Origin: Candidatus Niyogibacteria bacterium
Lineage (GTDB): Bacteria; Patescibacteriota; Minisyncoccia; HO2-45-28
Assembly: GCA_016181935.1 (NCBI GenBank)
Contig: JACOYI010000005.1
Coordinates: forward strand, 595 to 64,594
DNA length: 64,000 nucleotides
Reading direction: 5' to 3'
In this document: piece after piece, positions 1-64,000 of the stretch
Numbering within the stretch: the first letter of the stretch is position 1
How the letters are laid out: every line of letters begins with the position of its first letter
Made by a program: the position numbers and the translations under genes
Notes under the pieces: generated by a model
The model's database searches: none
Seen by the model: only the letters and a program-made list of their open reading frames with translations
What the model was told of the DNA's origin: nothing

Positions 1-1
1 C

Positions 2-547
2 ATTGAAGCGCGCAAAGCCACGGCAGCGGCCGCCCAACTCGCAGGGCCGGTTTATTTGCGCTTCGCGCGGGAGAAAACGCCGGTTTTTACGACCGCGGAT
101 ACGCCGTTTGAAATCGGGAGAGCGGAAGTGTTTTGGAACGGTAGTCCCTCGCTACGCTCGGGACGACAATCGCTTGATGTAGCGATTGTCGCATGCGGCC
201 CGCTCGTCCATAATGCGCTCTTGGCGGCCTCCGTGCTCGAAGAAGAGGGGATCGCCGTTCGCGTTATCAACAATCACACGGTAAAACCGATGGATGAAAA
301 AACGATCCTATCTGCGGCAAAAGATGCCGGATGCATCGTGACCGCTGAGGAACATCAGGTGAACGGCGGTATGGGTTCGGCGGTTGCCGAAATTCTTGCA
401 CGTAATCATCCGGTGCCCATGGAATTCATCGGCGTTCAGAACCGGTTCGGCGAATCCGGCGAACCGCAGGAACTTATCCGGCATTTTGGCATGGCGCCCG
501 AGCACATTATAGAAGCGGTCCGGCGTGTCATAAAACGAAAGAAGTGA
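2..547 (+). CDS. Transketolase-family C-terminal subunit (TktB / E1-beta-like C-terminal domain), 5' end outside window
   Basis: Frame is open from base 2. The 163-aa listed ORF is its in-window part. The ...VINNHTVKPMDE...GGMGSAVAEIL... block is typical of transketolase C-terminal domains. TGA stop at 545-547. Confidence 0.7.
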   Translation: MEARKATAAAAQLAGPVYLRFAREKTPVFTTADTPFEIGRAEVFWNGSPSLRSGRQSLDVAIVACGPLVHNALLAASVLEEEGIAVRVINNHTVKPMDEKTILSAAKDAGCIVTAEEHQVNGGMGSAVAEILARNHPVPMEFIGVQNRFGESGEPQELIRHFGMAPEHIIEAVRRVIKRKK

Positions 548-671
548 ATTAAACAATTTGTGGACGGCCGTCCACAAATTGTTCAATCTTGAATAGTGCT
601 TGACGTTTTTGCTTGGTTGTTGTATACTTTTGTCAGGTCAGGAAGCAAAAATCAGAACCCAAGGAGGCATT

Positions 672-893
672 ATGAAGCGGAGCGTGAAGAAGAGGTGCGT
701 CCACTGCGGTTTCCCCGTTTCCGGCGGCGGGGACCGGCACGCGAAGAACGCGTGCCCTCCGTCCAAAAACATTGCGCATACCCAGCGGCAGCGCCGCTTG
801 CGCAGGAACGCGAAGCGCCATGCGCTCGCACTCGAAAAGCGCGGCGCTCCGGTGGTCGGCACCGGCCGTCCCAAGGGCGGTCAGAAAGCGTAG
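672..893 (+). CDS. Small basic Cys-containing protein (possible zinc-ribbon), unknown function
   Basis: Strong RBS AAGGAGG at 661-667, then ATG at 672. 73 aa with a CVHCGF...C pattern, Lys/Arg-rich. Followed by a hairpin/T-run terminator. Confidence 0.45.
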   Translation: MKRSVKKRCVHCGFPVSGGGDRHAKNACPPSKNIAHTQRQRRLRRNAKRHALALEKRGAPVVGTGRPKGGQKA

Positions 894-897
894 TGAA

Positions 898-935
898 AAT
901 CCCCTTGTCCCGTTTGCGGGACAAGGGTTTTTTCT
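898..935 (+). terminator. Rho-independent terminator (CCTTGTCCCGTTTGCGGGACAAGG + T-run)
   Basis: Perfect 10-bp stem followed by TTTTTTCTTTC. Confidence 0.55.
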
Positions 936-962
936 TTCAAACCGCGCGAGTATAATGAGTCC

Positions 963-1961
963 ATGCGGTTTGATGTGATCACGATCGGGTCGGCGACCCG
1001 CGATACGTTGGTGAAAAGTAAGGGATTCAAAATAATGGAATCCGGCGATTTTGCGACCGGCAAGGCATTGGCGGTCGAATTGGGGTCAAAAATCGGGGTT
1101 GACGAGGTTTTTTACGGGACGGGAGGCGCCGCCACGAATACGGCCACGACCTTCGCGCGGCAGGGATTCAAAACCGCGTTCATCGCGCGTGTAGGAGATG
1201 ACGTGCTCGGCCGCGCAGTCGCGGATGAAATGGAAAAAGAAGGCGTGGGCGTCGAGTGGCTCCTGCGCGACGCCGGAACGCCGACCGGCTATTCGGTAAT
1301 TTTAGAACATGAATCCGGCGAGCGGACCATTTTGGCATATCGCGGCGCAAATGAGAAATTGCGCCATGAGGACATTCCATGGGGCGACATTCCGTGCGCG
1401 TGGATATATTTGTCGTCGCTTTCGGGCGATCTCGGCATCGCGGAGGCGGCGCTTGAAGGCGCGGGGCGGTGTGGCGCTCGCGTGATCTGGAATCCGGGCG
1501 GGTCGGACCTCGCGCTTGGATTTAGCGCGCTCCAGCCATTTTTGAAGCGCGTGAATGTTTTTATCGTGAATCAGGAGGAGGCCTCAAAACTTTTGGATAT
1601 TCCGTATGATGATGTGAATGCGATCTTTAAAAAATTCGATGACGCGATCGACGGCATTGCGGTGATGACGCGGGGACCCGAAGGGGTGTACGCATCGGAT
1701 GGAACGACGCTTTGGAAAGCTGGTATTTTTCCTGAAAAAAAGGTTGCGGACCGCACGGGCGCAGGGGATGCATTTGGTTCCGGTTTTGTGGCGGGACTCG
1801 CGATTTCGAACGGCGATGTCGCGTATGCGTTGCGGCTTGGCTCCGCGAACGCCACATCCAAAGTCGAACATATGGGAGCAAAAGGCGGCCTGCTGACGCG
1901 ACAGGAATTCGAGGAGGATCCGCGCTGGAAGAATTTGGCGATCGAGGAAACCTCCTTATGA
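963..1961 (+). CDS. PfkB-family carbohydrate kinase (ribokinase/fructokinase/tagatose-6-P kinase-like)
   Basis: 332 aa. N-terminal GG motif region and C-terminal DTxGAGD anion hole (DRTGAGDAFGSGFVAG). Stop overlaps the next start (ATGA). Confidence 0.85.
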   Translation: MRFDVITIGSATRDTLVKSKGFKIMESGDFATGKALAVELGSKIGVDEVFYGTGGAATNTATTFARQGFKTAFIARVGDDVLGRAVADEMEKEGVGVEWLLRDAGTPTGYSVILEHESGERTILAYRGANEKLRHEDIPWGDIPCAWIYLSSLSGDLGIAEAALEGAGRCGARVIWNPGGSDLALGFSALQPFLKRVNVFIVNQEEASKLLDIPYDDVNAIFKKFDDAIDGIAVMTRGPEGVYASDGTTLWKAGIFPEKKVADRTGAGDAFGSGFVAGLAISNGDVAYALRLGSANATSKVEHMGAKGGLLTRQEFEEDPRWKNLAIEETSL

Positions 1962-3229
1962 GCGCCGATTCCGTCAAATATATTGCGCGTCTGTTGCGGA
2001 GCGATGCGGATACGGTGACGCGGCTTACGGAAAAAATGGCCGCGCGTTTCGGCAAGGACGGGGTTCTGGATGCGATCGCGGTCCAGAACCGGCTGCGCAT
2101 CGAAATGCTCTTGGAAAAACTCGGCGTCCACGACCGGAAAGCCCTCCCGATCTTCAATGCGCTCATTTCGAAAGTCGAGGAGGATGATGCCGCGCTCAAA
2201 AAAGCGTTCGGCATTTCGGGCAAGGACGGGATGGGGTACGGCGTGCTTGCCGAGCGGGCCCGCGAACTGGCGGGTCTCGGCAGCGGATTTTTTTTGAAAT
2301 GGTCCCGAGCCGAGGAATTGATCCATAAAAATCCTCCGCAGAAGATCCTGTCGTTCTTCGGCTATCGCGATACGAAAGAGCTTTTGGGGAAAGAGGATGT
2401 CCGGAAGGTTTTCGCCGCGCTCCGTTTTGTGGAAGATCGTGTATGGCTCAACACGGTCTTTTTTGCCGCCTATAAGGATCTCGAGGCGGCGGATTTCGAG
2501 AAGCGCCCGATCGAAATGCTGATACTCGAAAATAAATGGCTCCGAATGGCGGAGCATTTTGTCCAGAAAAAATATCATAACGTGAGCCATTTAAAGGAGC
2601 TCGGCGTCATTTTCGTCCTGCCTCAGGATCTGATGGTCGCCGGCGAAGCGCTGCGGCTCTTCACGCTGTTACTGCATTATCTGCACGAGATCCATTTTTA
2701 TTCCGAGCTTTTTGAGAAAAAGGCGCACGCATTTACGGATCCGTTGTGGACCGAGGGGCAGAGTTTTTCGGATTTTTTCACGGCGGCTCTTCGCGGTGAT
2801 ATCATCGACAAGCGCCCACCGGACGGCCGTGCGTTTCATTGGTTCATCATCCAGCGATATCTGGCGAAAGAGGACGAGAACGATTGGCGTCTGTTCGAGC
2901 CACATGTGAATCCGGAGGCGCTGCATTGGGATCGCGCAGAGGAGAACATCGCGCATATCGGCGAAAAGTTCCCGCGGCTTGATCTCAGTTTTTGGCATGA
3001 TCTGGGCTGGATCGGCGATTTTTACCCGACCGATACGGGTGTTGAAGTGCTCGTCAGCATGAATCTGGTGGATACGGTGATGGCGTTGGTGATGAAAAAA
3101 GAGCTGATAAAATATCTGTATCATCATCAGGAGGCGTTGTGGAACAAGATCTTCATGATGTATGCAGGCAAAGATGAGATCCGGCGGTTCGTTATCCAGA
3201 ATTTTTCCAAAGGATTCATTTCGTTATGA
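1958..3229 (+). CDS. Hypothetical protein (423 aa), translationally coupled between the pfkB kinase and class II aldolase
   Basis: Long ORF with protein-like composition. Start overlaps the pfkB stop and its stop overlaps the fba start (ATGA both sides). No family recognised. Confidence 0.7.
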   Translation: MSADSVKYIARLLRSDADTVTRLTEKMAARFGKDGVLDAIAVQNRLRIEMLLEKLGVHDRKALPIFNALISKVEEDDAALKKAFGISGKDGMGYGVLAERARELAGLGSGFFLKWSRAEELIHKNPPQKILSFFGYRDTKELLGKEDVRKVFAALRFVEDRVWLNTVFFAAYKDLEAADFEKRPIEMLILENKWLRMAEHFVQKKYHNVSHLKELGVIFVLPQDLMVAGEALRLFTLLLHYLHEIHFYSELFEKKAHAFTDPLWTEGQSFSDFFTAALRGDIIDKRPPDGRAFHWFIIQRYLAKEDENDWRLFEPHVNPEALHWDRAEENIAHIGEKFPRLDLSFWHDLGWIGDFYPTDTGVEVLVSMNLVDTVMALVMKKELIKYLYHHQEALWNKIFMMYAGKDEIRRFVIQNFSKGFISL

Positions 3230-4098
3230 ACGAAACACTCAATGACTGGCTGCGTCAGGCGGCAGAGGAGCGCTGGGCCGTCCCGCACTTCAACATTTCG
3301 AATTTCGTCCAATTAAAGGGAGTTCTCGCGGCGTGCATGGAGGCGCATACGCCCGTCATGATCGGCACATCCGAAGGCGAAGCGGATTTTATCGGGTTTC
3401 GCATGGCGCGCCACTGGATCGACGCCGCCGAAGAGGAGACCGGTCTCGCGGTTTTTTTGAACGCCGATCATTTTCATAGTTTTGAGAAGGTCGCGGCCGC
3501 GCTGGATGCGGGATACGATTCGGCGCTTATTGATCTGTCCAAAAAACGCGTCGAAGATAATAGCGCCGAGACGCGCCGCGTCGTGGATCATGCCCATGCG
3601 AAAGATCGTGCGATCAGCATCGAGGGGGAGTTGGGATATTTGGTGACAGAATCATCGAAGATCTACAAAGAAGCGGTCGAGATCCCGCCCGAGAGTTTGA
3701 CGGATCCCGATGCGGCGCGCGCATTCGTGGAGACGACAGGAGTGGACCGGTTCGCGCCGGCCGTCGGGAATCTTCACGGTATTGCCGCAAATATGCCGCA
3801 ATTGGATTTTGAGCGGATCGCCGCCATACGCGCGGCGGTGCCGGCGAATGTCGCATTGGTTTTGCATGGCGGGTCCGGCATTCCGGATGACCAGATGCGC
3901 CGCGCGATCGAACTGGGATTCAATAATATTCATGTTTCGACCGAAATTCGCGTGGCGTATACGGACGCATTGCGCGCGGCGCTTGCGGCTATGCCCGACG
4001 AAACGACACCGTATAAATTTTACAAACCGGTCGTTGAAGCGGTTCGCATAAAAGCCATGGAAAAACTCCAATTATTCGGGAGTATTAATCGGATATAA
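3226..4098 (+). CDS. fba: Class II fructose/tagatose-1,6-bisphosphate aldolase
   Basis: 290 aa. PHFNISN..., LNADH..., HGGSG motifs typical of class II (zinc) FBP/TBP aldolases. Confidence 0.85.
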   Translation: MNETLNDWLRQAAEERWAVPHFNISNFVQLKGVLAACMEAHTPVMIGTSEGEADFIGFRMARHWIDAAEEETGLAVFLNADHFHSFEKVAAALDAGYDSALIDLSKKRVEDNSAETRRVVDHAHAKDRAISIEGELGYLVTESSKIYKEAVEIPPESLTDPDAARAFVETTGVDRFAPAVGNLHGIAANMPQLDFERIAAIRAAVPANVALVLHGGSGIPDDQMRRAIELGFNNIHVSTEIRVAYTDALRAALAAMPDETTPYKFYKPVVEAVRIKAMEKLQLFGSINRI

Positions 4099-4258
4099 TT
4101 TCATGAATTCAGGAAATCATTTTCTGGAATACGCTTGAATTTCCAGCGAAATTCAAGCTCCATCCTCGGCGCTTTGTTTTTTGATTCAGCAGAAAGTGTA
4201 ATCAAAAAACACCCTGCAAAGCGCCTGTGGGGCTTCCAAAAATAATTTCCTGAATTTA
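4099..4258 (+). repeat. Structured palindromic intergenic element, family A, copy 1 (about 160 bp, MITE/structured-RNA-like)
   Basis: Terminal inverted repeats TGAATTCAGGAAATCATTTT / AAAATAATTTCCTGAATT. Internal hairpins GCTTGAATTT..AAATTCAAGC and GGCGCTTTG...CAAAGCGCC. Second copy at 52936-53097 with compensatory substitutions. Confidence 0.6.
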
Positions 4259-4270
4259 TTTTATAAAACT

Positions 4271-5248
4271 ATGCCAAAAATTTTCATCACGCGGCGGATT
4301 CCGGAAGCGGGAATTCAAAAATTACAGGCAAAAGGATATGAGGTCGTTATCAGTCCCGAAGACCGGGTGCTTCGGAAAGAGGAAGTGCTCGAAGCGCTCC
4401 AAGGCCAGAATTACGATGCGGTGCTCTGTTTGCTGACGGATAAGATCGACGGCGACATATTGGACGCGGCCGGAAAACAATGCAAGATTTTCGCGAATTT
4501 GGCGGTCGGGTTCGATAACGTCGATTTGAAGGCCGCCGAGGAGCGGAGGATCGCGATCACAAATACGCCCGGCGTACTCACGAATACCGTAGCGGAACAT
4601 ACATTTGCGCTGATGCTTGCCATTGCGCACCGCGTTTGCGAAGCGGACCGATTTACGCGCGGCGGGCATTATGAAGGATGGGCGCCGATGCTTCTTTTGG
4701 GGAACGATCTTTCGGGGAAGACCATCGGCATCGTCGGGTTGGGGCGCATCGGTTCGCGCGTCGCATATCACGCGGTCAAGGGATTCGATGCAAAAGTGAT
4801 CTATTATGATGTAGCGAGAAACGAAGAGTTCGAAAAAGAGTACGGCGCGATTTACAAAGCAAACGTAGAGGATGTGCTTCACGAAGCGGATTTTGTTTCG
4901 ATTCACGTGCCGTTGTTGGATTCCACGCGGCATTTGATGAATGCGGAGCGGTTCCGGATGATGAAGCCAACGGCGTATCTGGTCAATACCTCCCGAGGCC
5001 CGATCGTGGATGAAGCGGCGCTCGTGAAAGCGCTCAAATCAGGCGTCATCCGCGGCGCTGCGCTTGACGTGTTTGAAAATGAACCCGCGCTCGCGTCTGG
5101 GCTTGTAGAATGTGAGAATGTGATTTTAACCCCTCATATTGCGTCTGCCACCGAAGAGACGCGCTCTGCCATGGCCGAACTGGCGGCCGATAACATCATC
5201 GCGGCGCTCGAAGGCCAAGCCCCGCCAAATCTAGTGAAGAAGAAATGA
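4271..5248 (+). CDS. D-isomer-specific 2-hydroxyacid dehydrogenase (glyoxylate/hydroxypyruvate reductase-like)
   Basis: 325 aa. NAD-binding GxGxxG (GIVGLGRIGSRVA) and catalytic R/E/H region typical of the GyaR/PGDH family. Confidence 0.85.
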   Translation: MPKIFITRRIPEAGIQKLQAKGYEVVISPEDRVLRKEEVLEALQGQNYDAVLCLLTDKIDGDILDAAGKQCKIFANLAVGFDNVDLKAAEERRIAITNTPGVLTNTVAEHTFALMLAIAHRVCEADRFTRGGHYEGWAPMLLLGNDLSGKTIGIVGLGRIGSRVAYHAVKGFDAKVIYYDVARNEEFEKEYGAIYKANVEDVLHEADFVSIHVPLLDSTRHLMNAERFRMMKPTAYLVNTSRGPIVDEAALVKALKSGVIRGAALDVFENEPALASGLVECENVILTPHIASATEETRSAMAELAADNIIAALEGQAPPNLVKKK

Positions 5249-5261
5249 GCGCCGCGAAGAC

Positions 5262-5290
5262 AAAAAGCCGGCGGTTCGAAAACCGCCGGT
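5262..5290. terminator. Probable bidirectional terminator hairpin (GCCGGCGGTT..AACCGCCGGC)
   Basis: 10-bp stem between convergent genes. T-run on the minus-strand side (CTTTTTGTC). Confidence 0.45.
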
Positions 5291-5295
5291 GATCA

Positions 5296-5643
5296 TTACG
5301 TGCCGCCCTTTTTGGACCGCTTGAACAGCGTTCGTTCTTTCAAGAAGAGCCAGACAAGGGGTTTGTTTGCGAAAAGGATCACAAGACCGGCACCCATGGC
5401 GATCGCTGCGGTGATGAGGACCTTCTCGGGGCTTTGTTTCACGGAATAGGATACGATGCCGGGGGCGATCGCGAAAATTTTTTTGTAATCGGGAAAATGG
5501 GGCGCGACGAAGATCTCGAACATGCCGGCAAAAAGCCCGATGGCGATAAGGATCCAGCCGAAGAGCATAAGACGGATCGGCATGGATTCCCGTTCGATTT
5601 CCTCCTCGTGTTCCTCTCCGCGTTCTTCGTGATGGGACATCAC
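5296..5643 (-). CDS. Small membrane protein with acidic N-terminus, unknown function
   Basis: 115 aa. Two to three hydrophobic spans (LMLFGWILIAIGLFAGMF; ITAAIAMGAGLVILF). Confidence 0.5.
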   Translation of the reverse strand: MMSHHEERGEEHEEEIERESMPIRLMLFGWILIAIGLFAGMFEIFVAPHFPDYKKIFAIAPGIVSYSVKQSPEKVLITAAIAMGAGLVILFANKPLVWLFLKERTLFKRSKKGGT

Positions 5644-5760
5644 GTCTCCTTTTTGGGATGTTGGTCTTTTTTTTACTTAATCACCGAACCTATGCCCTGT
5701 CAATTTTTTGCCCATGGCCGTCCTTGATTTTTCTTTTCCGTCATGCTTCAATAGGCGGTA

Positions 5761-6420
5761 ATGATAGCGCTTACAGCAAAACCCCGTGAATTGACCGGAA
5801 AGCGGGCGGGCGCTCTGCGGACACAGGGCTTGGTTCCGGCTGTTGTCTATGGAGCAAAAATGCCGTCCGAACCGCTCACGGTTGATATGCGCGAGTTCGA
5901 AAAAGTATGGCGGGAAGCGGGGGAGGCGGGCCTTGTGGAACTCGCGGTCGGCGATTCCAAGAAAAACGTACTCATTAAGGACGTTCAGCGCGATCCGCTC
6001 AAGGATACGCCGGTGCATGTGGATTTTTATGCGGTTCAAATGGATAAACCGATCCGCGCAATGGTAAGCGTGAGATTTTCGGGTGATGCGCCCGCCGTAA
6101 AACAAGGGGCGATCCTAATGAAGATCATTCATGAGCTCGAAGTGGAAGCGCTTCCGGCGAATTTGCCGCGCGAACTCGAGGTGGATATTTCGAAACTGGC
6201 CGCGAGCGGCGAGCGCTTTTTGATCTCCGATTTAACATTGCCGGCCGGTGTCACCGTGATCGCCGATCCCGCCGATATCATTGCGCTCACGGAAGAGCCG
6301 AAGGCCGAGGAAGAGATTGCGGCTGAAGCGGCCCCCGGCATCTCGGATATCGAGGTGGTGGGCGAGAAAGGCAAGAAAGAGGAAGCAGTCACGGAGGAGG
6401 GAGCAGTCGAAAAAGAGTAA
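5761..6420 (+). CDS. rplY: 50S ribosomal protein L25 / general stress protein Ctc
   Basis: 219 aa. L25 fold residues (GxxP.VVYG, VHVDF) plus an acidic C-terminal tail as in the Ctc form. Confidence 0.85.
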   Translation: MIALTAKPRELTGKRAGALRTQGLVPAVVYGAKMPSEPLTVDMREFEKVWREAGEAGLVELAVGDSKKNVLIKDVQRDPLKDTPVHVDFYAVQMDKPIRAMVSVRFSGDAPAVKQGAILMKIIHELEVEALPANLPRELEVDISKLAASGERFLISDLTLPAGVTVIADPADIIALTEEPKAEEEIAAEAAPGISDIEVVGEKGKKEEAVTEEGAVEKE

Positions 6421-6439
6421 GCGTGATATACTGCCCCAT

Positions 6440-7756
6440 ATGCGTATTTTACCGATCATCGGTGTCGGTTTCGCAATGGGCTTTTTTATTTTTGCCGTTT
6501 TTGTCGCGCGGGCGCAAACCGTGGATCCGGCGCTGGTGGGCGAGCGCAAAGCCGCGCTCGAAAAAGAGCTTGCGGGATACGAAGTTCAGATCGACGCATT
6601 CCGGCAGCAGATCGACGCCAAACGATTGGAGGCCGCAAGTTTTGAGCGCGACATTGCGATCTTGAACGCCGAGATCAAGAAAGCGCAGCTTGCCATCAAG
6701 GCGCGGACCATCGCGATCGAGCAATTATCGGACACGATCGGGGAAAAATCCGATTTCGTGGACGAATTGCTCGTAAAGATCGATCGCGAAAAAAAATCGC
6801 TCGCGGAACTCCTGCGCCGCGTGGAAGAATTGGACCGCACATCATTTGCGGAAGCGTTTTTTTCGCGCGAATCCATCGCCGGATTTTTTAAGGAATTGGA
6901 TCATTATGACACGGTGCAGGCGGCGGTTCACACGTCATTTTTGGAGATCCGGAAAACCCGAGTAGCGACCGAGGAGGAGATCGATACGCTCGAAACCCGC
7001 AAATCGGAAGAGATCGAGCTTCGCGCGCTTCAAACACTCGAAAAAAAACGCGTTGAAGAAAAGGAATCCGAGAAAAAAAAGATCCTCGCGGTCACTAAAG
7101 GCGTTGAAGCCGAATATCAAAAATTGCTGAAGTCGCGCGAAAAAGATGCGGCGCTTATTCGAAGCCAGCTCTTTTTATTGCGCGGTTCGCCGGATATTCC
7201 GTTCGAAAAGGCGGTGGAGTATGCGAATGCCGCATTCAAAGCCACGGGGGTGCGCCCCGCGTTTTTACTCGGTGTGATCGCGGAAGAGTCGAATCTGGGT
7301 GCCAATGTCGGCACGGGGAACTGGAATATCGACATGGCGGATCGCCGGTGCGCATCGCAACGCACGGCATTTCAGGAGATCACCGCTGAACTGGGATTCG
7401 ATCCGAATCTGATGCCGGTTTCCAAAAAGGCGTGGTACGGCTATTGCGGGGGCGCCATGGGGCCCGCGCAATTCATGCCGACCACATGGAAGTTATACAA
7501 AAATTTGATCGCAAAGCATACCGGCCACAACCCGCCCAATCCTTGGGAGGCGCTCGATGCATTCGTGGCGTCGGCGCTTCTGTTGAAAGATAACGGCGCG
7601 GCGGAGGGGACCTATGCAGCTGAGCGCCGCGCGGCGCTCCGGTATTTGGCAGGCGCGAACTGGCAGAAGCGCTCATATGCTTTTTACGGCGACGATGTAA
7701 TGGCGCTTGCCGCCAAGTATCAGGACCAGATGAACATCATTCTGGCGGGGCAGTAG
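6440..7756 (+). CDS. Membrane-anchored coiled-coil protein with C-terminal lytic murein transglycosylase (MltB/Slt-like) domain
   Basis: ATG at 6440; the listed ORF start at 6281 overlaps rplY and is rejected. N-terminal TM, about 250-aa heptad-rich region, then AEESNLG ... [10 protein letters not shown] transglycosylase motifs. Confidence 0.7.
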
Positions 7757-8477
7757 TTTTTGAGAATGCTTTCACGATGGGGTCGAGATCGCCCGCCATG
7801 ATGCGTTCGATCGCGTGCCACGATTTTTTGATGCGGTGGTCGGTGACGCGATCCTGCGTAAAATTGTACGTGCGGATCTTTTCCGAACGGTCCTGCGTGC
7901 CGATCTGTTCCCGGCGCACGGCGGCGACGGAATCTACGGCTTTTTCCTGATGCGCCTCCATAAGTTTGGAGCGCAAGATATCAAGGGCGCGTTCGCGGTT
8001 CCGGGCTTGAGAGCGTTCGCTTTGGGAACGCACGACGAGGCCCGTGGGTTTATGTGTGATGCGCACGGCGGTTTCGACTTTATTGACGTTTTGTCCGCCC
8101 GCGCCGCCGGAGCGCGAAAAACTGACCTCAATATCCTGGGGCCGGATTTCGAGCGCTTGGGGCGGATAGATCGGGAGCACGGCCACCGATGCGGTCGACG
8201 TATGCACGCGGCCCGATTTTTCGGTATCCGGGATGCGCTGGACCCGGTGAACGCCCGCTTCTTGTTTTAATGTCGGGTACGCATCCGGATTCGCGACCTC
8301 GATCGTGATTTCCTTGTAACCGCCGAGGTCCGAGACCGACGAATCGATCGCGGTCGCTTTCCAGCCTTTGCGGCTCGCGTATTTCATATACATCGATGCG
8401 AGGTCGCGCGCAAAAAGCGACGCTTCGGCGCCGCCAGCGCCCGCGCGGATCTCAAGAAAAATGCTTTGCGGCTGCAT
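7737..8477 (-). CDS. prfA: Peptide chain release factor 1-like protein lacking N-terminal domain 1 (246 aa)
   Basis: Starts [16 protein letters not shown] immediately after the rpmE stop. Has the PxT-type codon-recognition loop (RIPDTE) and GGQ ([16 protein letters not shown]). There is no coding room for the usual first 100 or so residues. Confidence 0.7.
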
Positions 8478-8479
8478 TG

Positions 8480-8740
8480 TTATTTTTTGGATTTTTTGCC
8501 CTTGCCGCCTGTTCTGGCGCGCGGCTGTTTCAAAGACGCCGCCCGCGCCCGTTTCGCCTTGAATTTTTCAACGCGGCCCGCCGTATCAATGAGTTTTTCC
8601 TGCCCCGTGAAGAAAGGGTGGCAGGATGCGCAAATTTCAACCTCGATCTTTTCTTTTGTGGAGCCGACCGTATAGGTTTTGCCGCATGCGCACCGGATCG
8701 TCGCATGCGGATAGTAGACGGGATGGAGATCTTTTTTCAT
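8480..8740 (-). CDS. rpmE: 50S ribosomal protein L31
   Basis: [11 protein letters not shown]...CACG...[10 protein letters not shown] matches L31 with its Zn-binding Cys pairs. The listed 135-aa ORF start is an upstream extension and is rejected. Confidence 0.85.
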
Positions 8741-8998
8741 GGAGCATAGCGTAGCACGGAGAGGCGGTATTGACAAATGTTTTGGGTAAACACATTTGGC
8801 GGTTTTGAGCGGCTCGCCGTTTGCTTTTTCAAATCGGTCGTTCGTCCTGCCAGCGCAGGACGCCGACCTGCGCTCTCGGCGCGCCAACTCCGCCTTCAGC
8901 GGAGACCGTGCTTGTCGCGCCTGCGAGAGCTTTTCAAAACCAAACGCCTCGCCGCCTTTTCAAAACCGCCAAATGCGCCCGCATATTACCGATGCGCC

Positions 8999-9027
8999 TT
9001 GAATTTAGGGCCGGACTCCTGTAGAAT
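8999..9027 (+). promoter_or_regulatory. Sigma-70-like promoter TTGAAT-17-TAGAAT for rpsB, leaderless geometry
   Basis: -10 box ends 7 nt before the rpsB ATG at 9035. No room for an SD. Confidence 0.55.
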
Positions 9028-9034
9028 GGTCGCT

Positions 9035-9787
9035 ATGTCTGATGTATCAACCATGGAACCCGCAATTCCTTCCGAACCGTCGGCGGCGAGCGCGAGCGAG
9101 ACGGCGGATCCGGAACTCGAAGCGATGTTTTACGCCAAGGTTCATATCGGCTACTCACGGACACGGAGGCACCCGAAAATGAAGCCGTATATTTTCGGGT
9201 TGCGTAATACCGTGGAGATATTCGATTTGGAGCGCGTTCGCGATAAGATCCGCGAAGCCGAAGCGCTCGCGAAGGCATGGGGCGAGAAGCGCGCGGTTGT
9301 GCTTTGGGTCGCCACCAAACCGGCCCTTCGCACGATCATTGAAAAGGCCGCAGGAGATCTTGGTATGCCCTATGTCACGGGCCGGTGGGCCGGCGGATTG
9401 CTTACGAATTTTTCCGAGATCCGCAAACGGCTCGACTATTTCGAGGACCTGAAAGCGAAGCGGGCATCCGGCGAGCTTGCGCGGTATACCAAAAAAGAAC
9501 AACTGGTATTCGCGGATGAACTCATGCGGCTTGAGCAAAAATTCGGCGGTATTGTATCATTAAAGAAACTCCCCGACGCGGTCATCATTGTCGATCCGGA
9601 AGAAGAGATCACGGCCTCCCGAGAAGCGCGGAGTACAGGCGTCCTTTCGGTCGGGATCGCCAATGTGGACTCCAATCCGGAATTAGTAAATCATGTGATC
9701 CCGGCGAACGACAGCGCGGCATCGAGCGTGAGATATATCATCGAGCGCTTGGCCGCGGCTTACCAAGCCGGGACAGGAACGGAATAA
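9035..9787 (+). CDS. rpsB: 30S ribosomal protein S2
   Basis: MSDVS... start sits right after the promoter. Conserved S2 core (VHIGYSRTRRHPKMKPYIFG, VLWVATKP, IVDPEEE). Confidence 0.9.
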   Translation: MSDVSTMEPAIPSEPSAASASETADPELEAMFYAKVHIGYSRTRRHPKMKPYIFGLRNTVEIFDLERVRDKIREAEALAKAWGEKRAVVLWVATKPALRTIIEKAAGDLGMPYVTGRWAGGLLTNFSEIRKRLDYFEDLKAKRASGELARYTKKEQLVFADELMRLEQKFGGIVSLKKLPDAVIIVDPEEEITASREARSTGVLSVGIANVDSNPELVNHVIPANDSAASSVRYIIERLAAAYQAGTGTE

Positions 9788-9794
9788 ATCATCT

Positions 9795-10244
9795 ATGGCG
9801 GATTTTGATATGATTCGTGAGCTCCGGGCTCGGTGCGGCGCATCGATATCGCATTGCAAGAAGGCGCTTGAAGAAACCGGGGGCGATCGGGAAAAGGCGC
9901 TTGAAGTTTTGCGTAAAGAAGGAGCGGATATTGCCGCAAAAAAAGCATCCCGCGCGACGCATGCGGGCGTTGTTGACGCGTATGTGCATGCGGACCGGCG
10001 ATTGGCCGCTCTCGTAAAAGTAAAATGCGAAACGGATTTTGTCGCGCGCAACGACGAATTCCGCGCGTTCGCGCATGACCTTGCGATGCAGGCGGCGGCG
10101 ATGGGGGCGCGAACGTCTGAAGAATTGTTGGAACAGCCGTTCATTAAAGACCCCAAAAAAACCGTACGCGACCTTGTAAAAGAGATCATCGCAAAATTCG
10201 GCGAGAACGTGGAGGTTATTTCCGTGTCGCGCCTTGAGATTTAA
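9795..10244 (+). CDS. tsf: Elongation factor Ts (short form, 149 aa)
   Basis: Directly downstream of rpsB. N-terminal UBA-like ELRARCGASISHCKKALEETGGD and TDFVARN motif. Confidence 0.85.
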   Translation: MADFDMIRELRARCGASISHCKKALEETGGDREKALEVLRKEGADIAAKKASRATHAGVVDAYVHADRRLAALVKVKCETDFVARNDEFRAFAHDLAMQAAAMGARTSEELLEQPFIKDPKKTVRDLVKEIIAKFGENVEVISVSRLEI

Positions 10245-10681
10245 TGTTTATGGAGACGCTCTCTATGTATCTGGCGATCATGGGCGGGGGCATTTTGCTG
10301 GCCGCCGTTCTTGTGGGGCGCTATGTCCCGAGCGTCAAATCGTTATCGGTGCCGGATCAGCGAAAATGGCTGGATCGCCTGCCGCCGTTCCTCGAATTCG
10401 CCGCCGATTTTTGGCAGAACCGGATGCAGCCGCCATTCACGCGGTTTTGGATCCGATACATTCACCCGATCTTTTTGGGGGAAGGAGAAAAGTGGTCGCG
10501 CCGGTCCCGCATCGTGGCGCTCCGGATCGAGCGGATGTTTCACCGGTTGTCGGATTATTTTCGCGGCAAGCGCATCGCGATGCAAGGGAATGGCAGTTCG
10601 GTGGAGGCGGCACAGGGGAAGAATTCCCAGTTTTGGAGCGAGATCCAGCGGCTGAAATCATCGGATGAGAAAAAGAAATAG
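10244..10681 (+). CDS. Hypothetical membrane-anchored protein
   Basis: 145 aa. N-terminal TM (LSMYLAIMGGGILLAAVLVG). Start overlaps the tsf stop (TAATG). Confidence 0.5.
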   Translation: MFMETLSMYLAIMGGGILLAAVLVGRYVPSVKSLSVPDQRKWLDRLPPFLEFAADFWQNRMQPPFTRFWIRYIHPIFLGEGEKWSRRSRIVALRIERMFHRLSDYFRGKRIAMQGNGSSVEAAQGKNSQFWSEIQRLKSSDEKKK

Positions 10682-10686
10682 GAATT

Positions 10687-10882
10687 GCCGCCTTAGCTCA
10701 ATTGGCAGAGCAACACTTTTGCCCGCCCGCCTAAGACGCGCCGTCCTAGCTCAATTGGCAGAGCAACAGTTTTGTAAACTGTAGGTTCCGGGTTCGACCC
10801 CCGGGGACGGCTCAACAATCGGCGCTAAGGCGCGTCGGGCGCGGTAAAGTGAAGGTTCTCGGTTCGACTCCGAGAGGCGGCT
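10687..10882 (+). tRNA. Interrupted tRNA gene: 5' half about 10687-10722 and 3' half about 10843-10882, separated by an insert containing tRNA-Thr(UGU). Anticodon ambiguous (GGU-Thr or UGC-Ala depending on the junction)
   Basis: Acceptor GCCGCCT pairs 7/7 with AGGCGGC 190 nt away. D-arm, anticodon stem (ACACT/AGTGA) and T-arm (CTCGG-TTCGACT-CCGAG) are all present in the two halves. Confidence 0.5.
10740..10812 (+). tRNA. tRNA-Thr (anticodon UGU)
   Basis: Hand-folded cloverleaf: acceptor GCCGTCC/GGACGGC, D-stem GCTC/GAGC, anticodon stem ACAGT/ACTGT, loop TTTGTAA, T-arm CCGGG-TTCGACC-CCCGG. Confidence 0.85.
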
Positions 10883-10894
10883 CTCAAAAAGAAA

Positions 10895-10935
10895 ACCCGA
10901 GCAGTTATGCTCGGGCATTTTGTTCGGCGGTTTTT
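10895..10935 (+). terminator. Rho-independent terminator (CCCGAGCAGTTATGCTCGGG + T-rich)
   Basis: 8-bp stem followed by CATTTTGTTCGGCGGTTTTTTCG. Confidence 0.6.
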
Positions 10936-11043
10936 TCGTATCGCCTATACGCTTTGGAAATCAAGGCGTTCAAGGACACGAGGATGATATCCAGTGACAA
11001 GAGAATGATATGGTCTGCAAAATTTTAAGCGATTCGTGATAAA

Positions 11044-12279
11044 ATGAAGATAATGAAAAAGAAGCGCGTGGTCATCATCGGCGGGGGGTTTGCGGGCGTG
11101 CAGTGCGCGCTGGACCTCGCACGTCACCCCGTTGATCTCGATGTCATTCTCATCGACCGCGACGGATATCATACGTATCACGCCGATTTTTATAAACTCA
11201 TTACATCGGGCCATGGGCCGCTGCATATCCCGCGCGAGAAGTTCCGGCTCGCGTTCTCGACGGTCGCGCTCGAACTCGCCGAAATTTTTGAAGGAAAACC
11301 GAACGTGGAATTGGTGCGGGGGGATGTCGTCGCCGTTCATCCGAGCGCGAATGCGGTGGAATTGGCGGACGGAGAGCGCATCGCATACGATATTTTGGTC
11401 GTGGCCACGGGTTCGGTCACGAATTTTTCGGTTCCCGGACTCCGGACGCGTGCGTTCGAATTGAAATCGCCGGAAGATGCGCTCACTATCCGCAATGCCA
11501 TTGATGAGGTTTTTGCGCGCAAAGCGAAGCACGAAAAAATTTCCATCGTCATCGGCGGCGGCGGATTCTCGGGATGCGAGGCGGCAGGGGAGATCGCGGT
11601 GTGGTTGCCGAAACTCGCGCGTGAACACGGGCAGCCAGCCGGGAACGCCGAGGTGACCATTGTTGAGGGTGCGCCCCAGCTTTTAATGTCGGCGCCCGCG
11701 TGGTTTCGCAAAAAAACCGAGGCGCGGCTTCTGGCGCTCGGCGTGCGGATCATTTTTTCAAATTTTGTTGTCGGCGTCCGCGACGATGCTATTGATTTAA
11801 AAAGCGGGAACGCGGTCTTGTTCGATATTTTGATCTGGACCGCCGGGGTCAGGGCGCATCTCTTGGCCGAGAAAATCACCGGCGCCGCGCTTGCAAAAGG
11901 GAGTTGCATCGTGGTGGACCCGTATTTACGCGTCGGCAATTTCAAGAATATCTTCGCGGTCGGCGATATTGCGTTTTGCAAAGGATTCGGCGATAAACCC
12001 CTGCCGATGCTTGCACAAACGGCGATCTCGCAAGGGCGCTACGCGGCGTACGCGATCCATCGGTTATTTCACGACCGCAAGACATTTCCGTATCATCCGT
12101 ATCGTCCCCAGTTCATTATTCCGCTTGGCGGGCGGTACGCGCTCGCTTATGCAAGGGGGTTTTCATTGGAAGGATGGCTGCCGTGGGTTTTGAAGCGCGC
12201 GGTCGCGCTCAGGTATTTCATGAGTATTTTGCCGTTCGGGAAAGCGCTCCGCGTGTGGTTGCGCGGGGTGCGGATATAA
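11044..12279 (+). CDS. ndh: Type II NADH dehydrogenase (NDH-2) / FAD-dependent pyridine nucleotide-disulfide oxidoreductase
   Basis: 411 aa. Two Rossmann GxGxxG motifs (VVIIGGGFAG; IVIGGGGFSG) and a C-terminal membrane-association helix. Confidence 0.85.
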   Translation: MKIMKKKRVVIIGGGFAGVQCALDLARHPVDLDVILIDRDGYHTYHADFYKLITSGHGPLHIPREKFRLAFSTVALELAEIFEGKPNVELVRGDVVAVHPSANAVELADGERIAYDILVVATGSVTNFSVPGLRTRAFELKSPEDALTIRNAIDEVFARKAKHEKISIVIGGGGFSGCEAAGEIAVWLPKLAREHGQPAGNAEVTIVEGAPQLLMSAPAWFRKKTEARLLALGVRIIFSNFVVGVRDDAIDLKSGNAVLFDILIWTAGVRAHLLAEKITGAALAKGSCIVVDPYLRVGNFKNIFAVGDIAFCKGFGDKPLPMLAQTAISQGRYAAYAIHRLFHDRKTFPYHPYRPQFIIPLGGRYALAYARGFSLEGWLPWVLKRAVALRYFMSILPFGKALRVWLRGVRI

Positions 12280-12303
12280 AGAAAAAAGCCGCTCAAATGC
12301 GGC

Positions 12304-12840
12304 TTATGTGATGATTTCATGGGCAAGGCCGACTCTGACGGCCTCGTCGGCTGTGAAAATATAACATTCACGAGACCATCGGCGGACATCCTCCAGGGAA
12401 TGACGGCCTTCGGTTGCTTTCGAAACAATTACTTCATATCGCGCATCCTCCAGTTTGATCAGCATAAGATCTGCCTCCGCTTCGCGTCTCGAAAGATCGG
12501 ATCTCGTTTCACCGATGAAGTTGCCTTCGTGGAAATAAAAGAGGGTGTTCGGTGTGATCAGACGACGATTTCCGGCAAGAAAAATAACGATACCCATGGA
12601 TTTGATCTCTCCAAGCCCGATCGTGATGAGTTCAATGCGCGAAACAAAACGGATGTAATCGTAAAACGCAAAGCCGCTTCCCATATCGCCGCCGGAACTT
12701 GAAAGAATAAGCTGCGCCGGAACCTTTTTTTTTCCGCGCGGCGTCTCGAACGATTTGAATTGCTCGATCGCGCGTGCCGTATTTTCTTCATTAACATCAC
12801 CGATCCAACAAAATGCTCGGTCATCGCGAAACGGGATCAT
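12304..12840 (-). CDS. ClpP-family (S14) serine peptidase-like protein
   Basis: Start at the ATG preceded by GAGAGG. SSGGDMGSGFAFYD..IGLGEIKSMG resembles the ClpP core with active-site Ser context. Divergent. Confidence 0.65.
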   Translation of the reverse strand: MIPFRDDRAFCWIGDVNEENTARAIEQFKSFETPRGKKKVPAQLILSSSGGDMGSGFAFYDYIRFVSRIELITIGLGEIKSMGIVIFLAGNRRLITPNTLFYFHEGNFIGETRSDLSRREAEADLMLIKLEDARYEVIVSKATEGRHSLEDVRRWSRECYIFTADEAVRVGLAHEIIT

Positions 12841-12898
12841 AGTGCCTCTCAAGGAACGTTTTCTTTCATTATAGAACATTTATTGCTAGCGTGGGCGC

Positions 12899-13567
12899 AT
12901 GTTGGAAATTCGTGATTTGACCGTAAAAGCGAATGAGCGTCAAATTTTGCATACGGTCTCTTTGACGATCGCCAAAAGCGAGATTCACGCAATGAAAGGA
13001 TCCAACGGCTCCGGCAAGACGAGCTTGGCGCTTTCGATCGCCGGGCATCCGGATTATGCGGTCATGTCGGGTGATATCCGATGGAATGGCGGGAGCATTC
13101 TGGATAAAAAGCCACATGAACGAGCGCGTCTTGGGATTCATTGGATCGGGCAAAGCGTGCCGGCATTCGACGGGGTGGGGCTTTTGAGTGTGGCGCGCGG
13201 CGCGTGTAGCGCGAGAGGAAAGGCGCCCGATGTTTTTCATTTACGTTCCGAATTGGTCGCGGCGCTCAAACGGATGGGGCTTGGCGAGGATTTTTTGCTT
13301 CGGGCCCTGCACGGCGATTCATCGGGCGGGGAGAAGAAAAAAGTCGAGCTGGCATTGGCCGCGGTTTTGAAGCCGGAATGTCTGATACTGGATGAAGTAG
13401 ATGCGGGGCTTGATGCGACGGGAATCGAAGCCGCCGCTGGCGTTATCGCCGAACTCGCAGGAAACGCGGCGGTTCTGGTCATTTCCCATTCAGACGCATT
13501 CATTGAGCGGCTGGGCGCGAGTCGCTGTTATCGGATGGAATCGGGGAAACTTATTCATGAACACTGA
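12899..13567 (+). CDS. sufC: Fe-S cluster assembly ATPase SufC
   Basis: 222 aa ABC ATPase. Walker A GSNGSGKT, signature FSGGEKKK, Walker B LILDEVD. Adjacent to sufB. Confidence 0.85.
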   Translation: MLEIRDLTVKANERQILHTVSLTIAKSEIHAMKGSNGSGKTSLALSIAGHPDYAVMSGDIRWNGGSILDKKPHERARLGIHWIGQSVPAFDGVGLLSVARGACSARGKAPDVFHLRSELVAALKRMGLGEDFLLRALHGDSSGGEKKKVELALAAVLKPECLILDEVDAGLDATGIEAAAGVIAELAGNAAVLVISHSDAFIERLGASRCYRMESGKLIHEH

Positions 13568-14900
13568 CGAAATACGTATTCCAAGGGGGCTTACACGTTC
13601 GACCGTGGAGGCGATCTCACGGGAAAAAAGCGAATCCGCATGGATGCGTGATTTCCGTCTCCGCGCATTCGATATTTTTGAATCCAAGGCGATGCCGGCG
13701 TGGGGCGCGGATCTGTCGGATATCCGGTTCGATGATTTTTGGTATTTTATCCGTGCATCCGGACAGAGTCGCGATTGGAACGATGTGCCGGCGGAGATCC
13801 ATTCCACCTTCGAGCGGCTCGGCATTCCGCAGGCCGAGCGCGCATTTCTGGCCGGCGTGTCGGCGCAGTATGAATCCGAGGTTGTGTATCACAACTTAAA
13901 AGACGAATGGGTCAGGAAAGGAATTATTTTTTGCGACACCGATACCGCGCTTCGCGAACATCCGGAATTGGTGCGCGAGTATTTCGGAACGGTCGTTCCG
14001 GCGGCAGACAATAAATTTTCTGCGCTCAATTCCGCCGTATGGTCGGGCGGCAGTTTCGTATACGTACCCAAAGGCGTTAAAGCCGAAATTCCGTTGCAGG
14101 CGTATTTCCGGATACAGGCGCGCAGTATGGGGCAATTCGAGCGTACGCTCATCATCGCGGATGAGGGCGCGGAAGTGAGTTATATCGAAGGATGCACCGC
14201 GCCGCGCTATTCGGAAGCAGCGCTGCATTCGGCGGTCGTGGAGATCATCGCCAAGCCCCATTCGCGCGTCCGGTATACGACGGTCCAGAATTGGTCGAAA
14301 AATGTGTACAATTTGGTGACAAAGCGCGCATTTGCGGAGGAAGGGGCGGTGGTTGAATGGATCGACGGCAATTTGGGATCGAAAGCAACGATGAAATATC
14401 CCTCCGTATTTTTGCGTGGTAGAGGTGCGCGGGCGGACATTCTGTCGATCGCATACGCGGGCGCGGGCCAGCATCAGGATGCGGGCGGCAAGGTATTTCA
14501 TTTGGCGGCGGACACCCGTAGCCGTATCATTTCAAAATCGGTTTCTTCCGCCGGGGGTCGCGCGAGCTACCGCGGAATGGTGAAGATCATCGCCGGCGCC
14601 GAAAATGCGCGCTCGAAAGTTTTGTGCGATGCGCTGATGCTGGATGCCGATTCCCGTTCGGATACGTATCCCGTGATCCGCGTTAAAGAGCCGACAGCGA
14701 CCGTGGAGCACGAGGCGTCCGTATCGCGCGTGTCGGAGGAACAGATGCAGTATCTGGAAAGCCGCGGGCTTCGCGAGGCGGATGCGATAGGACTTCTGGT
14801 TTCCGGATTTTTTGATCCGCTTACGCGCGAATTGCCGCTTGAATATGCGGCGGAATTCAACGAGTTGATGCGGCTCGAAATGGAAAAAAGCGTCGGATGA
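13557..14900 (+). CDS. sufB: Fe-S cluster assembly protein SufB
   Basis: Start ATG 13557 (MNTDEIRIPRGL) overlaps the sufC end by 11 nt. Conserved SufB core (VYVPKGV, YIEGCTAP, QNWS...). Confidence 0.85.
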   Translation: MNTDEIRIPRGLTRSTVEAISREKSESAWMRDFRLRAFDIFESKAMPAWGADLSDIRFDDFWYFIRASGQSRDWNDVPAEIHSTFERLGIPQAERAFLAGVSAQYESEVVYHNLKDEWVRKGIIFCDTDTALREHPELVREYFGTVVPAADNKFSALNSAVWSGGSFVYVPKGVKAEIPLQAYFRIQARSMGQFERTLIIADEGAEVSYIEGCTAPRYSEAALHSAVVEIIAKPHSRVRYTTVQNWSKNVYNLVTKRAFAEEGAVVEWIDGNLGSKATMKYPSVFLRGRGARADILSIAYAGAGQHQDAGGKVFHLAADTRSRIISKSVSSAGGRASYRGMVKIIAGAENARSKVLCDALMLDADSRSDTYPVIRVKEPTATVEHEASVSRVSEEQMQYLESRGLREADAIGLLVSGFFDPLTRELPLEYAAEFNELMRLEMEKSVG

Positions 14901-14901
14901 T

Positions 14902-15486
14902 ATGGAAACGCTCATTGTAAAAGGAGCGGAAAATCATGTCTTCACGCTCGCGGCTGGTGAGGAGCGTTCTATCGTATGCGTGGCGGCGGAATCCGCTGAT
15001 ATTGATATCCGCGCGACACTTGCGTCGGGCGCGCGATTAAAGCTCATTTTCTTATTCGCGGGAAATAAGGATGATGCGGTCAGGGCGCGGCTCGCGGTGC
15101 GCCATGAGGGCGCGGATTCCGTGTCAGAGGTCATTGCGCGCGGCGTGCTCTATAATAGAAGCAGCGCGGCTGTGGATGGCAGTATTTATGTCTCGCCGGG
15201 AGCGCGGGGAGCATCCGCGCGATTCGAAGGGAAGGCGCTGCTCGAGGGGTCGGGTTCGGCGGAAATTCTGCCGACACTTGAAATCAAAGCATCCGATGCG
15301 CGCCAAGTCCGTCATGCGGCGGCAGTATCGCGGCTCACGCCGGAGGAGCGGATGTATCTCGAAAGCCGCGGGCTGGATGCGGAGGGATCCGTACGCTTGG
15401 CCGCGGAGGGATTTTTGAAGGCGCCGTTTTCCTGCGCGATCGAGATTCCGAAGGAGTTTGATTATTTACTTAAAAAAAATCGCTAA
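14902..15486 (+). CDS. sufD: SufD-like protein (short, C-terminal SufBD domain only)
   Basis: 194 aa. Shares the EERMYLESRGLD tail motif with SufB. Immediately after sufB. Confidence 0.7.
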   Translation: METLIVKGAENHVFTLAAGEERSIVCVAAESADIDIRATLASGARLKLIFLFAGNKDDAVRARLAVRHEGADSVSEVIARGVLYNRSSAAVDGSIYVSPGARGASARFEGKALLEGSGSAEILPTLEIKASDARQVRHAAAVSRLTPEERMYLESRGLDAEGSVRLAAEGFLKAPFSCAIEIPKEFDYLLKKNR

Positions 15487-15492
15487 GCAGGC

Positions 15493-15735
15493 TTAGCGAT
15501 GATACAGGTACTTGAACAATGGCTGCAAAAAGAGAAGCCAAATACCGACACTAATGGTGCTGATTCCGATTAGCGCTATGAGGAATAACAAAGCAAGAAT
15601 GCCTGTTTCTCCAGAACGAACTCCGAATCCAAAGATCGGCTGCGTTACTATGCTCAACCATTTGACGGGAAGGAAGATTATCGAAAGATCAAGAAGAAGT
15701 GCTATGAAAATGAATCGAGCTATATTAATGTTCAT
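15493..15735 (-). CDS. Small hydrophobic membrane protein (80 aa), unknown
   Basis: Two strongly hydrophobic helices. AT-richer than neighbours. Confidence 0.4.
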   Translation of the reverse strand: MNINIARFIFIALLLDLSIIFLPVKWLSIVTQPIFGFGVRSGETGILALLFLIALIGISTISVGIWLLFLQPLFKYLYHR

Positions 15736-15801
15736 AGAAGTCGCTCCTCAAAAAGACCTTCTATGGTTTAGATAGCATATTGAGGTTATTGCGTCAAGTT
15801 T

Positions 15802-17043
15802 ATGCGACATAACACTAAAAATACTCGTAGCGATTTCCCGATCTTAAAAATGCGCCAGTCCGCCGGTGGGCGGAGCACGCCGTTCATTTATTTCGACAAT
15901 GCGGCGACCACGCAAAAACCGCGCCAGATCGTCGAGAAATTGACCGAGCACTATGCGACCTCGCATGCCAACGTGCATCGCGGCGTGTATCGCGTGGCCG
16001 AGGAGGCGACGCGGCGGTTCGAAGAAGCGCGTGAAAAAGTTGCGCGGTTCATCGGCGCGCGAGCAAGCCGCGAAATTATTTTCACGCGCAATGCCACCGA
16101 AGCCATCAATTTAGTGGCAAGTGTAATGGCGCCGCGCATCAAAAAAAGCGATAGGATTTTAACGCTCCTATCAGAACATCATTCGAATTTCGTGCCGTGG
16201 ATGCGGCTCGCAGAAAAACAAGGCGCGCATTTTGATGTCATTGGTTTGACGCCCGAGCGGCGACTCGATTTTGCGGATTTTGAAAAGAAGCTGACACCGC
16301 GGACGAAAATCGTGGCGGTCGCGCATATTTCGAATGTATCGGGATATGTGTATCCGGTGGAGAAGATCATTCGGGCGGCGCATAAAGCCGGCGCATGGGT
16401 ATTGGTGGACGGCGCACAATCGGCGGGACATATGAGCGTGAATGTTGCCAAAATGAGATGCGACTTCTTTGCGCTCTCGGGACATAAAATGCTCGCGCCC
16501 TCGGGCATCGGCGCGCTTTACGGTCGGGAAGAATTATTGAATGAACTCGAACCGTTTTTATCGGGCGGCGAGATGATACGGGAAGTGACCACCGAATCGG
16601 CGAGCTGGAATGAGCTTCCGTGGAAATTCGAGGCGGGGACGCCGAATATCGAGGGCGCGATTTTGCTCGGCGAAGCCATCGACTATTTGCAAAAAGTCGG
16701 GATGAAAAACATCGCGGCGCACGAGGATGAATTATTGCGGCATGCGCTTGCCGCAATGAAAAAATTGAATTGCGTGGACCTGCTCGGGATGGAAAGTGCG
16801 AAAGACCGTGTCGGCGTGATTTCCTTCGCGCTTCGCGGCGTCCACCCGCATGACGTTGCAAGCATTCTCGACGAACACTACGGCATTGCGGTCCGTGCCG
16901 GCACGCATTGCGCCCAGCCCTTCATGCGGCATTTGGGCGTTCCCGCCACCACGCGCGCGAGCTTTTATTTTTACAATACGAAACCGGAGGTCGATGCATT
17001 CATCCGCGCGCTCGGAGAAATTTATGAGAAATTTTCTGTATGA
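15802..17043 (+). CDS. sufS: Cysteine desulfurase SufS (class V aminotransferase, group II)
   Basis: 413 aa. PLP-lysine context (ALSGHKMLAPSGIGALYG) and catalytic Cys loop (RAGTHCAQP). Confidence 0.85.
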   Translation: MRHNTKNTRSDFPILKMRQSAGGRSTPFIYFDNAATTQKPRQIVEKLTEHYATSHANVHRGVYRVAEEATRRFEEAREKVARFIGARASREIIFTRNATEAINLVASVMAPRIKKSDRILTLLSEHHSNFVPWMRLAEKQGAHFDVIGLTPERRLDFADFEKKLTPRTKIVAVAHISNVSGYVYPVEKIIRAAHKAGAWVLVDGAQSAGHMSVNVAKMRCDFFALSGHKMLAPSGIGALYGREELLNELEPFLSGGEMIREVTTESASWNELPWKFEAGTPNIEGAILLGEAIDYLQKVGMKNIAAHEDELLRHALAAMKKLNCVDLLGMESAKDRVGVISFALRGVHPHDVASILDEHYGIAVRAGTHCAQPFMRHLGVPATTRASFYFYNTKPEVDAFIRALGEIYEKFSV

Positions 17044-17076
17044 GAAAAAGCCGCTTGGTAGAACCAAACGGCGAGG

Positions 17077-17250
17077 TTAGCGCTTTTTGAATTTAGTCAT
17101 GATGTAGTAAAAAAGCAGGAACGAGAGCCATCCATCAATGTAACCCTCGAGAATAAAGATGAGGTTGCCACCCGAAAGGAGGCCTCCTATGATCGCGCCG
17201 GAAATAGCGGAAAAAAGAACAAGCAGCGATTTTTTCAGCTCGGTATCCAC
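17077..17250 (-). CDS. Possible 57-aa small membrane protein (GTG start)
   Basis: Hydrophobic frame VDTELKKSLLVLFSAISGAIIGGLLSGGNLIFILEGYIDGWLSFLLFYYIMTKFKKR, preceded by AAAAAGGAG. The listed ORF 17135..17347 is in another frame and looks non-coding. Confidence 0.25.
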   Translation of the reverse strand: MDTELKKSLLVLFSAISGAIIGGLLSGGNLIFILEGYIDGWLSFLLFYYIMTKFKKR

Positions 17251-17310
17251 GCATCTCCTTTTTAGTGAACGTTTGATGGCAGATTAGCACGCATTTAACA
17301 TTTGTCAAGC

Positions 17311-17682
17311 ATGGATATTTATCAGGAGCATATTCTGGATCACGCAAAATACCCGCGAAATGCGGGGGTGTTGGAAAGACCGACGCATCGCGGAAAGGCG
17401 CAGAATCCTTTGTGCGGCGATGAGGCCGAGATTTTTTTGGATGTAAAAAACGGGGCGCTCGCCGATATCAAATACGAAGTTCAGGGATGCATTTTGTCGA
17501 AAGCAGCGCTCTCTATTGTTTCCGAGCATGTAAAAGGGAAGAAAATTGCCGCTATTACAAAGCTCGGCGCGGGCGATGTTTTTAAGTTGTTAGGATTCAC
17601 GCCGACGCCATCGCGGACCAAGTGCGCGCTATTCGGATTCGAGGCGGTTCGTTCATTACTTGAAAAGAAAAAAGTCCGTTGA
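17311..17682 (+). CDS. sufU: SufU/IscU-like Fe-S scaffold / sulfur acceptor (NifU N-terminal domain family)
   Basis: ATG at 17311; the listed 17302 is a TTG. Conserved Cys ligands (NPLCGDE, VQGCILSKAA, RTKCALF). Confidence 0.8.
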   Translation: MDIYQEHILDHAKYPRNAGVLERPTHRGKAQNPLCGDEAEIFLDVKNGALADIKYEVQGCILSKAALSIVSEHVKGKKIAAITKLGAGDVFKLLGFTPTPSRTKCALFGFEAVRSLLEKKKVR

Positions 17683-17696
17683 GATTATCGCTGGAC

Positions 17697-17960
17697 TCAT
17701 GTTTTTCGATAGTAGAAAAATTGGGTGAGAAGGAGGAGAGAAAGAGCAGAGCCCGGCGTTTGGGAGATCATGAGAAAAATGTCCGGCTTTGTCCACCCGT
17801 AAAGTCCCCAAGATGTATAAGCGGAAAAAACGGTCAAGCTGAGCACAAACGAAACGCCCTCGCAGCTTTTTTTCTTGTAGATTTTATAGATTTGATGCGG
17901 CAGGCCGATCGTTGTCAATATGAGCGACATTATCATCGCAAGGATGCCGAATGTTGTCAT
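17697..17960 (-). CDS. SemiSWEET / PQ-loop family small sugar transporter
   Basis: 87 aa, 3 TM. PQ motif (GLPHQIYKIYKKKSCEGVS) at the expected position. Confidence 0.65.
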   Translation of the reverse strand: MTTFGILAMIMSLILTTIGLPHQIYKIYKKKSCEGVSFVLSLTVFSAYTSWGLYGWTKPDIFLMISQTPGSALSLLLLTQFFYYRKT

Positions 17961-18024
17961 GGCGATTTCTCCATATTATTCTTGAAGAGTACGGTTTAAG
18001 CTTAAATAGCATTTCCTAGTAAAA

Positions 18025-18258
18025 ATGTCAAGTCCCGAGCAAAAAATCGCAAAAATCGAGATCGACCGCGAGCTCTGCATCGGTGCGGCGACCTGTGTGG
18101 CGCTTGCGCCCGGCGTGTTTGCGCTCGACAAGGAAAACAAAGCGTATGTTGTGGACGAGAACGGCGCCGATCAGGAGATGATACGATTGGCCGCCGAATC
18201 GTGCCCGACCAAGGCCATTTCATTATTCGATAAAGAGGGAAAACAAATTTACCCATGA
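18025..18258 (+). CDS. Small ferredoxin ([4Fe-4S]/[3Fe-4S] single-cluster type)
   Basis: 77 aa. CIGAATCVALAP ... ESCP Cys pattern of Pyrococcus-type ferredoxins. Confidence 0.7.
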   Translation: MSSPEQKIAKIEIDRELCIGAATCVALAPGVFALDKENKAYVVDENGADQEMIRLAAESCPTKAISLFDKEGKQIYP

Positions 18259-18866
18259 AATTCGAATTGCCGAAATTACCGTATGCTTACGATGCGCTCG
18301 AGCCGCATATCGACGTGCGGACGATGGAGATCCATCACGGCAAGCATCATGCGGGGTACGTGGACAAGCTGAATGCGGTGCTCGATGGCCGTCCGGAATC
18401 ACAAAAATCCATTGATGAATTGATTCGTGATCTGAATACATTACCGGAGGATGTTCGGATCGCCGTGCGGAATTTCGGCGGCGGGCATCTGAACCATTCA
18501 ATTTTCTGGACCTCGATGAAGCCGCCATCAGAGGGCGGGGGCGGGGAGCCGGCAGGGCCGCTCCGTGAAATGCTCGAGCACGATTTCGGGGGATTCGTGA
18601 AATTCAAGGAAACATTCGATAAAGCGGCCGTGAGTTTATTTGGCAGCGGATATGCGTGGCTGGTGGCGGATGGCGAAGGAAAACTTTCTGTGATGATGAC
18701 GCAAAATCAGGATTGCCCGCTTACGCAGGGATTCATCCCGCTTTTCGTCATCGACGTGTGGGAGCATGCGTATTATTTGAAATACCAGAACCGGCGCAAT
18801 GAGTACGTCGCCGCGTGGTGGAATCTGGTGAATTGGGACGAGGTTGAGCGCCGGTTCAGGCCCTAA
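18255..18866 (+). CDS. sodA: Fe/Mn superoxide dismutase
   Basis: 203 aa. LPYAYDALEPHI, HHGKHH, DVWEHAYY metal-ligand motifs. Confidence 0.9.
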   Translation: MKFELPKLPYAYDALEPHIDVRTMEIHHGKHHAGYVDKLNAVLDGRPESQKSIDELIRDLNTLPEDVRIAVRNFGGGHLNHSIFWTSMKPPSEGGGGEPAGPLREMLEHDFGGFVKFKETFDKAAVSLFGSGYAWLVADGEGKLSVMMTQNQDCPLTQGFIPLFVIDVWEHAYYLKYQNRRNEYVAAWWNLVNWDEVERRFRP

Positions 18867-19062
18867 TGGCGCGCTTTTGCATGCTTCTTTCTCGACACGC
18901 TCGTTCCGCCCTGCGAGCGGAACTCCCTCTATCCTCGGCTCGCTCGTTTCGCGTATGGCGCTGCGCGCAATTATACGCGAAACACCGTGCTCACTCGCCT
19001 GCGGACGGTCTCGAAAAAAGCATGCATCAGCGCTTCAATCTAATCTTTTAACACCTTTAATC

Positions 19063-19287
19063 ATGTTCAACCAAGTCAAAGAAATCCTCGAGCGCGATAT
19101 CCGGCCGCTGTTGGCGATGCATGCGGGCGATGCGGAATTGATCGCGGTCGAGGACGGCGTTGTGAAATTGCGCTTGAAGGGGACATGCCACGGGTGTATG
19201 CTCTCCGAAGTCACGCTGAAAGCCGGTGTCGAGCAATTGCTGAAATCCAAGCTTGACGGTATCAAAAGCGTGGAAGCGGTGGAATGA
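19063..19287 (+). CDS. nfu: NifU-like C-terminal domain protein (Nfu-type Fe-S carrier)
   Basis: ATG at 19063. 74 aa with the CHGCMLS CxxC motif. The upstream part of the listed ORF is rejected as a low-complexity GC frame. Confidence 0.75.
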   Translation: MFNQVKEILERDIRPLLAMHAGDAELIAVEDGVVKLRLKGTCHGCMLSEVTLKAGVEQLLKSKLDGIKSVEAVE

Positions 19288-19322
19288 ATAGAACTCATTC
19301 CAAAACCATTGGCAGGAATGAG

Positions 19323-19416
19323 CGCATGTCGCGAGTAGGATTCTCGGAGCGCGACGGCGCGAGAGTAAGCCGATTCTTCAGCAGAAGAATACGGCGTGCC
19401 TACTCGCGGCATGCGC
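19323..19416 (+). promoter_or_regulatory. 94-nt imperfect palindrome / compound hairpin in the nfu-iscS spacer (candidate leader structure or operator)
   Basis: GCGCATGTCGCGAGTAGG ... CCTACTCGCGGCATGCGC (17 of 18 bp) enclosing an inner hairpin ATTCTTCAGCAGAAGAAT. Ends 16 nt before the iscS ATG. Confidence 0.4.
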
Positions 19417-19431
19417 GAGAGGGGTTTTGAA

Positions 19432-20667
19432 ATGAGTTCTAAAAAATTGATTTATCTGGATCACGCGGCGACCACCCCGGCGGACCCCGAGGTGGTTTTG
19501 GCGATGGAGCCGTATTGGCGCGATGTCGCTGCGAATCCGTCGTCCCTGCACCGGTGCGGACAGGCGGCCATCAAAGCCGTGGACGAAGCGCGGGAGGCCA
19601 TCGCAACATTCATGGGCGCCGCACACCCGCGCGAAATCATTTTTACGGGTTCGGCGACCGAAGCGAATAATCTTGCGATTCGCGGCATTGTCAAAAACTC
19701 GGTTTTTGACAAACCACATGTCGTTACGACCGCGATCGAACACGCGTCGGTTTTGGAAACGGTTCGTGCGCTTGCCCGCCAAAATTTTGCTTCGCAAAAC
19801 TTAGGCGGGCGAGAACAAACGGGCACGATCGAAGCGACGATCCTGCCGGTCGGTAGCGATGGCCGCGTATCGCCGGATGCGGTTCGAGCGGCCGTAAAAG
19901 AAAATACGGCGCTTGTCAGCATCGGCTATGCGAACAACGAGATCGGCACGCTCCAGCCGGTCGCCGAAATCGCGAAGGTGATTCGGGAGTTCCGAAAAAC
20001 CCAGTCTCCGCGCCTCCAGCCTCCAGCTTCTAGTCTCCAGCATCCAGTGTTTCATACCGACGCGGTTCAGGCGGCGCCGTGGCTGGATGTGGACGTAAAA
20101 AAACTCGGCGTCGATATGATGACCATTTCCGCGCACAAAATGTACGGCCCGAAGGGCGCGGGCGCGCTGTATGTAAAAGACGGAATACAGCTCGAGCCCG
20201 TTATCTACGGCGGAGGACAGGAATACGGATTGCGTTCCGGAACGGAAAATGTTCCGGCGATCGTTGGATTCGCAAAAGCCGCAGAAATGACGGGGGAATG
20301 GAAAAAAAGCGCGGCGAATATCGGCGTCATCGAAAAATTTCGCGACGATGCATGGAAAGAAGTACAGGCGATCGCACCGAATGCGGAATTGAACGGACCT
20401 GTCAAAAACCGTCTGCCGAACAATCTCAATATTTTTATTCCCGATGTCGATCCGGAAATTTTTCTGGTTGCACTTTCGGAAGACGGCATCTGTGTGTCGT
20501 CGGGCTCGGCGTGCGCCGCGCGCGCGCTCGGCGAATCGCATGTCATCACCGCGATCGGCAAGGGGGGTAACGATGGATGCCATTTGCGCATCACGTTTGG
20601 CCGGCAGACGACAGAGGACGATATCCGCGCGCTCGTCGCGGCAATGAAAAAGCGCCTCTCGGTTTGA
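19432..20667 (+). CDS. iscS: Cysteine desulfurase (IscS/NifS type) carrying an in-frame heptamer-repeat insertion
   Basis: MSSKKLIYLDHAATTP start with GAGAGGGG RBS. PLP Lys (SAHKMYGPKG) and catalytic Cys (SSGSACAA). Extra segment QSPRLQPPASSLQHP is encoded by (CTCCAGC)n at 20003-20049. Confidence 0.85.
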   Translation: MSSKKLIYLDHAATTPADPEVVLAMEPYWRDVAANPSSLHRCGQAAIKAVDEAREAIATFMGAAHPREIIFTGSATEANNLAIRGIVKNSVFDKPHVVTTAIEHASVLETVRALARQNFASQNLGGREQTGTIEATILPVGSDGRVSPDAVRAAVKENTALVSIGYANNEIGTLQPVAEIAKVIREFRKTQSPRLQPPASSLQHPVFHTDAVQAAPWLDVDVKKLGVDMMTISAHKMYGPKGAGALYVKDGIQLEPVIYGGGQEYGLRSGTENVPAIVGFAKAAEMTGEWKKSAANIGVIEKFRDDAWKEVQAIAPNAELNGPVKNRLPNNLNIFIPDVDPEIFLVALSEDGICVSSGSACAARALGESHVITAIGKGGNDGCHLRITFGRQTTEDDIRALVAAMKKRLSV

Positions 20668-20673
20668 GAGGCG

Positions 20674-21819
20674 CTACGATGCTTTGGGGTTTTTCCACAG
20701 AAAACGGAGTGTTTCGATATCTTCGCCGGGTTCGGCGCCGATATCGGGTTCCGATTTTATTTGTTCGATCAATTCACGAGTGGCGGAGTCCCGGATCATG
20801 TGTATATGCGTGAAATATGCGTGCTCCGGCGGCGGTTCCTTGCGTTCGATTCGTTCGAGTTTTTCCGGCTCGGATTCGATCGCCGGCGGGGCATCGATGG
20901 GGAACCATCGGGCCTCCCGCGTTTGAAGCGGTCCTTCGGGGGATCGCGCTTGTGTTTTCGGGTTGCCATGATTCATTGCAACGCAGAAAAAAATCGTCCG
21001 AAAATAGGGCCGGCTTTCCTCCTCGTTTTTTCTCATGAGTTCGGCTTTGATCTCATCCGGCGCCGGATCGTGACCGAGATATTCTTTCAATGGTTCGATG
21101 ATCGAGTGCCAACGCGCTAAAACATGAACTGCGGTTTCGCTCTGCTTTGCGAGCAAATCCCGATTGGTCTCGATCTCGTTGGCAGTCGGTTCGCGGCCGA
21201 GCTTTTGTTTCAGTAAATCGGTCGGATCTCGCCTTGCGCGCCAGTCCAGATTGGTCTCGATCTCGTTGGCAGTCGGTTCGCGGCCGAGCTTTTGTTTCAG
21301 CCGACCCGCCGATTTTATGATCCGGCTGATCTCCCGGTCCGGATTCAGGACAATGCCCTCTTTGCATTGCGTAAGGATCCGGATTTTTCTTTTGCTTCCG
21401 GGGATCGGAACGTCTTCGCACCACGCCAGAAATCTGATCCTAACCCTGAATTCTTCGAATGCCTCTCGGATCGCGGTGCATTCGGGCGGTTCGGTCCATT
21501 GATTGCCGGATCGTTCGAACAGTTTTTTATACTGACCGCGGATGGCCGGATCGAGATCCGCAATAAAGGCGGAAACATCAACGGCGCTGAACGATTCGGA
21601 GCGTCCGCCGATGAGCCCCCAACCCTCCGGTTTTCCGGCCGGATACGGCAGATTGTATACGCACGCCACGTTTTCAAAGGAAGAATTCACGATAAAGTCG
21701 ACAACGTGATGGTCTCCTCGTCTCACGGTCTTTTCGAAAAGATCCAGCCGTGCGTCTTCGATCGGGATCATTTCGTCCAATAGAGTGAGGGGGGAGGCCC
21801 CTCTGCTCACATACGGCAT
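20674..21819 (-). CDS. Hypothetical protein (381 aa) with a tandem 17-aa repeat containing a sigma-70 region-3-like LGREPT motif
   Basis: ATG 21819 with GAGGAGGG RBS. Perfect tandem DNA duplication around 21160-21300 encodes LKQKLGREPTANEIETN twice. Confidence 0.6.
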   Translation of the reverse strand: MPYVSRGASPLTLLDEMIPIEDARLDLFEKTVRRGDHHVVDFIVNSSFENVACVYNLPYPAGKPEGWGLIGGRSESFSAVDVSAFIADLDPAIRGQYKKLFERSGNQWTEPPECTAIREAFEEFRVRIRFLAWCEDVPIPGSKRKIRILTQCKEGIVLNPDREISRIIKSAGRLKQKLGREPTANEIETNLDWRARRDPTDLLKQKLGREPTANEIETNRDLLAKQSETAVHVLARWHSIIEPLKEYLGHDPAPDEIKAELMRKNEEESRPYFRTIFFCVAMNHGNPKTQARSPEGPLQTREARWFPIDAPPAIESEPEKLERIERKEPPPEHAYFTHIHMIRDSATRELIEQIKSEPDIGAEPGEDIETLRFLWKNPKAS

Positions 21820-21901
21820 GGGTCGGCCCTCCTCAGCTAGTTGACGAACAATACTCGTTTCGGCTATTATTATATGGATATAGAGATTTAATGTCAAGCC
21901 T

Positions 21902-23143
21902 ATGCGAATGGAAGAACTGACAAAGACCCAGCTGGTGCTTTTGGTGCTTCTCGTGAGCTTTGTGACATCGCTTGTCACGGGGATCGTTTCTGTTACGCTC
22001 GTGAATCAGGCGCCCGCGCAAGTGACGCAGACCATCAACCGCGTTTTCGAAAAAGTGGTTCAGGAAAAAGAAGTGGACCTGTCCAAACTTCAGGCGCTGG
22101 TATCGAACCCGGAGGATCTCGTGACAAAACTCGTGGACGCGACGCTTCCTGCGGTGGTTTCGGTCATTGCGACCAAAGATGTTCCGGTGTTCGAGCGGTA
22201 TTTTGTGAATCCATTCGGAAACGACGATATTTTCGGAGATTTTTTGATCCCGCAGTATCGTCAGAAAGGAACGGAGTCGCGTCAAATTTCATCCGGCACC
22301 GGCTTCTTTGTGTCGGAGGATGGGTTGCTGGTAACAAATAAGCACGTGGTTTCGGATGTGGCCGCCGAGTATTCGGTTGTCATGAATGACGGACGCAAGC
22401 TCGCGGCAAAAGTATTGGCGCGCGATCCGCTCCAGGATATCGCGATCTTGAAAGTTGACGGAACATTTACGTATATCGGGCTTGCGGATTCCGATACGAT
22501 CAAAGTCGGACAGACCGTTGTTGCGATCGGCAATGTGCTCGGAGAATTCCAAAATACGGTTTCTTTGGGCGTTGTTTCCGGTTTGCACCGCTCCATTATG
22601 GCCGGCGGTCCGGAAGGGGTAGAAACATTGTCCGAGGTCATCCAGACGGATGCCGCGATCAATAGGGGTAATTCCGGCGGGCCGCTCCTGAATCTTGCGG
22701 GGCGCGCCATCGGCATCAATACGGCGGTTGCGCAGGGCGCAGAGAATGTCGGCTTTGCGCTGCCTGCGAATTTCATCCGCAAGACGCTCGAAGATGTTCG
22801 TGAATTTGGAACAGTTCGGTACGGCTATGTGGGCGTGCGGTATGTCATTGTCACCCCCGATATTCAAACGGCGCGAAAATTATCGGTGGATCACGGGGCG
22901 CTCATCGAAAAAGGCGCGAATGGCGAGGTTGCGGTGCTCGCGGATTCCCCAGCGGCAAAAGCAGGGCTTCGCGAGGGCGATATCATTTTGTCGTTCGACG
23001 GGCGCGATATCACGAAAGACGATACGCTTGCCGCGATGATCAATAAAAAGCGGATCGGCGATGCCATCGAATTGACAATTCATCGCGATGGCGGCGTCGA
23101 GACGGTGACATTAACGCTCGAGGAACGACCCGCCAATTTGTAA
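21902..23143 (+). CDS. htrA: HtrA/DegP-family serine protease with PDZ domain
   Basis: 413 aa. N-terminal TM anchor. Catalytic triad contexts (TNKHVV; D; GNSGGPL) and a C-terminal PDZ. Confidence 0.85.
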   Translation: MRMEELTKTQLVLLVLLVSFVTSLVTGIVSVTLVNQAPAQVTQTINRVFEKVVQEKEVDLSKLQALVSNPEDLVTKLVDATLPAVVSVIATKDVPVFERYFVNPFGNDDIFGDFLIPQYRQKGTESRQISSGTGFFVSEDGLLVTNKHVVSDVAAEYSVVMNDGRKLAAKVLARDPLQDIAILKVDGTFTYIGLADSDTIKVGQTVVAIGNVLGEFQNTVSLGVVSGLHRSIMAGGPEGVETLSEVIQTDAAINRGNSGGPLLNLAGRAIGINTAVAQGAENVGFALPANFIRKTLEDVREFGTVRYGYVGVRYVIVTPDIQTARKLSVDHGALIEKGANGEVAVLADSPAAKAGLREGDIILSFDGRDITKDDTLAAMINKKRIGDAIELTIHRDGGVETVTLTLEERPANL

Positions 23144-23187
23144 TTTTTAGTTTTTAATTTTTATATTTTAAATTTTATATTGAAACC

Positions 23188-25863
23188 ATGCCCCCATTCG
23201 GAAATTTTACCGTAAAAGCCCAAGAAGCCGTGCGCCGCGCGCATGAGCTGGCGATCGAGCGCGGGCAAAACCAAGTGGATGCTCTGCATTTGCTCGCGGC
23301 GTTGGTTTTGCAGGATGACGGGATCGTGAGTGCGATCCTTGAAAAAATGGACACGGATCCGGATGAAGTGCTCGATTCCGTGATGGCATCCGTGGATTCC
23401 AAGAATCGGACGAATGTTTTGGAAGCGCGGGGCGCCTCGCAGATGTTTCTCTCGGTGGAATTCGGGAGGGTGCTGGAGGCGTCGTTCAAGATCGCGCAGG
23501 CAATGAAAGACGATTATATATCGACCGAACATTTGTTTTTGGCGCTGTTCGACGTTTCGTCGCGCGCAAAAAATATTTTGGCATCCGCGCGCATTGAACG
23601 GGCGCAGGTGGAGCGGGCGCTCGAAGAGGTGCGCGGATCGGGCCATGTGACCGATCTTGAACCCGAAACGAAAATGAAGGTGCTTGAGCGGTACGGCCGG
23701 AATCTGACGAAAATGGCGCGTGAGGATAAATTGGATCCGGTGATCGGCCGCGACGAGGAGATCCGCCGTATCATGCAGATCTTGTCGCGTCGGACGAAAA
23801 ATAATCCCATTGTGATCGGGGAAGCGGGCGTCGGAAAAACGGCGGTCGTCGAGGGGTTGGCGCGCAGGATCGCCGCGGCTGATGTTCCGGATACGCTGAA
23901 AGACCGCGAACTCATCGCGTTGGATCTCGCGTCCCTTGTCGCCGGCACCAAATACCGCGGCGAATTTGAGGAACGCCTCAAAGCCGTGATGCGGGAAGTC
24001 GAACGCTTGGAGGGCAAGGTCATTCTTTTCATTGATGAGCTGCATACGATCGTGGGGGCGGGCGCCGCCGAAGGGGCGATCGATGCCGCGAATATCCTGA
24101 AACCGGCGCTTGCGCGGGGGGAGCTCCATGCGATCGGCGCCACGACCCTTAAAGAATTTCAGCGTCATATCGAAAAGGACCCTGCGCTCACGCGCCGGTT
24201 CCAGCCCGTGTACGTTGAGGAGCCGTCCGCCGATGACGCGGTGGCGATCCTAAGAGGCATCAAAGAGCGCTATGAGATCCATCATGGCGTGCATATCACG
24301 GATGCGGCGATCGTTGCGGCGGTTGGACTGTCCGCGCGCTACATTACGGACCGTTTTTTGCCGGACAAGGCCGTTGATTTAATTGACGAAGCGGCCTCCG
24401 CCTTGCGGTTGGAACTCGATAGCATGCCGGGAGAACTTGAAAAATCGCGCCACCAGATCACGCGTCTTGAGATCGAAAAAGAGGCCCTGAAAAAAGAAAA
24501 GGGCAGCTCGTCTAAAACGAAGATCCGCAAAGCACAGCTCGAGATCGATGAACTTCGGGAAGAATCGTCCGGACTCGAATTGAAATGGAAAAACGAAAAA
24601 GAGGCGATCACGAACATCCGTCAGTTCAAAAAAGACCTCGATGGCTTGAAACTGGAGGCCGATCAGGCGGAGCGCGCCGGAGACCTGACGCGCGTTGCCG
24701 AGATCCGGTATGCGCGGATTCCCGGGATCCAGAAACAACTGGCCGTGGAAGAGGCGCGTCTTAAAAAATTGCAGACGGCGCGGAGCATTTTAAAAGAAAA
24801 AGTGGAGGCCGAGGACATCGCCGGGGTTGTTGCGCGCTGGACCGGCATTCCGGTGATGAATTTGCTCGAAGGCGAGGCCAAAAAACTTCTTCGCATGGAA
24901 GCGGACCTCGCGCGCCGCGTGGTGGGTCAGGACGATTCGATCTCAAAGATCGCGCATGCGGTCCGCCGCTCGCGCGCGGGCATCGGCGATCCCCTGCGTC
25001 CGATCGGTTCGTTCATGTTTTTGGGCCCGACGGGCGTGGGAAAGACGGAACTCGCGCGGCGTCTTGCCGAGTTTTTATTCAACGACGAGCGTGCGCTCGT
25101 GCGCGTGGATATGTCCGAGTTCATGGAAAAACATTCGGTGTCCAAATTCATCGGTTCGCCTCCCGGCTATGTCGGTTACGAAGAAGGGGGGCAGATCGCG
25201 GAATTGATCCGTCACCGGCCGTATGCCGTGGTGCTGTTCGATGAGATCGAAAAGGCGCATCCGGATGTGTTCAATATGATGCTTCAAATTTTGGATGACG
25301 GGCGTCTGACCGACGCGAAAGGCCGCAAGGTGAATTTTAAAAACGCGGTCATCATCATGACATCGAATGTCGGTTCGGAGTTCGCGCGGGAACTCGGCAA
25401 GCTCGGTTTTGAAACCGGGGAGACCGCAGAAGGGGCAGGCAGCAAACATCTGAAAGACCGGATAAAAGCGGCGCTTGTCGAGCGGTTCCGTCCGGAATTT
25501 TTGAATCGGCTGGACGAGGTCATCATTTTCAACGCGCTCGCGAGAACGGACATCGAGAAGATCGTGGATATTCAACTGGCCGACGTCCGGCGCCGGCTTG
25601 CGGAAAAAGGCATCGGCTTCTCGATCGCGGTCGGCGCAAAAGCGCGTCTGACGCAAGAAGGATATGACCCGAATTTCGGCGCACGTCCCCTGAAGCGTCT
25701 GATCCAGACGAAAATTTTGAATGCGGTGGCCGAACGAATGATCGCGGGCGCCGCCAAGGCCGGCGATCAGCTGATGGTGGACGAGAAGAGCGGCGAATTA
25801 GAGGTCAGCGTAAAGACGGAATCCCGCGCGGCAACTCGCAAAAAGAGGAAAATCGTGGTATAA
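23188..25863 (+). CDS. clpB: Chaperone ClpB (AAA+ disaggregase)
   Basis: 891 aa. Two Walker A motifs (GEAGVGKTA; GPTGVGKTE), a coiled-coil M-domain between NBD1 and NBD2, and the Clp N-domain. Confidence 0.95.
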
Positions 25864-25949
25864 CTCTGGAGAGCTGGAAACCGGATCGCTGGGAGCCAGA
25901 AAATTTAGTGTCCAGCAATCCAGTTTCCGGCGCCGAGTATTCTAGGGTT

Positions 25950-26034
25950 GCGTGGGTGACAGAGCGGTCAATTGTAACGGGCTGTAAACCCGTCGCCCTT
26001 ACGGGCTACGCAGGTTCGAATCCTGCCCCACGCA
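25950..26034 (+). tRNA. tRNA-Tyr (anticodon GUA), type II with long variable arm
   Basis: Acceptor GCGTGGG/CCCACGC, anticodon stem ACGGG/CCCGT with loop CTGTAAA, variable hairpin GCCC-TTAC-GGGC, T-arm GCAGG-TTCGAAT-CCTGC. Confidence 0.8.
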
Positions 26035-26044
26035 CCGAACATAT

Positions 26045-26115
26045 GCCCGAGTAGTTCAGTGGCAGAACAAATCCATGGTAAGGATTAAACGGGAATTCGA
26101 TTTTCCCCTCGGGCT
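26045..26115 (+). tRNA. tRNA-Thr (anticodon GGU)
   Basis: Acceptor GCCCGAG/CTCGGGC, D-stem GTTC/GAAC, anticodon stem AATCC/GGATT with loop ATGGTAA, T-arm GGGAA-TTCGATT-TTCCC. Confidence 0.8.
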
Positions 26116-26252
26116 CACAGATTGGTCGTCCCGCCGTTGGCGGGACCAATGGCTCATCAAAAATTTCGCACCAGAACGCGCCCTTGACGCGGCGCGGCTT
26201 TTCGTTTAATCTCCAAGTGGGTTTTGAACGTTAAAAAAAAGGAGGTTTTGCG

Positions 26253-26843
26253 ATGGAACCCAAGCGAGGTCTGTTGTGGGCCGGTATCGGCGCGCTCTCG
26301 CTCTCTGCGCTCGGCGCCATTTTCATTTTCCTTTTTGGGAAATTCGGAGAATTGGAAGTGCGGCTTCTTCTGACCGCGCTCACGATCGGATGGTACAGTA
26401 TGTGCGCGTCCGCGACATTCGGTTTTCACGAAAAAGATCTTGGATTCATCACTGTCATCGGCGTTGTGATCTCGGTTGTCGGCGCCTTTACGGCGCTTCA
26501 CGAGATTTGGTTCCCATCCTGGGACTTCTGGGGCGACGATCTAAGAGCCGTTTTTTTCTTCCTCGTAGTGTCGTTCTCGATCGCTCATTCGGCCTTGTTG
26601 CTGAAAATGCAGTTCGGGTCGGGCAGTCGATGGGTGAGCGGCATCAATATCACGACCATGGTCGTTGTTTGGTGTATTGCGGGAATGCTCACTTGGCTTA
26701 TCTTTTCGGATAATTGGCTTGATTTCTCGGAATTCTTTTTCCGGCTTCTTGCGTCGCTCGTGGTGCTTGATCTTTTGGGAACCATCCTTGCGCCGACAGT
26801 GAAAAAACTGACCGCGCAAACTTCGGGAGGGAACCATGCGTAA
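26253..26843 (+). CDS. Hypothetical polytopic membrane protein
   Basis: 196 aa, about 6 hydrophobic helices. Strong RBS AAGGAGG 8 nt upstream. Confidence 0.55.
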   Translation: MEPKRGLLWAGIGALSLSALGAIFIFLFGKFGELEVRLLLTALTIGWYSMCASATFGFHEKDLGFITVIGVVISVVGAFTALHEIWFPSWDFWGDDLRAVFFFLVVSFSIAHSALLLKMQFGSGSRWVSGINITTMVVVWCIAGMLTWLIFSDNWLDFSEFFFRLLASLVVLDLLGTILAPTVKKLTAQTSGGNHA

Positions 26844-27336
26844 AATTCTCGTCGCCGTTCTTTTGCTCGCCGGTTTCACGGCGCCTGCATTGGTAATTCA
26901 TAATTCGCCTGCGTTGGCGAATCATGAAAGCGCATCTGTTGTTACGAATATTCGTCTGATAGCAAATGATACGAGTCATCCGGATTCCAGCATTCCGTTT
27001 CAGGGCGGAGTATTCGTCGGTGCTGGTTGGGGGCTATTAGGAGTCGAGGCGGCCCGCTTTGAATCTTCAAGCAACGAGCCGTTTTCATTTATCGGATTGT
27101 CATCCCAGCCCGTTGTATTTCCGCTGGCCGGACCCAGCAGGACAATCATTCTGTTTCCAGTTCGATGGGTACTTTCCTTGGGCAGTTTGGACGGGACATT
27201 CGGCGGCCGGATCGGCCTCGATATCGTTCTACAATTCAGCGATTACGAGGTCTATAATGTTTTCGCGGGCGCGAGCCAATGGATGAATGTTGACGGTTTG
27301 CGCATCGCGACCTTCGAAATCGGATTCGGCTTCTAA
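26836..27336 (+). CDS. Hypothetical secreted protein (signal peptide, Gly/Ser-rich, beta-rich)
   Basis: MRKILVAVLLLAGFTAPALV signal peptide. Start overlaps the upstream stop (ATGCGTAA). Confidence 0.5.
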   Translation: MRKILVAVLLLAGFTAPALVIHNSPALANHESASVVTNIRLIANDTSHPDSSIPFQGGVFVGAGWGLLGVEAARFESSSNEPFSFIGLSSQPVVFPLAGPSRTIILFPVRWVLSLGSLDGTFGGRIGLDIVLQFSDYEVYNVFAGASQWMNVDGLRIATFEIGFGF

Positions 27337-27364
27337 GGCGCCAAAAGGCGCCTTTTTGTTTTCT

Positions 27365-27391
27365 TGCAATTTTCGCCCTTTTTTCGTATAC
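27365..27391 (+). promoter_or_regulatory. Promoter TTGCAA-17-TATACT for rpmG, leaderless geometry
   Basis: -10 box ends 7 nt before the rpmG ATG (27399). Confidence 0.5.
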
Positions 27392-27398
27392 TTTCCCT

Positions 27399-27557
27399 AT
27401 GCCTCAACCGAATTTGATCAAATTATCGTGCTCGGTCTGCAAGCGCGTCGGCTATTGGTCGCGCAAGAACAAGAAGAAAGTCGAGCGGAAGATCGAGATG
27501 AAAAAATATTGCCGGTGGTGCCGTAAGCACGCGATGCATAAAGAATCCAAGAAATAA
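27399..27557 (+). CDS. rpmG: 50S ribosomal protein L33 (52 aa; below the size cutoff of the ORF track)
   Basis: MPQPNLIKLSCSVCKRVGYWSRKNKKKVERKIEMKKYCRWCRKHAMHKESKK, with two CxxC pairs typical of L33. tRNA-Trp directly downstream, as in many bacteria. Confidence 0.8.
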   Translation: MPQPNLIKLSCSVCKRVGYWSRKNKKKVERKIEMKKYCRWCRKHAMHKESKK

Positions 27558-27574
27558 TTACGAGGTTCGGCCTC

Positions 27575-27645
27575 GTAAGATTCGGGGAGTTTAGGTAAGT
27601 GGTATACCTGCTGTCTCCAAAACAGCGATCGGAGGTTCGATTCCT
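27575..27645 (+). tRNA. tRNA-Trp (anticodon CCA)
   Basis: Acceptor GGGAGTT/AACTCCC, D-stem GGTA/TACC, anticodon stem GCTGT/ACAGC with loop CTCCAAA, T-arm GGAGG-TTCGATT-CCTCC, discriminator G. Confidence 0.75.
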
Positions 27646-27680
27646 CCAACTCCCGCCGAAAAAGGTGACGGACGATTCCC

Positions 27681-28667
27681 TCACGAACGGATGTAGTTGG
27701 CGGCCTCGCTCACTTGAAGCGCGGTCGTGGAATTGCCGGTGCGGATATAGAAAATTTCGCCGCGGTCAAAACGGACATAGGCGGGCTTTGCGGCGGGAAG
27801 AATTTGTACGATGCAGATAGGTTTATTGTCCGTTTTGGGGAATGACAATTTCACGAATCGGCGGAATTCGGCGCCGATCATTTCTTTGAATATGTTCGTA
27901 AAATGATTCTCGAATCCGTCCGGATTCGGTTTTTTGAGCGTCGCGTAATCGGGTGCCAACCCGCGGACCGCGCCCGCATCATCCACTCCGATCACCAGAT
28001 GCCCACCGCCCGAATTCAGGAGCGCGGCTGTTGTTTTCATGGCGGCGTGCTCCAGCTCGCGGTTCACCTTGTTCGCACCGAGGTCCCAGCGGAGCGTGGA
28101 TTTGAATTCCAGATTTTCGCGCTCCGGCGTTTTTAAGAGGTCGTCGAGCGAAACCGGCGCCCCCTCGGCGGGCTCCATAGATTCCTCTGCATGGCTTTGC
28201 ATCATTTCGGAAATGACGCGACTATAAAGATCGGGATTCGCGATATGCGTGAGCCGGATGGGTTTTTCCCGGCCCATGGTGCGGATGCCGAGCGTCCCGT
28301 AGGCGAAGATTTGCGATAAGGGCGCATATTCATAAAAAACGGAGACCGGATGCGCGACGGGAATGATCTCCCGCTTTTTGATGATGATGCCGCGTTCCTT
28401 GACGACGGCAGAGGGCCGGATGGTATAGACCGTGTAAAGCCAGCGCAAAAAAATGAATGCAAGAAGAAAAAATTCGGCGACCGCAATGAAGAAGAATTTT
28501 GCGACTTCGTAGGAGATGATATCGGAGACCGAAAGCGTATGGTATAACTCGCCGTAATTAGCGAGGACGGCCGCCAAAAAATAGGCGACCGTCAAAACCA
28601 ACTGCAAAAGAATGAGATCTTTGATGATGACGATGGGGCTTCTTCGGATGAGAATCGGCTCGGTCAT
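27681..28667 (-). CDS. Membrane protein with N-terminal bPH_2 (YdbS/YdbT-like) domain and C-terminal AlbA_2 (Schlafen-like putative nucleic-acid-binding) domain
   Basis: Two N-terminal TM helices plus a PH-like segment. C-terminal NLEFKSTLRWDL...GGGHLVIGVDDAG.VRGL pattern characteristic of AlbA_2/AAA-4 N-terminal modules. Confidence 0.65.
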   Translation of the reverse strand: MTEPILIRRSPIVIIKDLILLQLVLTVAYFLAAVLANYGELYHTLSVSDIISYEVAKFFFIAVAEFFLLAFIFLRWLYTVYTIRPSAVVKERGIIIKKREIIPVAHPVSVFYEYAPLSQIFAYGTLGIRTMGREKPIRLTHIANPDLYSRVISEMMQSHAEESMEPAEGAPVSLDDLLKTPERENLEFKSTLRWDLGANKVNRELEHAAMKTTAALLNSGGGHLVIGVDDAGAVRGLAPDYATLKKPNPDGFENHFTNIFKEMIGAEFRRFVKLSFPKTDNKPICIVQILPAAKPAYVRFDRGEIFYIRTGNSTTALQVSEAANYIRS

Positions 28668-28840
28668 CGTTGATTCACTGTAGGTTGTTTTATGCTGCTC
28701 GACAAGTTTTTATCGGCTTGCCAGAGCTGACATGCTCTGGTGTGCTTTCGAATTTCATATGTTTCCACTTTACCATCTTCGGAGTGTATTCCTACAATGG
28801 GTTAGAAATCGGCAGTGCGAACTTTGACAAGGATCGAATC

Positions 28841-31426
28841 ATGGACACTCCGAGACAGGCGAGAAAAAAGATCGCGCTTCGTAGGAGAATCCGGCAATTC
28901 AGAAAAGAGCCACGGTTCCTGCGAGAGCCGAAAGCGAAGCCGTTGGCGCAAAAGATCGCAACATCAGACCTTTCGCCATCCGAGATCACAGAGCTCGTCG
29001 GACGCCCCTATGGGTATTTTCATGAGGCGCTCCGGCATCACAGCATCAAAAAGCCGCGGCATTCTCCGCGCCATATCACGTGGTCGGATGATGCGCTTCG
29101 TTATATCGTGGAAGGTTTTCAGCTGAGCCAGAGTTATTTCCGCTACAAGGCCGAAGATCGCGCGAATATCCAAAATCTCAAAGAAACAGTGATCAATATG
29201 GTCGCCCGTATTCAGAAAAAAACAGGTGAGCGCGGGAAGGTCACATGGGATGCCATTCGGCTTGCCGCAGGCCGCCTGAATGCGGACGATCTGAAGCGTA
29301 TCGGACGCGAAAAAGCGCCGCTTCCGCTCGTGTGGACGAATCTGAAAAAGCCGGAAAAAGAAAAAGCGCCGTTCTCGCCGCCTCCGGTGCCGGTGCGGCG
29401 GTGGTCGGAACCGGAAGAACTTGTGATGGATGCGGCGCAATTTGCGAAAGCAGGATTTCGCATCGGCTTCGCTTCGCGCATCGACTGGCGTTCCGCCGGA
29501 TTTCGCGCGGCCGAGCTGTTGCGCGGCGCAGAAATTTTCTGCAGCGAGGGATGCCAATTTTTCGTCATCAATGCGGGGCTGGTCCACAAGCAGTGGGCCA
29601 AAGGATTCATCAGCGAACACTTCGCCGGCCTCTCGAGGGACCGGCGCGAAGGCGCGCTGGATGTGGCGTTGGACGAGATCGCGCGCGGGCTTGCATTCGC
29701 GATCCCGCGAGTTCCGCATCCGACCGAAAAAGGGAAATTCATCAAGTGGTACATCATTCCGAGCACCCAGCACGACGGCCCGTTCGGGGAACGCATCGCG
29801 CAAAAACTGCAGGCGCTGCGGTCGGAAGATATCCGTGTTCATGATCCGCGGAGAGGGCCCTTGATCGTGAAAGCGATCAACAAGCGCATCGGCATCGTGA
29901 ATGCGCATCGGAATCGCTTGCCGTCGGAGTATCATTCGAACGCCGCTGAGCGCGACATCAAGGATTTTGAAACGCTGACGGCGCGGGACGACTACGATAT
30001 TTATGCGGTGGGCGGCCATGCGTCGAGCATCCATAATCCCCGCGGCGGCGAGCGCAAGACCCCGTATTTTACGATCCCCGCTCTGCATCGCCTCCAGGGC
30101 GACAAGGTCGCGGAAAATCAGGAGGGCGTTACCATTCTCGAATGGTCGCCGGATGGCTCCATCTATTCGTTGCGGGTGTTTCCGCTTCGGGATTGGAGCC
30201 GTGACGAGCGGATGTGCATCACCGGCACCAAGGAAGGCGCAAAGCGTATTCACCACCGGATCGTGGACGTCATCAAACGTACGGGTGCGGTCACGATCGG
30301 CATGCTGGAGGACGCGCTCGATATTTCACGCGATGTCTTGGAACGGGAGATCCAGTTTTTGGTCGAGCCGAAACCGCTGCCGCGTAAGACGTGGCCGGGT
30401 TTGCGGTACGATCCCGCGTCGCAGACCTACGATTTTTGGCTGGAATGGATCCAGGAAACCCTGCGGTACCCGAAATTGCAGAAAACCTGGGATGAGCACC
30501 GGATGCTCATGTTCGGTTGTCTCCATGCGGGGTACTGTACGACGGATTACGAATATTTCGTGAAAAAGTATCCCGAGATCATTCTGGCCCGCGGCGTCCA
30601 AACGCTCTTCGGCATCGGCGATTTCATCGCGGGTCTCCATCACGATTTTCTCTGCACCGGCGAAGTGTTCGGCGGGCTGAACAACGACGAACAGGAAACA
30701 TTCGCCGCAGAACTCACGGCGACCGTGATGCTCGCGGTATTCCGTGTCCGGTTCAGGGATATCATAGATGCGGTGCGTCCGTCGGACGCCGCGGGTATCG
30801 CATCCTGCGTCAGCCGGGCGCTTTTGGATTTTATTTACACCATCGGAAATCACGACGAGTGGCAGAGGCGCGACGGTTCGACCCCGCTCGAAACATTCCG
30901 GAGCAAATTGTGTACGGTCCTTACCGATCACATCGGGAAGATCGCCGATGGCGCCGAGGCGGTTGATATCGCCGGTATCGTGCGTTCGAAGATCACGCTC
31001 GTGCCGCAACACCGGCCGCACTATCGGTTTTCGTCGGGATCGGTGATGGGTTTGCACCATCCGTTCATGGCGAGGGCGAAGACGTCATCGCTCCGCGCGC
31101 AGGAACTGCTGAAATTTTTGCGCGAATGCCATCTGGTGGGCGCTGCGAATTTCCATACGTCGATCTTCGCGAATAGCTGGGAACCGTCGCTCGGCCAGCG
31201 ACTTGTGGCGCAGGTCGGGACGATGGTCATCGGCACGACCTTTGAAATGGGCAAAATGAAGCGCGTGGATTTCGGCCCGTTGTATGTGCGCGTCCGCGAG
31301 CAAAACGGGCGCATCATCATGACCGAAACCATGGCGTTTCCGGACCCGATCTTGCGTGACCCGATCCCGAAGGGGACGGATCCCGAAGAGTTGAAAGCGC
31401 GCCTCGGTCTGTTGCGGGCGCGATAG
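28841..31426 (+). CDS. Large hypothetical protein (861 aa) with weak metallophosphoesterase-like motifs in its C-terminal half
   Basis: ATG 28841; the upstream part of the listed ORF lacks coding character. No confident domain. GIGDFIAGLHHD ... IGNHDEW are reminiscent of calcineurin-like phosphoesterase motifs II/III (low confidence). Ends 85 nt before lon. Confidence 0.65.
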   Translation: MDTPRQARKKIALRRRIRQFRKEPRFLREPKAKPLAQKIATSDLSPSEITELVGRPYGYFHEALRHHSIKKPRHSPRHITWSDDALRYIVEGFQLSQSYFRYKAEDRANIQNLKETVINMVARIQKKTGERGKVTWDAIRLAAGRLNADDLKRIGREKAPLPLVWTNLKKPEKEKAPFSPPPVPVRRWSEPEELVMDAAQFAKAGFRIGFASRIDWRSAGFRAAELLRGAEIFCSEGCQFFVINAGLVHKQWAKGFISEHFAGLSRDRREGALDVALDEIARGLAFAIPRVPHPTEKGKFIKWYIIPSTQHDGPFGERIAQKLQALRSEDIRVHDPRRGPLIVKAINKRIGIVNAHRNRLPSEYHSNAAERDIKDFETLTARDDYDIYAVGGHASSIHNPRGGERKTPYFTIPALHRLQGDKVAENQEGVTILEWSPDGSIYSLRVFPLRDWSRDERMCITGTKEGAKRIHHRIVDVIKRTGAVTIGMLEDALDISRDVLEREIQFLVEPKPLPRKTWPGLRYDPASQTYDFWLEWIQETLRYPKLQKTWDEHRMLMFGCLHAGYCTTDYEYFVKKYPEIILARGVQTLFGIGDFIAGLHHDFLCTGEVFGGLNNDEQETFAAELTATVMLAVFRVRFRDIIDAVRPSDAAGIASCVSRALLDFIYTIGNHDEWQRRDGSTPLETFRSKLCTVLTDHIGKIADGAEAVDIAGIVRSKITLVPQHRPHYRFSSGSVMGLHHPFMARAKTSSLRAQELLKFLRECHLVGAANFHTSIFANSWEPSLGQRLVAQVGTMVIGTTFEMGKMKRVDFGPLYVRVREQNGRIIMTETMAFPDPILRDPIPKGTDPEELKARLGLLRAR

Positions 31427-31513
31427 AAAGCGATGAGCCCTGTTCCTTGCGAGGAATGGGGCTTTTTCTTTGGTATACTGGAAGCAAATCGCTTTTTGAC
31501 AACAGGAGAACCC

Positions 31514-33967
31514 ATGGCACACGATGCTGAAACGAAATTTCCTTCCGTGGTTCCGCTCTTTTGGTCGGATGTAACGATATTTCCGGGTCCGTGCGTGCGG
31601 CGGCTCAGTTTTCCGGTTGATCAAGATACGGTCCGCAATTTACAGGAGGCGACCAAGGGCGGATATTGCTTTGTGACATCCGCACCGAATGTCGAGGAAT
31701 TGCCCGGCGGGTCGCTGTGCAAAATTACGAAATTCCGTCCATTCGTTGGGCGTGAGATCGTTTTCATTCAGTATGTGGCGCTCGCGCGGGGGCACGTTAC
31801 ACAGATGCAGGAACCGCGGTCGGATTACGCGTTTGTCGAATGGAAACAGATCGACGATGTGCTGCCGCTTGAGGCACAGTTGGATGCGATGCTCCCGGCG
31901 GTCATAGAATTGCGTTCGTTGTTTGCGGAATTCGTCCGAATACTGGAGCTTCAAAGCACTCCGCGCATTGTTGTGGATCATACGCTGGGCGAAGGAATTG
32001 CCGCGCGCGCTCTCCGGCATCTGCAGGGACCGACGATCCAGAATATTTCGGAGATGATCGACGACGTGATGAACTTGGTAAGCGCAATGCCTCTTACGAA
32101 CGACGAACTTATCTCCGTGGTTCATGCGTATTTGCGTTCGATTCTTTGCGATGAGAGCGTTGAGGGGCGCATTGTGAAAGCGAACGAACTATTTCGTCTT
32201 ATTTTGCCCAAGAAAGAACTCGAACCCGCTTTTCATGGAGCGGCGGGCATCGGTAAAGGCGGGAAGAACAAAGTAGAGGATTATCGCAAACGGTTCGAGG
32301 AGATCAAACAGTACATTCCGAAGGAAAAATGGCCGCAGATCGAACGGGAAATTGTTTATGCGCAGGGCGATGATTCGAACGCCCGAGTATCGCGCAATTA
32401 CGTCGATTGTATGCTATCGATGCCGTGGGGCGTTTACACGGAGGATACGAAAGATCTGGTGCGTGTCCAGCAGGTTTTGGATGAGGATCATGACGGGCTG
32501 AAGAAAGTAAAAGAGCAGATCCTGAAATTCGTGGCGATCCGCCAATTGAATCCGTCCGCAAAAGGGCCGATTTTGTGTTTGGTCGGTCCGCCCGGCGTCG
32601 GCAAAACATCCATCGGCAAATCCATTGCGCGCTCTCTCGGACGAAAATTCGCGCGCATGGCGCTCGGCGGTGTGCGGGATGAGGCGGAACTCCGCGGTCA
32701 TCGCCGGACATACGTCGGCGCCATTCTGGGGAAGATCGCCACTATGATCCGCGATAGCGGAAGCTTCAATCCGCTGATCGTGCTCGATGAAGTGGACAAG
32801 GTGGGTCTGCATTTCGGGCATGATGACGTGGCGTCGGCGTTGCTTGAAGTTTTGGATCCCGAGCAGAATTCTTCTTTTGATGAGTATTATTTGGATATCC
32901 CACTCGATCTTTCACATAGTTTTTTTCTGACAACGGCGAATCTTGCGGAACCTATCATGCCGGCGCTCCGCGACCGGATGAAGATCATCCATCTCCCCGG
33001 TTATACGCCGCAGGAAAAAGTCGCGATCGCGGCCAATCATTTGATCCCGAAGCAGAAAAAAGAATGTGGGATCCCCATCGATCGCGATGGAAAAAAGGTG
33101 GATGCCGTGATCGCCCGCGAAACTCTTTCCGATATCATTCAGCGCTATACCTATGAGGCCGGCGTTCGCAATCTTGAGCAAATGATCTACGGGATTTTTG
33201 GGGAAGTGGATGTGGATTTTTTGAAGAAACCGGCGGAATACGGGCCAGATACCGTGATAACCGTCACTTCGGAGAATCTTTCTCGGTGGTGCGGTAAGCC
33301 GTTGCGGCACGACCATCCGATACCCAAGCATTTTCCAGCCGGTGTCGTGCCGGCACTGGGAGTGACGGACGCGGGCGGGCACGTATTTCTATTCGAAATT
33401 TCGCTCGGCGATCAATATCAGGAACGGAAGATCAAGTTGACCGGCGTTCGCGCTCCGCACGATCCGAAGGAGTCGGTGAATAAGATCGAAGAGTCGCTGC
33501 AGATCGCATTCGGTTATTTTTCATCGCGGACCGGACTTTTGTGCGAACGCATTCGGAAACTCGAAGCAGAGCACCCGTTGTATGTGCAGGGGAATCTGAC
33601 GGATGACGCGCCGAAGGATGGGCCGTCGGCGGGTGTTGCTGCCGCTGTCGCTTTGTATGGCGCGTTGACGGAAACGCCGGTTTCTGTGTTGCTTGCGGCA
33701 ACCGGCGCGATCTCGCTTTCGGGCGCAGTGGCGGCGGTCGGCGGCATTCGGGATAAGGTTCTGGCGGCGCATCGCGCCGGCATTCACAATGTTATTCTTC
33801 CGAAGGTGAACGAGTCGGATATCGAAGAAATTCCGGATGATGTCCGCTCGGAAATGCAGATCTTTCCGGTCTCGACGATTTTGGAAGCGCTCGAGGTCGC
33901 GTTTCCGAACGATCCGAGAATTCCGGCATTCATTGCGTCCTGCAATGCAGAGCGGAGCTCATCATGA
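31514..33967 (+). CDS. lon: ATP-dependent Lon protease (LonA)
   Basis: ATG 31514 with AGGAGA RBS. Lon N-domain, Walker A GPPGVGKTS, S16 catalytic DGPSAG and Lys. Confidence 0.9.
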   Translation: MAHDAETKFPSVVPLFWSDVTIFPGPCVRRLSFPVDQDTVRNLQEATKGGYCFVTSAPNVEELPGGSLCKITKFRPFVGREIVFIQYVALARGHVTQMQEPRSDYAFVEWKQIDDVLPLEAQLDAMLPAVIELRSLFAEFVRILELQSTPRIVVDHTLGEGIAARALRHLQGPTIQNISEMIDDVMNLVSAMPLTNDELISVVHAYLRSILCDESVEGRIVKANELFRLILPKKELEPAFHGAAGIGKGGKNKVEDYRKRFEEIKQYIPKEKWPQIEREIVYAQGDDSNARVSRNYVDCMLSMPWGVYTEDTKDLVRVQQVLDEDHDGLKKVKEQILKFVAIRQLNPSAKGPILCLVGPPGVGKTSIGKSIARSLGRKFARMALGGVRDEAELRGHRRTYVGAILGKIATMIRDSGSFNPLIVLDEVDKVGLHFGHDDVASALLEVLDPEQNSSFDEYYLDIPLDLSHSFFLTTANLAEPIMPALRDRMKIIHLPGYTPQEKVAIAANHLIPKQKKECGIPIDRDGKKVDAVIARETLSDIIQRYTYEAGVRNLEQMIYGIFGEVDVDFLKKPAEYGPDTVITVTSENLSRWCGKPLRHDHPIPKHFPAGVVPALGVTDAGGHVFLFEISLGDQYQERKIKLTGVRAPHDPKESVNKIEESLQIAFGYFSSRTGLLCERIRKLEAEHPLYVQGNLTDDAPKDGPSAGVAAAVALYGALTETPVSVLLAATGAISLSGAVAAVGGIRDKVLAAHRAGIHNVILPKVNESDIEEIPDDVRSEMQIFPVSTILEALEVAFPNDPRIPAFIASCNAERSSS

Positions 33968-33980
33968 GCTCCGTTTTTTT
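33946..33980 (+). terminator. Rho-independent terminator overlapping the lon stop (GGAGCTCATCATGAGCTCC + T8)
   Basis: 9-bp perfect stem followed by TTTTTTTT. Confidence 0.55.
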
Positions 33981-33986
33981 TGCTCG

Positions 33987-34054
33987 CCCCGTTAGAAATT
34001 CGAGGAAGTCTATAAGGATAATTTTTTGCGAATTGAGTACAATTTCTAATGGGG
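33987..34054 (+). repeat. 68-bp MITE-like element, family B, copy 1 (14-bp perfect TIRs CCCCGTTAGAAATT)
   Basis: TIRs at 33987-34000 and 34041-34054. 40-nt core is about 70% identical to the reverse complement of the core of the copy at 45603-45670. Confidence 0.55.
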
Positions 34055-34066
34055 TTATGATGGGGA

Positions 34067-34711
34067 ATGATTTCGAACGCTCCCGATCTCGCGGATCATC
34101 TCGAACGCATCGGTGTCCTGAAGATGCCCGCGTTGAAAAAAGCGTTCGAAGCGGTCGATCGCGCGGATTTTGTGCCCGAATCACAAAAGGAAAACGCCTA
34201 TGCGGATGAACCGCTGCCGATCGGCGAAGGACAGACGATCTCCCAGCCGTATACGGTCGCATTTATGCTCGAGCAGTTGCAGCCGCTTGAGGGCGAGCGG
34301 ATCTTGGATATCGGCGCAGGATCCGGCTGGCAAGCGGCGCTTCTTGCGCATATCGTAGGCGGGAAAGGACGGGTGGTCGCGATCGAGCGGATCAGGACGC
34401 TTTGCGATTTTGGCAGGAGGAACGTTTCAAAATATAATTTCATCCAGAAGGGGATCGTGGATTGGCGATGCGGCGACGCATCGCTCGGGGCCCCCGATGA
34501 GGAGCCGTTCGACGGCATCATCGCGGCCGCCGCATTAGAGAACGACAGAATTCCTGCCGTATGGCTCGATGGATTGCGTATCGGCGGAAGGCTTCTTTTT
34601 CCGATCTCGGGATCGCTCTGGAAATGGACCAAGCGTGCAGGTGAATTATTCGATAAAGAGGAGTTTCCCGGATTTGCATTCGTGCCGTTCGTAAAAAACC
34701 ATGACCGATAA
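34067..34711 (+). CDS. pcm: Protein-L-isoaspartate O-methyltransferase
   Basis: 214 aa. SQPYTVA, ILDIGAGSGWQAA (SAM motif I) and VVAIERI motifs. Confidence 0.85.
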   Translation: MISNAPDLADHLERIGVLKMPALKKAFEAVDRADFVPESQKENAYADEPLPIGEGQTISQPYTVAFMLEQLQPLEGERILDIGAGSGWQAALLAHIVGGKGRVVAIERIRTLCDFGRRNVSKYNFIQKGIVDWRCGDASLGAPDEEPFDGIIAAAALENDRIPAVWLDGLRIGGRLLFPISGSLWKWTKRAGELFDKEEFPGFAFVPFVKNHDR

Positions 34712-35660
34712 ATCCGCCCGAAAATGGGCAATGGTGCTGGGCGCGGGGCTTTTTGTTCTCGCGGTCATTTCCTATTTTCTCCTTTCGTACCCCCGGGAAT
34801 TTCCTGTTGGAACCGTCGTTCGGATCGAACGGGGGGCGCATTTGGATGCGGTCGCGCGACAATTTACCGAACAGCAGATCATCCGATATCCTTCGCTTTT
34901 TAAATTCATCGCATGGCTGACGACCGGCGATGCAAGCGTCAAGGCGGGGGGTTATTATTTTGAAAAGCCGCTCGGGGTCGCAGGGGTGTGGTATCGGGTG
35001 ACGCGCGGCAAATATGGCACCGAAGCCTTCAAAATCACGATCCCGGAAGGATGGACGGTGCGCCAGATGGGGGTGGAATTCGAGAAGCGCGGCCTTTTTC
35101 CGCGCATGGAATGGGAGGCGCACGCCGCGCCGTTCGAGGGGTATCTTTTTCCGGATACGTATTTTTTCCCGCTCGATGCGGCGCCGGAAACGGCGGCATC
35201 CATGATGCGGAATACCTTCAATCAAATGATGACGCTCGAACTTCAGGCGGAGATCATGCGTCAGAAAAAAACATTGCGCGAGATCGTGATCATGGCATCG
35301 CTCATTGAAAAGGAAGCGAACGGCGGTTCAACGGATGCGCCGGTCATTGCCGGTATTTTATGGAAACGCCTAGGCGAAAATATCGGCTTGCAGGTGGATG
35401 CGGCGCTCACCTATGTGACCGGCCGGCCGTCGCTCGAGCTCCGTCAGTCCGATCTCGCGCTCGACTCGCGCTACAATACCTACAAATACCGCGGATTGCC
35501 GCCGACGCCCATTTCGAATCCCGGACTCGATGCCCTTACGGCCGCGATCTATCCGCAATCCTCCCCGTATCTTTTTTATCTGCACGGGGCGGACGGCCGC
35601 GCGCATTATGCGCGCACGTTCGAGGAGCATATCCTGAACAAAGAGAGGTATTTGCGGTAG
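34701..35660 (+). CDS. mltG: Endolytic murein transglycosylase MltG (YceG-like)
   Basis: 319 aa. N-terminal TM and conserved YceG motifs (MASLIEKEA, LQVDAALTYV, YNTYKYRGLPPTPI). Confidence 0.85.
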   Translation: MTDKSARKWAMVLGAGLFVLAVISYFLLSYPREFPVGTVVRIERGAHLDAVARQFTEQQIIRYPSLFKFIAWLTTGDASVKAGGYYFEKPLGVAGVWYRVTRGKYGTEAFKITIPEGWTVRQMGVEFEKRGLFPRMEWEAHAAPFEGYLFPDTYFFPLDAAPETAASMMRNTFNQMMTLELQAEIMRQKKTLREIVIMASLIEKEANGGSTDAPVIAGILWKRLGENIGLQVDAALTYVTGRPSLELRQSDLALDSRYNTYKYRGLPPTPISNPGLDALTAAIYPQSSPYLFYLHGADGRAHYARTFEEHILNKERYLR

Positions 35661-35664
35661 CTAT

Positions 35665-35693
35665 TGACAATAGGCCAATAATATAGTATAATA
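35665..35693 (+). promoter_or_regulatory. Consensus sigma-70 promoter TTGACA-17-TATAAT upstream of the 3D-domain gene
   Basis: Perfect hexamers with 17-nt spacer. A 43-nt leader follows, containing an inverted repeat TCTAACCT..AGGTTAGA. Confidence 0.6.
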
Positions 35694-35736
35694 CTTGTCT
35701 AACCTGAAAAGGGGTTATACTCCCTAAGGTTAGACT

Positions 35737-36150
35737 ATGGTCATTAACTTATTGGTGCTTGCGAGCTTGATTTCGGGTCTCTTCCCGTACTCAGCCGCAG
35801 CTTTGGGGAAGGTCGTTTCAACCGCAGAACCCATTGAGGTTCAGCCGGTCGAGACGGTTCGCGAAGTCCGTGAGGTCTGGGTGACTGCCTATTCGAGCAC
35901 TCCGGAAGAAACGGATGATACGCCGCTCATTGCCGCGTCGGGTAAAACCGTCTCCGCAGGATTTATGGCCGCGAACTTTCTTGATTTCGGTACGCGGGTA
36001 AAAATCCCCGAGCATTTCGGCGAGCAGGTATTCGTGGTTGAGGACCGTATGGCTCGTCGCAAGACCGAATTCGTCGATATCTGGATGCCGACGAAACAGG
36101 ATGCATTGAATTTCGGTATTCATCGCGCAAAAATCATTATATTAAATTAG
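35737..36150 (+). CDS. 3D-domain (MltA-like double-psi beta-barrel) cell-wall protein with signal anchor
   Basis: 137 aa. N-terminal hydrophobic segment. VWVTAYSS...DTP..ASG...A.......GT.V.I...G...VVEDR pattern of 3D domains. Confidence 0.7.
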   Translation: MVINLLVLASLISGLFPYSAAALGKVVSTAEPIEVQPVETVREVREVWVTAYSSTPEETDDTPLIAASGKTVSAGFMAANFLDFGTRVKIPEHFGEQVFVVEDRMARRKTEFVDIWMPTKQDALNFGIHRAKIIILN

Positions 36151-36193
36151 CGCGTATGGATGCCGGAGGCATTGCTCCTGGGCATCAGAACCC

Positions 36194-36232
36194 AGCCCCT
36201 TCTTAGGAAGGGGCTGGGTGTTTTTTCTTGAT
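36194..36232 (+). terminator. Rho-independent terminator (CCCAGCCCCTTCTTAGGAAGGGGCTGGG + T-run)
   Basis: 11-bp stem followed by TGTTTTTTCTTGATTTTTT. Confidence 0.6.
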
Positions 36233-36283
36233 TTTTTCATCATTTCTAGTACAATTTTTTTAAATGTTCTTTGAGAGGAAGCG

Positions 36284-36772
36284 ATGCAGAAGCAAAAATT
36301 CCGGCAATTCGAAGTACGGCAAGGTGCATACCAAAAATACACGAACATCACGGAAGACGTGCAAAAGGTCATTGACGAGTGGGATATCGCCAACGGTCAT
36401 GTGCATGTGATGGTCATGCATACGACCTGCACATTGCTCATTCAGGAGGCCGAGTCATGGATGATCAACGCTGATCTGTTCCGAGTGCTTGAAGAACTTG
36501 CTTCGGCAGAAGGGCATTATCGCCATGACGATCTCAGTGTTCGCACGGAAAATCTGGATCCGAACCGGCAGGAGCGCAAAAACGGTTTTGCGCATGTGCG
36601 GGCGATGCTCGTTGGGAAGCCGGAATATACGATTCCGGTGCAGGACGGGAAACTATTTCTGGGCCGATGGCAGCGGATCTTGCTTTTGGATTTTGACACG
36701 CGCGAGCGCATCCAGTCGCGGACCGTCACAGTTTCGATGATTGAAAATCCAAAATTCACAGGAGAGGGGTGA
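36284..36772 (+). CDS. YjbQ/UPF0047-family protein (secondary thiamine-phosphate synthase-like)
   Basis: 162 aa. HVMVMHTTCTLLIQE... pattern of UPF0047. Confidence 0.7.
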   Translation: MQKQKFRQFEVRQGAYQKYTNITEDVQKVIDEWDIANGHVHVMVMHTTCTLLIQEAESWMINADLFRVLEELASAEGHYRHDDLSVRTENLDPNRQERKNGFAHVRAMLVGKPEYTIPVQDGKLFLGRWQRILLLDFDTRERIQSRTVTVSMIENPKFTGEG

Positions 36773-36825
36773 AGTCCGTTTCGGCGGACTTTTTTATTTC
36801 GTCCGATTGTGGCACTATAATTTTG

Positions 36826-37935
36826 ATGAAAAGTCAAGATGTGCCGAAAGTATTCGTCGCCCTGTCGGGTGGCGTGGATAGCTCCGTGGCGGCCGCTCTG
36901 TTGCGAGAGCGGGGATTTGATGTGGTCGGCGCGCATATGAAGTGCTGGATTCCGGGAGCCGAAAACTGGGGGCTGGAAGCTGGAAATTGTGGAGCGGAAC
37001 GTGATGCGGAGGATGCGCGCCGTGTCGCCGAGGCGCTCGATATCCCGTTTTATGTATTCGATTTGGAGAAGGAATACCGCGAGCGCGTGTTTGATTATAT
37101 GCTCCGCGAATATGGAGCGGGCCGTACGCCGAATCCCGATGTGCTTTGCAATAGCGAGATCAAATTCGGCGTTTTTTTGGAGAAAGCGCTCTCGCTTGGC
37201 GCGGACTATATTGCGACGGGGCATTACGCTAGAAAAAAGCTGGAAGCTGGAAGCTGGAAGCTGGAAATTGCAAAAGATTTAAACAAAGATCAATCCTATT
37301 TTCTGTGGCGTCTTACGCAGGATCAGTTAAGCCGTACGATATTTCCCATCGGTGAATATACCAAACCCGAGGTGCGGGAACTTGCGCGAAAATACCATTT
37401 GCCGACCGCGGAAAAAAGGGATTCGCAGGGGCTTTGCTTTGTGGGGCATCTCGATTTTCACGATTATTTGCGAAGCGTATTGCCCAAGAAAACGGGCGAC
37501 GTGGTGACGACCTCCGGCAAAAAAGTGGGGGAGCATGACGGCGCGCATTTTTATACCATTGGCCAGCGGCATGGGCTCGGCATCGGCGGCGGGACGCCGT
37601 ATTATGTGGCGGCAAAAAACCTCGAAGCGAACACGCTGACGGTTGCGGAAGGCATCCATGATCCCGAATTATATGTAAAAGAAATTCATGTTGTGGATGT
37701 GAATTGGCTCTCCGGCACTGCACCTTCCAGCCTCCAGTCCCCAGCCTCCGACCTCCAGTATGACGCTCGCATCCGCTACCGCCAGCCGCTTCAAAGGTGC
37801 CACATCCAATCACTTGGAAACTCGGTTTCCAAGTTGCGGGTTGTGTTTGATGCGCCTCAGCGCGCGGCGACATCCGGCCAGTCCGCGGTGTTTTACAAAG
37901 GCGGCGAACTTTTGGGCGGGGGAATCATCGCTTGA
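36826..37935 (+). CDS. mnmA: tRNA-specific 2-thiouridylase MnmA, with three in-frame heptamer-repeat insertions
   Basis: PP-loop SGGVDSS, catalytic Cys contexts. (AGCTGGA)n / (CYTCCAG)n tracts at 36970-36987, 37238-37268 and 37723-37758 encode extra LEAG../SSLQSPAS.. segments. Confidence 0.85.
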   Translation: MKSQDVPKVFVALSGGVDSSVAAALLRERGFDVVGAHMKCWIPGAENWGLEAGNCGAERDAEDARRVAEALDIPFYVFDLEKEYRERVFDYMLREYGAGRTPNPDVLCNSEIKFGVFLEKALSLGADYIATGHYARKKLEAGSWKLEIAKDLNKDQSYFLWRLTQDQLSRTIFPIGEYTKPEVRELARKYHLPTAEKRDSQGLCFVGHLDFHDYLRSVLPKKTGDVVTTSGKKVGEHDGAHFYTIGQRHGLGIGGGTPYYVAAKNLEANTLTVAEGIHDPELYVKEIHVVDVNWLSGTAPSSLQSPASDLQYDARIRYRQPLQRCHIQSLGNSVSKLRVVFDAPQRAATSGQSAVFYKGGELLGGGIIA

Positions 37936-38004
37936 CATCGTTGAGATTTCGTCATACGATTTCTTCAGTTTTCCGAACCTTCACAACCCTCACAGGAGAA
38001 AGCC

Positions 38005-38606
38005 ATGCGCATGGCACGATGGTTTGCTCTCGCCGCAGTTGCCGCGTTTTCGGGCTTCATCGTCAACGGGTGTTCGGTTTCAAAGCCGGAAAAGCCGCGG
38101 GCACCACAAGCGATGGAATACGGCTATCTCCCGCCGATTACCATGCGAAGCCGATTTATGAGCAGGTACAAACTCTGTATCGTTTTTTCCCGGAACTTGA
38201 TACGAATCAAGGGTTCATGCCCTATGCGTACAAGATTCCCGAGGGCGCCGAAGGGCTTTTCGCCATCCCGCAATGGCAAGCAATTGCCCCAACCTACAAT
38301 GAAGCGGTGGAGAAGGTATTCGCCGCTCTTGCGAGCCAGAGGACGTTCCACAATTGGCTCGAAGGCCGCCTCAGTTCCGAATATCTGCGAAGAACACAGC
38401 GCACGATCGACATGTGGGAGAAGCTCGAAAAGGAACAGCGGGTGCACGACATTGTGCTCGTTCCCGCCCAATTCGGGTTCCGCCATCGCGGAAAATCCGT
38501 CCTGCAAGCCCGCGCCTCGTTCGCCGAGAACGAGTTCGGCCTTGGCGCTTACGAAATCGGCATCATGCTCCTGACACATCCGGAGCGACTTCAGGGCTCT
38601 AGTTAT
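38005..38606 (+). pseudogene. Lipoprotein gene, 5' part: frameshifted around 38100-38150 and truncated by transposon insertion at 38607
   Basis: Lipobox signal MRMARWFALAAVAAFSGFIVNGC in frame 1. Convincing protein continues in frame 0 (DGIRLSPADYHAKPIYEQ...GSSY). The reading frame resumes after the transposon at 41552. Confidence 0.5.
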
Positions 38607-38631
38607 GGCGACTATACCTTGAGAGCAGAAT

Positions 38632-39231
38632 CTAGTAAATATAGGTTGTAATGCTTGCTTCTGCAATTTCTTTCATGTGCTCAAAAAGTTCATTTTCCTG
38701 CCATGCGTTTTCTCTGAAAAACATTGATACGGGAGCGTATCCTTCTTTCTTGTGTATAAAAATACGATTCAATGGATAAAATTCATTCATCGTGATAACT
38801 CGATCTCGAATGGATGAACCCTCTGCAAAATCATCGCCCCATCCGAAGCAAACGAATGGCGTGATTTTTTCATATTGAAGTGTGGCTCGGATACCGATAA
38901 GATTTTTTCCCAATCGTTCAATCGCATTTCCTTGCGATTGCTTTTTTAAGCCCTCGGCGATTCGCTTCTTGTTCGTGCCCTGATGTTTCATCTCAACCGC
39001 AAGTGCGATTCTTCGATAGTTTTCATCGTCTTTTTTTCGTAATACCAAAATGCCGCCGTCCGGTTTTATGTAAGAGTCCTCTTTTGAGAGCGGAGAAAAC
39101 TCCGCCCGCTTGTCATATCCTTTGATAATTCCGATCAGTTCCGACAATTTGATGGATTTTACATATTCGAGATAGTAGCCAAGATTCGCAAGGTTAAAAC
39201 GGGTATTGAGATGCTCAATGACCCTTTTCAT
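38632..39231 (-). CDS. Putative Type II restriction endonuclease (PD-(D/E)xK)
   Basis: IKPDGGILVL...EMKHQG fits PD...ExK. Immediately downstream of, and co-directional with, the methyltransferase. Start taken at the internal ATG (MKRVIEHLN). Confidence 0.5.
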   Translation of the reverse strand: MKRVIEHLNTRFNLANLGYYLEYVKSIKLSELIGIIKGYDKRAEFSPLSKEDSYIKPDGGILVLRKKDDENYRRIALAVEMKHQGTNKKRIAEGLKKQSQGNAIERLGKNLIGIRATLQYEKITPFVCFGWGDDFAEGSSIRDRVITMNEFYPLNRIFIHKKEGYAPVSMFFRENAWQENELFEHMKEIAEASITTYIY

Positions 39232-39274
39232 CACCGCCGAAACCTTTTTGTCATCGCCCTTGGAAAGGACGTTT

Positions 39275-39952
39275 TTAGGCAAATGCTGGCTTTTGTTTCG
39301 GCGCAAGAAGTCGCTGTTGCTCATTATGGATATTTTTTACGAAATAATGGCCGCCCAGTTTTGGGATGTTGAAAATCAATACCTCGCTATGAAAGAGGAT
39401 GTTTTCAAAAACATCTTTTGGAAGCGATACGATGCTCGTAATGGGCGGATATTCTTCGTTGATAAATTTCACCCAGCGTTTGCTGTTTTCCGTCTGATTG
39501 AGGCGGAAGCCGTAAGGCGTGAACATCACGATGGGGACTTCACTGCCAAACAATTTCACTGCCTTTGCGAACCACACTTCGGGGAGCAAAGGACGACCGC
39601 CATAATGCTCTTTGATATACTGCTTTGTTTTCGAGTCAATGTTAAAAGGCGGATTCATAATGACGAGCGATATTTTTTCTTTTATCTCGTCCTTTTGAAT
39701 TTCCAAATAATTTTTAACTTTCGTGTTTGGAAAACCCTGATGTTCAATATCAATGCCCATTACTGCATAGCCGTCTTTTTTCCACGGCTTCAAAAGAGAA
39801 CCTTCTCCCACGCACGGATCAATGACGATTCCATCCGATTTTTTGATGTGCGGATGAATCAGATCGTAAAGAAATTCGCTTACATAATCGGGAGTGAAAA
39901 TCGTTGCTTTTTTCTCGTTTTTATAGAAATTGTTCCGATCTACCCGATACAT
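39275..39952 (-). CDS. N6-adenine DNA methyltransferase (gamma-class, NPPF motif)
   Basis: ATG 39952 (MYRVDRNNF); the listed start 39979 is a TTG. Motif I VIDPCVGEGSLL and motif IV VIMNPPFN. Confidence 0.8.
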   Translation of the reverse strand: MYRVDRNNFYKNEKKATIFTPDYVSEFLYDLIHPHIKKSDGIVIDPCVGEGSLLKPWKKDGYAVMGIDIEHQGFPNTKVKNYLEIQKDEIKEKISLVIMNPPFNIDSKTKQYIKEHYGGRPLLPEVWFAKAVKLFGSEVPIVMFTPYGFRLNQTENSKRWVKFINEEYPPITSIVSLPKDVFENILFHSEVLIFNIPKLGGHYFVKNIHNEQQRLLAPKQKPAFA

Positions 39953-40068
39953 AACTAAATAATGACATAGAAAGGGCAACCTGAATACTCGCCCTCAAAG
40001 GAGATGGGGATAAGTCAAAAAAGATGCTATTGTTGAGATAATGCAACGCAAGGACTTCCAATCCATCA

Positions 40069-40944
40069 TCAAACGGGCATCACAGCCCGTCCGAGAATGG
40101 AAGAAAACATCGGGCGCGAAACCAGACGCTGATTCCAGCGATACACGAATTCGTCCACATAACGCTGGAGATACTTCGGGGATACGGCATGGTGCGTCCC
40201 GTCCAGCGACCGCTTGAGTTGCGACCAAAAGCCCTCGATGGTGTTTGTATGTATTTTGCCACGCACATACTCCTTGATGCCGTGTTGGATGGTCTCGTGG
40301 CTGTATCCGTTTGAGCCGACCCGATTGTAGGATTTGAACTCGTCTGTAAAGATTATGCTTTGTTTGCGGACGGATTGCTGGATGATGGGCATGATGGTTT
40401 TACTTTTTACATTCTCAACAACTCGCGCTTTCACATTTCCTTTGCGGGATGCGATACCGAATACGGGCGTTTTGTGTTCTGCCCCGCGTCCGCGCTTGTT
40501 GTGCTTGCCCTTACCGCCGACATAGGTTTCATCCGCTTCCACCTCGCCGTAAAATTTGATGTTATTCTGCTCAAAGAGAAGCCGGATTTGCTGACCCATC
40601 CGCCACGCGCATTTATAGGTCATGCCGAGTTGCCGTTCCAATTCTTTCGCCGCGACACCATTCCGGCTTGAAGCGAACAAGAAGATAGCCCAGAACCAAT
40701 CTTTTAAGGATGTGTCCGATTTGTGGAAGATTGTGCCCGCGAGCGGATGGACGCTAAATCCGCATTGGCAATCGTATCGCTTGCGTCCGGCAATCCGGTG
40801 GAACTTTCCGCGCTTCTTGCACGATGGACAGGCATACCGCTTGCCATAGCGATTCAAAAAGATAGAATGAAGGCAGGCCTCATTGGTCGGGTAATCCCTT
40901 TCGAAATCCTTGCGCGTGTATTTTTTCATACCCCATCCTATCAA
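40069..40944 (-). CDS. IS1595-family (ISXO2-like) DDE transposase
   Basis: 291 aa. N-terminal zinc ribbon (CPSCKK..C), then a DDE core with DETYVGG, TDEFKSY and a C-terminal ISXO2-type region (VNRF). Confidence 0.85.
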   Translation of the reverse strand: MIGWGMKKYTRKDFERDYPTNEACLHSIFLNRYGKRYACPSCKKRGKFHRIAGRKRYDCQCGFSVHPLAGTIFHKSDTSLKDWFWAIFLFASSRNGVAAKELERQLGMTYKCAWRMGQQIRLLFEQNNIKFYGEVEADETYVGGKGKHNKRGRGAEHKTPVFGIASRKGNVKARVVENVKSKTIMPIIQQSVRKQSIIFTDEFKSYNRVGSNGYSHETIQHGIKEYVRGKIHTNTIEGFWSQLKRSLDGTHHAVSPKYLQRYVDEFVYRWNQRLVSRPMFSSILGRAVMPV

Positions 40945-41007
40945 AAGGAATACCTGCTGTCAAGGGATAAAATTATCAAGCAATAGATAGTAGTTTCTGT
41001 CAAAAGT

Positions 41008-41241
41008 ATGGTAGACGAGACAAATCCACAAGAAGATCAATTCGAACTAATTTTCAAAAATGGTGCTCTTGCTAACCTAAAAAAATTGGCGGGGAAATTA
41101 AACATTTCTGAAGAAAATTTAGGAGAAGCAGTAAATAAGAGTATTAAGATACTCTCGATCATAAAAAATGTTCGCACAAAAACCATTACTTTAGAAACCG
41201 AAGACAAGCAACGCTTTGTGCTGGATGCCGATGAGATATGA
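41008..41241 (+). CDS. Hypothetical small protein (77 aa) on the transposon
   Basis: AT-rich ORF, translationally coupled (ATGA) to the next ORF. Confidence 0.35.
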   Translation: MVDETNPQEDQFELIFKNGALANLKKLAGKLNISEENLGEAVNKSIKILSIIKNVRTKTITLETEDKQRFVLDADEI

Positions 41242-41519
41242 ACAAGAAATCTACGCAGACGCTCGAACTCGCTCCGGATACAAATTTACCGCCAGCAGAG
41301 GGCAGAGCAAATAAAAGAGAGGGAACGAGAAGTCAAATTGCGCTGTATTATGTTTTAGGATTTTTGATTCTTATATTACTCGCCCTAATCCTTTCTTTCG
41401 CATATAGATTAACGATCAATGATTTAAGAGATACGCTTCTCGCATTATCTGGTATCCTTTCCGGTCCGCTCGGTTTTATCATCGGTTATTATTTCAAATC
41501 ATATTCCGATCGAGAGTAA
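41238..41519 (+). CDS. Hypothetical small membrane protein (93 aa) on the transposon
   Basis: Two hydrophobic helices (ALYYVLGFLILILLALILSFAY; GILSGPLGFIIGYYF). Confidence 0.35.
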   Translation: MNKKSTQTLELAPDTNLPPAEGRANKREGTRSQIALYYVLGFLILILLALILSFAYRLTINDLRDTLLALSGILSGPLGFIIGYYFKSYSDRE

Positions 41520-41551
41520 TTCTGCCTTCAAGGTATAGTCGCCCTAGTTAT

Positions 41552-41750
41552 TTCACAATCAATGCCGCGGGCGATGAATACTCGTCTAACGCCGATGGCG
41601 ACTTCTCGCACGCGCCGCTCTTCCGCTTCGTCGACGGCAAGGTCGAGTTCAACGCCCACTGGTACGACATTGCCAACGGGCACTATGGCTCCGCGTCCGC
41701 CTTCTTCCCCGAACTTCACGGTTTTTCGAATCCCTGATTTCTGAGTCCGT
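41552..41750 (+). pseudogene. 3' remnant of the transposon-disrupted lipoprotein gene
   Basis: No start codon. Frame continues ...SSY|FTINAAGDEYSSNADGDFSHAPLFRFVDGKVEFNAHWYDIANGHYGSASAFFPELHGFSNP* exactly from the target-site duplication. Confidence 0.5.
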
Positions 41751-41948
41751 TTTTCCGCCAATTTCTATTGGCGGATTCTTTCTTTTCGCCATTCTCACGC
41801 ATACGTTAAACTTATGCTATAGCAGATGTTTAACGTATGGTGTGATTCTAAACGATAAAGAGCATTGTTCCGCTATTTTCAAATATTTTTCAAACAGAGA
41901 AAGGAATGAATGATAAGATAGGAAGCCCCACCAACAAAAGTGGTGGGG

Positions 41949-42512
41949 CTAGAAGATACCGCGTATAAGCCGGTAGGGCGTTTTTTCGCAATAGCAGTGC
42001 CAGCGTTCGGAAAATGCTTGGGCAAGAAGTTTTTCTTCCCGCCGGATTTGAATCAGAGCAAGAATAATGCCCGCGAGAAGAAAAACGAGCAAAGGGCTCC
42101 ACAGCGCGAGTTCAAATCCGGCGGCCGCGAACAGCATGCCGCTGTAAATAGGATGCCGGAGCGTCCGGTAAGGGCCGCTTGTGACGAGATGCGCCGGGGA
42201 TTCTGTTCCCAGAAGCGGGCGGTAATTCTTTCCGAGTTCCAAGCGCGCCCGAAAAGAGAGCAGGATGCCGCATCCGAAAAAAAGCAGTCCGACGGCTTGG
42301 GCGCCGATCGGCGGATCCGGAAATCGGGCGAATCCGTGTTCGAGCTGAAGATAGGCGATGGAAAAAATCAGCGCGAATTCCACAACAAGCTGGAACGCCA
42401 TGAGCCCCGCATTTTTGCGGCTTGCGCATCGTATGATGTTCGAGACAAGAAGACCTTTGGCGTACAGGTAAATGACGAGGCCGCCGACGAGGATCACCGG
42501 AATCGTGTCCAC
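41949..42512 (-). CDS. Isoprenylcysteine carboxyl methyltransferase (ICMT)/phospholipid methyltransferase-family membrane protein
   Basis: GTG start at 42512 preceded by GGAGG (6-nt spacing); the listed TTG extension is rejected. C-terminal RHPIYSG...EE..L motifs of the ICMT/PEMT family. Multiple TM helices. Confidence 0.65.
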   Translation of the reverse strand: MDTIPVILVGGLVIYLYAKGLLVSNIIRCASRKNAGLMAFQLVVEFALIFSIAYLQLEHGFARFPDPPIGAQAVGLLFFGCGILLSFRARLELGKNYRPLLGTESPAHLVTSGPYRTLRHPIYSGMLFAAAGFELALWSPLLVFLLAGIILALIQIRREEKLLAQAFSERWHCYCEKTPYRLIRGIF

Positions 42513-42672
42513 GGGTTTCCTCCGATGAGAAGAGCGCTGTCCGCATTTTAGGAAGTTTTTCGCATAAGTCAAGAGTCGCCCTTATCAAGGCGCCCGTTTT
42601 TGATTACGATGGAAACATGACATCGGATTTATCTCGCTCGCCTCGATTCGGCGAAGCGGGCCGTAATAGAAC

Positions 42673-44436
42673 ATGAAGGCGGACGAGCTTCGGCTGAAAT
42701 TTCTCGAATTTTTCAAGAATCGGGGGCACGCCGTCGTGCCGTCGAGTCCGCTCGTACCCGATGATCCGTCGGTGCTTCTGACCACGGCGGGGATGCAGCA
42801 ATTCAAGCCGTACTACACGGGCGATGCCGACCCGATGAAGGACTTCGGTGCGAAAAACACAGCATCGGTCCAGAAGTGTTTCCGCGCCTCGGATATCGAT
42901 GAAGTGGGCGATGCAAGCCATCTGACATTTTTTGAAATGCTCGGCAATTTCAGTTTTGGCGGGTATTTCAAGGAAGACGCCATCCGCTGGGCGCACCAGT
43001 TCGTGACCAAGGAACTCGGCCTGAAGATCGACTATGTGACGGTTTTTGGCGGCACCGACACCGCGGGGCAGGCGATTCCGTCTGACACCGAGTCCGAACG
43101 GCTTTGGAAAGAAATGGACCCGGCGCTCGACGTGCATGTGCGGGGAATGGATGAGAATTTCTGGGGACCGACGGGCAAAGAAGGTCCCTGCGGGCCAACC
43201 ACGGAAATTTACGTGGGCGGTGTCGAGATTTGGAATATCGTATTCAACGAGTTTTTTTATCACGGGACGCGCGAGGAATTGCTCGCAGGCGCCGCAGGGA
43301 AGACATTGAAGCCGCTTAAAACCCCCGGGGTGGATACAGGCGCGGGGTTCGAGCGCATTGCGGTTGCGGTCCAAAAAAAAGAGCATGTTTTCCAAACGGA
43401 CCTGTTCGCGTCCGTAACGGCGCTTTTACCGCGCGATTTAGAAGAGCGCGCGCGCCGCATTATCGCGGACCATTTGCGCGCGAGCGCGTTTTTACTGGCC
43501 GACGGGGTACGGCCGTCCAACAAAGAAGCAGGATACGTCTTGCGGCGCATTCTTCGCCGCGCGCTGGCGTTCGAGCATATGCACGAAATGCCGGCCGGTA
43601 TTTTTGAAGATATTTTGACGGCCGTCATCCGGCAGTACGGCGGCTTTTATCCGGAACTGGAGCGCGAACGCGACGCGATGCTCGACGCGTATCGGGTGGA
43701 ACGCGAACGATTCGCGCATACGCTTTCCGCGGGTATCAAGGAATTGAATCGGCAGGGCGGCACGATCGACGCGAAAGGAGGTTTTCATTTGTATGAAAGT
43801 TACGGACTCCCGTACGAGGTCATCCGCGAGGTCGGCGGCGAGCGGGCGCGCGGTCTCACGCGCGACGCGTTCGATGCCGAATTCAAAAAACATCAAGACA
43901 AGTCGCGCGAGGGCGCCGAAAAAAAATTCGGCGGGCACGGATTGATCCTCGATACGGGCGAGCTGAAAGCCGCGACCGAGGAAGAGGTCAAAAAAGTGAC
44001 CCGTCTTCATACGGCAACGCATTTATTGCAATCGGCGCTCCGGAAGATCTTGGATCCGGATGTCCGGCAAATGGGTTCGGATATCACGTACATGCGAACA
44101 CGATTTGATTTTTCGTTTGCACGAAAACTCACGCCGGAGGAATTGAAGCGCGTCGAGGATGAGGTCAACGATATTATCCGCGCGGACCACCCTGTTACAA
44201 TGAAAGAAATGGACTATGAAGATGCCGTCGCATCGGGTGCGCTTTATTTTTTCCGCGAAAAATATCCCAAGCGCGTGAAAGTGTATACGGTGGGAACGGA
44301 CGACGTATTCTTCTCGCGCGAATTTTGCGGAGGGCCGCATGTGTCGCGCACGGGGGAGATCGGCGAGTTCCGGATTAAAAAAGAGGAGGCGGTCGCGTCG
44401 GGGGTCCGGCGGATTCGCGCCGTTGTCGAGCCCTAA
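42673..44436 (+). CDS. alaS: Alanyl-tRNA synthetase, short form (catalytic + tRNA-binding + editing domains, no C-Ala/DHHA1 domain)
   Basis: 587 aa. Class II motifs (FFEMLGNFSFGGYFKEDAI), editing-domain HTATHLL ... CGGPHV. Ends right after the editing domain. Confidence 0.85.
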   Translation: MKADELRLKFLEFFKNRGHAVVPSSPLVPDDPSVLLTTAGMQQFKPYYTGDADPMKDFGAKNTASVQKCFRASDIDEVGDASHLTFFEMLGNFSFGGYFKEDAIRWAHQFVTKELGLKIDYVTVFGGTDTAGQAIPSDTESERLWKEMDPALDVHVRGMDENFWGPTGKEGPCGPTTEIYVGGVEIWNIVFNEFFYHGTREELLAGAAGKTLKPLKTPGVDTGAGFERIAVAVQKKEHVFQTDLFASVTALLPRDLEERARRIIADHLRASAFLLADGVRPSNKEAGYVLRRILRRALAFEHMHEMPAGIFEDILTAVIRQYGGFYPELERERDAMLDAYRVERERFAHTLSAGIKELNRQGGTIDAKGGFHLYESYGLPYEVIREVGGERARGLTRDAFDAEFKKHQDKSREGAEKKFGGHGLILDTGELKAATEEEVKKVTRLHTATHLLQSALRKILDPDVRQMGSDITYMRTRFDFSFARKLTPEELKRVEDEVNDIIRADHPVTMKEMDYEDAVASGALYFFREKYPKRVKVYTVGTDDVFFSREFCGGPHVSRTGEIGEFRIKKEEAVASGVRRIRAVVEP

Positions 44437-45602
44437 TGGCGAAATTTTCGTCATCGCGGCCGCTTTTGGTTCTGGATGTCGGGAGTTCGGGCGTACACGC
44501 GGCCGTTGCCACACGAAACGCAAAGGGAGTTATTGATATCGAGCGGGTCGCACGCTCTCATCCGTTGGTTTTGCCGGAGGTGAATCTTAAAAAATTGTGG
44601 AAGAAGCTCCATGCGATGGCGGCGGACGTCGTCGGCGACCTGCGCAAAAGCGGGTCCCGGCCGCATTCGGCGGTCGTGATCTTCTCATCGCCGTGGTATT
44701 TTTCCGAAGTGCGGAGATTTACGCATGTGTCGGAAACGGCCGTGGAGATCACCGGAAAACTTCTGGATACGTTCATGGCGGAGGAGGAGGAGCGGTTTCG
44801 CGTCGGCGCGCTTGAACGGTTCCATGTGGCGGCGGACGAAGTGCTGATTTTGGAGCCCGTGCGCATGCGCGCGCTTTTGAACGGCTATCCGGCGGACTCT
44901 ATTGTCGGAAAGCGCGCCCAAGCGATCGAGGCCTTTATCTATTTATCCGCCGTATTCGGCCGTGCAAAGAGCGATATAAAAACCCTCCTGGCCGATAACG
45001 GCATCCGGCTCGCCGGCGTCCAGACGTCGCCGATGGCGCTGTATCGGACCGCCCAAGCGCTTGGCATTGCGGACGAAGGCAGGGTCGTTATCGATATCGG
45101 CGGGGAGATCACCGAGGTTTCTCTCATTAAAAACGGGATTCTTCATGACAGCGTTTCCTATGCCCGAGGCCTGAATTTTGCGGCGCGGCGCGTGGCTGAA
45201 GCGTTATCATTCGACGCAGAGGCGGCGATCGTGTATTTGCAGAATTATGGCGCGAGGGCGCTCGAAAACGGCAAAGCGGCCCGCGCAAAAAAAATCGTGC
45301 GCGATGCGGTTGACGAATGGAAGGCGCTTCTGGAAGATGCGTTCGAGCATCTGTCAGGGAAGGGGTTGTTGCCGGAAATAGCGCTTCTTGCGGGACCGGG
45401 CGGAATCCTTGCGGAATTCGCGACGGCGCTCGGTGTCGATGAATTCCGGCGTTTTACGATCTTCGGACGCCCGTTCACCGTTGAACAACTGACGCTCGAT
45501 CGCTTTGCGGATCGGTTCACGCATATCCCGTCCGTTTTTTCGAATGCGGAGCTCACGAATCTTTTGGTCGATATTTTGTACAGCTTTACGCGGAATCCAT
45601 GA
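44436..45602 (+). CDS. Actin-fold ATPase-like protein (FtsA/PilM-like), hypothetical
   Basis: 388 aa. LVLDVGSSGVHAA and VIDIGGEITEVSL resemble phosphate-1/phosphate-2 loops of FtsA/PilM/MreB-type ATPases. Weak. Confidence 0.5.
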   Translation: MAKFSSSRPLLVLDVGSSGVHAAVATRNAKGVIDIERVARSHPLVLPEVNLKKLWKKLHAMAADVVGDLRKSGSRPHSAVVIFSSPWYFSEVRRFTHVSETAVEITGKLLDTFMAEEEERFRVGALERFHVAADEVLILEPVRMRALLNGYPADSIVGKRAQAIEAFIYLSAVFGRAKSDIKTLLADNGIRLAGVQTSPMALYRTAQALGIADEGRVVIDIGGEITEVSLIKNGILHDSVSYARGLNFAARRVAEALSFDAEAAIVYLQNYGARALENGKAARAKKIVRDAVDEWKALLEDAFEHLSGKGLLPEIALLAGPGGILAEFATALGVDEFRRFTIFGRPFTVEQLTLDRFADRFTHIPSVFSNAELTNLLVDILYSFTRNP

Positions 45603-45670
45603 CCCCGTTAGAAATTGTACTCAATGCGTAAACGGTTGATTGTATGGACTTCATCGAATTTCTAACGGGG
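45603..45670 (-). repeat. 68-bp MITE-like element, family B, copy 2 (inverted relative to copy 1)
   Basis: TIRs CCCCGTTAGAAATT at 45603-45616 and AATTTCTAACGGGG at 45657-45670. Core matches the reverse complement of the 33987-34054 core. Confidence 0.55.
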
Positions 45671-45698
45671 CGTGGTAGAATAAAAAGAACATAACGCC

Positions 45699-47045
45699 AT
45701 GGAATCGCCGAATGAAAAAAAAGTTCCGGTCCGCGATATCATGCCCAATGTCTCCGCAAATGTGCGGAGCGATCACTCTGTGGAATCTTCCGGATCCGCC
45801 TCTGAATTGCCTCGGCGGGCGCGTGCGTCAAGGGCGGAGTTTTTCGCGCGAAAACCCGAACGTCTGCCTGCTTCAGATATGCTAGAAACCCCTCGCCGAT
45901 GGGGCTGGATGGGGGGATTCCGCTTTCCGTGGAAGATCACGGCCGCAAGCATCGGATTTCTTGCGGCGGCGGGGCTTGCGGTCAGCGCTTTTTCAAAGAC
46001 CGTGGTCATCATTACGCCGCGTGCCGAACAGGTCGCTGTCGTCATGACAGTATCGGTCGGCGGATCCGCGGGCCTTGCCGCTCAAGTAGCGAGCGCGGAG
46101 GAAACTCTCAGCATGCGCGCCAAATCGAGCGGAATGGAGGATATTTCGGAACGCGCCACCGGCCGCATTCTTATCTATAACGCGTATAGCGCCCTACCTC
46201 AGGCGCTTGTCCGCCGGACGCGGTTTGAAACTGCGGATGGCAAGGTGTATCGCCTCACCGAGGCCGTTACCGTTCCGGGCGCAACGGTCCTCGATGGGAA
46301 GATCGAACCGAGTTTTGTGGAAGCCGCCGTCGCCGCCGATCTGGCGGGCGAGGCCTCGAACATCGGGATCACGGATTTTACGATCCCCGGATTCAAAGGG
46401 GGCGCAAAATACGAAAAATTTTATGCGCATTCCAAAACGCCGATGACCGGCGGTTTTGCGGGAAGAACCGCCGTTATTCGGGAAGAAGATGTCCAGAACG
46501 CAAAACAATCGCTTGAGCGCGATCTGAAAAATACACTGACAACGCGTTTGAATGAGCGTTTGGGGCAGGGGTTGATCATTCCGGCGGATGCGGCCACCTA
46601 TACGATCGCCGTTTCTTCCGTGGAACCTGCGATCGGAGAACGCGGCGATGCCTTTGATATCCGCGTCACCGGCCAGGCGGCGGCGCTGGCGGTCCGGCGG
46701 CAAGATTTGGAAAAACAATTGCTGGAGCGGTACGGAAAAACCGCACTCCTGTCTCATCCGGAGATCCGCAACTTCGGCGACCTTGCGGTCCGCGCAACAG
46801 CGTCCGACCCCGTAAAAAAGGCGATGACGCTTTCCGTGACGGGCGATATGCAGTTGGTGTGGGGCGTGTCCATGGATGAATTAAAGAAAGGACTCCTGTC
46901 TGCGGCGGGCGTTGCGGGGCGCAACGCGGTTTTCGCTTCCTATCCCCAGATCGAGCGGGTCCGCGTTTCCTACCGGCCGAGCTGGTGGCGGATTTTTCCC
47001 CGATCCGAAGATAAGATCGTCGTGGAGGAGGATCTGGAACTCTAG
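45699..47045 (+). CDS. Hypothetical membrane-anchored protein (448 aa)
   Basis: Single TM (ITAASIGFLAAAGLAVSAF) after a charged N-terminus. Large extracytoplasmic domain with no recognised motifs. Confidence 0.55.
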   Translation: MESPNEKKVPVRDIMPNVSANVRSDHSVESSGSASELPRRARASRAEFFARKPERLPASDMLETPRRWGWMGGFRFPWKITAASIGFLAAAGLAVSAFSKTVVIITPRAEQVAVVMTVSVGGSAGLAAQVASAEETLSMRAKSSGMEDISERATGRILIYNAYSALPQALVRRTRFETADGKVYRLTEAVTVPGATVLDGKIEPSFVEAAVAADLAGEASNIGITDFTIPGFKGGAKYEKFYAHSKTPMTGGFAGRTAVIREEDVQNAKQSLERDLKNTLTTRLNERLGQGLIIPADAATYTIAVSSVEPAIGERGDAFDIRVTGQAAALAVRRQDLEKQLLERYGKTALLSHPEIRNFGDLAVRATASDPVKKAMTLSVTGDMQLVWGVSMDELKKGLLSAAGVAGRNAVFASYPQIERVRVSYRPSWWRIFPRSEDKIVVEEDLEL

Positions 47046-47125
47046 AAGCTGGGAAACTAGAAAGCTAGAACCTGGAAAATCCAGTCCCCAATATCCAGAA
47101 ATCTAGTTTCCAGAGTTCCAGATTC
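47040..47125. repeat. Array of TCCAG/CTGGA pentamer repeats in the spacer upstream of the infA promoter
   Basis: At least 7 TCCAG/CTGGA units at 7-10-nt spacing (…CCTGGAAAATCCAGTCCCCAATATCCAGAAATCTAGTTTCCAGAGTTCCAGATTCCAGG…). Confidence 0.45.
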
Positions 47126-47133
47126 CAGGGGGT

Positions 47134-47162
47134 TGACGTTCGAACCCGTTTGGGATAAGATT
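47134..47162 (+). promoter_or_regulatory. Candidate promoter TTGACG-17-TAAGAT upstream of infA
   Basis: Hexamers with 17-nt spacing, 14 nt before the infA ATG. No obvious SD in between. Confidence 0.4.
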
Positions 47163-47176
47163 GATTTTGTTATTTA

Positions 47177-47398
47177 ATGGCTGCGAAGCACGATGCGAAG
47201 GAAACGAAAGTCGGAACGGTGATCGAAGCATTGCCGGATACGATGTTTCGCGTACAGCTTGACGAAGGTCAAGCCATTTTAACGTATCTTGGCGGCAAGA
47301 TGCGCCACTTCCGGATCACGGTTTTGGTGGGGGATCGGGTCAAAGTCGAAATGAACCCGTATGACCCCGCGCGAGGGCGGATCATTCAGCGTTTATAA
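47177..47398 (+). CDS. infA: Translation initiation factor IF-1
   Basis: 73 aa, S1-like. [19 protein letters not shown]...GKMR...VGDRVKVE. Confidence 0.9.
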
Positions 47399-47402
47399 AC
47401 CA

Positions 47403-47516
47403 ATGAAAGTCCGAGCATCCGTCAAAAAAATCTGCCAAAAGTGCAAGATCATCCGTCGGCGAGGCCGCGTATGCGTTATTTGCGCAAATCCGAAGCATAA
47501 ACAGCGTCAAGGGTAA
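47403..47516 (+). CDS. rpmJ: 50S ribosomal protein L36 (37 aa; below the ORF-track cutoff)
   Basis: [37 protein letters not shown], with the C-x2-C-x12-C-x4-H zinc ribbon of L36. Sits between infA and rpsM as usual. Confidence 0.85.
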
Positions 47517-47528
47517 CAATTTTGATTT

Positions 47529-47915
47529 ATGGCCCGTATTGCCGGCATCGTTATTCCGGATAAAAAGCGCATCGAGTTTGCGCTTCCTTATATTTACGGG
47601 ATCGGACACCGGGCGGCTCAGAGGATCTTGGGAGAAGCGAAGATCGATTTTGGAAAACGCGCAAGTGAGCTCACAGCGGATGAAGTGAATCGCATCCGCG
47701 CCGTTATCGAGTCGCGCTACGCGATCGAGGGCGAATTGCGCAGGCGCGTGGCCGCAAATATCAAGCGGTTGCGCGAGATCAAATCCTATCGCGGCCTGCG
47801 GCATATGAAGGGATTGCCGGCGCGGGGACAACGGACAAAATCCAATTCAAGAACGCGGAGAGGTAATGTGCGCCGGACGATGATGTCGGGTAAACGTAAG
47901 CTGGAAAAGACATAA
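47529..47915 (+). CDS. rpsM: 30S ribosomal protein S13
   Basis: MARIAGIVIPDKKRIEFALPYIYGIG... canonical S13. Confidence 0.9.
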   Translation: MARIAGIVIPDKKRIEFALPYIYGIGHRAAQRILGEAKIDFGKRASELTADEVNRIRAVIESRYAIEGELRRRVAANIKRLREIKSYRGLRHMKGLPARGQRTKSNSRTRRGNVRRTMMSGKRKLEKT

Positions 47916-47919
47916 CCCT

Positions 47920-48354
47920 ATGGGTAAAAAACGCATCATCAAAAAAGCACCGTCCGGCGTCAACCAAGATATGCGCGCGCGTACATTGGCGCGCCTTCCC
48001 AAGATCAAATTGGAGAAAGGCATTTTGCATATTCAGTCGACCTACAATAATACGATCCTGACGCTTTGCGATCCGAAAGGAAACGCCGTGATATCGGCAT
48101 CCGCCGGCGCTTTGGGTTTTAAGGGCGCGCGCAAAGGCACGCCATACGCCGCGTCCAAAGTCGCGGAGGTTTTGGCGGAGAAGGCGAAACTCGTCGGCCT
48201 TAAGAGCGTGGATATCCATGTGAAAGGCGTAGGGGCGGGCCGGGAGTCGGCGGTCCGTTCTTTTTTGGCGAGTGACTTGATATTGGATACGATCCGCGAT
48301 GTGACGCCGATCCCGCATAACGGTCCGAAAGCGCGTAAACCGCGCCGCGTGTAA
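47920..48354 (+). CDS. rpsK: 30S ribosomal protein S11
   Basis: 144 aa. GILHIQSTYNNTILTLCDPKGNAV...GPKARKPRRV. Confidence 0.9.
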   Translation: MGKKRIIKKAPSGVNQDMRARTLARLPKIKLEKGILHIQSTYNNTILTLCDPKGNAVISASAGALGFKGARKGTPYAASKVAEVLAEKAKLVGLKSVDIHVKGVGAGRESAVRSFLASDLILDTIRDVTPIPHNGPKARKPRRV

Positions 48355-48367
48355 TCAAAAAATTTTT

Positions 48368-48982
48368 ATGGTTCGCGTATCCTGCAAAGTATGCCGTCGG
48401 TTGGGATTCTCGGTCTGTGGCCGGGAAAAATGCGCATTTCGGAAAAAACCGTATGCGCCCGGCGTCCATGGCAAAGGATTGAAGCGGTCCCGGCCGTCGA
48501 GTTCCGAATACGGGGCGCAGCTCAAAGAAAAGCAAAAGATCAAATTTTTATACGGTCTCCGCGAGCGGCAATTCAGGAATATCGTGAAAACCGCAACGGC
48601 TACGAAAGGCGTTGAAAATACGCGCCGCATCATGGAGCTTTTGGAGGGACGGCTCGACAATGTGGTGTATCGGTTGGGTTTTGCCCCGACCCGCGCGGCG
48701 GGCCGCCAGCTCGTCGGGCACGGCCACATTATGGTGAACGGCCGCAAGGTAACGATCCCGTCGTTTGAGGTCCGGGTGGGGGACCGCATTGCGATCCGTC
48801 CGCAAAGCGCGGTGAAGGCGGTATTCGGCAATTTGGACATCCTGCTTAAAAAATACGAAGCGCCATCCTGGATCGAATTGGATAAGGGAAAGAAAGAAGG
48901 GGTCATTGCGTCAAAACCGAATGTTACGGATGCCGACCTCGGCGTCAATTCGGGCGTTGTTGTCGAATTTTATTCTCGCTAA
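48368..48982 (+). CDS. rpsD: 30S ribosomal protein S4
   Basis: 204 aa. N-terminal Zn-ribbon-like CKVCRRLG..C and an S4 RNA-binding domain (LDNVVYRLGFA.TR..ARQLV.HGHI.VNG). Confidence 0.9.
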   Translation: MVRVSCKVCRRLGFSVCGREKCAFRKKPYAPGVHGKGLKRSRPSSSEYGAQLKEKQKIKFLYGLRERQFRNIVKTATATKGVENTRRIMELLEGRLDNVVYRLGFAPTRAAGRQLVGHGHIMVNGRKVTIPSFEVRVGDRIAIRPQSAVKAVFGNLDILLKKYEAPSWIELDKGKKEGVIASKPNVTDADLGVNSGVVVEFYSR

Positions 48983-48992
48983 TTATTTTTTT

Positions 48993-49961
48993 ATGGACAC
49001 GAAAATTATTTTGCCAAGTCAGCCGCGCGTGGTTTCGGAAGAAGGCGACAAGGGCGTCTACGAGATCGACGGGCTGTATCCGGGATACGGACCGACGCTC
49101 GGCAACAGTTTGCGCCGGATCCTGTTGTCGTCGCTTCCGGGCGCGGCGGTGACGCGCGTGCGGATCGAAGGCGTTGCCCACGAGTTCTCGACCCTTCCGG
49201 GCGTCAAAGAAGACGTCATTGCCATTCTTTTGAATATCAAAAAATTGCGTTTTCGCATGGTGAGCGATGCCCCGCAAACCGTATCGCTCAAAGCGAAGGG
49301 TTCAAAGATTTTCAAAGCAAAGGATTTGAACGTGCCGGGGCAGATCGAAGTCGCAAATCCCGATCAGGTGATCGTGACGCTCACCGAAAAAGACGCGGCG
49401 CTCGCGATCGATTTTACCGTGGAACGGGGATTGGGCTATGTGTCCCGTTCCGCGCTTTCCCGCGAAAAAGCGGCGATCGGTGAGATCATCCTCGACGCAT
49501 TTTTTACGCCGGTCCGTCGCGTGAATTACGAAGTGGAGGATATGCGTATCGGCGACCGCACCGATTTCAACCGGTTGCGTCTGACGATACAAACGGACGA
49601 CACGATCACGCCGCATGAGGCGCTGGAGGGGGCGATCCGCATCATGATCGAGCAATTGAAAGCGATCGTCGGATTCCAAGAACCCGAAGCGGAGGTCGTC
49701 GTGACAGCGCCCGAAAGCGTGGAAAGCCAAGTTGGGGAAGCGGCCAGCGCGGACGCGGAAGATAAAAACAAGATCCGCGTGGAAGAGTTGGATATTCCGG
49801 CGCGTGTCGCCAATGCGCTTTCGGAGGCCTCCATTCGCACGGTCGGGGGACTCATCCGCCGGTCGAGTGACGATTTGAAAGCGATCGAAGGGATCGGCGA
49901 AAAAGCGGTGGATGAGATTAATAAAGCACTCGAAAAATTGGGCCTGTCTTTAAAGAGTTAA
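48993..49961 (+). CDS. rpoA: DNA-directed RNA polymerase alpha subunit
   Basis: ATG 48993 (MDTKIILPSQP); the listed upstream extension overlaps rpsD and is rejected. N-terminal dimerisation domain and C-terminal alpha-CTD (VEELDIPARVANAL). Confidence 0.9.
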   Translation: MDTKIILPSQPRVVSEEGDKGVYEIDGLYPGYGPTLGNSLRRILLSSLPGAAVTRVRIEGVAHEFSTLPGVKEDVIAILLNIKKLRFRMVSDAPQTVSLKAKGSKIFKAKDLNVPGQIEVANPDQVIVTLTEKDAALAIDFTVERGLGYVSRSALSREKAAIGEIILDAFFTPVRRVNYEVEDMRIGDRTDFNRLRLTIQTDDTITPHEALEGAIRIMIEQLKAIVGFQEPEAEVVVTAPESVESQVGEAASADAEDKNKIRVEELDIPARVANALSEASIRTVGGLIRRSSDDLKAIEGIGEKAVDEINKALEKLGLSLKS

Positions 49962-50007
49962 AAATGAAAACTTTTTCTATTTTAGATTTTAAATTTTAAT
50001 TTGAAAC

Positions 50008-50355
50008 ATGCGGCATAAAAAAATCGGTCGGAAATTCGGGCGGGAGCGCAACATCCGCAAGGCCTTTTTGAAGGGGCTGGTGCGTTCATTTGTTTTACAC
50101 GGCCGGATCGAGACGACCCTGCCGCGCGCCAAAGAAACCCAGCGTCTGGCCGAGCGACTGATGACGGCCGCGCGAAAAGGGACGCTCGATGCGCGGCGCC
50201 GCACTGCGCGCGTATTGGGGCCCGAGGAGACGAAGAAACTTTTTGACATGGCGCCCAAATACGCCGTGCGTCCCGGCGGTTATACGCGCATCACCAAGGT
50301 CCGGACGCGTAACCACGACAGCGCGACCATGGCCGTGCTCGAATTCGTCGACTAA
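50008..50355 (+). CDS. rplQ: 50S ribosomal protein L17
   Basis: MRHKKIGRKFGRERNIRKA...TTLPRAKE. Confidence 0.9.
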   Translation: MRHKKIGRKFGRERNIRKAFLKGLVRSFVLHGRIETTLPRAKETQRLAERLMTAARKGTLDARRRTARVLGPEETKKLFDMAPKYAVRPGGYTRITKVRTRNHDSATMAVLEFVD

Positions 50356-50356
50356 C

Positions 50357-50725
50357 ATGCCCGAACATATTTTAAAATCACAGGAAAAAGTTTCGGTGGA
50401 TGTCGCGGGTCTTGCCGTGGGACGGGCGGCGACCGCCATTGCGACGAAGCTCCGCGGCAAAAACCGCGCGTCGTTCGAGCGGCATCTGGCGCCTTCGATC
50501 ACGGTGGAGGTGAAGAACGCGGACAAAATGAAGATCGCTGAGGGCAAAAAGGCCGGCAAAGTATACACGCGCTACACGGGATATCCGGGTGGCTTGAAAA
50601 AGGAACGCTTGGGCGAGGTGTTCGCGAAAGATCCGCGGGAGGTATTGCGGCGGGCCGTGTGGGGCATGCTTCCCAAAAATAAATTGCGCCGTATTTTTAT
50701 CAAGCATTTGGTTTTTGTTAAATAG
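50357..50725 (+). CDS. rplM: 50S ribosomal protein L13
   Basis: ATG 50357 (MPEHILKSQEKVSVDVAG..GRAA); the listed 50189 start is an out-of-gene extension. GYPGGLK motif. Confidence 0.9.
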   Translation: MPEHILKSQEKVSVDVAGLAVGRAATAIATKLRGKNRASFERHLAPSITVEVKNADKMKIAEGKKAGKVYTRYTGYPGGLKKERLGEVFAKDPREVLRRAVWGMLPKNKLRRIFIKHLVFVK

Positions 50726-50727
50726 AT

Positions 50728-51282
50728 ATGGCCGCCACGAAAAAAATAAAGGAAAAAAAAGTGAAGCCGCTGGAAACCATCGCTGCAGAGATACCTGTTG
50801 CGGTTGCGGCCGTGGAGGCGCCGGTGGGGGTAGTCCCGACCGATCCCTCGGAGATACTCGGGATAAAAAAGGATCCGGCGGTTTCGGTGCGTTCGTTCGA
50901 GGGGTATGTGGGCGCGATCGGGCGGCGCAAAACATCGCGCGCGTCCGCGCGCATCGCGACCGGCAAGGGAATAACAGTAAACCGCAAGGACTATAAAGAA
51001 TATTTCCCGACCGAGGAGTTGCAACTGCATGTGGAGGCGCCGTTCAAGGCGTTAAAACTCACCGATAAGTTTTCGGTTTCCATTCTTGTCGAAGGCGGCG
51101 GCATCCATTCACAAGCGGAAGCGGTGCGGCATGCTATTTCGCGAGCGCTCGTGCGCCACGAACCGGAATTGCGCAAGACGTTGAAACGGCTCGGCTTTTT
51201 GAAGCGCGACCCGCGCGCCAAAGAGCGCCGCAAGTTCGGCCTGAAAAAGGCCCGCAAGGCCCCACAGTGGGCAAAGAGGTAA
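50728..51282 (+). CDS. rpsI: 30S ribosomal protein S9 (with N-terminal extension)
   Basis: C-terminal GGGIHSQAEAVRHAISRAL...KRDPRAKERRKFGLKKARKAPQWAKR is canonical S9. About 50 extra N-terminal residues. Confidence 0.9.
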   Translation: MAATKKIKEKKVKPLETIAAEIPVAVAAVEAPVGVVPTDPSEILGIKKDPAVSVRSFEGYVGAIGRRKTSRASARIATGKGITVNRKDYKEYFPTEELQLHVEAPFKALKLTDKFSVSILVEGGGIHSQAEAVRHAISRALVRHEPELRKTLKRLGFLKRDPRAKERRKFGLKKARKAPQWAKR

Positions 51283-51297
51283 TACAGAAAAGAAAAC

Positions 51298-51335
51298 CCG
51301 CCACACCCCTGTGTGGCGGTTCGCGTTTGGTTAGT
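51298..51335 (+). terminator. Rho-independent terminator ending the ribosomal operon (CCGCCACACCCCTGTGTGGCGG + T-rich)
   Basis: 9-bp stem followed by TTCGCGTTTGGTT. Confidence 0.55.
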
Positions 51336-51346
51336 GCGGTGAGAGC

Positions 51347-51601
51347 TTAGTGCGCCGATTTGAGCCATTTCCAGAATTTCCGGACTGGAAATGCGATGCC
51401 TGCGATAGCGATGAGAAGGCCGCAAAAGTACAAGAACGCGTCCATACCCTGGCCTATGTAGTGCGACTCACCATAGGCACTCAATAAAATGAAAAAGAAG
51501 CCAAAATATACAGAAAAATAAAGCGAAACGCCAAACATTAGAACCAGGAAACAAACTGAAGAGAACCTTTTGGTGGCTTCTTCTTTAGTCATCCTTTTCA
51601 T
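51347..51601 (-). CDS. Small membrane protein (84 aa), unknown
   Basis: Two hydrophobic helices. Convergent with the ribosomal operon. Confidence 0.4.
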   Translation of the reverse strand: MKRMTKEEATKRFSSVCFLVLMFGVSLYFSVYFGFFFILLSAYGESHYIGQGMDAFLYFCGLLIAIAGIAFPVRKFWKWLKSAH

Positions 51602-51673
51602 CGTTTTTCTCTCGGTTGAAGTAACAAATCCGGTTCATTAAACCAAGGATATTTTGAAAAGACAAGCCCTAAT

Positions 51674-51700
51674 TTAGCACTCTTGACACGAGAGTGCTAA
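51674..51700 (+). promoter_or_regulatory. CIRCE operator (TTAGCACTC-N9-GAGTGCTAA) overlapping the hrcA promoter
   Basis: Perfect match to the CIRCE consensus. The 9-nt spacer contains TTGACA. A TATAAT sits 16 nt downstream and ends 8 nt before the hrcA ATG. Confidence 0.85.
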
Positions 51701-51718
51701 TTTTTATAATGGAAGTAT

Positions 51719-52354
51719 ATGATGCTCGAGGCACTCGAACCGCGGGAGGAAAAGATCCTCGATTATATCGTCCGGTTGTATGTCCGGCGGGCGGAGCCGG
51801 TGGCATCGTCCGATGTCCGCAAGGGCCTGCGGCTCAAGGAAAGTCCGGCGACGGTCCGCAATATCTTGGCGGAGTTGGATGAGGACGGGTATCTCGACCA
51901 GCCGTACACATCGGCAGGGCGCATTCCGACGGATCAGGCGTACCGGTATTTTGTGGATTATCTGATGGCGAGCGACATCCGCCGCCGAGCTAGCGCGGAT
52001 ATCCGGTCCATGGCAGATGCGCTGGGAATGCTTGCGATCGCTATGGACGACGACGATACGGATGCCTACGGTCTTTCGTATTTGCTGTCCCAGCCGGAGT
52101 TTCGTGAGCAGTCCGCAGTACAGCGCATCGCGCATTTGGTGGATCATGCGGAGGAGATTTTCGGCGCGTATCGCGATACCGGAGGGCGTGTATTCATCGG
52201 ACAGGAAAATCCGGTGCGCGAGGCGGAGGATTGCAGTGTATTTTACATATCCGATGGGCGGGGCGGCGCTCGGCACGAAGTGTTGTTGGTGGGCCCGACC
52301 CGCGTGAATTATGAGGAAGTGTCCGCGTTTATCCGTAATTTTTTCAAACCATGA
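51719..52354 (+). CDS. hrcA: Heat-inducible transcription repressor HrcA (short, 211 aa)
   Basis: N-terminal wHTH (ATVRNILAELDEDGYLDQPYTSAGRIPTDQAYRYFVD) typical of HrcA. CIRCE upstream and grpE-dnaK downstream. Confidence 0.75.
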   Translation: MMLEALEPREEKILDYIVRLYVRRAEPVASSDVRKGLRLKESPATVRNILAELDEDGYLDQPYTSAGRIPTDQAYRYFVDYLMASDIRRRASADIRSMADALGMLAIAMDDDDTDAYGLSYLLSQPEFREQSAVQRIAHLVDHAEEIFGAYRDTGGRVFIGQENPVREAEDCSVFYISDGRGGARHEVLLVGPTRVNYEEVSAFIRNFFKP

Positions 52355-52935
52355 GGACCGATTCTGATTTGGACGCTGATTTGGACGTCTCACGTCCAAG
52401 TAAAAAAATGGGGGAGGAGGAGTTGGAAGTGGTGGAAACGGGGGATGGCGAGGATTTTGGAACGCGGGACGTGGCGGCCGCATTGAAAAAAGCAAAGCAC
52501 GAATTGAGCGAATGCCGGAAAAAAGCGGAGGAATATCTCGACGGCTGGCAGAGAGCGAAAGCGGATTTCATCAATCGCAGAAAAGACGAGGAGAAGGAGC
52601 GCGAAGCGATGGCGAAGTTTGCGAACGAAAAACTTGTGAAGGATGTCCTGAATATTCTTGACAGCTTGGAAATGGCGGCAAGGGCAGGGGATTCCGGAGT
52701 CGCGAATATCCATCGCCAGTTGGCACAGATCCTGAAGGGATACGGAGTGGAAGAACTATCGGCTGTCGGCGCCGCGTTCAACCCCGCAGAGCACGAAGCG
52801 ATGCTGGAGGAAGCGGTGGAGGATGAATCGAAAGACGGAATGGTGCTCGAGGAATTGCAGAAGGGCTACCGGATGCGGGACAAAGTGATTCGCGCGGCAA
52901 AAGTGAAAGTCGGGGTTTATCAAAAATCAAAATAA
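52351..52935 (+). CDS. grpE: Nucleotide exchange factor GrpE
   Basis: 194 aa. Coiled-coil N-terminus and conserved C-terminal beta-domain (GYRMRDKVIRAAKV.V). Start overlaps the hrcA stop. Confidence 0.85.
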   Translation: MRTDSDLDADLDVSRPSKKMGEEELEVVETGDGEDFGTRDVAAALKKAKHELSECRKKAEEYLDGWQRAKADFINRRKDEEKEREAMAKFANEKLVKDVLNILDSLEMAARAGDSGVANIHRQLAQILKGYGVEELSAVGAAFNPAEHEAMLEEAVEDESKDGMVLEELQKGYRMRDKVIRAAKVKVGVYQKSK

Positions 52936-53097
52936 ATTCATGAATTACGAAATCCATTTTAGAGTACGCTTGAACGCCCAGCGGCATTCAAGCTCCGTCC
53001 TCGGCGCTTTGCTTTTTGGCTCGCTTCGCGAAATTTTAGCCAAAAAGCACCATGCAAAGCGCCTGCGGGGCCTCTAAATGGACTTCGTAATTCATTC
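52936..53097 (+). repeat. Structured palindromic intergenic element, family A, copy 2
   Basis: Same architecture as 4099-4258: TIRs TGAATTACGAAATCCATTTT / AAATGGACTTCGTAATTCA, conserved GGCGCTTTG...CAAAGCGCC stem, inner hairpins with compensatory changes. Occupies the grpE-dnaK spacer. Confidence 0.6.
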
Positions 53098-53115
53098 ATT
53101 AACTAACGAAATATT

Positions 53116-55026
53116 ATGGCAAAAATATTAGGCATTGATTTGGGAACGACGAACTCGGCGATGGCGGTCGTGGAGGGCGGCGAGTCGCGCATCATCGAGA
53201 ACCGCGAGGGCGTGCGCACCACGCCGTCCATTATCGCGGTCTCCAAAGCGGGCGACCGGCTGGTGGGACTCTTGGCCAAGCGCCAAGCGGTGACGAATCC
53301 GAAGAATACGATTTACTCGGTCAAGCGGCTCATCGGTCGGCGATTTGACGACGAGATGGTCCAGCGCGACAAAAAATTGTTGCCGTATGAGATCCGCAAG
53401 GCGGACAACGGCGGCGTGGAGGTCAAAGTGGGTGACACATGGCTCCGCCCCGAGGAAATTTCGGCGATGGTGCTCCAGAAATTGAAGGAAGACGCCGAGG
53501 CGAAATTGGGTGAGAAAATCACGGAAGCCATCATCACGGTGCCCGCATATTTTGATGACGCCCAGCGGCAAGCGACCAAGGCGGCGGGCGAGATCGCGGG
53601 GCTCACGGTGAAGCGCATCATCAACGAGCCGACGGCGGCCGCACTCGCGTACGGACTCAATAAAAAGAAAAACGAGAAAATTGTCGTCTACGATTTCGGT
53701 GGCGGCACGTTCGACGTGTCGGTGCTTGAAATTGGCGATGATGTCATCGAGGTGAAAGCCACCGACGGTGATACGCATTTGGGCGGTGATGATTTTGACC
53801 AGAAAATTATCCAGTGGGCTATTGGCGAATTCAAAAAAGAATCGGGAATCGATGTGTCAAAAGACACATTGGCACTTCAGCGATTGAAAGAAGCGGCGGA
53901 GCGCGCCAAGCACGAATTGTCGGGCGCATCCGAGACCGAAGTGAACATCCCGTATTTGTCGTCCGACGAATCGGGTCCGCGGCATTTCCTGAAAAAAATG
54001 ACGCGCACCGACCTCGAAAAACTGGTGGGCGAATATATCGAGCGCTCCATCGAAATCACCCAGCGCGCGGTGAAGGCGGCGGGATTTGCGCTCACGGATA
54101 TGAACGAAGTGATTTTGGTCGGCGGCCAGACGCGCATGCCCGCGATGCAGGACGCGGTCAAGAAATTGTTCGGCAAGGAACCGAACAAGTCCATCAATCC
54201 GGACGAGGTGGTGGCAGACGGCGCGGCGGTGCAGGGCGGCATCATGATGGGCGATGTGAAGGATGTGCTTTTGCTTGATGTGACGCCGCTCTCACTCGGT
54301 ATCGAGACGCTCGGTGGCGTGTCCACCAAAATCATCGAGAAAAATACGACGGTTCCGGTATCGCGGACACAGGTGTTTTCGACCGCGGCTGACAATCAGC
54401 CGCAAGTGGAAATCCATATTTTGCAGGGCGAGCGCGAAATGGCGAAGGATAATAAAACCCTCGGGAAATTCGTTTTGGATGGCATTCCGCCCTCCCCGCG
54501 CGGCTTGCCGCAGATCGAGGTGTCATTCGACATTGATGCGAACGGCATTCTGTCGGTAAAAGCGAAGGACAAGGGAACACAAAAGGAGCAATCGGTGCGC
54601 ATCGAGGCGTCGAGCGGACTTTCGAAGGATGATATCGAGAAAATGAAGCGCGATGCGGATGCGCATGCGGAGGAGGATAAAAAGGCGCGCGCATTGATAG
54701 ACGCGAAAAACACGGCGGATAGCATGATTTACGCCGCGGAAAAGGCGTTGCGGGACGCGGGCGACAAAGCGCCGGCCGATGTGAAAAAAGCGGTGGAGGA
54801 GGAATTGGCGAAGCTGAAGGAAGTAAAGGAAAAAAGTACGGACGCGGCGGAGATCGAAAAAGCGGCCGCGGCATTGTCGCAGAACCTCTCAAAAATCGGC
54901 GAGGCGATTTACAACGCTGGAAAGCAGGAGGCTGGAGGGCCGGATGCTAGAAAGACGGAAGACAGCCAGTCCAGTCAAGATGAGCCAAAGGACGTTAAAA
55001 GCGAGGATGTGGATGGAAAGAAATAG
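53116..55026 (+). CDS. dnaK: Chaperone DnaK (Hsp70)
   Basis: 636 aa. [19 protein letters not shown]-terminal acidic tail. Confidence 0.95.
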
Positions 55027-55226
55027 CGCTTTCGCATAACCACTTTTTCAACACTGCTCCGATGCTTGAAAATGATAGTCGTTTTGCGCGCGAAATCTTA
55101 ACGCGGTTCCCGTTCCTCCCTTCGGGATTTTCCGACCGCTAATTTCGCTTCAAAACTCCTTCATTTTCAAAGCATCTCCGCAAAGTTTCAAAAGTGGCTA
55201 TGCTTCAGCTCTTGGGAGATAAAAAT

Positions 55227-55547
55227 ATGGCAATAACACTGAATAAGCACGATAAAAAAATTGTTGATAGAGTAAGGGCGACCATTGAAGCTGCTTATAA
55301 ATCAGCAAATTTTCCATCCGCAGTGGCAAAAAGCATTGCGAGTAGGGCGACCTATTTTAGAAACAAAGGTCGTTCGCAAGCGATACGACGGCATCCATTT
55401 GAAGGCATTTGCGAAGCACACAAGAAACCATTGAAGAGGATAGATGCGCATTTGGATGAGATGGGTCCATTGGGATACGATGGACCAGTTAGATGGATTT
55501 GTCCGCTTGCGAATAATAGCGGTAAGAGATCTTGTGGAGAATTTTAA
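55227..55547 (+). CDS. Hypothetical protein on the AT-rich dnaK-dnaJ insert
   Basis: ATG 55227 preceded by GGGAGA. Basic, Cys-containing C-terminus (WICPLANNSGKRSCGEF). Low confidence. Confidence 0.3.
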   Translation: MAITLNKHDKKIVDRVRATIEAAYKSANFPSAVAKSIASRATYFRNKGRSQAIRRHPFEGICEAHKKPLKRIDAHLDEMGPLGYDGPVRWICPLANNSGKRSCGEF

Positions 55548-55548
55548 A

Positions 55549-55600
55549 TGAAAGATTACTACAAAATTTTGGGGGTAGGGGGATTGATTCAAAGTTTATC
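55549..55600 (+). other. Duplicated, truncated dnaJ 5' end (MKDYYKILGVGGLIQSLS*)
   Basis: ATGAAAGATTACTACAAAATTTTGGGGG is 23/25 identical to the true dnaJ start at 56087-56114. Marks the left junction of an insertion. Confidence 0.5.
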
Positions 55601-55620
55601 TTAAGGTAAACTTAGAACAT

Positions 55621-55845
55621 ATGAAAAACATCGTAGGATTGAAGGAATTGCGGGGGAATATCGAGAACTATATTTCCGAGGTGAAGAAGGGAAAGTCGTT
55701 CATCGTAGTGCGCCGGTCAAAGCCGGTGCTTAGGATTTCCTCGCCGGACGAGGATGAATCCATGTGGGAGACCGTGATTGATTTTACGAAGATCCGGAAG
55801 GGCGGTATTCCGGTGGATGAATTGCTGAAACGTTTGAGGGCATGA
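55621..55845 (+). CDS. Type II antitoxin, Phd/YefM-like
   Basis: 74 aa. Overlaps the downstream toxin by 4 nt. LRGNIENYISEVKKGKSFIVVRRSKPV pattern of Phd/YefM antitoxins. Confidence 0.55.
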   Translation: MKNIVGLKELRGNIENYISEVKKGKSFIVVRRSKPVLRISSPDEDESMWETVIDFTKIRKGGIPVDELLKRLRA

Positions 55846-56084
55846 TGGATTCGATTGATAAGGAGTTTGCCCGATTGACTGAAAAGGAGAAAAAGCACGT
55901 CAGGGCAATTTTTGTCCAGCTGAAGGAGGGCGATCAGAGGGGATTGAATGTTAAAAAAATAAAAGGCCGTGAGGATGTGTTTCGTGTGCGGAAGGGCAAG
56001 CTAAGGGTTATTTATCAATTACAGGACAAAACGGTTCATATTTTAGCGATTCGATATCGGCGAGAAGATACCTATAAATTTTAA
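55842..56084 (+). CDS. Type II toxin, RelE/ParE family
   Basis: 80 aa. VFRVRKGKLRVIYQLQDKTVHILAIRYRREDTY matches the RelE/ParE C-terminal signature. Confidence 0.7.
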   Translation: MMDSIDKEFARLTEKEKKHVRAIFVQLKEGDQRGLNVKKIKGREDVFRVRKGKLRVIYQLQDKTVHILAIRYRREDTYKF

Positions 56085-56086
56085 CT

Positions 56087-57157
56087 GTGAAAGACTACTA
56101 CAAAATTTTAGGGGTGGAGAAAGGGGCGGGGAAGGAGGAGGTCAAAAGGGCCTACCGGAAATTGGCGCACCAACATCATCCCGATAAAAAAGGAGGGGAT
56201 GAGGCCAAGTTCAAGGAAATCAACGAGGCCTACTATGTGTTGGGTGATGATTCGCGCAGAGCGCAATACGACCAGACCGGCCGCACATCGTTTGGCGGCG
56301 GAGGCGGGCCGCAGAGCGGGTTTGATTTCGAGGACATCTGGCGCCAATTCGGCGGCGCCCAAGGAGGCGCACGGGGCGGTGATTTTGCCGACATCTTCGG
56401 CGATATTTTTGGGTTTGGGGGCGGAGGCCAGCGCCAGAAACGCGGCGCGGATATCGCGGTGGATATCGAGCTTCCGTTCGCGGAAGCGGCATTCGGGACG
56501 AATCGCAAAATTTCACTTCGCAAAACCAATGCCTGCAAAGAGTGCGATGGGAGCGGGGCAAAATCCGGCACCGGAACGGTGCGCTGTGAGATTTGCAATG
56601 GGTCGGGTACGGTGCGCGAGAATCGCCGCTCGATGTTTGGTTCGTTCACGGCGCTCTCCGAGTGTTCCCGCTGTCACGGAAAAGGGGAGATGCCGAAGGA
56701 GCCCTGTCCGCAGTGCCGCGGCGAGGGGATCATGCGAAGCGAGGAAACTATCGAAATCGCGGTTCCCGCGGGCATCGATAACGGCGAGATGATTCGCGTG
56801 ACGGGCGCGGGCGAAGCGGTGGCGGGCGGACGCGCGGGCGACCTGTATGTGCGCATCCATGTGCGGCCCGACCCGCGATTCCATCGCGAGGGAATGAATT
56901 TGATATCGGACGTGGAAATCCCGTTCACGGATGCCGCGCTCGGAACCGAAAAAGTATTGGAGACGCTCGACGGAAAGGTTAAGATGGAAATACCCGCAGG
57001 AACGAATTCGGGCGATATGCTCCGGATCCGTGCTCGCGGCATCCCGAAGGCGCATGGACGCGGGGATCTCTTGATCCGCGTCACGGTCAGGACGCCCAAA
57101 AAATTATCGCGCAAGGCGCGCGAACTGATGGACGAACTGCGCCGAGAGGGGATTTAA
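56087..57157 (+). CDS. dnaJ: Chaperone DnaJ
   Basis: GTG start (the ancestral ATG version survives as the fragment at 55549). J-domain HPD, G/F region, four CxxCxGxG zinc-finger repeats. Confidence 0.9.
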   Translation: MKDYYKILGVEKGAGKEEVKRAYRKLAHQHHPDKKGGDEAKFKEINEAYYVLGDDSRRAQYDQTGRTSFGGGGGPQSGFDFEDIWRQFGGAQGGARGGDFADIFGDIFGFGGGGQRQKRGADIAVDIELPFAEAAFGTNRKISLRKTNACKECDGSGAKSGTGTVRCEICNGSGTVRENRRSMFGSFTALSECSRCHGKGEMPKEPCPQCRGEGIMRSEETIEIAVPAGIDNGEMIRVTGAGEAVAGGRAGDLYVRIHVRPDPRFHREGMNLISDVEIPFTDAALGTEKVLETLDGKVKMEIPAGTNSGDMLRIRARGIPKAHGRGDLLIRVTVRTPKKLSRKARELMDELRREGI

Positions 57158-57705
57158 TGAACTTTTCTTCAATAGCTCAATCACTGCCGATACCGACGCA
57201 ACTGGGGTCGGTCACATCGCTCATGTCGAATCCGTCATGGGATGTGATGGCGCTTGCGATTTTCGTGGCGCTCGGATTTATGTATGGCGTGTGGGGCGGG
57301 CGGGGGCGGCTGGTGGCCGTCCTGTTTGCTTTGTACGCTTCCAAATTAGTGTTCGATAGCGCGTGGTTTCTGGAGCGCTTCATCGGCGGTTTTGCGGCCT
57401 CCCAGCTTTTCTTCGCGCGCGCCGGCGTTTTCGCGGTGCTCGTTGCCGCGCTTTCCATCGTATTTGCCAAAAGTTTTTCCGGCCGCGTGATGGTGGGCGA
57501 GCGGTGGTGGCAGATGTTTTTGCTGTCGTTTCTCGAGGTTGGCATCGCGGCGAGCATTTTGTTCAGCATTTTGCCCTCGCGCGAACTTTATACTTTTTCG
57601 CCGCTCGTTGAACTCCTGTTCGCCTCGCCCAATGCGCTTTTCTGGTGGCTTCTCGCTCCCGTGCCCGCGCTCTACTTCGCCATCAACCCCGCCGCGCGCA
57701 AATAA
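57157..57705 (+). CDS. CvpA-like polytopic membrane protein (hypothetical)
   Basis: 182 aa, 4-5 TM. Start overlaps the dnaJ stop. Confidence 0.45.
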   Translation: MNFSSIAQSLPIPTQLGSVTSLMSNPSWDVMALAIFVALGFMYGVWGGRGRLVAVLFALYASKLVFDSAWFLERFIGGFAASQLFFARAGVFAVLVAALSIVFAKSFSGRVMVGERWWQMFLLSFLEVGIAASILFSILPSRELYTFSPLVELLFASPNALFWWLLAPVPALYFAINPAARK

Positions 57706-57778
57706 AAAATCCCGCCGAGAGCGGGATCAGGGAATGATTTACAGTGCGAAGACCATATATGCGTAATACAGCGATTCA

Positions 57779-58375
57779 TTAGAAACGCGCAAGAACGATA
57801 CCAATCGATTCTGTTTGAATGACGACATTGCCGAGGCCGCCAATGTTCATATCGATTTGCCGGTATGAGAAAATAATAGGTTTAACTTGGATTCCTATGC
57901 GGAAACCGTGAGCATTTCCGCTTGTCACACAGCCTTCTTCTTGATGCGCGACACCGCAAGCAGATGCCCAAATACCGCCGAGAAGCAATCCGACCGCGCT
58001 ATTAGGGCCGCCCACGATCCAGCGGATTCCTCCTTCAATGCCATTGATACTTGCAGATTTCCATTTTCGACCATCAGGCGTTGTCAGATCATTTTCAAAC
58101 CGGACGCCCATACCGATATAACCGATCGTGATTGCTAGACGATCATCGACAAAAGGCGGGGATGAAAATCCAAGCGCAACTCCTTCCGGCTCCGTGCCGC
58201 TTTTTCCATGGCCTTCCTGTCGGGTTTGGCTCGATGCGAAAAACTCGAGAGCCATGAAACCGTTGTCTGTTTTTTCAGTTGCCATTACGGGAAACGTAAA
58301 AAAGAAAAAATAGACGCCCACCACAAGAAGCATGAGCGATTTTTTCATGGAATTCCCCAGGATCGCATTTTTCAT
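57779..58375 (-). CDS. Secreted Gly-rich beta-barrel-like protein (hypothetical)
   Basis: Signal peptide MKKSLMLLVVGVYFFFFTFPVMA. C-terminal aromatic residue (…LARF). Terminator hairpin ATCCCGCTCTCGGCGGGAT + T-run after the stop. Confidence 0.5.
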   Translation of the reverse strand: MKNAILGNSMKKSLMLLVVGVYFFFFTFPVMATEKTDNGFMALEFFASSQTRQEGHGKSGTEPEGVALGFSSPPFVDDRLAITIGYIGMGVRFENDLTTPDGRKWKSASINGIEGGIRWIVGGPNSAVGLLLGGIWASACGVAHQEEGCVTSGNAHGFRIGIQVKPIIFSYRQIDMNIGGLGNVVIQTESIGIVLARF

Positions 58376-58442
58376 CCGAAGCTCCTTTTGAGAAGTTTTT
58401 TCAAGGTCGGTCTAAAGGTTCTATAGCACCTGCATTCCGCCT

Positions 58443-58469
58443 TGTCAAGCGCGCAGTAAAAACGTATAC
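58443..58469 (+). promoter_or_regulatory. Promoter TTGTCA-17-TATACT for tRNA-Lys
   Basis: Good hexamers, 9 nt upstream of the mature tRNA 5' end. Confidence 0.45.
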
Positions 58470-58478
58470 TGATTCCGA

Positions 58479-58551
58479 CCGCCCATAGCTCAAGTGGTAG
58501 AGCAGCTGCCTTTTAAGCAGTTGGTTGTAGGTTCGAGTCCTACTGGGCGGA
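58479..58551 (+). tRNA. tRNA-Lys (anticodon UUU)
   Basis: Acceptor CCGCCCA/TGGGCGG, D-stem GCTC/GAGC, anticodon stem GCTGC/GCAGT with loop CTTTTAA, T-arm GTAGG-TTCGAGT-CCTAC. Confidence 0.85.
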
Positions 58552-58733
58552 CTGGTTGATTTATCAATTAAGTTTTTCACCAGGACTCGAACCTTTGGGG
58601 TGGGGTCGGGAGGGAACGGTAGCGCCCTCCCGTGGAGGAAAACAGCGACGCCGAGCTTATCGAGACGGAGCGCAAGAAACCGAGGGTTTCTTGGGAGCGC
58701 GAAGCGCGACAGGTTCTAGGAGCGAAGCGACGG

Positions 58734-58750
58734 AGTCCTACTGGGCGGAC
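58734..58750 (+). repeat. 17-bp direct repeat of the tRNA-Lys 3' end (AGTCCTACTGGGCGGAC): att-like integration scar
   Basis: Identical to 58536-58552. An inverted T-arm fragment (GGACTCGAACC) also lies at 58573-58588. Confidence 0.6.
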
Positions 58751-58751
58751 C

Positions 58752-60515
58752 ATGCAACAGTGCCAAAATTGCAAAACTGATTTCGGGATAGAGCCGGAGG
58801 ATTTTGAATTTTACGAAAAAATGAACGTTCCGCCGCCGACGTGGTGTCCGGAGTGCCGGATGGTGCGGCGGTTTTTGTTTCGCAACGAACGCGCGTTTTA
58901 TAAACGTACGTGCGGTTCATGCAAGAAAGACGTCGTTTCCGTTTTTGCTCCGGATGCAAAGCGCAACGTGTATTGCCACACCTGTTACCGGTCCGACACG
59001 CGAGACCCGTTTCGCTACGGCAAAGAGTTCGACTTTTCAAAGCCGTTTTTTGAGCAATTGCGGCAATTATGGGAGGACATTCCGGTTCCCGCGGTTTTTA
59101 CGGAAAATTGCGTTGACTCACCGTACACAAATCATACGCACGATAGCAAAAACAGCTATCTCATTTTTGGCGCTTCGGCCGTGGAGGATTCCGCGTATGG
59201 CGCCCGCCTTGCCAATATTCGGGATTCATTCGACGTGACCGCCGGAGGCAAACTTGAGCAATGTTATGAGGACATTTCATGCAACGAGTCGCAGAAACTT
59301 TTTTTGAGCGTCCGGAGCGAGAACTGTCTCAATTCCTATTTTCTGGAGGATTGCCGGAATGTGAGCGACAGTTTCGGGTGCGTGAATTTGCGGAATAAGC
59401 AATATCACATTTTCAACAAGCCGTATACGAAGGAGGATTACGAAAAAACGCTAGCGCAAATGAATATCGGGAGCCGCGCCGCGCTCGCCGAATTGCGGAG
59501 GAAGGTCAAAGAGTTTTCCCTGCGATTCCCGCGGTGGTTCGCGCATGTGGTGGGTAGCCAATCGGTGACGGGGGATAACATCGTCAATTCCAAGAATTGC
59601 CGGTTTTGCTTCAATGTGTACGGGAATCTGGAGGATTGCGCGTTTGCGATCAATGCCCTTGATTTGAAGGACGGGTACGATGGGTATGGATTTGGCGCCG
59701 GAGCCGAACTTTTGTATGAGGGGGCGGATTCCGGCGTGAACGCGGGGAACATGGCATTCACTCTTTTCGTACACAGTTCGCACCATGTCCGGTATTGTTT
59801 CAATTGTCACGGATCGTCGGATCTCTTCGGGTGTGTCGGGTTGCGTAGCCAGAAATACTGCATTTTGAACCGGCAATACACACAGGAACAGTATGACGAG
59901 CTTGTCGGAAAGATCGTCCAGCAGATGAATGAGCATCCATACACGGATGCGCAAGGGCGGATATTCCGGTACGGCGAATTTTTCCCGCCGGATTTCTCGA
60001 CCTTTGCCTACAACGAATCAGCCGCGCAGGAATATTTTCCGCTGACGCCAGAAGAGGCGCGCCGGAAAGGGTTTCGCTGGCGCGACCCAGCGGAAAAGAC
60101 GCATGCCATTACCATTCAGCCGGAAACGATACCGGACGCAATACGCGGGGTCCCGGATTCGATTCTGAAGGAAACACTTGGTTGTGCGCATCGGGGAACC
60201 TGCAACGACCAATGCACAAACGCGTTCCGCATCATCCCGATGGAGCTCGCATTTTACAAAAAAATGGATCTTCCTCTGCCGGATCTCTGCCCGAATTGCC
60301 GTCATTATCGGCGGCTCGCGCATCAAAATCCGTATCGATTATGGCATCGAAAATGCCACTGCGCGGGCGCGCATTCCTCGAACAGCGTCTATCAAAATCA
60401 AAGCGCTCATTTTCACGCCAGTGCGCCCTGTCCGAATGAGTTCGAAACCACCCATGTGCCCGAGCGTCCCGAGATCGTTTATTGCGAGCAGTGTTATCAG
60501 GCAGAGGTGGCGTAG
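58752..60515 (+). CDS. Large Cys-rich protein with duplicated N-/C-terminal zinc-ribbon modules and two internal ~110-aa repeats; no recognised family
   Basis: ATG 58752 abuts the tRNA-derived repeat; an alternative GTG at 58632 would add 40 aa. N- and C-terminal modules share C..C...F.I..E..FY.KM..P.P..CP.CR..RR. Internal repeats share SKN...ED.A...LFGCV.LR...Y.I.N..YT.E.Y. Confidence 0.6.
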   Translation: MQQCQNCKTDFGIEPEDFEFYEKMNVPPPTWCPECRMVRRFLFRNERAFYKRTCGSCKKDVVSVFAPDAKRNVYCHTCYRSDTRDPFRYGKEFDFSKPFFEQLRQLWEDIPVPAVFTENCVDSPYTNHTHDSKNSYLIFGASAVEDSAYGARLANIRDSFDVTAGGKLEQCYEDISCNESQKLFLSVRSENCLNSYFLEDCRNVSDSFGCVNLRNKQYHIFNKPYTKEDYEKTLAQMNIGSRAALAELRRKVKEFSLRFPRWFAHVVGSQSVTGDNIVNSKNCRFCFNVYGNLEDCAFAINALDLKDGYDGYGFGAGAELLYEGADSGVNAGNMAFTLFVHSSHHVRYCFNCHGSSDLFGCVGLRSQKYCILNRQYTQEQYDELVGKIVQQMNEHPYTDAQGRIFRYGEFFPPDFSTFAYNESAAQEYFPLTPEEARRKGFRWRDPAEKTHAITIQPETIPDAIRGVPDSILKETLGCAHRGTCNDQCTNAFRIIPMELAFYKKMDLPLPDLCPNCRHYRRLAHQNPYRLWHRKCHCAGAHSSNSVYQNQSAHFHASAPCPNEFETTHVPERPEIVYCEQCYQAEVA

Positions 60516-60566
60516 TTGGTGAGAATAAAAAAGAGCCCTAACGTATGTCGGGGCTCGTTCGCTTTT

Positions 60567-60806
60567 TTACCGCCAGTAGCAATGGTCTTCCAGCCATTCG
60601 CGACTTTCTTCATTCCACATATCATTGCCGTCCGCGGTTTCGTTGAATGCATCCTCGCCGCTTTCAGAGTCGTCAGTGTATTGCTCGCTGTACCCTTCCT
60701 GCGGATTCATAACGGGCGCGTAGCAGGGCGGAAGCCGGCTGGACGGCGACCGGGCTGCGCATGCCGACAGAAAAAAAAGAACGAAAAACGCGGCGAATAT
60801 TTTCAT
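60567..60806 (-). CDS. Small lipoprotein (79 aa), acidic
   Basis: MKIFAAFFVLFFLSAC lipobox, then a Glu/Asp-rich mature region. GGAGA RBS. Confidence 0.45.
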   Translation of the reverse strand: MKIFAAFFVLFFLSACAARSPSSRLPPCYAPVMNPQEGYSEQYTDDSESGEDAFNETADGNDMWNEESREWLEDHCYWR

Positions 60807-60930
60807 GGCATCTCCCGCGAATACGAGTTCCATTTCCAGCATACGCGATGCAGTGTTATAAGCAGAGGTGACCTAGCAATAATTGTGGTTTGTGCTATTG
60901 TATGGCAAGATTTTTGACAGGAGAAACCGA

Positions 60931-61329
60931 ATGTACGCCAAGCCCGTTTCGGACGCAGTTTCCCGAATTGAGAATGCCCTGAAAAGATTTTTGGAGTCAA
61001 AAACTGTGGGCGCAATCGCGGAATCATGGAGGCATGATATGCCGGAAGTTTCCGCGCGCTGGAAAGGAGAGGACGGCATTGAGCGGAACATCGTATTTTT
61101 AGTGCACGCGGAAACTGTTGAACTCGAAGTTAACGCTTGGAAAGACGATCAAATCAACCGGAAACGGCATTGGGGAAATTTCCGCGTTGCGATTCTCACG
61201 CATCAATGTGATAACGCGAATTTTGATACCGCGCTCGCCGCCTTACTGGAATTCGCGTACAAAACGATTTCTACGGTTTCGATCGATCAATTAACGAAGG
61301 TCAGCGATCTTCCCTTGGCTACGAATTGA
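60931..61329 (+). CDS. Hypothetical cytoplasmic protein (132 aa)
   Basis: ATG 60931 preceded by AGGAGAAACC. No recognisable motifs. Confidence 0.45.
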   Translation: MYAKPVSDAVSRIENALKRFLESKTVGAIAESWRHDMPEVSARWKGEDGIERNIVFLVHAETVELEVNAWKDDQINRKRHWGNFRVAILTHQCDNANFDTALAALLEFAYKTISTVSIDQLTKVSDLPLATN

Positions 61330-61359
61330 ACGACCATCCAATGCGGTGGTTGTTTTTTT

Positions 61360-61399
61360 GTACTATAAAACTTTGACGGCCGTCAAAGTTTTATAGTAC
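61360..61399. repeat. Perfect 40-bp AT-rich palindrome (GTACTATAAAACTTTGACGG|CCGTCAAAGTTTTATAGTAC)
   Basis: 20+20 bp perfect inverted repeat, preceded by a T7 run. Lies between the 60931 ORF and the fabH-like gene. Confidence 0.55.
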
Positions 61400-61522
61400 T
61401 TAGTTTCGAAAAGTGGAATTCCTATTCCAGCACAGGATAATTTGACAGAATAATAAAATTGTGCTATTTTGGATGATAACAAACCATCGTTTTTTGACAG
61501 CTTACTTCCGAAAGGAGACCCG

Positions 61523-62611
61523 ATGAATCCGCTTTCGATTTTGGGAACCGGAGCGTACGATGCGTTGCCGGTCATTGATAACGGGCCCCTCCTTGATGTG
61601 TTGGGGGTTCCGCTGGAAAAGCACGGCTGGCTTCCCGATGCAACGGGCATTACGGGACACCGGCTGAATTTTTGCTGTGCGACGGCTTCCAAATTGACGC
61701 GCGAAACGTCGTGGGATTACGCATTTGAGGCGGCGCGCCAGGCCCTGCAAAGCTCCGGCGTTTCTCCAAAAGAGATCGATCAAATCTGTTTGGCGACCTG
61801 CACTCCGCGCGTTCCGCATTTTACTGCGGATACGATCGCGCTTTGCGGGGCGCTCAAGCTCCGGCCGGATGTCGTGTGGAGCCAGTGGGACGGCGGTTGC
61901 GCGGCGCTCGCGAACGTTTTCCGCGAGGTCAAGGCGTACGCGAACGGGAATCCGAACTGGACGGCGCTGATCGTGGCGACCAACGATGTCAGCTCCTTTT
62001 TGGAGCGTAATCTGGAATTGTACCGGTATCGGCCCGCGCGCAAAGGAGAAAAAGATTGGGCGCGCGACGCGTGGAAATCGCCCGCGATCTTCGCGGATGG
62101 CGCTGCGGCGGCTGTTTTGGGGCCGGCAGACGATCGGCACTTTTTGACGACGACGCATTGCGCGCAGGATGGCGGCGAAACTCCGCTTGTCGCGCACGAC
62201 GGCGGCGGCGCCCTCTATCCGTCATGCGCAGAAACGCAGAGCCGCCACATCTATCTCATGTACACACGCGATATCGCGTTGCAGTTTCCGATCGCGATGG
62301 GCCGCGTTTTGTCCAACCTTTTTCACGCGCACAATCTTCCGCCGACGGAAGTCGGCCAACTTTTTCTGCATCAGGCCAACTTCCGGTTCGTTGAATCGTT
62401 CGCGGACGCACAGCAGATCCCGATGGCGCGGGTTCCCCATAGTGTCGACAAGATCGGCAATCTGGTGAGCGCGTCGACCTTGGATCTTTTAAATCGCGAA
62501 TTTCGGAGCGAAGAAGGGTTGCCGACGGACAAGCCGATCGCATTTGCGGTTGTCGGCGCCGGAATGGTGTGGGGCGGCGCGTTTTTCATGCCCGCCTCGG
62601 CTTCGCCTTAG
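61523..62611 (+). CDS. 3-oxoacyl-ACP synthase III (FabH/KAS III)-like thiolase-fold enzyme
   Basis: ATG 61523 with AAAGGAGA RBS. Catalytic Cys (WDGGCAALA), His (FLHQANFRF) and Asn (IGNLVSAST) in KAS III order. Confidence 0.7.
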   Translation: MNPLSILGTGAYDALPVIDNGPLLDVLGVPLEKHGWLPDATGITGHRLNFCCATASKLTRETSWDYAFEAARQALQSSGVSPKEIDQICLATCTPRVPHFTADTIALCGALKLRPDVVWSQWDGGCAALANVFREVKAYANGNPNWTALIVATNDVSSFLERNLELYRYRPARKGEKDWARDAWKSPAIFADGAAAAVLGPADDRHFLTTTHCAQDGGETPLVAHDGGGALYPSCAETQSRHIYLMYTRDIALQFPIAMGRVLSNLFHAHNLPPTEVGQLFLHQANFRFVESFADAQQIPMARVPHSVDKIGNLVSASTLDLLNREFRSEEGLPTDKPIAFAVVGAGMVWGGAFFMPASASP

Positions 62612-62726
62612 CGAGACGGGCCCCTCGCCTAAATTCGGCGAGGCGTGGCCTCAATAATTCTTTGTCCGTTCAATGCGCCCGATGGTACGATACAAGTATC
62701 TCGGGCGTTTTTCTTTTTCATTCATT

Positions 62727-64000
62727 ATGGCCATTCAAGATCTTATTTTGCTCACGGTCGCGATGATGAATATCGTGCTGGGGTGGCTCGTGTTTTGGAA
62801 TAACCACCGCACCCCCGTGACGCGGTGGTTCGCGGTTTTTGCGTGGTCCTTGGCGCTGTGGGCGATGACGCTTGTTGGATTCCGGACAATTCCCGATGTC
62901 CGGCTCGCCGAAATTTTTCTGAAACTCGCGTACGCATCCGCTGTCGGAATTGCGGCATCTATAACGGCATTCGCGCATTATTTTCCGGACCGCAGCGCGC
63001 TCGGCCGGTTCAAGCGATGGCTTTTTATCGGGACCACCGCCGCGATCGCTGTGATCGCTCTTTTGCCGAATGTATTGATCACGCGCATCATCGAGGTCGG
63101 GCAGGTCCGCATCGGCGTTCAGGAATACATCGGCTACTCCGTATTCAGCATTTATTTTCTGGTTTACTTTTTCGGCGCGCTTTATTTTTTGTATCGTCGG
63201 TTCACGGGTGCGACGGGGGAAACGCGAACGAACATCGGTTACATTATCTGGAGTATTCTTACCGCCGGCGTTTTCGGCGTTATTTTTAATTTGATCCTGC
63301 CGTCGCCGTGGATCCAGGAATGGCGGTATACATGGATGGGGCCGCCGTTCACGGCGATCATTGTTGTTGCGGTCGCCTACGCGATTGCGAAGTATCGCCT
63401 GATGGATGTGCGGATTTTGGCCGCCGAACTTCTCACTATTACGATCGTTTTCCTGCTTTTCATCCAGAGTATTTTTTCGAGCGATGCGCGCGAGTTTTTC
63501 ACACGCATTATTTTCTTTTTGCTCGCCACGCTTTTCGGGGCGTTTCTCGTCCGGAGCGTTCGTCGCGAAGCCGAGCAAAAAGAGCGGCTCGAGCAATTGA
63601 CCAAAGAATTAGAAAGCGCGAATACGGAATTGAAAAAACTCGACCAATTAAAATCCGATTTTCTATCGTTCGCATCCCACCAGTTGCGCGGGCCGCTATC
63701 CGCCGTCAAGGGGTACGTTTCTATGATAACGGAGGGGACGTACGGCGCGATCACGCCGAAGATCGCGGACGTGCTGGGCCGCATCTACAAATCCAACGAG
63801 CAACTGATTCGGCTCGTGGATGATTTTTTGAATCTGGCGCGCATTGAGGAGGGGCGCATTGAGTATGCGTTCGCGCCCGTTTCTTTGGATGAATTGGTGG
63901 ACGACGTGGTGAGATCGCTCGCGGATAATGCCTTCAAAAAAGGCCTTGAATTGCGATGGGAACACCCGTCGCCGCCGTTGCCCGTTATCGTGGCGGACGC
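62727..64000 (+). CDS. Sensor histidine kinase with multi-TM N-terminal domain (3' end outside window)
   Basis: Not in the ORF track because no stop falls inside the window. About 6 TM helices, then HisKA H-box FLSFASHQLRGPLSAVKGYVSMI. Confidence 0.75.
   Translation, partial: MAIQDLILLTVAMMNIVLGWLVFWNNHRTPVTRWFAVFAWSLALWAMTLVGFRTIPDVRLAEIFLKLAYASAVGIAASITAFAHYFPDRSALGRFKRWLFIGTTAAIAVIALLPNVLITRIIEVGQVRIGVQEYIGYSVFSIYFLVYFFGALYFLYRRFTGATGETRTNIGYIIWSILTAGVFGVIFNLILPSPWIQEWRYTWMGPPFTAIIVVAVAYAIAKYRLMDVRILAAELLTITIVFLLFIQSIFSSDAREFFTRIIFFLLATLFGAFLVRSVRREAEQKERLEQLTKELESANTELKKLDQLKSDFLSFASHQLRGPLSAVKGYVSMITEGTYGAITPKIADVLGRIYKSNEQLIRLVDDFLNLARIEEGRIEYAFAPVSLDELVDDVVRSLADNAFKKGLELRWEHPSPPLPVIVAD

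Follow-up and report, generated by a model that had tools for sequence, protein, structure and literature searches.

A family of TCCAGCY heptanucleotide repeats in Candidatus Niyogibacteria, with most copies in frame within conserved genes

In many bacteria, long simple sequence repeats are most often heptanucleotides, and their abundance has been linked to the footprint of the polymerase and attributed to slippage (Mrazek et al. 2007, as cited in PMC4679880 and PMC4692102). Genome-specific heptamer families include the STRR of Calothrix and Nostoc, GGGAATC of Xanthomonas, GGGGAYT of Nostoc, and TAACTGA of the Beggiatoaceae; known families have copies of either orientation as well as inverted pairs, are biased toward positions within 50 bp of stop codons, and place 7–32% of their copies inside genes (PMC4692102; PMC4679880). 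Intragenic TAACTGA repeats are located at the protein periphery (PMC4679880). The papers on the TAACTGA and GGGAATC families do not settle whether slippage or copying accounts for the spread of such repeats (PMC4679880, PMC4692102). The tracts that we report here are a fresh example of these known dispersed heptanucleotide repeats, not a new type of system.

Other described systems also invite comparison. The palindromic elements of Rickettsia, which Ogata and colleagues are said to have described in 2000, are reportedly discrete 100–150 bp elements of conserved sequence that interrupt conserved protein genes without breaking the frame, fall at the protein surface, and leave the proteins intact. 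These elements are mentioned in PMC1779305 and PMC10969869. In neuO of E. coli K1, an accessory, phage-borne gene for surface modification, the intragenic repeat 5'-AAGACTC-3' allows full-length protein only if its copy number is divisible by three; the copies are perfect, lie at the 5' end of the gene, and number 3–53 (most commonly 20), and the switching has been demonstrated (PMC13001214).

The window that we analyzed, a 64-kb stretch of DNA from a metagenome-assembled genome of Candidatus Niyogibacteria (Patescibacteria), a small uncultivated bacterium, that is a section of a 79.7-kb contig, carries 7-base tandem repeats of the form TCCAGCY / RGCTGGA that make up one family at seven places (Table 1). 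A scan of the window for the degenerate core placed five of the seven arrays in frame within conserved genes and two between genes. Four of these, one in a cysteine desulfurase gene (iscS) and three in mnmA, had been noted in a preliminary description; all four were located again at the stated coordinates by sequence reading, three of them (all but mnmA site 1) also by Tandem Repeats Finder, which reports head-to-tail copies with period 7, and our translations agree with the earlier ones (QSPRLQPPASSLQHP in the cysteine desulfurase; WGLEAG, KLEAGSWKLE, and SSLQSPASDLQ in MnmA). The same description mentioned arrays of the pentamer core in two spacers, and these we confirmed at 25866–25930 and 47032–47128. 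The family is not peculiar to the two enzymes, being found also in the tail of DnaK and in two hairpins at stop codons.

Table 1. Positions of the repeat arrays and of the genes that carry them, in window coordinates
Feature	Position	Strand	Sequence or remark
Cysteine desulfurase gene, NifS/IscS-type	19432-20667		Class-V aminotransferase
Heptamer array in cysteine desulfurase gene	20000..20049	+	TCCAG core on sense strand
Intergenic inverted array pair	25866..25930	.	CTGGAGAGCTGGAAACCGGA ... TCCAGCAATCCAGTTTCCGG
mnmA gene	36826-37935	+	
mnmA site 1	36966..36987	+	ACTGGGG GCTGGAA GCTGGAA; CTGGA core on sense strand; encodes NWGLEAG
mnmA site 2	37237..37266	+	Perfect (AAGCTGG) x 4.3; encodes KLEAGSWKLE
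mnmA site 3	37726..37758	+	TCCAGCC TCCAGTC CCCAGCC TCCGACC TCCAG; TCCAG core on sense strand; encodes SSLQSPASDLQ
Inverted arrays	47032..47128	.	Left arm CTGGAA/CTAGAA units, right arm TCCAG/TCTAG units
dnaK gene	53116-55026		
Degenerate array in low-complexity C-terminal tail of DnaK	54916..54954	+	GCTGGAA AGCAGGA GGCTGGA GGGCCGGA TGCTAGA

The repeat stands well above expectation in the window, where TCCAGNNTCCAG occurs eight times compared to 0.04 expected (none of 100 shuffles reached eight) and CTCCAGC occurs 13 times compared to 4.35 expected. In an unbiased lag-autocorrelation scan over lags 3–12, lag 7 was the only lag to exceed the null maximum at the strict cut-off. At a looser cut-off (≥18/28), lag 7 gave five segments, as compared to a null mean of 0.5 and a null maximum of 2; lags 9, 11, and 12 also passed their own null maxima marginally, and the largest excess was that of lag 7. 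Of these five segments, three correspond to the iscS tract and to mnmA sites 2 and 3, and the other two are AT-rich heptamers in spacers. Across the family the arrays span 22 to 97 nt, the order of their units varies among loci, and they are present in both orientations, including inverted pairs, with the intergenic copies close to stop codons. The intragenic share of 5/7 roughly tracks the coding density of the window (∼86.5%), and the clustering of three arrays in the single 1.1-kb mnmA gene is above expectation (rough P ∼ 0.002, estimated from positions). An Rfam search with the arrays matched no family. We rejected a reading of the core as a DNA uptake sequence because the excess of the pentamer stems from the arrays only; with 140 copies it ranks 168th of 512 pentamers in the window, without overall over-representation.

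Like the described dispersed heptanucleotide families, this one has a single 7-nt unit per genome, arranged in short tandem arrays at many loci, and it shares with them the use of both orientations, inverted pairs capable of forming stem-loops, clustering at stop codons, and the presence of some copies inside ORFs. Such families vary in length and presence among related genomes, and the present one may do so too: the arrays of the window are absent from its closest relatives, and the array of a more distant relative (L125, described below) is 12 nt shorter. The new family differs in its unit, TCCAGCY, and in its host, a small Patescibacteria genome. It differs further in that 5/7 of its arrays are intragenic, as compared to 7–11% in Xanthomonas and 32% in Nostoc, described cases being mostly intergenic, and in that its copies occupy conserved-enzyme cores instead of the ends of proteins, in short arrays of 2–7 units. 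It is unusual mainly for having the majority of its copies within conserved enzymes of a compact genome. The phenomenon itself is not novel, since dispersed heptanucleotide repeats, intragenic ones included, have been described previously (PMC4692102, PMC4679880); in our literature search, in-frame repeats of heptamer or palindromic type in Patescibacteria did not turn up in any paper.

With neuO the window shares a 7-nt tandem repeat in coding sequence whose unit count sets the frame, which here applies to mnmA site 2 only; unlike neuO, the copies are at most 4.3 when perfect and lie in the middle of housekeeping genes. The likeness to the Rickettsia elements lies in insertions that keep the frame and fall at the surface of conserved proteins (the IscS tract and mnmA site 3) and in the palindromic form of the window's intergenic copies and of inserts in its relatives. 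Unlike the Rickettsia elements, the intragenic tracts of the window are one-armed and non-folding, vary in length, and have no defined ends.

For the first of the two enzymes, the top solved-structure matches are cysteine desulfurases (E = 2e-87), its intact ORF matches Pfam Aminotran_5, and an identical protein (P0121) carries the NCBI name cysteine desulfurase. Its array is made of the units CCCAGTC TCCGCGCC TCCAGCC TCCAGCT TCTAGTC TCCAGCA TCCAGTG, from which Tandem Repeats Finder delimits a core at 20012–20047 (period 7, 5.1 copies, 75% matches). In an AlphaFold model (mean pLDDT 86), the tract falls between a helix (residues 177–190) and a strand (206–210), in a loop (191–205) with pLDDT ∼63. 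This loop exceeds that of the closest relatives (P0122, P0124, and P0125) by 14 aa (42 nt), that of PDB 9wer by 10 aa, and that of P0127 by 4 aa; it is an indel hot spot, ranging from 14 to 59 aa among those of 120 listed homologs where it could be delimited. The window's IscS has a second unique insertion (19771–19813), which forms a strong hairpin (dG −15.8, z −3.84).

Among solved structures, the product of mnmA matches MnmA (E = 6e-96); it contains the three MnmA Pfam domains, its ORF is intact, and the identical protein P0001 carries the NCBI name MnmA. Site 1, with two exact GCTGGAA units and one degenerate unit, lies in a loop modeled as disordered (residues 45–54, pLDDT < 50), and its length of 14 aa is found also in P0002, P0003, P0007, and P0022; a native TGC TGG A (C40 W41) lies 20 nt upstream. 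Site 2 is the sole perfect tract (period 7, 4.3 copies, 100% matches, score 60 in Tandem Repeats Finder) and is modeled as a beta-hairpin (residues 136–147, pLDDT ∼96), which has the modal length of 17 aa and zero net length change relative to P0005, P0007, and P0011. Its S-W-K-L corresponds to S-Y-K-L in P0007 and P0011. We set aside, as weakly supported, an origin of site 2 from a proto-repeat AGC TAY AAG CTG: relatives have the protein pattern S-Y/W-K-L in common with the window, but the codons of P0007 and P0011 are AGC TAC AAA TTA, without a proto-repeat, and the AAG CTT of P0002 and P0003 is all that resembles one. Site 3 is an imperfect period-7 array according to Tandem Repeats Finder, adds 5 aa relative to almost all of 26 aligned relatives, and lies in a modeled loop (295–309) with pLDDT ∼70. 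The arrays run in both directions within this one mRNA.

The preliminary description had considered all four tracts to be insertions in surface loops. Insertion describes the IscS tract (+14 aa) and MnmA site 3 (+5 aa), both in variable loops. It does not describe MnmA sites 1 and 2, which add no length; these are as long as in relatives, so their sequence was replaced without a change in length. Three of the four tracts do occupy variable loops of low model confidence, whereas MnmA site 2 is a well-modeled beta-hairpin.

Both intergenic copies adjoin stop codons. The pair at 25866–25930 starts 3 nt past the stop codon of clpB and ends 20 nt ahead of a tRNA-Tyr gene, and folds as a hairpin with dG −13.1 (z −2.25). 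At 47032–47128, the left arm supplies the final codons and the TAG stop (47043–47045) of a hypothetical ORF of 448 aa, and infA starts downstream of the arrays, at 47177; this hairpin has dG −19.1 (z −3.92), a value reached by none of 200 shuffles. In both pairs, CTGGA-type units form the left side and TCCAG-type units the right. The intragenic arrays, by contrast, have a single arm and form no hairpin (dG 0 to −4 kcal/mol, z −0.9 to +1.25), leaving the two intergenic copies as the only ones that do. We also considered the 448-aa ORF upstream of infA as a candidate SecY and rejected this, as it has no Pfam match.

All four of the tracts noted earlier are in frame, as had been claimed, and both ORFs are intact. 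The accompanying prediction that changes in copy number would shift the frame also holds: gain or loss of one or two units at mnmA site 2 truncates MnmA to 149–178 aa, and a change of three units in this perfect tract preserves the frame. The suggestion that the tracts might be very recent does not hold, since three of the four are degenerate, with 75–80% matches; the relative L125, moreover, has an alignable array in the same IscS loop. The units TCCAGCT and TCCAGCC contain zero stop codons in all six frames, and the repeat reads as a single rotating heptapeptide per strand in all three frames, SSLQPPA or LEAGSWK. This freedom from stop codons means that the TCCAGCY unit can survive within genes; TAACTGA, by contrast, cannot survive intragenically in its forward orientation (our frame check; PMC4679880). 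The G-to-A variant TCTAG does yield a TAG, which serves as the stop codon at 47043.

A further possibility raised in the preliminary description was that relatives might share identical extra segments at the same positions. Alignment shows the closest relatives (68–74% identity) to be without these IscS and MnmA segments; all four tracts are missing from them, and no TCCAGCY-type array was found in ∼12 kb of their DNA. In relatives, heptamer arrays or hairpin elements of their own occupy the IscS and MnmA loops. L125, a more distant Patescibacteria contig that is syntenic with the window (NifU–IscS ... ClpB) and has 46% GC, carries in the same IscS loop a CCCAG-type heptamer array (CCCCAAG CCTTTAG TCTCTAG CTCCCAG CTCCCAG); this array, 12 nt shorter, is alignable with that of the window. 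A perfect 45-bp hairpin occurs twice in the IscS gene of P0123, one copy being in the tract-bearing loop, and once in that of P0122; this element of the closest relatives was not found in the window. In the relative P0173 / L127, IscS has two insertions that each consist of GAATC-type heptamer arrays in inverted arrangement, and the MnmA hairpin holds palindromic inserts of 27–70 aa in many relatives. The window's MnmA and cysteine desulfurase proteins each form single-member clusters. A scan of a metagenome collection with the flanks of site 2 and a variable gap gave no matches, the species being absent from this collection, where a control 26-mer from the conserved codons next to site 2 matched only unrelated AT-rich mnmA genes.

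We hold it fairly probable that the tracts are one genome-specific, dispersed heptanucleotide simple-sequence-repeat family that slippage or misalignment has generated and that selection has sifted for reading frame and for tolerant sites. Replication slippage or transient misalignment between adjacent 7-nt units would create the arrays and homogenize them at the DNA level, and seeding may often take place at native codons already similar to the unit; such native seeds adjoin the arrays in mnmA (TGC TGG A at site 1, AAG CTG at site 2, and xCC CCA GCx at site 3). Strand switching would yield the inverted, hairpin-forming copies. Once in a gene, an array could persist owing to a unit that is stop-free in all six frames, survival would be limited to net changes divisible by three, and point interruptions would then damp further slippage. 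According to alignment and models, the array positions that tolerate this are three flexible loops, one exposed beta-hairpin, and one disordered tail. The intragenic arrays, which we infer to be neutral, are probably of no use to the proteins, and most members of the family lie in genes because the genome is compact (∼86% coding). Purely local slippage does not by itself explain one unit at seven loci or the cluster of three arrays in mnmA. In addition, because sites 1 and 2 were altered without length change, conversion-like misalignment is needed there rather than simple gain of units, and the net differences of 15 nt (site 3) and 12 nt (window compared to L125), neither of them divisible by 7, require further indels to be postulated.

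The recurrence of one unit at seven loci, three of them in mnmA, would also be expected if the arrays had spread by copying, in the manner of the Rickettsia elements. On this account, which we regard as possible while doubting it, they would be copies of a small non-autonomous element whose full form is the intergenic inverted-array hairpin, written by a process that is templated and guided by microhomology (such as gene conversion or template switching), with only in-frame copies in tolerant loops surviving. The hairpin form of the intergenic copies is consistent with this, but the intragenic arrays are single-armed and non-folding, and the lengths and internal unit order vary by locus. The left flanks of mnmA sites 1 and 2 match at 10/17 positions (P ∼ 0.005 per register; the frames differ), a likeness that is weak after allowing for the choice of register and for constrained codons. 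Relatives carry discrete, small, in-frame elements at the same loops (in IscS of P0122, P0123, and P0173, and in the MnmA hairpin), and the second hairpin insertion in the window's own IscS would likewise fit copying; against it, no terminal repeats or target duplications were observed at the arrays and no candidate enzyme was found. A broader version, which we offer as a speculative and rather doubtful proposal, is that a process like that of the Rickettsia elements operates in Patescibacteria, in which a small repeat particular to each genome, be it a heptamer array (single or as an inverted hairpin) or a short perfect hairpin, would be written in frame into a few shared permissive loops of housekeeping proteins such as IscS and MnmA, by templated copying rather than local slippage; TCCAGCY would be one such family. 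Less likely is an extension of this proposal in which the perfect mnmA tract would act as an ON/OFF switch for tRNA 2-thiolation. It is hardly credible that the tracts are chance low-complexity sequence or ancient lineage-specific loops without repeat dynamics: the loop lengths at mnmA sites 1 and 2 do equal those of relatives, but the shuffle and lag statistics, the perfect 30-nt tract, and the sharing of one unit by seven loci all contradict this, and the closest relatives lack the segments.

Four of the five intragenic arrays are in the genes for the cysteine desulfurase and MnmA, enzymes that cooperate in s2U34 synthesis in established pathways. This distribution might suggest a contingency locus, in which 7-bp slippage in the perfect (AAGCTGG) x 4.3 tract would make mnmA, and with it tRNA 2-thiolation, phase-variable; the truncation of MnmA by changes of one or two units, with the frame restored at three, is as such a switch would have it, and neuO provides the precedent for an intragenic heptanucleotide ON/OFF switch (PMC13001214). 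We nevertheless consider the switch improbable. The tract has only ∼4 copies, as compared to 3–53 in neuO, where 20 is commonest (PMC13001214), the remaining tracts are interrupted, and mnmA is a tRNA-modification gene rather than an accessory or surface-related one with a long tract. Moreover, the repeat also occurs where switching would be senseless, such as the DnaK tail, the intergenic hairpins, and essential genes for MurD and DnaG in other phyla. Equally unlikely, in our view, is a function of the arrays as cis-elements, whether as binding sites for a protein (e.g. a GGA-motif regulator) or as terminator or processing hairpins, with the intragenic copies being regulatory. The two intergenic copies are indeed stable hairpins right at stop codons, the same bias has been described for GGGAATC repeats (PMC4692102), and a post-transcriptional role has been suggested for TAACTGA repeats (PMC4679880). 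Arguing against such a function, the mnmA mRNA contains arrays of both orientations, the hairpins are not followed by a run of T, no Rfam family matches, and the closest relatives have not conserved the arrays.

With these tracts, a genome of the candidate phyla radiation joins the short list of bacteria with a described family of this kind, and does so as an extreme case in which conserved enzymes hold most of the copies. The tracts are frameshift hazards, and are a likely source of apparent pseudogenes and of assembly or annotation errors in metagenome-assembled genomes. The loops that they occupy mark positions of IscS and MnmA that tolerate almost any sequence. The most interesting lead is the occupation of these same permissive loops by different genome-specific small repeats across Patescibacteria, which offers a comparative system for distinguishing slippage from copying.

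Looking beyond the window and its relatives, we scanned for arrays of four TCCAGNN units in genomes chosen one per species, and obtained at least 120 matches. Those listed include Bacteroidales, Planctomycetota, Acidobacteriota, Pseudomonas, Alcanivorax (49 units), Chloroflexia, Peribacteria, and others, with units skewed to TCCAGCA, TCCAGTA, TCCAGCT, and TCCAGCC. The TCCAG core is not thereby established as special, since the control heptamers CTCAG and CACTG, of the same composition, likewise gave at least 120 matches in viral contigs, as did TCCAG itself. Many of the listed arrays are intergenic, and the four loci that we inspected (L030, L050, L083, and L003) include inverted pairs. Long open frames hold 31 of 133 arrays among the matches listed. 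In-gene tracts are therefore not peculiar to this genome: the five array-bearing ORFs that we checked with Pfam include those for MurD, MurG, the primase DnaG, an aminotransferase of class I/II, and LarC, and the arrays in them are in frame.

The window IscS (cysteine desulfurase) carries a second in-frame insertion, ASQNLGGREQTGTI, at residues about 115–129, that is unique to this protein (missing in 22 of 22 aligned relatives) and has pLDDT below 50. Its DNA forms a strong hairpin, CTTGCCCGCC...GGCGGGCGAG (dG −15.8, z −3.84), that occurs a single time within the window.

Small repeat elements are also seen in IscS genes of relatives. The closest Niyogibacteria relatives (P0122 and P0123) have in frame a perfect 45-bp hairpin element, GCCCAAAGGGTAGTCCTTAGGAATCAGAAAAGGACTACCCTTTGGGC (= AQRVVLRNQKRTTLW), with two copies in the IscS of P0123 and a single copy in that of P0122; the window lacks this element. 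Another Patescibacteria IscS gene (P0173) has two insertions consisting of GAATC/GATTC heptamer arrays as an inverted pair, giving the peptide SRSKNKES.xIHDxRFM, and similar peptides (IHNSKF and the like) occupy the same loop in P0132, P0150, P0208, and P0212. Large inserts at another site are found in the IscS proteins P0126, P0127, P0130, P0184, and P0204; that of P0127, the sole one read as DNA, has inverted repeats at its ends.

The two CTGGAA tracts of the window mnmA are alike outside the array, with 10 of 17 left-flank positions identical and ATTG directly after both, and they are read in different frames; these sequence features hint that one tract was copied from the other. Many Patescibacteria MnmA proteins (P0002, P0004, P0012, P0013, P0019–P0026, and P0040) bear low-complexity insertions of 27–70 aa in the beta-hairpin after GHYxR, where the second window tract lies. 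The P0020 insert holds an inverted repeat (GGCGAAAATTCAGCCCC...GGGGCTGAACCCCGCATTTTCGCC) that resembles a Rickettsia palindromic element. In-frame TCCAG-type heptamer arrays also occur within genes of unrelated phyla (loci L028, L047, L107, L109, and L115), namely those for MurD (Desulfobacterales), a class I/II aminotransferase (Verrucomicrobiia), MurG, DnaG primase, and LarC.

Coordinates of insertions and repeats (window unless a contig is named)
Feature	Location	Neighbor or host
IscS second insertion	19771–19813	
mnmA CTGGAA tracts	36949–36992; 37223–37270	
45-bp hairpin hosts	L121 513–1745; L124 4247–5428	P0123; P0122
GAATC/GATTC arrays	L127 9473–9533; 9952–10013	P0173
MnmA with beta-hairpin insertion	L126 10001–11176	
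AATTTTT/ATTTTAA array	23126–23188	clpB just downstream
AATTTTT/ATTTTAA array	49965–50017	
~160-nt repeat	4100–4260	5′ of 2-hydroxyacid-dehydrogenase-like ORF (4271–5248)
~160-nt repeat	52935–53100	5′ of dnaK (53116)
tRNA-Thr 5′-half copy	10687–10721	intact gene 10740–10813
87-nt tandem duplication	21144–21300	ORF 20674–21978 (−)

Several further repeats were noted in the window. Two spacers contain AT-rich heptamer arrays that are 83% alike, and a dispersed repeat is present in two copies (82% identical); within it, a T-rich run comes after a hairpin, GCTTGAAT...ATTCAAGC. Upstream of the intact tRNA-Thr gene, at a distance of 53 nt, is a 91% copy of its 5′ half. Finally, the tandem duplication (93% identical) doubles the peptide LLKQKLGREPTANEIETN in an ORF whose product weakly matches sigma-70 region 3.

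Follow-up and report, generated by a model that had tools for sequence, protein, structure and literature searches.

The Correia elements (CREE) of Neisseria are the best-studied of the bacterial MITEs; they are 100-155 bp long, are bounded by 26-bp inverted repeats and duplicate a TA at their point of insertion. The palindromic elements of Rickettsia (RPE), found in that genus only, measure 100-150 bp and show no preference for start codons. The REP/BIME sequences are mobilised by RAYT (TnpA-REP), carry a GTAG head, leave no target-site duplication and are species-specific; their hairpins, when they lie after genes, can stabilise the upstream mRNA. Some insertion sequences carry outward-facing or hybrid promoters. 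The IS1380 insertion sequences and the eukaryotic piggyBac transposons have CC(C) termini and duplicate 4(-5) bp of the target, the duplicated sequence of piggyBac being TTAA and its 13-bp end CCCTAGAAAGATA. The Patescibacteria, with their small and tightly packed genomes, have been thought to be poor in mobile elements.

In the present work we analyze a pair of 68-bp repeats in a 64-kb stretch of a Niyogibacteria genome (the window, by which we mean the whole of that stretch) together with a family of elements that have the same ends in other genomes. An initial annotation had placed the two repeats at 33987-34054 (copy 1) and 45603-45670 (copy 2), where both are indeed found, and we consider it quite probable that they are non-autonomous copies of a palindromic DNA transposon of about 60-85 bp, that is, a MITE. 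The element belongs neither to the Correia elements, the RPE or the REP nor to any Rfam family. Like the Correia elements and other MITEs, the family is short, non-coding, bounded by inverted repeats, associated with a target duplication, dispersed, polymorphic, adjacent to genes and able to form an RNA hairpin. Unlike the Correia elements, which are confined to Neisseria, its members are 60-85 bp in size, have 14-bp repeats, duplicate 4 bp of the form TNNA, retain unchanged ends across phyla and for the most part sit precisely on start codons, which are regenerated. With the RPE the family shares the property of being read through in frame with the addition of a peptide, as in gyrA, a penicillin-binding protein gene and, in one locus (L057), a putative rsmH; but it is unrelated to them in sequence and prefers start codons, and its lengths are divisible by 3 in 9 of 32 cases, in-frame lengths thus not being enriched. 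The window elements resemble REP/BIME in being short intergenic palindromes that form an inverted pair and provide hairpins after genes, whereas the family differs from REP/BIME in its 4-bp duplication, in arms that start with CCCC, in having no GTAG and in ends that are shared across phyla.

Each window copy is composed of a 14-nt arm, a 40-nt core and the reverse-complement arm. The left arms (33987-34000 and 45603-45616, plus strand) are both exact matches to CCCCGTTAGAAATT; the right arm of copy 2 (AATTTCTAACGGGG, 45657-45670, plus strand) is its exact reverse complement, and that of copy 1 (AATTTCTAATGGGG, 34041-34054, plus strand) has 1 mismatch. The terminal repeats had been described as identical and perfect, which is true of copy 2 (14 of 14 positions pair) and one base too generous for copy 1 (13 of 14), in which T34050 has replaced the consensus C opposite G33991 and gives a G:U pair in the plus-strand RNA. 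When the 14-mer was sought with up to 2 mismatches, the window gave 4 matches, all of them these arms, where 0.73 would be expected. The cores, which had been estimated to agree at about 27 of 40 positions as reverse complements, agree in that sense at 28 of 40 and directly at 13 of 40; the two copies are therefore inverted relative to each other, and the earlier statement that the element has inserted in both orientations holds. A repeat search of the window likewise returned them as an 86-nt inverted repeat with 78% complementarity. A covariance model based on 66 elements from elsewhere, with the window copies left out, matched within the 64 kb only copy 1 (48.0 bits, E = 9.7e-8) and copy 2 (47.7 bits, with 45.7 bits on the other strand), both thus at E of about 1e-7; the next-best match had an E of 6.8. 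We assign neither copy to a strand, the gene-facing orientation of the window copies being undecidable when the strand scores of copy 2 differ by only 2 bits.

The genome-wide search for further arm pairs that had been recommended was made on one genome per species, with the pattern GTTAGAAATT-N25-55-AATTTCTAAYGG and with exact arms required, which biases it to conserved or young copies. It gave at least 118 loci with the same arms, those among the matches listed being mostly from MAGs of Patescibacteria and Planctomycetota; the record titles among these matches name Patescibacteria, Pirellulales, Sedimentisphaerales, Phycisphaerae, Omnitrophota, Elusimicrobia and KSB1. For two phyla the assignment was checked independently: the window belongs to the Niyogibacteria, one of its proteins being 100% identical to that of a Candidatus Niyogibacteria MAG on a 79.7-kb contig, and the gyrA of locus L056 is 84-94% identical to proteins named as Sedimentisphaerales or Phycisphaerales. 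Several contigs of a single MAG can bear elements (for example JACPHD01 and JAUWYA01, among the matches listed), and L057 contains 4-5 of them within 3.5 kb of a cell-division gene cluster. The terminal inverted repeat of the family is a nearly invariant 14 bp, (C/T)CCCGTTAGAAATT; the arms are invariant across the 66 aligned members, and nearly all of the matches listed extend to (C/T)CCC...GGG(G/A) ends. Most of these matches have a total size of 60-89 bp, and their cores differ from one genome to another. That the two window copies owe their likeness to chance, or to a local duplication confined to the contig, can be practically dismissed: there are only two of them in 64 kb, but they lie 11.5 kb apart, are inverted and differ at 30% of their core positions, the independent model recognizes both, and the same arms recur at the many loci of other genomes. 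The initial annotation had named local duplication as what would be left if there were no additional copies and no variation in their presence, and both of these were found. Beyond the edges of the window, a Logan search returned only short contigs identical to the window itself.

Several other identities were considered and set aside. In Rfam, only tRNAs match at the gathering threshold, and raising E up to 10 adds only weak chance matches; a literature search found neither the arm sequence in a bacterial context nor such an element in these phyla. We found this family of tiny transposable elements described neither in Rfam nor in the papers searched. An integron attC site was rejected on reading the arms, whose GTT...AAC polarity is the reverse of that of R''/R'. 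Viruses were examined as carriers, and the 4 matches in viral contigs proved to be without CCCC/GGGG ends, that is, chance matches. Metagenomes were also scanned for the subfamily to which the window copies belong (TTAGAAATTGTAC...CGAATTTCTAA), and two copies of one unrelated locus were recovered.

Some of the loci depart from the common form. In MAGs labelled as Saccharibacteria (L005, L007, L078, L094, L103 and others) the ends are TCCC...GGGA, the left flank is a conserved (T)ACTTG and there is no flanking direct repeat; this subgroup represents either a longer unit or a different way of spreading. Lone right arms without a partner occur in L096 (at 7052) and L099 (at 2687), one of them abutting a gene start (AATTTCTAACAGGGTGAA), which suggests that they arose from the element by partial deletion. 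L062 has a tandem of two elements (2239-2437), in which the TGAA duplication of one served as the insertion site of the next, and in L134 the left arm of an element in gyrA is interrupted (500-530) by a 23-nt G+C-rich palindromic insert; these two cases are evidence of repeated insertion at one site.

The evidence that the family transposes comes from its flanks. Among the matches listed, identical 4-mers stand on both sides of 61 of 95 elements (permutation mean 10.5, maximum 22), and the next 4-mers outward, taken as a control, are identical in 0 of the 95; a further count on the same matches gives 22 of 95 without any flanking repeat. The duplicated sequences, in these same matches, are TGAA (18), TTCA (17), TTTA (5), TAAA (5) and others, with the consensus TNNA. 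The gyrA gene of the Phycisphaerae provides a filled and an empty version of one site, ATGAA[80 bp]TGAAGG vs ATGAAGG: the filled site reads ATGAA[80 bp]TGAAGGAAGTC in L056 and is filled also in L134, and the empty site, in L132 and L133, reads ATGAAGGAAGTC. The DNA of these two empty sites was taken from two homologues whose protein starts with MKEVKK. Among the best 120 GyrA homologues (84-100% identical), more than 100 start with MKEVKK or MKEIEK, and 4 of the 5 closest after the self-match start with an extension of the M..KRKISNGVKEV type or a close variant of it; the element is here read in frame and adds 28 codons.

At the two sites in the window a comparison of presence and absence, which had also been recommended, revealed variation at both. 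Copy 2 is absent from another Niyogibacteria MAG (L125), in which the orthologue of the ORF at 44436-45602 is 76% identical; TGAattggtaaaataaaagg comes after it there, in contrast to the TGA[68 bp]cgtggtagaataaaaag of the window. Copy 1 is absent from L129, whose PCMT gene is 79% identical and whose junction reads terminator-TTTTTG|TTAGGATGGGG (also given as TTAGGATGGGGTGATG), where the window has TTTTTTTTG-CTCG-[68 bp]-TTATGATGGGG (also given as TTATGATGGGGAATG). The covariance model gave no match in L125-L129, nor in L132 and L133. Since these relatives are so diverged (76-79% identity), the boundaries of the window insertions are not reconstructable base by base, and the empty sites, when set beside the window, reveal no duplication. 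L125 has a 94-aa GIY-YIG gene (2192-2476) between its counterparts of the genes on either side of copy 2, so the same intergenic site took up different insertions in the two lineages. The proposed check of the flanks for target-site duplications succeeds at the level of the family and fails for both window copies, which are flanked by CTCG/TTAT (copy 1) and ATGA/CGTG (copy 2). The earlier view of these repeats as MITE-like mobile elements is upheld by the additional copies, the variation in presence, the 4-bp duplication of the family and the filled and empty gyrA sites; the elements are short, code for no transposase, have terminal inverted repeats and dispersed copies and are polymorphic at orthologous sites, with a duplication at the family level only.

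Both window copies lie between genes. Copy 1 occupies the lon-pcm spacer, beginning 19 nt past the lon stop (33967), behind the lon terminator hairpin (33949-33977), and ending 12 nt 5' of the ATG (34067) of pcm, a PCMT methyltransferase gene; copy 2 begins at the first base past the TGA of the ORF at 44436-45602 and ends 28 nt 5' of an ATG at 45699. The position immediately downstream of a gene stop that had been noted for both is thus exact for copy 2 and loose for copy 1. It had further been proposed that the copies could double as terminator hairpins. Beyond the stems the sequence continues with TTATGATG and CGTGGTAG, with no T tract in either case, and a terminator scan called only the hairpin of lon at 33949-33977 and nothing at copies 1 or 2, so that a terminator role is unsupported; lon has its own intrinsic terminator (33949-33981, plus strand), with a 13-pair stem and a T run, outside the element.

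A wider version of this idea is that the hairpins are functional RNA elements (stabilisers of 3' ends like the REP of E. coli, RNase III sites or terminators) maintained by selection on the stem, their mobility being irrelevant today. Both copies do fold into a 14-bp stem far below shuffled controls (z = -3.4 to -5.0), copy 1 with -20.6 kcal/mol on the plus strand and -12.7 kcal/mol on the minus strand, and its sole arm substitution leaves a G:U pair on the strand that is cotranscribed with lon and pcm. Between the two copies, moreover, the arms are much better conserved than the cores (27 of 28 positions vs 28 of 40, p = 0.01), a difference which fits two insertions from diverged sources or selection on the stem, and perfect arms alongside absent target duplications could mean that selection maintains a hairpin that did not insert recently. 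Against this stand the lack of a T tract or terminator-like site at either copy, the relatives that are without either hairpin at the same junctions, the absence of an Rfam match and the occurrence of the same arms with target-site duplications in other phyla, which indicates an origin at the DNA level; we therefore regard an explanation in terms of RNA function alone as unlikely and retain that of a MITE.

An unusual property of the family is its relation to translation starts. Of the approximately 111 elements among the matches listed, 66 face a long ORF, always on one side only, and the codon at the junction is ATG in 29 and GTG in 27 of the gene-facing elements. In 30 gene-facing elements of these matches the left flank, oriented by the duplication, is ATGAA, and the right junction, GGG(G/A)|TGAA, starts the long ORF. 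The last base of the element and the duplicated TG rebuild the start codon, ...GGGA giving ATG and ...GGGG giving GTG. Among the matches listed, 24 of 27 elements of the GTG type contain an ATG in frame, vs 3 of 29 of the ATG type (Fisher p = 2.6e-9); of the directions without a gene in front of them, 13 of 133 have one. In the GTG-type elements this internal ATG adds an N-terminal M-x(2-6)-ISNGV. A polarity is also visible within the element, since part of a third arm, A[AT][CT]GGG, whose sequence is complementary to that of the gene-distal arm and which lies just inside it, occurs in this orientation in 30 of the matches listed and is reversed in 1. In proteins that start at the junction, Pfam domains begin at residue 1 (pyruvate kinase, L31, NrdR), and the junction is thus a true N-terminus. 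In murC (L025, L095) the element lies within the first codons, and its own ATG gives the N-terminus MKKLSKISNGV-HFIGIGG.

In L057 some copies provide the opening codons of the gene for the penicillin-binding protein and of genes next to it. A minimal 29-bp element consisting of arms only (715-743) makes up the first codons (MNPVRNGISNGV) of another ORF, and a 62-bp member with TTTA duplications (3492-3553) is translated in frame in the C-terminal part of the putative rsmH (...NLNPVRDNGNKKEISKSNKISNGINIL...).

Two possible consequences for expression were pursued at the level of the family and rejected. The first was translational coupling from the original ATG: the short frame opened there stops in the core in 23 of 32 elements, stops at a TAA of the arm in 4 and reads through in frame in 5, and as most of these frames end in the core, such coupling is not a general mechanism. 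The second was an internal -10 box: TATAAT-like hexamers are equally frequent on the two strands (50 vs 54 of the 66 cores, which are AT-rich), and hence an internal promoter is not demonstrated for the family as a whole.

The conservation of 14-bp arms across phyla, with cores free to vary, might alternatively reflect a protein-binding palindrome, the operator of some shared regulator, in place of transposon ends; the arm variants that are matched on both sides (GAAGTT/AACTTC, GACAT/ATGTC, GAGAT/ATCTC) agree with this as well. The distance between the half-sites is, however, variable (25-57 bp among the matches listed), the adjoining genes are functionally unrelated (gyrA, pheT, proS, murJ, pyk, efp, rplC, rpmE, nrdR and murC, to which a phosphoglucomutase gene may be added among the housekeeping targets), some copies are translated in frame within ORFs, and neither 4-bp duplications nor filled and empty sites are expected of an operator. 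We judge this alternative very improbable, and continue to treat the arms as the ends of a transposable element.

Like the promoter-bearing insertion sequences, the family lands at the 5' end of genes and supplies them with expression signals; unlike them, its members are of 60-85 bp and what they demonstrably supply is a start codon and N-terminal codons, a promoter being only putative. These observations lead us to put forward, tentatively and as something we find rather less than probable, that the family is, beyond a selfish MITE, a cross-phylum mobile "start-codon cassette" which inserts in the TGAA of ATGAA with a fixed polarity, replaces the native translation start by a rebuilt ATG or by an internal one that tags the protein with M-x(n)-ISNGV, possibly brings in new transcription signals and so rewires housekeeping genes of Patescibacteria and Planctomycetota (gyrA and genes for aminoacyl-tRNA synthetases, ribosomal proteins and cell division). 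The window copies are off this pattern, being intergenic, in opposite orientations and without a recognisable duplication; they would be off-target insertions under such a scheme, with copy 1 perhaps feeding a -35 to pcm.

This last point can be considered in its own right. Copy 1 may have been co-opted as part of a promoter that yields a leaderless or nearly leaderless pcm transcript, which would be compatible with its being a MITE and would add to it. A promoter-like sequence, TTGAGT-17-TATGAT (34033-34061, plus strand; 2 sites vs 0.3 expected), has its -35-like hexamer within copy 1; the -10-like one belongs to the native spacer and stops 6 nt 5' of the pcm ATG at 34067. The -10 region is native, since L129, without the element, has TTAGGAT there, and the fixed polarity of family members at gene 5' ends speaks for such a role. 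The site is, however, a consensus match only (9 of 12 positions), the equal number of -10-like hexamers on the two strands offers no support from the family, and L129 manages without the element; promoter co-option in copy 1 is accordingly a possibility that we regard as doubtful. The pcm N-terminus, MISNA, was examined as a relic of the arm (ISNG) and rejected, L129 having MISSA in the same place with no element. Just 3' of copy 2 and outside it, direct reading reveals a native extended -10-like sequence, TGGTAGAAT (45673-45681, plus strand), in the place of which L125, also without the element, has TGGTAAAAT.

As for the mechanism, we envisage that a trans-acting transposase of the DDE type would bind the two identical ends, make a 4-bp staggered cut at TNNA and insert the element. 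The window copies would then be separate insertions derived from diverged source copies; in this genome they are probably passive hairpins only, and copy 1 may in addition contribute its -35-like hexamer to the pcm promoter. The search for an autonomous element, made in about 0.9 Mb of loci, found no arm pair at 0.14-5 kb with a matching duplication or an enclosed transposase, the scans of the genome collection having covered arm spacings up to 600 bp, and there was no transposase beside solitary arms. Our guess at the driver is an IS1380/piggyBac-like transposase, to judge from the CC termini and the 4-bp duplication: the family has CCCC/TCCC termini and a TNNA duplication of which TTAA is a subset, and the piggyBac end CCCTAGAAAGATA resembles CCCCGTTAGAAATT. 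The piggyBac transposons have themselves been paired with IS1380 (PMC5718144). Since neither a transposase of the IS1380 type nor a full-length element bearing these ends came to light, the resemblance serves as a lead only.

For the window itself the result is a modest one, two intergenic fossil copies that mark lineage-specific insertions. The unusual features belong to the family, whose ends are the same in different phyla and whose members are associated with start codons. The presence of the same 14-bp ends in many lineages of Patescibacteria and in Planctomycetota implies either recent exchange across phyla or a very strongly constrained interaction between transposase and ends, and it makes the family a marker for gene flow among the uncultured bacteria of groundwater and sediment. 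It also follows that the start sites and N-termini of many MAG genes are mis-called or altered; the GyrA entries in the databases begin with MMQKRKISNGVKEV.. or MKEVKK.. according to the insertion. Whether the elements affect the transcription or translation of the essential genes beside them is a testable question.

The window contains other sequences of a mobile or repetitive nature. A low-GC insertion of 2,937 bp (38607-41543, within 38599-41551; about 46% vs 54%) is bounded by inverted repeats of ~25 bp (GGCGACTATACCTTGAGAGCAGAAT), and outside these a direct repeat of 8 bp, CTAGTTAT, stands at 38599-38606 and 41544-41551. It carries on the minus strand the gene for a transposase of the IS1595 family (40069-40944; Pfam 2.7e-47), together with genes for an EcoRI-like endonuclease (38632-39324) and part of an N6-methylase (39275-39979), and looks like an IS1595-type transposon with a restriction-modification cargo. 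Its transposase, the only one in the window, was considered as a partner of the 68-bp elements and rejected, as the ends of the transposon are unrelated to theirs and its duplication is of 8 bp. Another repeat family, of about 120 bp, has copies at 4122-4240 and 52957-53078 that are 82-86% identical, the second being bracketed by 25-nt inverted repeats (52935-52959 and 53076-53100); it is probably another MITE-like element. The 35 nt at 10687-10721 repeat, with 91% identity, the 5' half of the tRNA-Thr gene next to them (10740-10813), a partial duplicate that could be an integration scar. Lastly, heptad-like tandem repeats of GCTGGAA / TCCAGC(C/T) occur in coding regions at 36949-37273 and at 20015-20048 / 37726-37759.

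Follow-up and report, generated by a model that had tools for sequence, protein, structure and literature searches.

Introduction

In ISfinder, passenger-carrying insertion sequences (IS) include the subgroups 'ISNwi1+' and 'ISPna2+', with lengths of 1.5-4.75 kb. Transporter insertion sequences (tIS) have been reported to occur only in the IS1595 and IS66 families (bioRxiv 10.1101/2021.05.26.445724), and tIS of the IS1595 family have 25-bp inverted repeats and 8-bp direct repeats (PMC5704250). In tISCpe8 and MTnSag1, a single DDE transposase and inner passengers are enclosed by ~25-bp repeats and flanked by an 8-bp duplication (PMC5704250; bioRxiv 10.1101/2021.05.26.445724); in these known examples from Firmicutes, the passengers are lincomycin-resistance genes and an oriT. 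Restriction-modification (RM) systems have also been linked to IS: 60/65 inverted repeats, together with an 8-bp duplication, flank a Type IIP RM unit of X. oryzae (Furuta, Abe and Kobayashi 2010, PMC2853133), the same authors refer to the paper on the IS1595 family for "RM systems and solitary M genes flanked by IS", and restriction was shown experimentally to select for IS-mediated joint movement (Takahashi et al. 2011, PMC3031569).

Here, we analyzed a 64-kb stretch of a Candidatus Niyogibacteria contig ("the window", 64,000 nucleotides), in which positions 38607-41543 very probably represent an IS1595-family tIS moving an EcoRI-family RM operon and a second gene pair, orf4-orf5, as one unit. 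The single DDE transposase, the repeats, the duplication, and the enclosed passengers of tISCpe8 and MTnSag1 all have counterparts here, but the cargo is a Type II RM operon plus orf4-orf5, the host is a CPR bacterium, and the left end is chimeric with an internal repeat remnant. Whereas the X. oryzae RM unit has no transposase inside, here transposase, both repeats, and RM pair form one autonomous element. Compared to the IS-linked RM literature, our comparative data add a two-copy case (loci L032 and L033) and a clade with interchangeable cargo. Since IS1595 elements with passengers (tIS) and RM systems linked to IS were both already described, the window element adds an example rather than a new kind of element.

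Results

Anatomy of the element and of its insertion site

The features of the locus are as follows (R, endonuclease; M, methyltransferase; T, transposase; IRL and IRR, left and right inverted repeats).

38005-38606, + strand: 5' part of the host gene, a lipoprotein of a conserved CPR family, with signal peptide and lipobox in frame from 38005
38599-38606: target-site duplication, copy 1, CTAGTTAT, abutting the repeat
38607-41543: transposon of the IS1595 family, 2937 bp, inserted in the lipoprotein gene
38607-38631: terminal inverted repeat at the endonuclease end, GGCGACTATACCTTGAGAGCAGAAT; the right end when read in the orientation of the transposase, and related to sister-element IRRs
38632-39324, - strand: EcoRI-family Type II restriction endonuclease, 230 aa (PF02963, E=9e-15)
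39275-39952, - strand: N6-adenine DNA methyltransferase, 225 aa (N6_Mtase; gamma-type motif order)
39980-39990, - strand: conserved GAGTATTCAGG motif, ~30 bp upstream of the methyltransferase start, common to the stand-alone M-R loci L004, L005, and L008
40069-40929, - strand: IS1595-family DDE transposase, 286 aa, with N-terminal Zn ribbon (PF12762, PF12760, NF033547)
40951-40969, - strand: internal truncated left repeat, TATCCCTTGACAGCAGGTA, without the terminal GGCGAC; matches the IRLs of sister elements
41008-41241, + strand: orf4, 77 aa, from a small family of ~80-aa proteins
41238-41519, + strand: orf5, 93 aa; shares 4 bp with the end of orf4; two transmembrane segments predicted
41519-41543: terminal inverted repeat at the orf5 end, reverse complement GGCGACTATACCTTGAAGGCAGAAT, with an inner part of right-end type (...GGCAGAA...)
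41544-41551: target-site duplication, copy 2, CTAGTTAT, abutting the repeat
41552-41737, + strand: 3' part of the host gene (FTINAAGDEY...GFSNP), stop at 41735-41737

An earlier note on this DNA had reported perfect 16-bp terminal inverted repeats and an 8-bp target-site duplication, and the coordinates of both were confirmed. The sequence GGCGACTATACCTTGA at 38607-38622 has its exact reverse complement at 41528-41543, each found once in the 64-kb window, while the duplicated CTAGTTAT occurs there in exactly two copies, each abutting a terminal repeat. Beyond the perfect outer 16 bp, the repeats extend to 25 bp with 23/25 positions matching and 2 mismatches (38607-38631 and 41519-41543). Such short, imperfect terminal repeats and the 8-bp length of the duplication are both features of the IS1595 family. 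For a mismatch-free 16-nt inverted pair directly bordered by an 8-bp direct repeat, the chance expectation in the region is ~2e-8. The transposon's left terminus is of right-end type, and the duplication is the one indication that the transposase uses two such ends.

All five genes named in the earlier note lie inside 38607-41543. The layout is that of a tIS, with R, M, orf4, and orf5 accompanied by a single transposase, and not that of a compound transposon, as the termini are 25-bp repeats rather than IS copies. An HMM scan found only one transposase ORF in the window, where the element is single-copy. Every ORF of the transposon is full length, and the catalytic residues are intact. The transposon has a GC content of 43% vs 54% outside; gene by gene, the description of all its genes as AT-rich holds for R (41.7%), M (40.7%), orf4 (35.0%), and orf5 (39.7%) but not for the transposase (51.0%), the rest of the window being at 54.1%. 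These features, as read from the sequence, demonstrate the anatomy of the element.

The closest homologs of the interrupted gene (P0242 and P0243, beginning MRISRWFAVAMLAVFSGFVINGCS) are lipoproteins, in agreement with the proposed insertion into a lipoprotein gene. When the element and one duplicate copy were deleted in silico, a continuous host reading frame was restored (...LQGSSYFTINAAGDEY...), as the earlier note had claimed, and intact homologs align gap-free across this junction, which demonstrates a precise insertion. Upstream, the frame is not continuous: the signal peptide MRMARWFALAAVAAFSGFIVNGC (from 38005) is out of frame with the gene body (frame of the ORF at 37932-38651), and a frameshift at about 38128 (between 38127 and 38130) represents a second lesion beside the insertion. 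The insertion had also been called recent, which was not established given this second lesion, a search for an empty-site allele that found none, and a best intact host-gene homolog only 62% identical.

Transposase, internal repeat, and promoter

The assignment of the transposase to the ISXO2-like/IS1595 group stands, with matches to PF12762 (E=2.7e-47, 161 bits, cutoff 27) and NF033547 (E=1.1e-64, 218 bits, cutoff 75), a zinc ribbon (PF12760, 26.2 bits, cutoff 25.4) whose cysteines (CPSC...CQC) do not vary across the clade alignment, and the 8-bp duplication. In keeping with a DD(E/N) triad followed by K/R, residues D133 (DETY), D196 (TDEF), and E232...K239 (NTIEGFWSQLK), which we take from family knowledge to be catalytic, are invariant in 23 relatives. 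The start had been placed at TTG 40944, but is most likely the ATG at 40929, which yields 286 aa as in relatives; an exact-protein look-up with the 291-aa TTG-start version gave no match, and the database entry begins at the ATG (286 aa). One 58% homolog is labelled 'ISSpo3 transposase' by its source, the sole pointer to a subgroup within the family, and a metagenome scan with the transposase returned a single close relative only.

Immediately upstream of the transposase, TATCCCTTGACAGCAGGTA is identical to IRL bases 7-25 of the sister elements L108, L111, and L112, and closely similar versions are present in further sister elements. The best promoter-like match (10/12) has its -35 TTGACA (40963-40958) within this internal repeat and a TG-extended -10 TAGGAT ending at 40935, and is the predicted transposase promoter. 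Because a truncated left repeat with the transposase promoter remains at 40951-40969, the orf4-orf5 arm would be a later addition. On sequence grounds, this shows the element to be composite in origin, a point absent from the earlier note.

An EcoRI-family restriction-modification pair

The earlier note's complete Type II RM pair was found again between the repeats, predicted as an EcoRI-family PD...ExK endonuclease and a gamma-class N6-adenine methyltransferase. The endonuclease shares with EcoRI its Pfam family, the PD...ExK catalytic motif, and GNAIER as recognition segment; it is ~29% identical to plasmid-encoded EcoRI over the full length and is shorter (230 aa vs 277). Its profile matches EcoRI structures (E=4e-13), with IKPDGG and VEMKHQG aligned to EcoRI D91 and E111-A-K113, and PD(88-89)...E111-x-K113 and GNAIER(132-137) are conserved. 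The coordinates 38632-39231 originally given for this gene had the wrong start, as the N-terminus conserved in homologs places it at 39324 and gives 230 aa, not 199. Judging from the conserved GNAIER segment, an AATT-core specificity may be expected; for GAATTC itself, the counts in the window (33 observed vs 45.5 expected) show no clear avoidance.

The methyltransferase (DPCVGEG at 45, NPPF at 100) is short compared to the EcoRI system, and no similarity to solved methyltransferases was detectable. Its 3' end overlaps the endonuclease start by 50 bp, and the M-then-R order is conserved in >20 loci. The GAGTATTCAGG motif may be a promoter or operator belonging to the M-R module itself. We also considered whether a TATCCCCA-like stretch upstream of M represents a repeat remnant bounding the M-R cassette, but the alignment was too weak and the idea was dropped. 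These profile matches demonstrate the family assignments and, together with the conserved residues, intact predicted catalytic motifs; the element's gene pair would be enzymatically active. Endonucleases 77-84% identical were identified in Saccharibacteria, Myxococcales, and Gamma- and Alphaproteobacteria, while no close relatives were found in plasmid and phage collections.

Related elements and stand-alone RM loci

Next to the RM genes of 6/80 endonuclease loci, an IS1595 ORF was found, always directly upstream (T->M->R), and the T->M->R order of the window element recurs in five other elements. The EcoRI-like M-R module is also carried with a transposase lineage only 33-35% identical (L011, L032-34, L048, and L080), which would imply repeated independent RM recruitment by IS1595 elements. 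Within one alphaproteobacterial genome, two 2558-bp T-M-R copies (L032 and L033) lie on the same contig, 99.96% identical, with 27-bp repeats and differing 8-bp duplications (ATTTTTTT and AAAATTTA). Judged from these copies, whole-unit transposition of analogous T-M-R elements is demonstrated. With sister elements that carry other cargo, this two-copy case lends comparative support to the proposal that the transposase is able to take the RM genes along. Elsewhere, L011 has 22-bp repeats without matching duplication, and relics are known, L012 with one repeat and no transposase and L080 with a transposase fragment only.

Most of the closest M-R relatives (L004-L010, L013-L015) are without transposase, so the RM module is not obligatorily IS-borne, and no convincing inverted repeats were found around these stand-alone loci. 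In L004 (Saccharibacteria), the M-R unit of the same RM family lies between 68-bp direct repeats, 91% identical, the form seen in long-duplication insertion of RM units. In contrast, the 8-bp duplication, terminal inverted repeats, and transposase of the window element point to classical DDE transposition.

The closest relatives of the transposase (51-73% identical) have the repeat GGCGACTATCCCTTGA in common and lie in elements with perfect 8-bp duplications, but the cargo differs and frequently includes other methyltransferase or RM genes. Overall, 8-bp duplications were also found in 14 sister or analogous elements. The following cargo is flanked in each case by perfect 8-bp duplications.

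L108: N6_N4 methyltransferase and a 245-aa ORF
L111/L112: 842-aa Eco57I-like fusion
L159-161: 850-aa N6_Mtase + Methylase_S
L145: N6_N4 methyltransferase and a 217-aa ORF
L109, L126-L131, L134, L142, L156, L162, L165: small ORFs

Roughly a third to a half of 16 delimited elements carry DNA-methyltransferase or RM cargo, of at least 4 unrelated types, and no bare IS was found among the 16, which demonstrates variable predicted cargo in the sister clade. The 245-aa and 217-aa partner ORFs of L108 and L145 gave no family or PDB match and are candidate restriction enzymes by their position only. In L084 (70% identical transposase), a convergent 612-aa N6 methyltransferase adjoins the transposase; the right end of L084 was not found, so that neither its limits nor a duplication could be shown. 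Viral contigs contained no match to the exact 25-nt IRL and seven single matches to the 16-mer, compatible with chance at that collection size.

For orf4, family searches (Pfam, NCBIfam, PADLOC, PHROG) returned no match, the AlphaFold model was moderate (pLDDT 72, pTM 0.41), and Foldseek found no significant match in PDB (best E=0.13); the link to an 86-aa ORF of L109 is only suggestive (hhalign E=2e-4, probability 47%). The same T->orf4->orf5 gene order was identified in L167, with orf4 66% and orf5 68% identical to those of the window element. Its transposase is only 37% identical, making L167 an example of a donor-type gene order rather than the actual donor, and a search for its termini did not find them.

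Discussion

We evaluated a single tIS against other histories of the locus. A chimeric joining of another organism's reads into the Niyogibacteria contig, by assembly or binning, could be suspected for a MAG-derived element whose GC differs from its flanks. However, the region is reproduced at 100% identity in three other Logan assemblies, one of which (L001) spans both junctions, and mis-assembly would not create two host-gene halves around a textbook 8-bp duplication, making this hardly credible. Two independent events, i.e., a plain IS1595 element inserting into or beside an RM island or the reverse, with outer repeats and duplication coincidental or belonging to one component, would fit the heterogeneous composition (transposase at 51% GC vs cargo at 35-42%), the internal repeat remnant, and an RM family that is often without transposase and has other possible routes, as in L004 with its 68-bp direct repeats. 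Yet the host gene is restored, gap-free against homologs, only by removing the whole 2937 bp and one duplicate copy, and there is no host DNA between the modules. Other elements also have the T->M->R order, including the proven two-copy case, and in sister elements the cargo lies between the repeats. The heterogeneity fits better with an element that was already assembled when it inserted here, and we consider two events highly improbable.

More weight, although we still find it unlikely, can be given to the element being a dead relic, inserted once as a unit and now an immobile, fixed RM island whose chimeric left end is no longer used efficiently. It is single-copy in the window, no second insertion site of the exact element was found (all other public contigs with the identical endonuclease represent the same site), the second host-gene lesion suggests some age, and L012 and L080 illustrate such relics elsewhere. 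These observations are to be set against full-length ORFs with intact catalytic residues, a perfect duplication, and repeats matching at 23/25 positions. Since the duplication flanks the outer chimeric ends, these were used at least once.

In the preferred reading, a tIS moving as one unit, the transposase would be expressed from the predicted promoter inside its former left terminal repeat, bind the two outer 25-bp inverted repeats, and move everything between them, with transposition making the 8-bp duplication as the element landed in the lipoprotein gene. The RM operon lies downstream in the same direction, methyltransferase first and with the endonuclease start inside the methyltransferase gene, an arrangement from which methylation would precede cleavage in a new genome. 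The divergent orf4-orf5 cargo would encode a small soluble protein and a two-transmembrane-segment membrane protein. This arm and its outer repeat may once have been the cargo arm at the right end of a different IS1595 element; its head-to-head fusion with a T-M-R element would have removed the terminal 6 nt of the former left repeat, and the fused element would then have transposed with two right-end-type termini. From established RM biology, the benefit may be mutual: the RM system would gain mobility, while post-segregational killing and phage defence would favour retention of the element.

At a broader scale, it is possible, if somewhat short of probable, that the window element belongs to an uncharacterised IS1595 tIS clade of CPR/Patescibacteria and contigs classed as their phages, a clade defined by the left repeat GGCGACTATCCCTTGACAGCAGGTA, which doubles as transposase promoter. 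Such elements would act as modular shuttles for RM and other small defence/addiction modules, with cargo arms gained by end-to-end fusion, of which the internal repeat remnant of the window element would be a record.

CPR bacteria have tiny genomes and reportedly few CRISPR systems, which would make mobile RM systems especially relevant to them. Taken alone, this locus mainly offers a clean example with well-defined limits and a compact pair of EcoRI-family enzymes, and it shows base by base one route to autonomous RM mobility, namely carriage within a one-gene transposon. From the comparative data, RM carriage by IS1595 elements seems recurrent rather than a one-off. If the clade-level pattern is true, these elements would help explain near-identical RM genes across unrelated phyla, and the same elements, inserting into phage-like contigs, could pass methyltransferases to phages.

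A transporter IS carrying an EcoRI-family restriction-modification pair

The earlier note had read this region as an IS1595-family element carrying a restriction-modification (RM) system within a lipoprotein gene. That interpretation was essentially right and the finding is real: every defining feature of an IS1595 transporter IS (tIS) and of an EcoRI-family RM pair that we tested was found. The 16-bp terminal inverted repeats and 8-bp target duplication are both exact and lie where they had been placed, and the inverted repeat is in fact longer, reaching 25 bp on its inner side if two mismatches are allowed (GGCGACTATACCTTGAGAGCAGAAT / GGCGACTATACCTTGAAGGCAGAAT).

Features of the window element
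38599–38606 and 41544–41551: 8-bp direct repeat CTAGTTAT, adjoining both inverted repeats
38607–38622 and 41528–41543: perfect 16-bp inverted repeat GGCGACTATACCTTGA and its exact reverse complement
39324–38632, minus: EcoRI-family endonuclease (REase, R), 230 aa; PF02963 E=9e-15
39952–39275, minus: N6-adenine methyltransferase (MTase, M), 225 aa; DPCVGEG and NPPF motifs
39980–39990, minus: conserved motif GAGTATTCAGG, ~30 bp upstream of the MTase start
40929–40069, minus: transposase (T), 286 aa; PF12762 E=2.7e-47, Zn ribbon PF12760, NF033547 IS1595 E=1.1e-64
40951–40969, minus: internal truncated left repeat TATCCCTTGACAGCAGGTA, ~20 bp upstream of the transposase start
41008–41241, plus: orf4, 77 aa, divergent from the transposase
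41238–41519, plus: orf5, 93 aa, two hydrophobic segments

Neither the GGCGACTATACCTTGA pair nor the CTAGTTAT copies recur in the 64-kb window. By chance, a perfect 16-nt inverted pair would be expected ~1e-3 times in a 3.35-kb stretch, and the same pair with an 8-bp direct repeat immediately outside it ~2e-8 times. The region was matched at 100% identity in three other Logan assemblies (SRR12113420, SRR12113383, and SRR12113430), one of which (L001) spans both junctions, so the element is not an assembly chimera. A compound transposon was also rejected, since there is just one transposase. The identical REase has a database entry under Candidatus Niyogibacteria, within the CPR/Patescibacteria.

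On the minus strand, the transposase is followed by the MTase and then by the REase, the first 50 bp of which overlap the MTase gene. Transposase residues D133, D196, and E232...K239 are present in the window copy and invariant among relatives. A REase profile built from 25 homologs matched EcoRI structures at E=4e-13, with IKPDGG...VEMKHQG falling on EcoRI D91 and E111-x-K113 and GNAIER conserved. The endonuclease gene called earlier is present, but its proposed start at 39231 was too short, losing an N-terminus conserved in homologs; the start is at 39324. The conserved GNAIER weakly suggests a recognition site with an AATT core; depletion of AATT-core hexamers in the window was not striking. 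The GAGTATTCAGG motif, common to the window and the stand-alone M-R loci L004, L005, and L008, may serve the RM module as a promoter or operator of its own. For orf4 and orf5, which overlap by 4 bp, no known family was matched, and an AlphaFold model of orf4 (moderate quality) gave no significant structural match.

The 2937-bp element has a GC content of 43.4%, versus 54.1% outside. The description of all its genes as AT-rich held for the cargo (35–42% GC) but not for the transposase (51% GC), and this heterogeneity suggests a mosaic origin. Elsewhere in the window, a low-GC (~44%) spacer lies between dnaK-like and dnaJ-like genes (55030–56090) and contains a Cys/His-rich 117-aa ORF (55194–55547).

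A precise insertion into a gene that also has a frameshift

Deleting the element and one copy of the duplication yields a continuous host ORF, the empty site reading ...GGCTCTAGTTATTTCACA..., whose product has >1400 relatives in a conserved hypothetical CPR family of ~289 aa in which no Pfam domain was found. Intact homologs cross the junction gap-free (...LTHPERLQSFAY-PWIDAPGDEY... versus ...LTHPERLQGSSY-FTINAAGDEY... in the window); the insertion was therefore precise, in agreement with the earlier reading that its removal restores the frame. The label “lipoprotein gene” stands insofar as the two closest homologs carry an N-terminal lipoprotein signal (MRISRWFAVAMLAVFSGFVINGCS), but the gene also has, besides the insertion, a frameshift that had been missed. 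Specifically, the matching window peptide (MRMARWFALAAVAAFSGFIVNGCS) is encoded from 38005 in a frame different from that of the gene body: within 38005–38135, the signal peptide and lipobox (MRMARWFALAAVAAFSGFIVNGC...MEYGY) occupy one frame and PADYHAKP... the other, with the switch between ...MEYGY (38113–38127) and PADYH... (38130). The same frameshift was found in three other assemblies. No intact (empty-site) allele with >62% identity to the host gene is on record. The perfect duplication and the intact ORFs make a recent insertion plausible.

T-M-R units transpose in other genomes

Across 80 genome loci encoding REase relatives, the M-then-R pair was conserved. An IS1595-type ORF was present at six of these loci, corresponding to five distinct elements, and always lay directly upstream of M-R (T→M→R), at a nearly constant distance. 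Two 2558-bp T-M-R copies (L032 and L033, 5367–7924 in each) occur 1.3 Mb apart on the same contig of an Alphaproteobacteria MAG (CBDBHH010000005): they are 99.96% identical and both end in 27-bp repeats GGGGATTATACGCTTAACTAGCCATTG, while their 8-bp duplications differ (ATTTTTTT and AAAATTTA). On sequence comparison, this pair is direct evidence that the T-M-R unit transposes whole. Further copies were found in another MAG (L034, 88% identical) and in a Latescibacterota MAG (L048, 69% identical), the transposases of these T-M-R relatives being only 33–35% identical to that of the window. The L048 unit (4592–8615) sits between inverted repeats of >70 bp resembling the coding sequence of another transposase; the unit may be an insertion within a second IS or may have copies of one on either side.

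Other loci retain the RM genes with little or none of the transposase. In a Peribacteria MAG (L012), an M-R pair is followed, 26 bp past the REase stop, by the right-end repeat GGCGACCATCCCTTGA (5200–5215) without a transposase. This pair, which is preceded by a trpR-like gene and a tRNA-like sequence, resembles the remains of a T-M-R element that can no longer move. At L080, the transposase remnant is a C-terminal fragment only. The M-R pairs closest to that of the window (74–84% identical) mostly lack a transposase and come from Saccharibacteria, Nomurabacteria, and even Myxococcales and Proteobacteria MAGs. The closest stand-alone pair, from a Saccharibacteria MAG (L004), has no transposase and lies between 68-bp direct repeats with 91% identity (6254–6321 / 7697–7764), an arrangement resembling RM mobility by “insertion with long target duplication”. 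Judging from these transposase-free pairs, L004 included, the RM module spreads by more than one route.

Sister elements share the repeats and carry other cargo

The closest relatives of the window transposase (51–73% identical) belong to sister elements in which the start codon is preceded, at ~48 bp, by a nearly identical left repeat (GGCGACTATCCCTTGACAGCAGGTA; left and right follow transposase orientation). Each of these elements ends in a right repeat that matches it and is flanked by a perfect 8-bp duplication, and the cargo differs between them.

Cargo of sister elements
L108: 2644 bp; duplication TATTTCAT; N6_N4 MTase and 245-aa ORF
L111/L112: 3703 bp; duplication TTAAATTA; 842-aa HSDR_N + N6_Mtase + Eco57I fusion
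L159-161: 3664 bp; duplication AAAATAAT; 850-aa N6_Mtase + Methylase_S
L145: 3446 bp; duplication TTTTTTTA; N6_N4 MTase, 217-aa ORF, and two small ORFs
L152: C5-MTase fragment
L084: 612-aa N6 MTase; undelimited, a right end being sought and not found
L109/L110, L126, L127, L128, L131, L134, L142, L156/L157, L162, L165/L166: small ORFs

None of the 16 delimited elements was a bare IS. The ~18 elements, gathered opportunistically, hint that RM or methylase genes are habitual cargo of this CPR-associated IS1595 clade. Some sister elements, likewise flanked by perfect 8-bp duplications, were inserted in contigs classified as viral in IMG/VR or in phage-like ones with tail-fibre or T4-like genes (L107, L109/L110, L126-L155), so methylase-carrying ISs may also reach phage genomes. 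The L145 host is a 105-kb viral contig, and its cargo comprises an MTase and a candidate REase. Taken together, L032/L033, the sister elements, and the relics provide comparative evidence that such units do move with their transposase, as had been proposed for the RM genes of the window.

A probably composite element with a predicted promoter in its internal repeat

The internal repeat TATCCCTTGACAGCAGGTA corresponds to bases 7–25 of the sister left repeat, with other sequence in place of the terminal GGCGAC, and holds the best promoter-like site of the region (-35 TTGACA, 17-nt spacer, TG-extended -10 TAGGAT). Sister left repeats have the identical arrangement: the left end in this clade doubles as a predicted transposase promoter, which would explain why the remnant was retained. 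The present left terminus lies ~570 bp further out, past orf4-orf5, and its inner sequence (...GGCAGAA...) is right-end-like, not left-end-like. At the locus of the closest orf4 homolog (L167), an IS1595 transposase, only 37% identical to that of the window, is followed co-directionally by orf4 (66%) and overlapping orf5 (68%) homologs, a gene order that is exactly the one predicted for a donor of the orf4-orf5 arm; element termini were sought at L167 and could not be defined. From the remnant, the right-end-like outer terminus, and the L167 arrangement, we infer that the right-end arm of a related element (orf4-orf5 and right repeat) was joined head-to-head to a T-M-R element whose left tip was lost. 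The chimera would then have transposed into the lipoprotein gene via its two outer ends, since it is these that the 8-bp duplication flanks. Small modules of two genes, one for a membrane protein and one for a small soluble protein, are found repeatedly as cargo at the right end of IS1595 elements (L165 4930–6538, L167 1298–1821), the L165 pair (79-aa TM and 95-aa proteins) being unrelated to orf4-orf5.

Proposed working and relation to known systems

Beyond the established anatomy and family assignments, the working of the element can be proposed as follows. The transposase would be expressed from the promoter that the internal remnant holds, recognise the outer repeats, and move the 2.9-kb element through a cut staggered by 8 bp. 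In an operon that begins with M and has the R start within it, methylation should precede restriction in a new host; once established, restriction of unmodified DNA and post-segregational killing would favour retention of the element. Experimental work by Takahashi et al. showed selection by restriction in favour of joint, IS-driven movement of an RM system (PMC3031569).

The element belongs to an already known kind and is not a new class. The IS1595 tISs tISCpe8 and MTnSag1 have 25-bp repeats and 8-bp direct repeats (PMC5704250), and Furuta et al., citing the IS1595 family paper, reported that IS elements flank some RM systems and solitary M genes, and also described an RM unit of X. oryzae that resembles the window element in its inverted repeats and 8-bp duplication but lacks a transposase (PMC2853133). 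To these systems, our analysis adds a composite architecture with a promoter-bearing internal repeat, direct evidence from other genomes for transposition of whole T-M-R units, and a hint that RM or methylase genes may be habitual cargo of the CPR-associated IS1595 clade.
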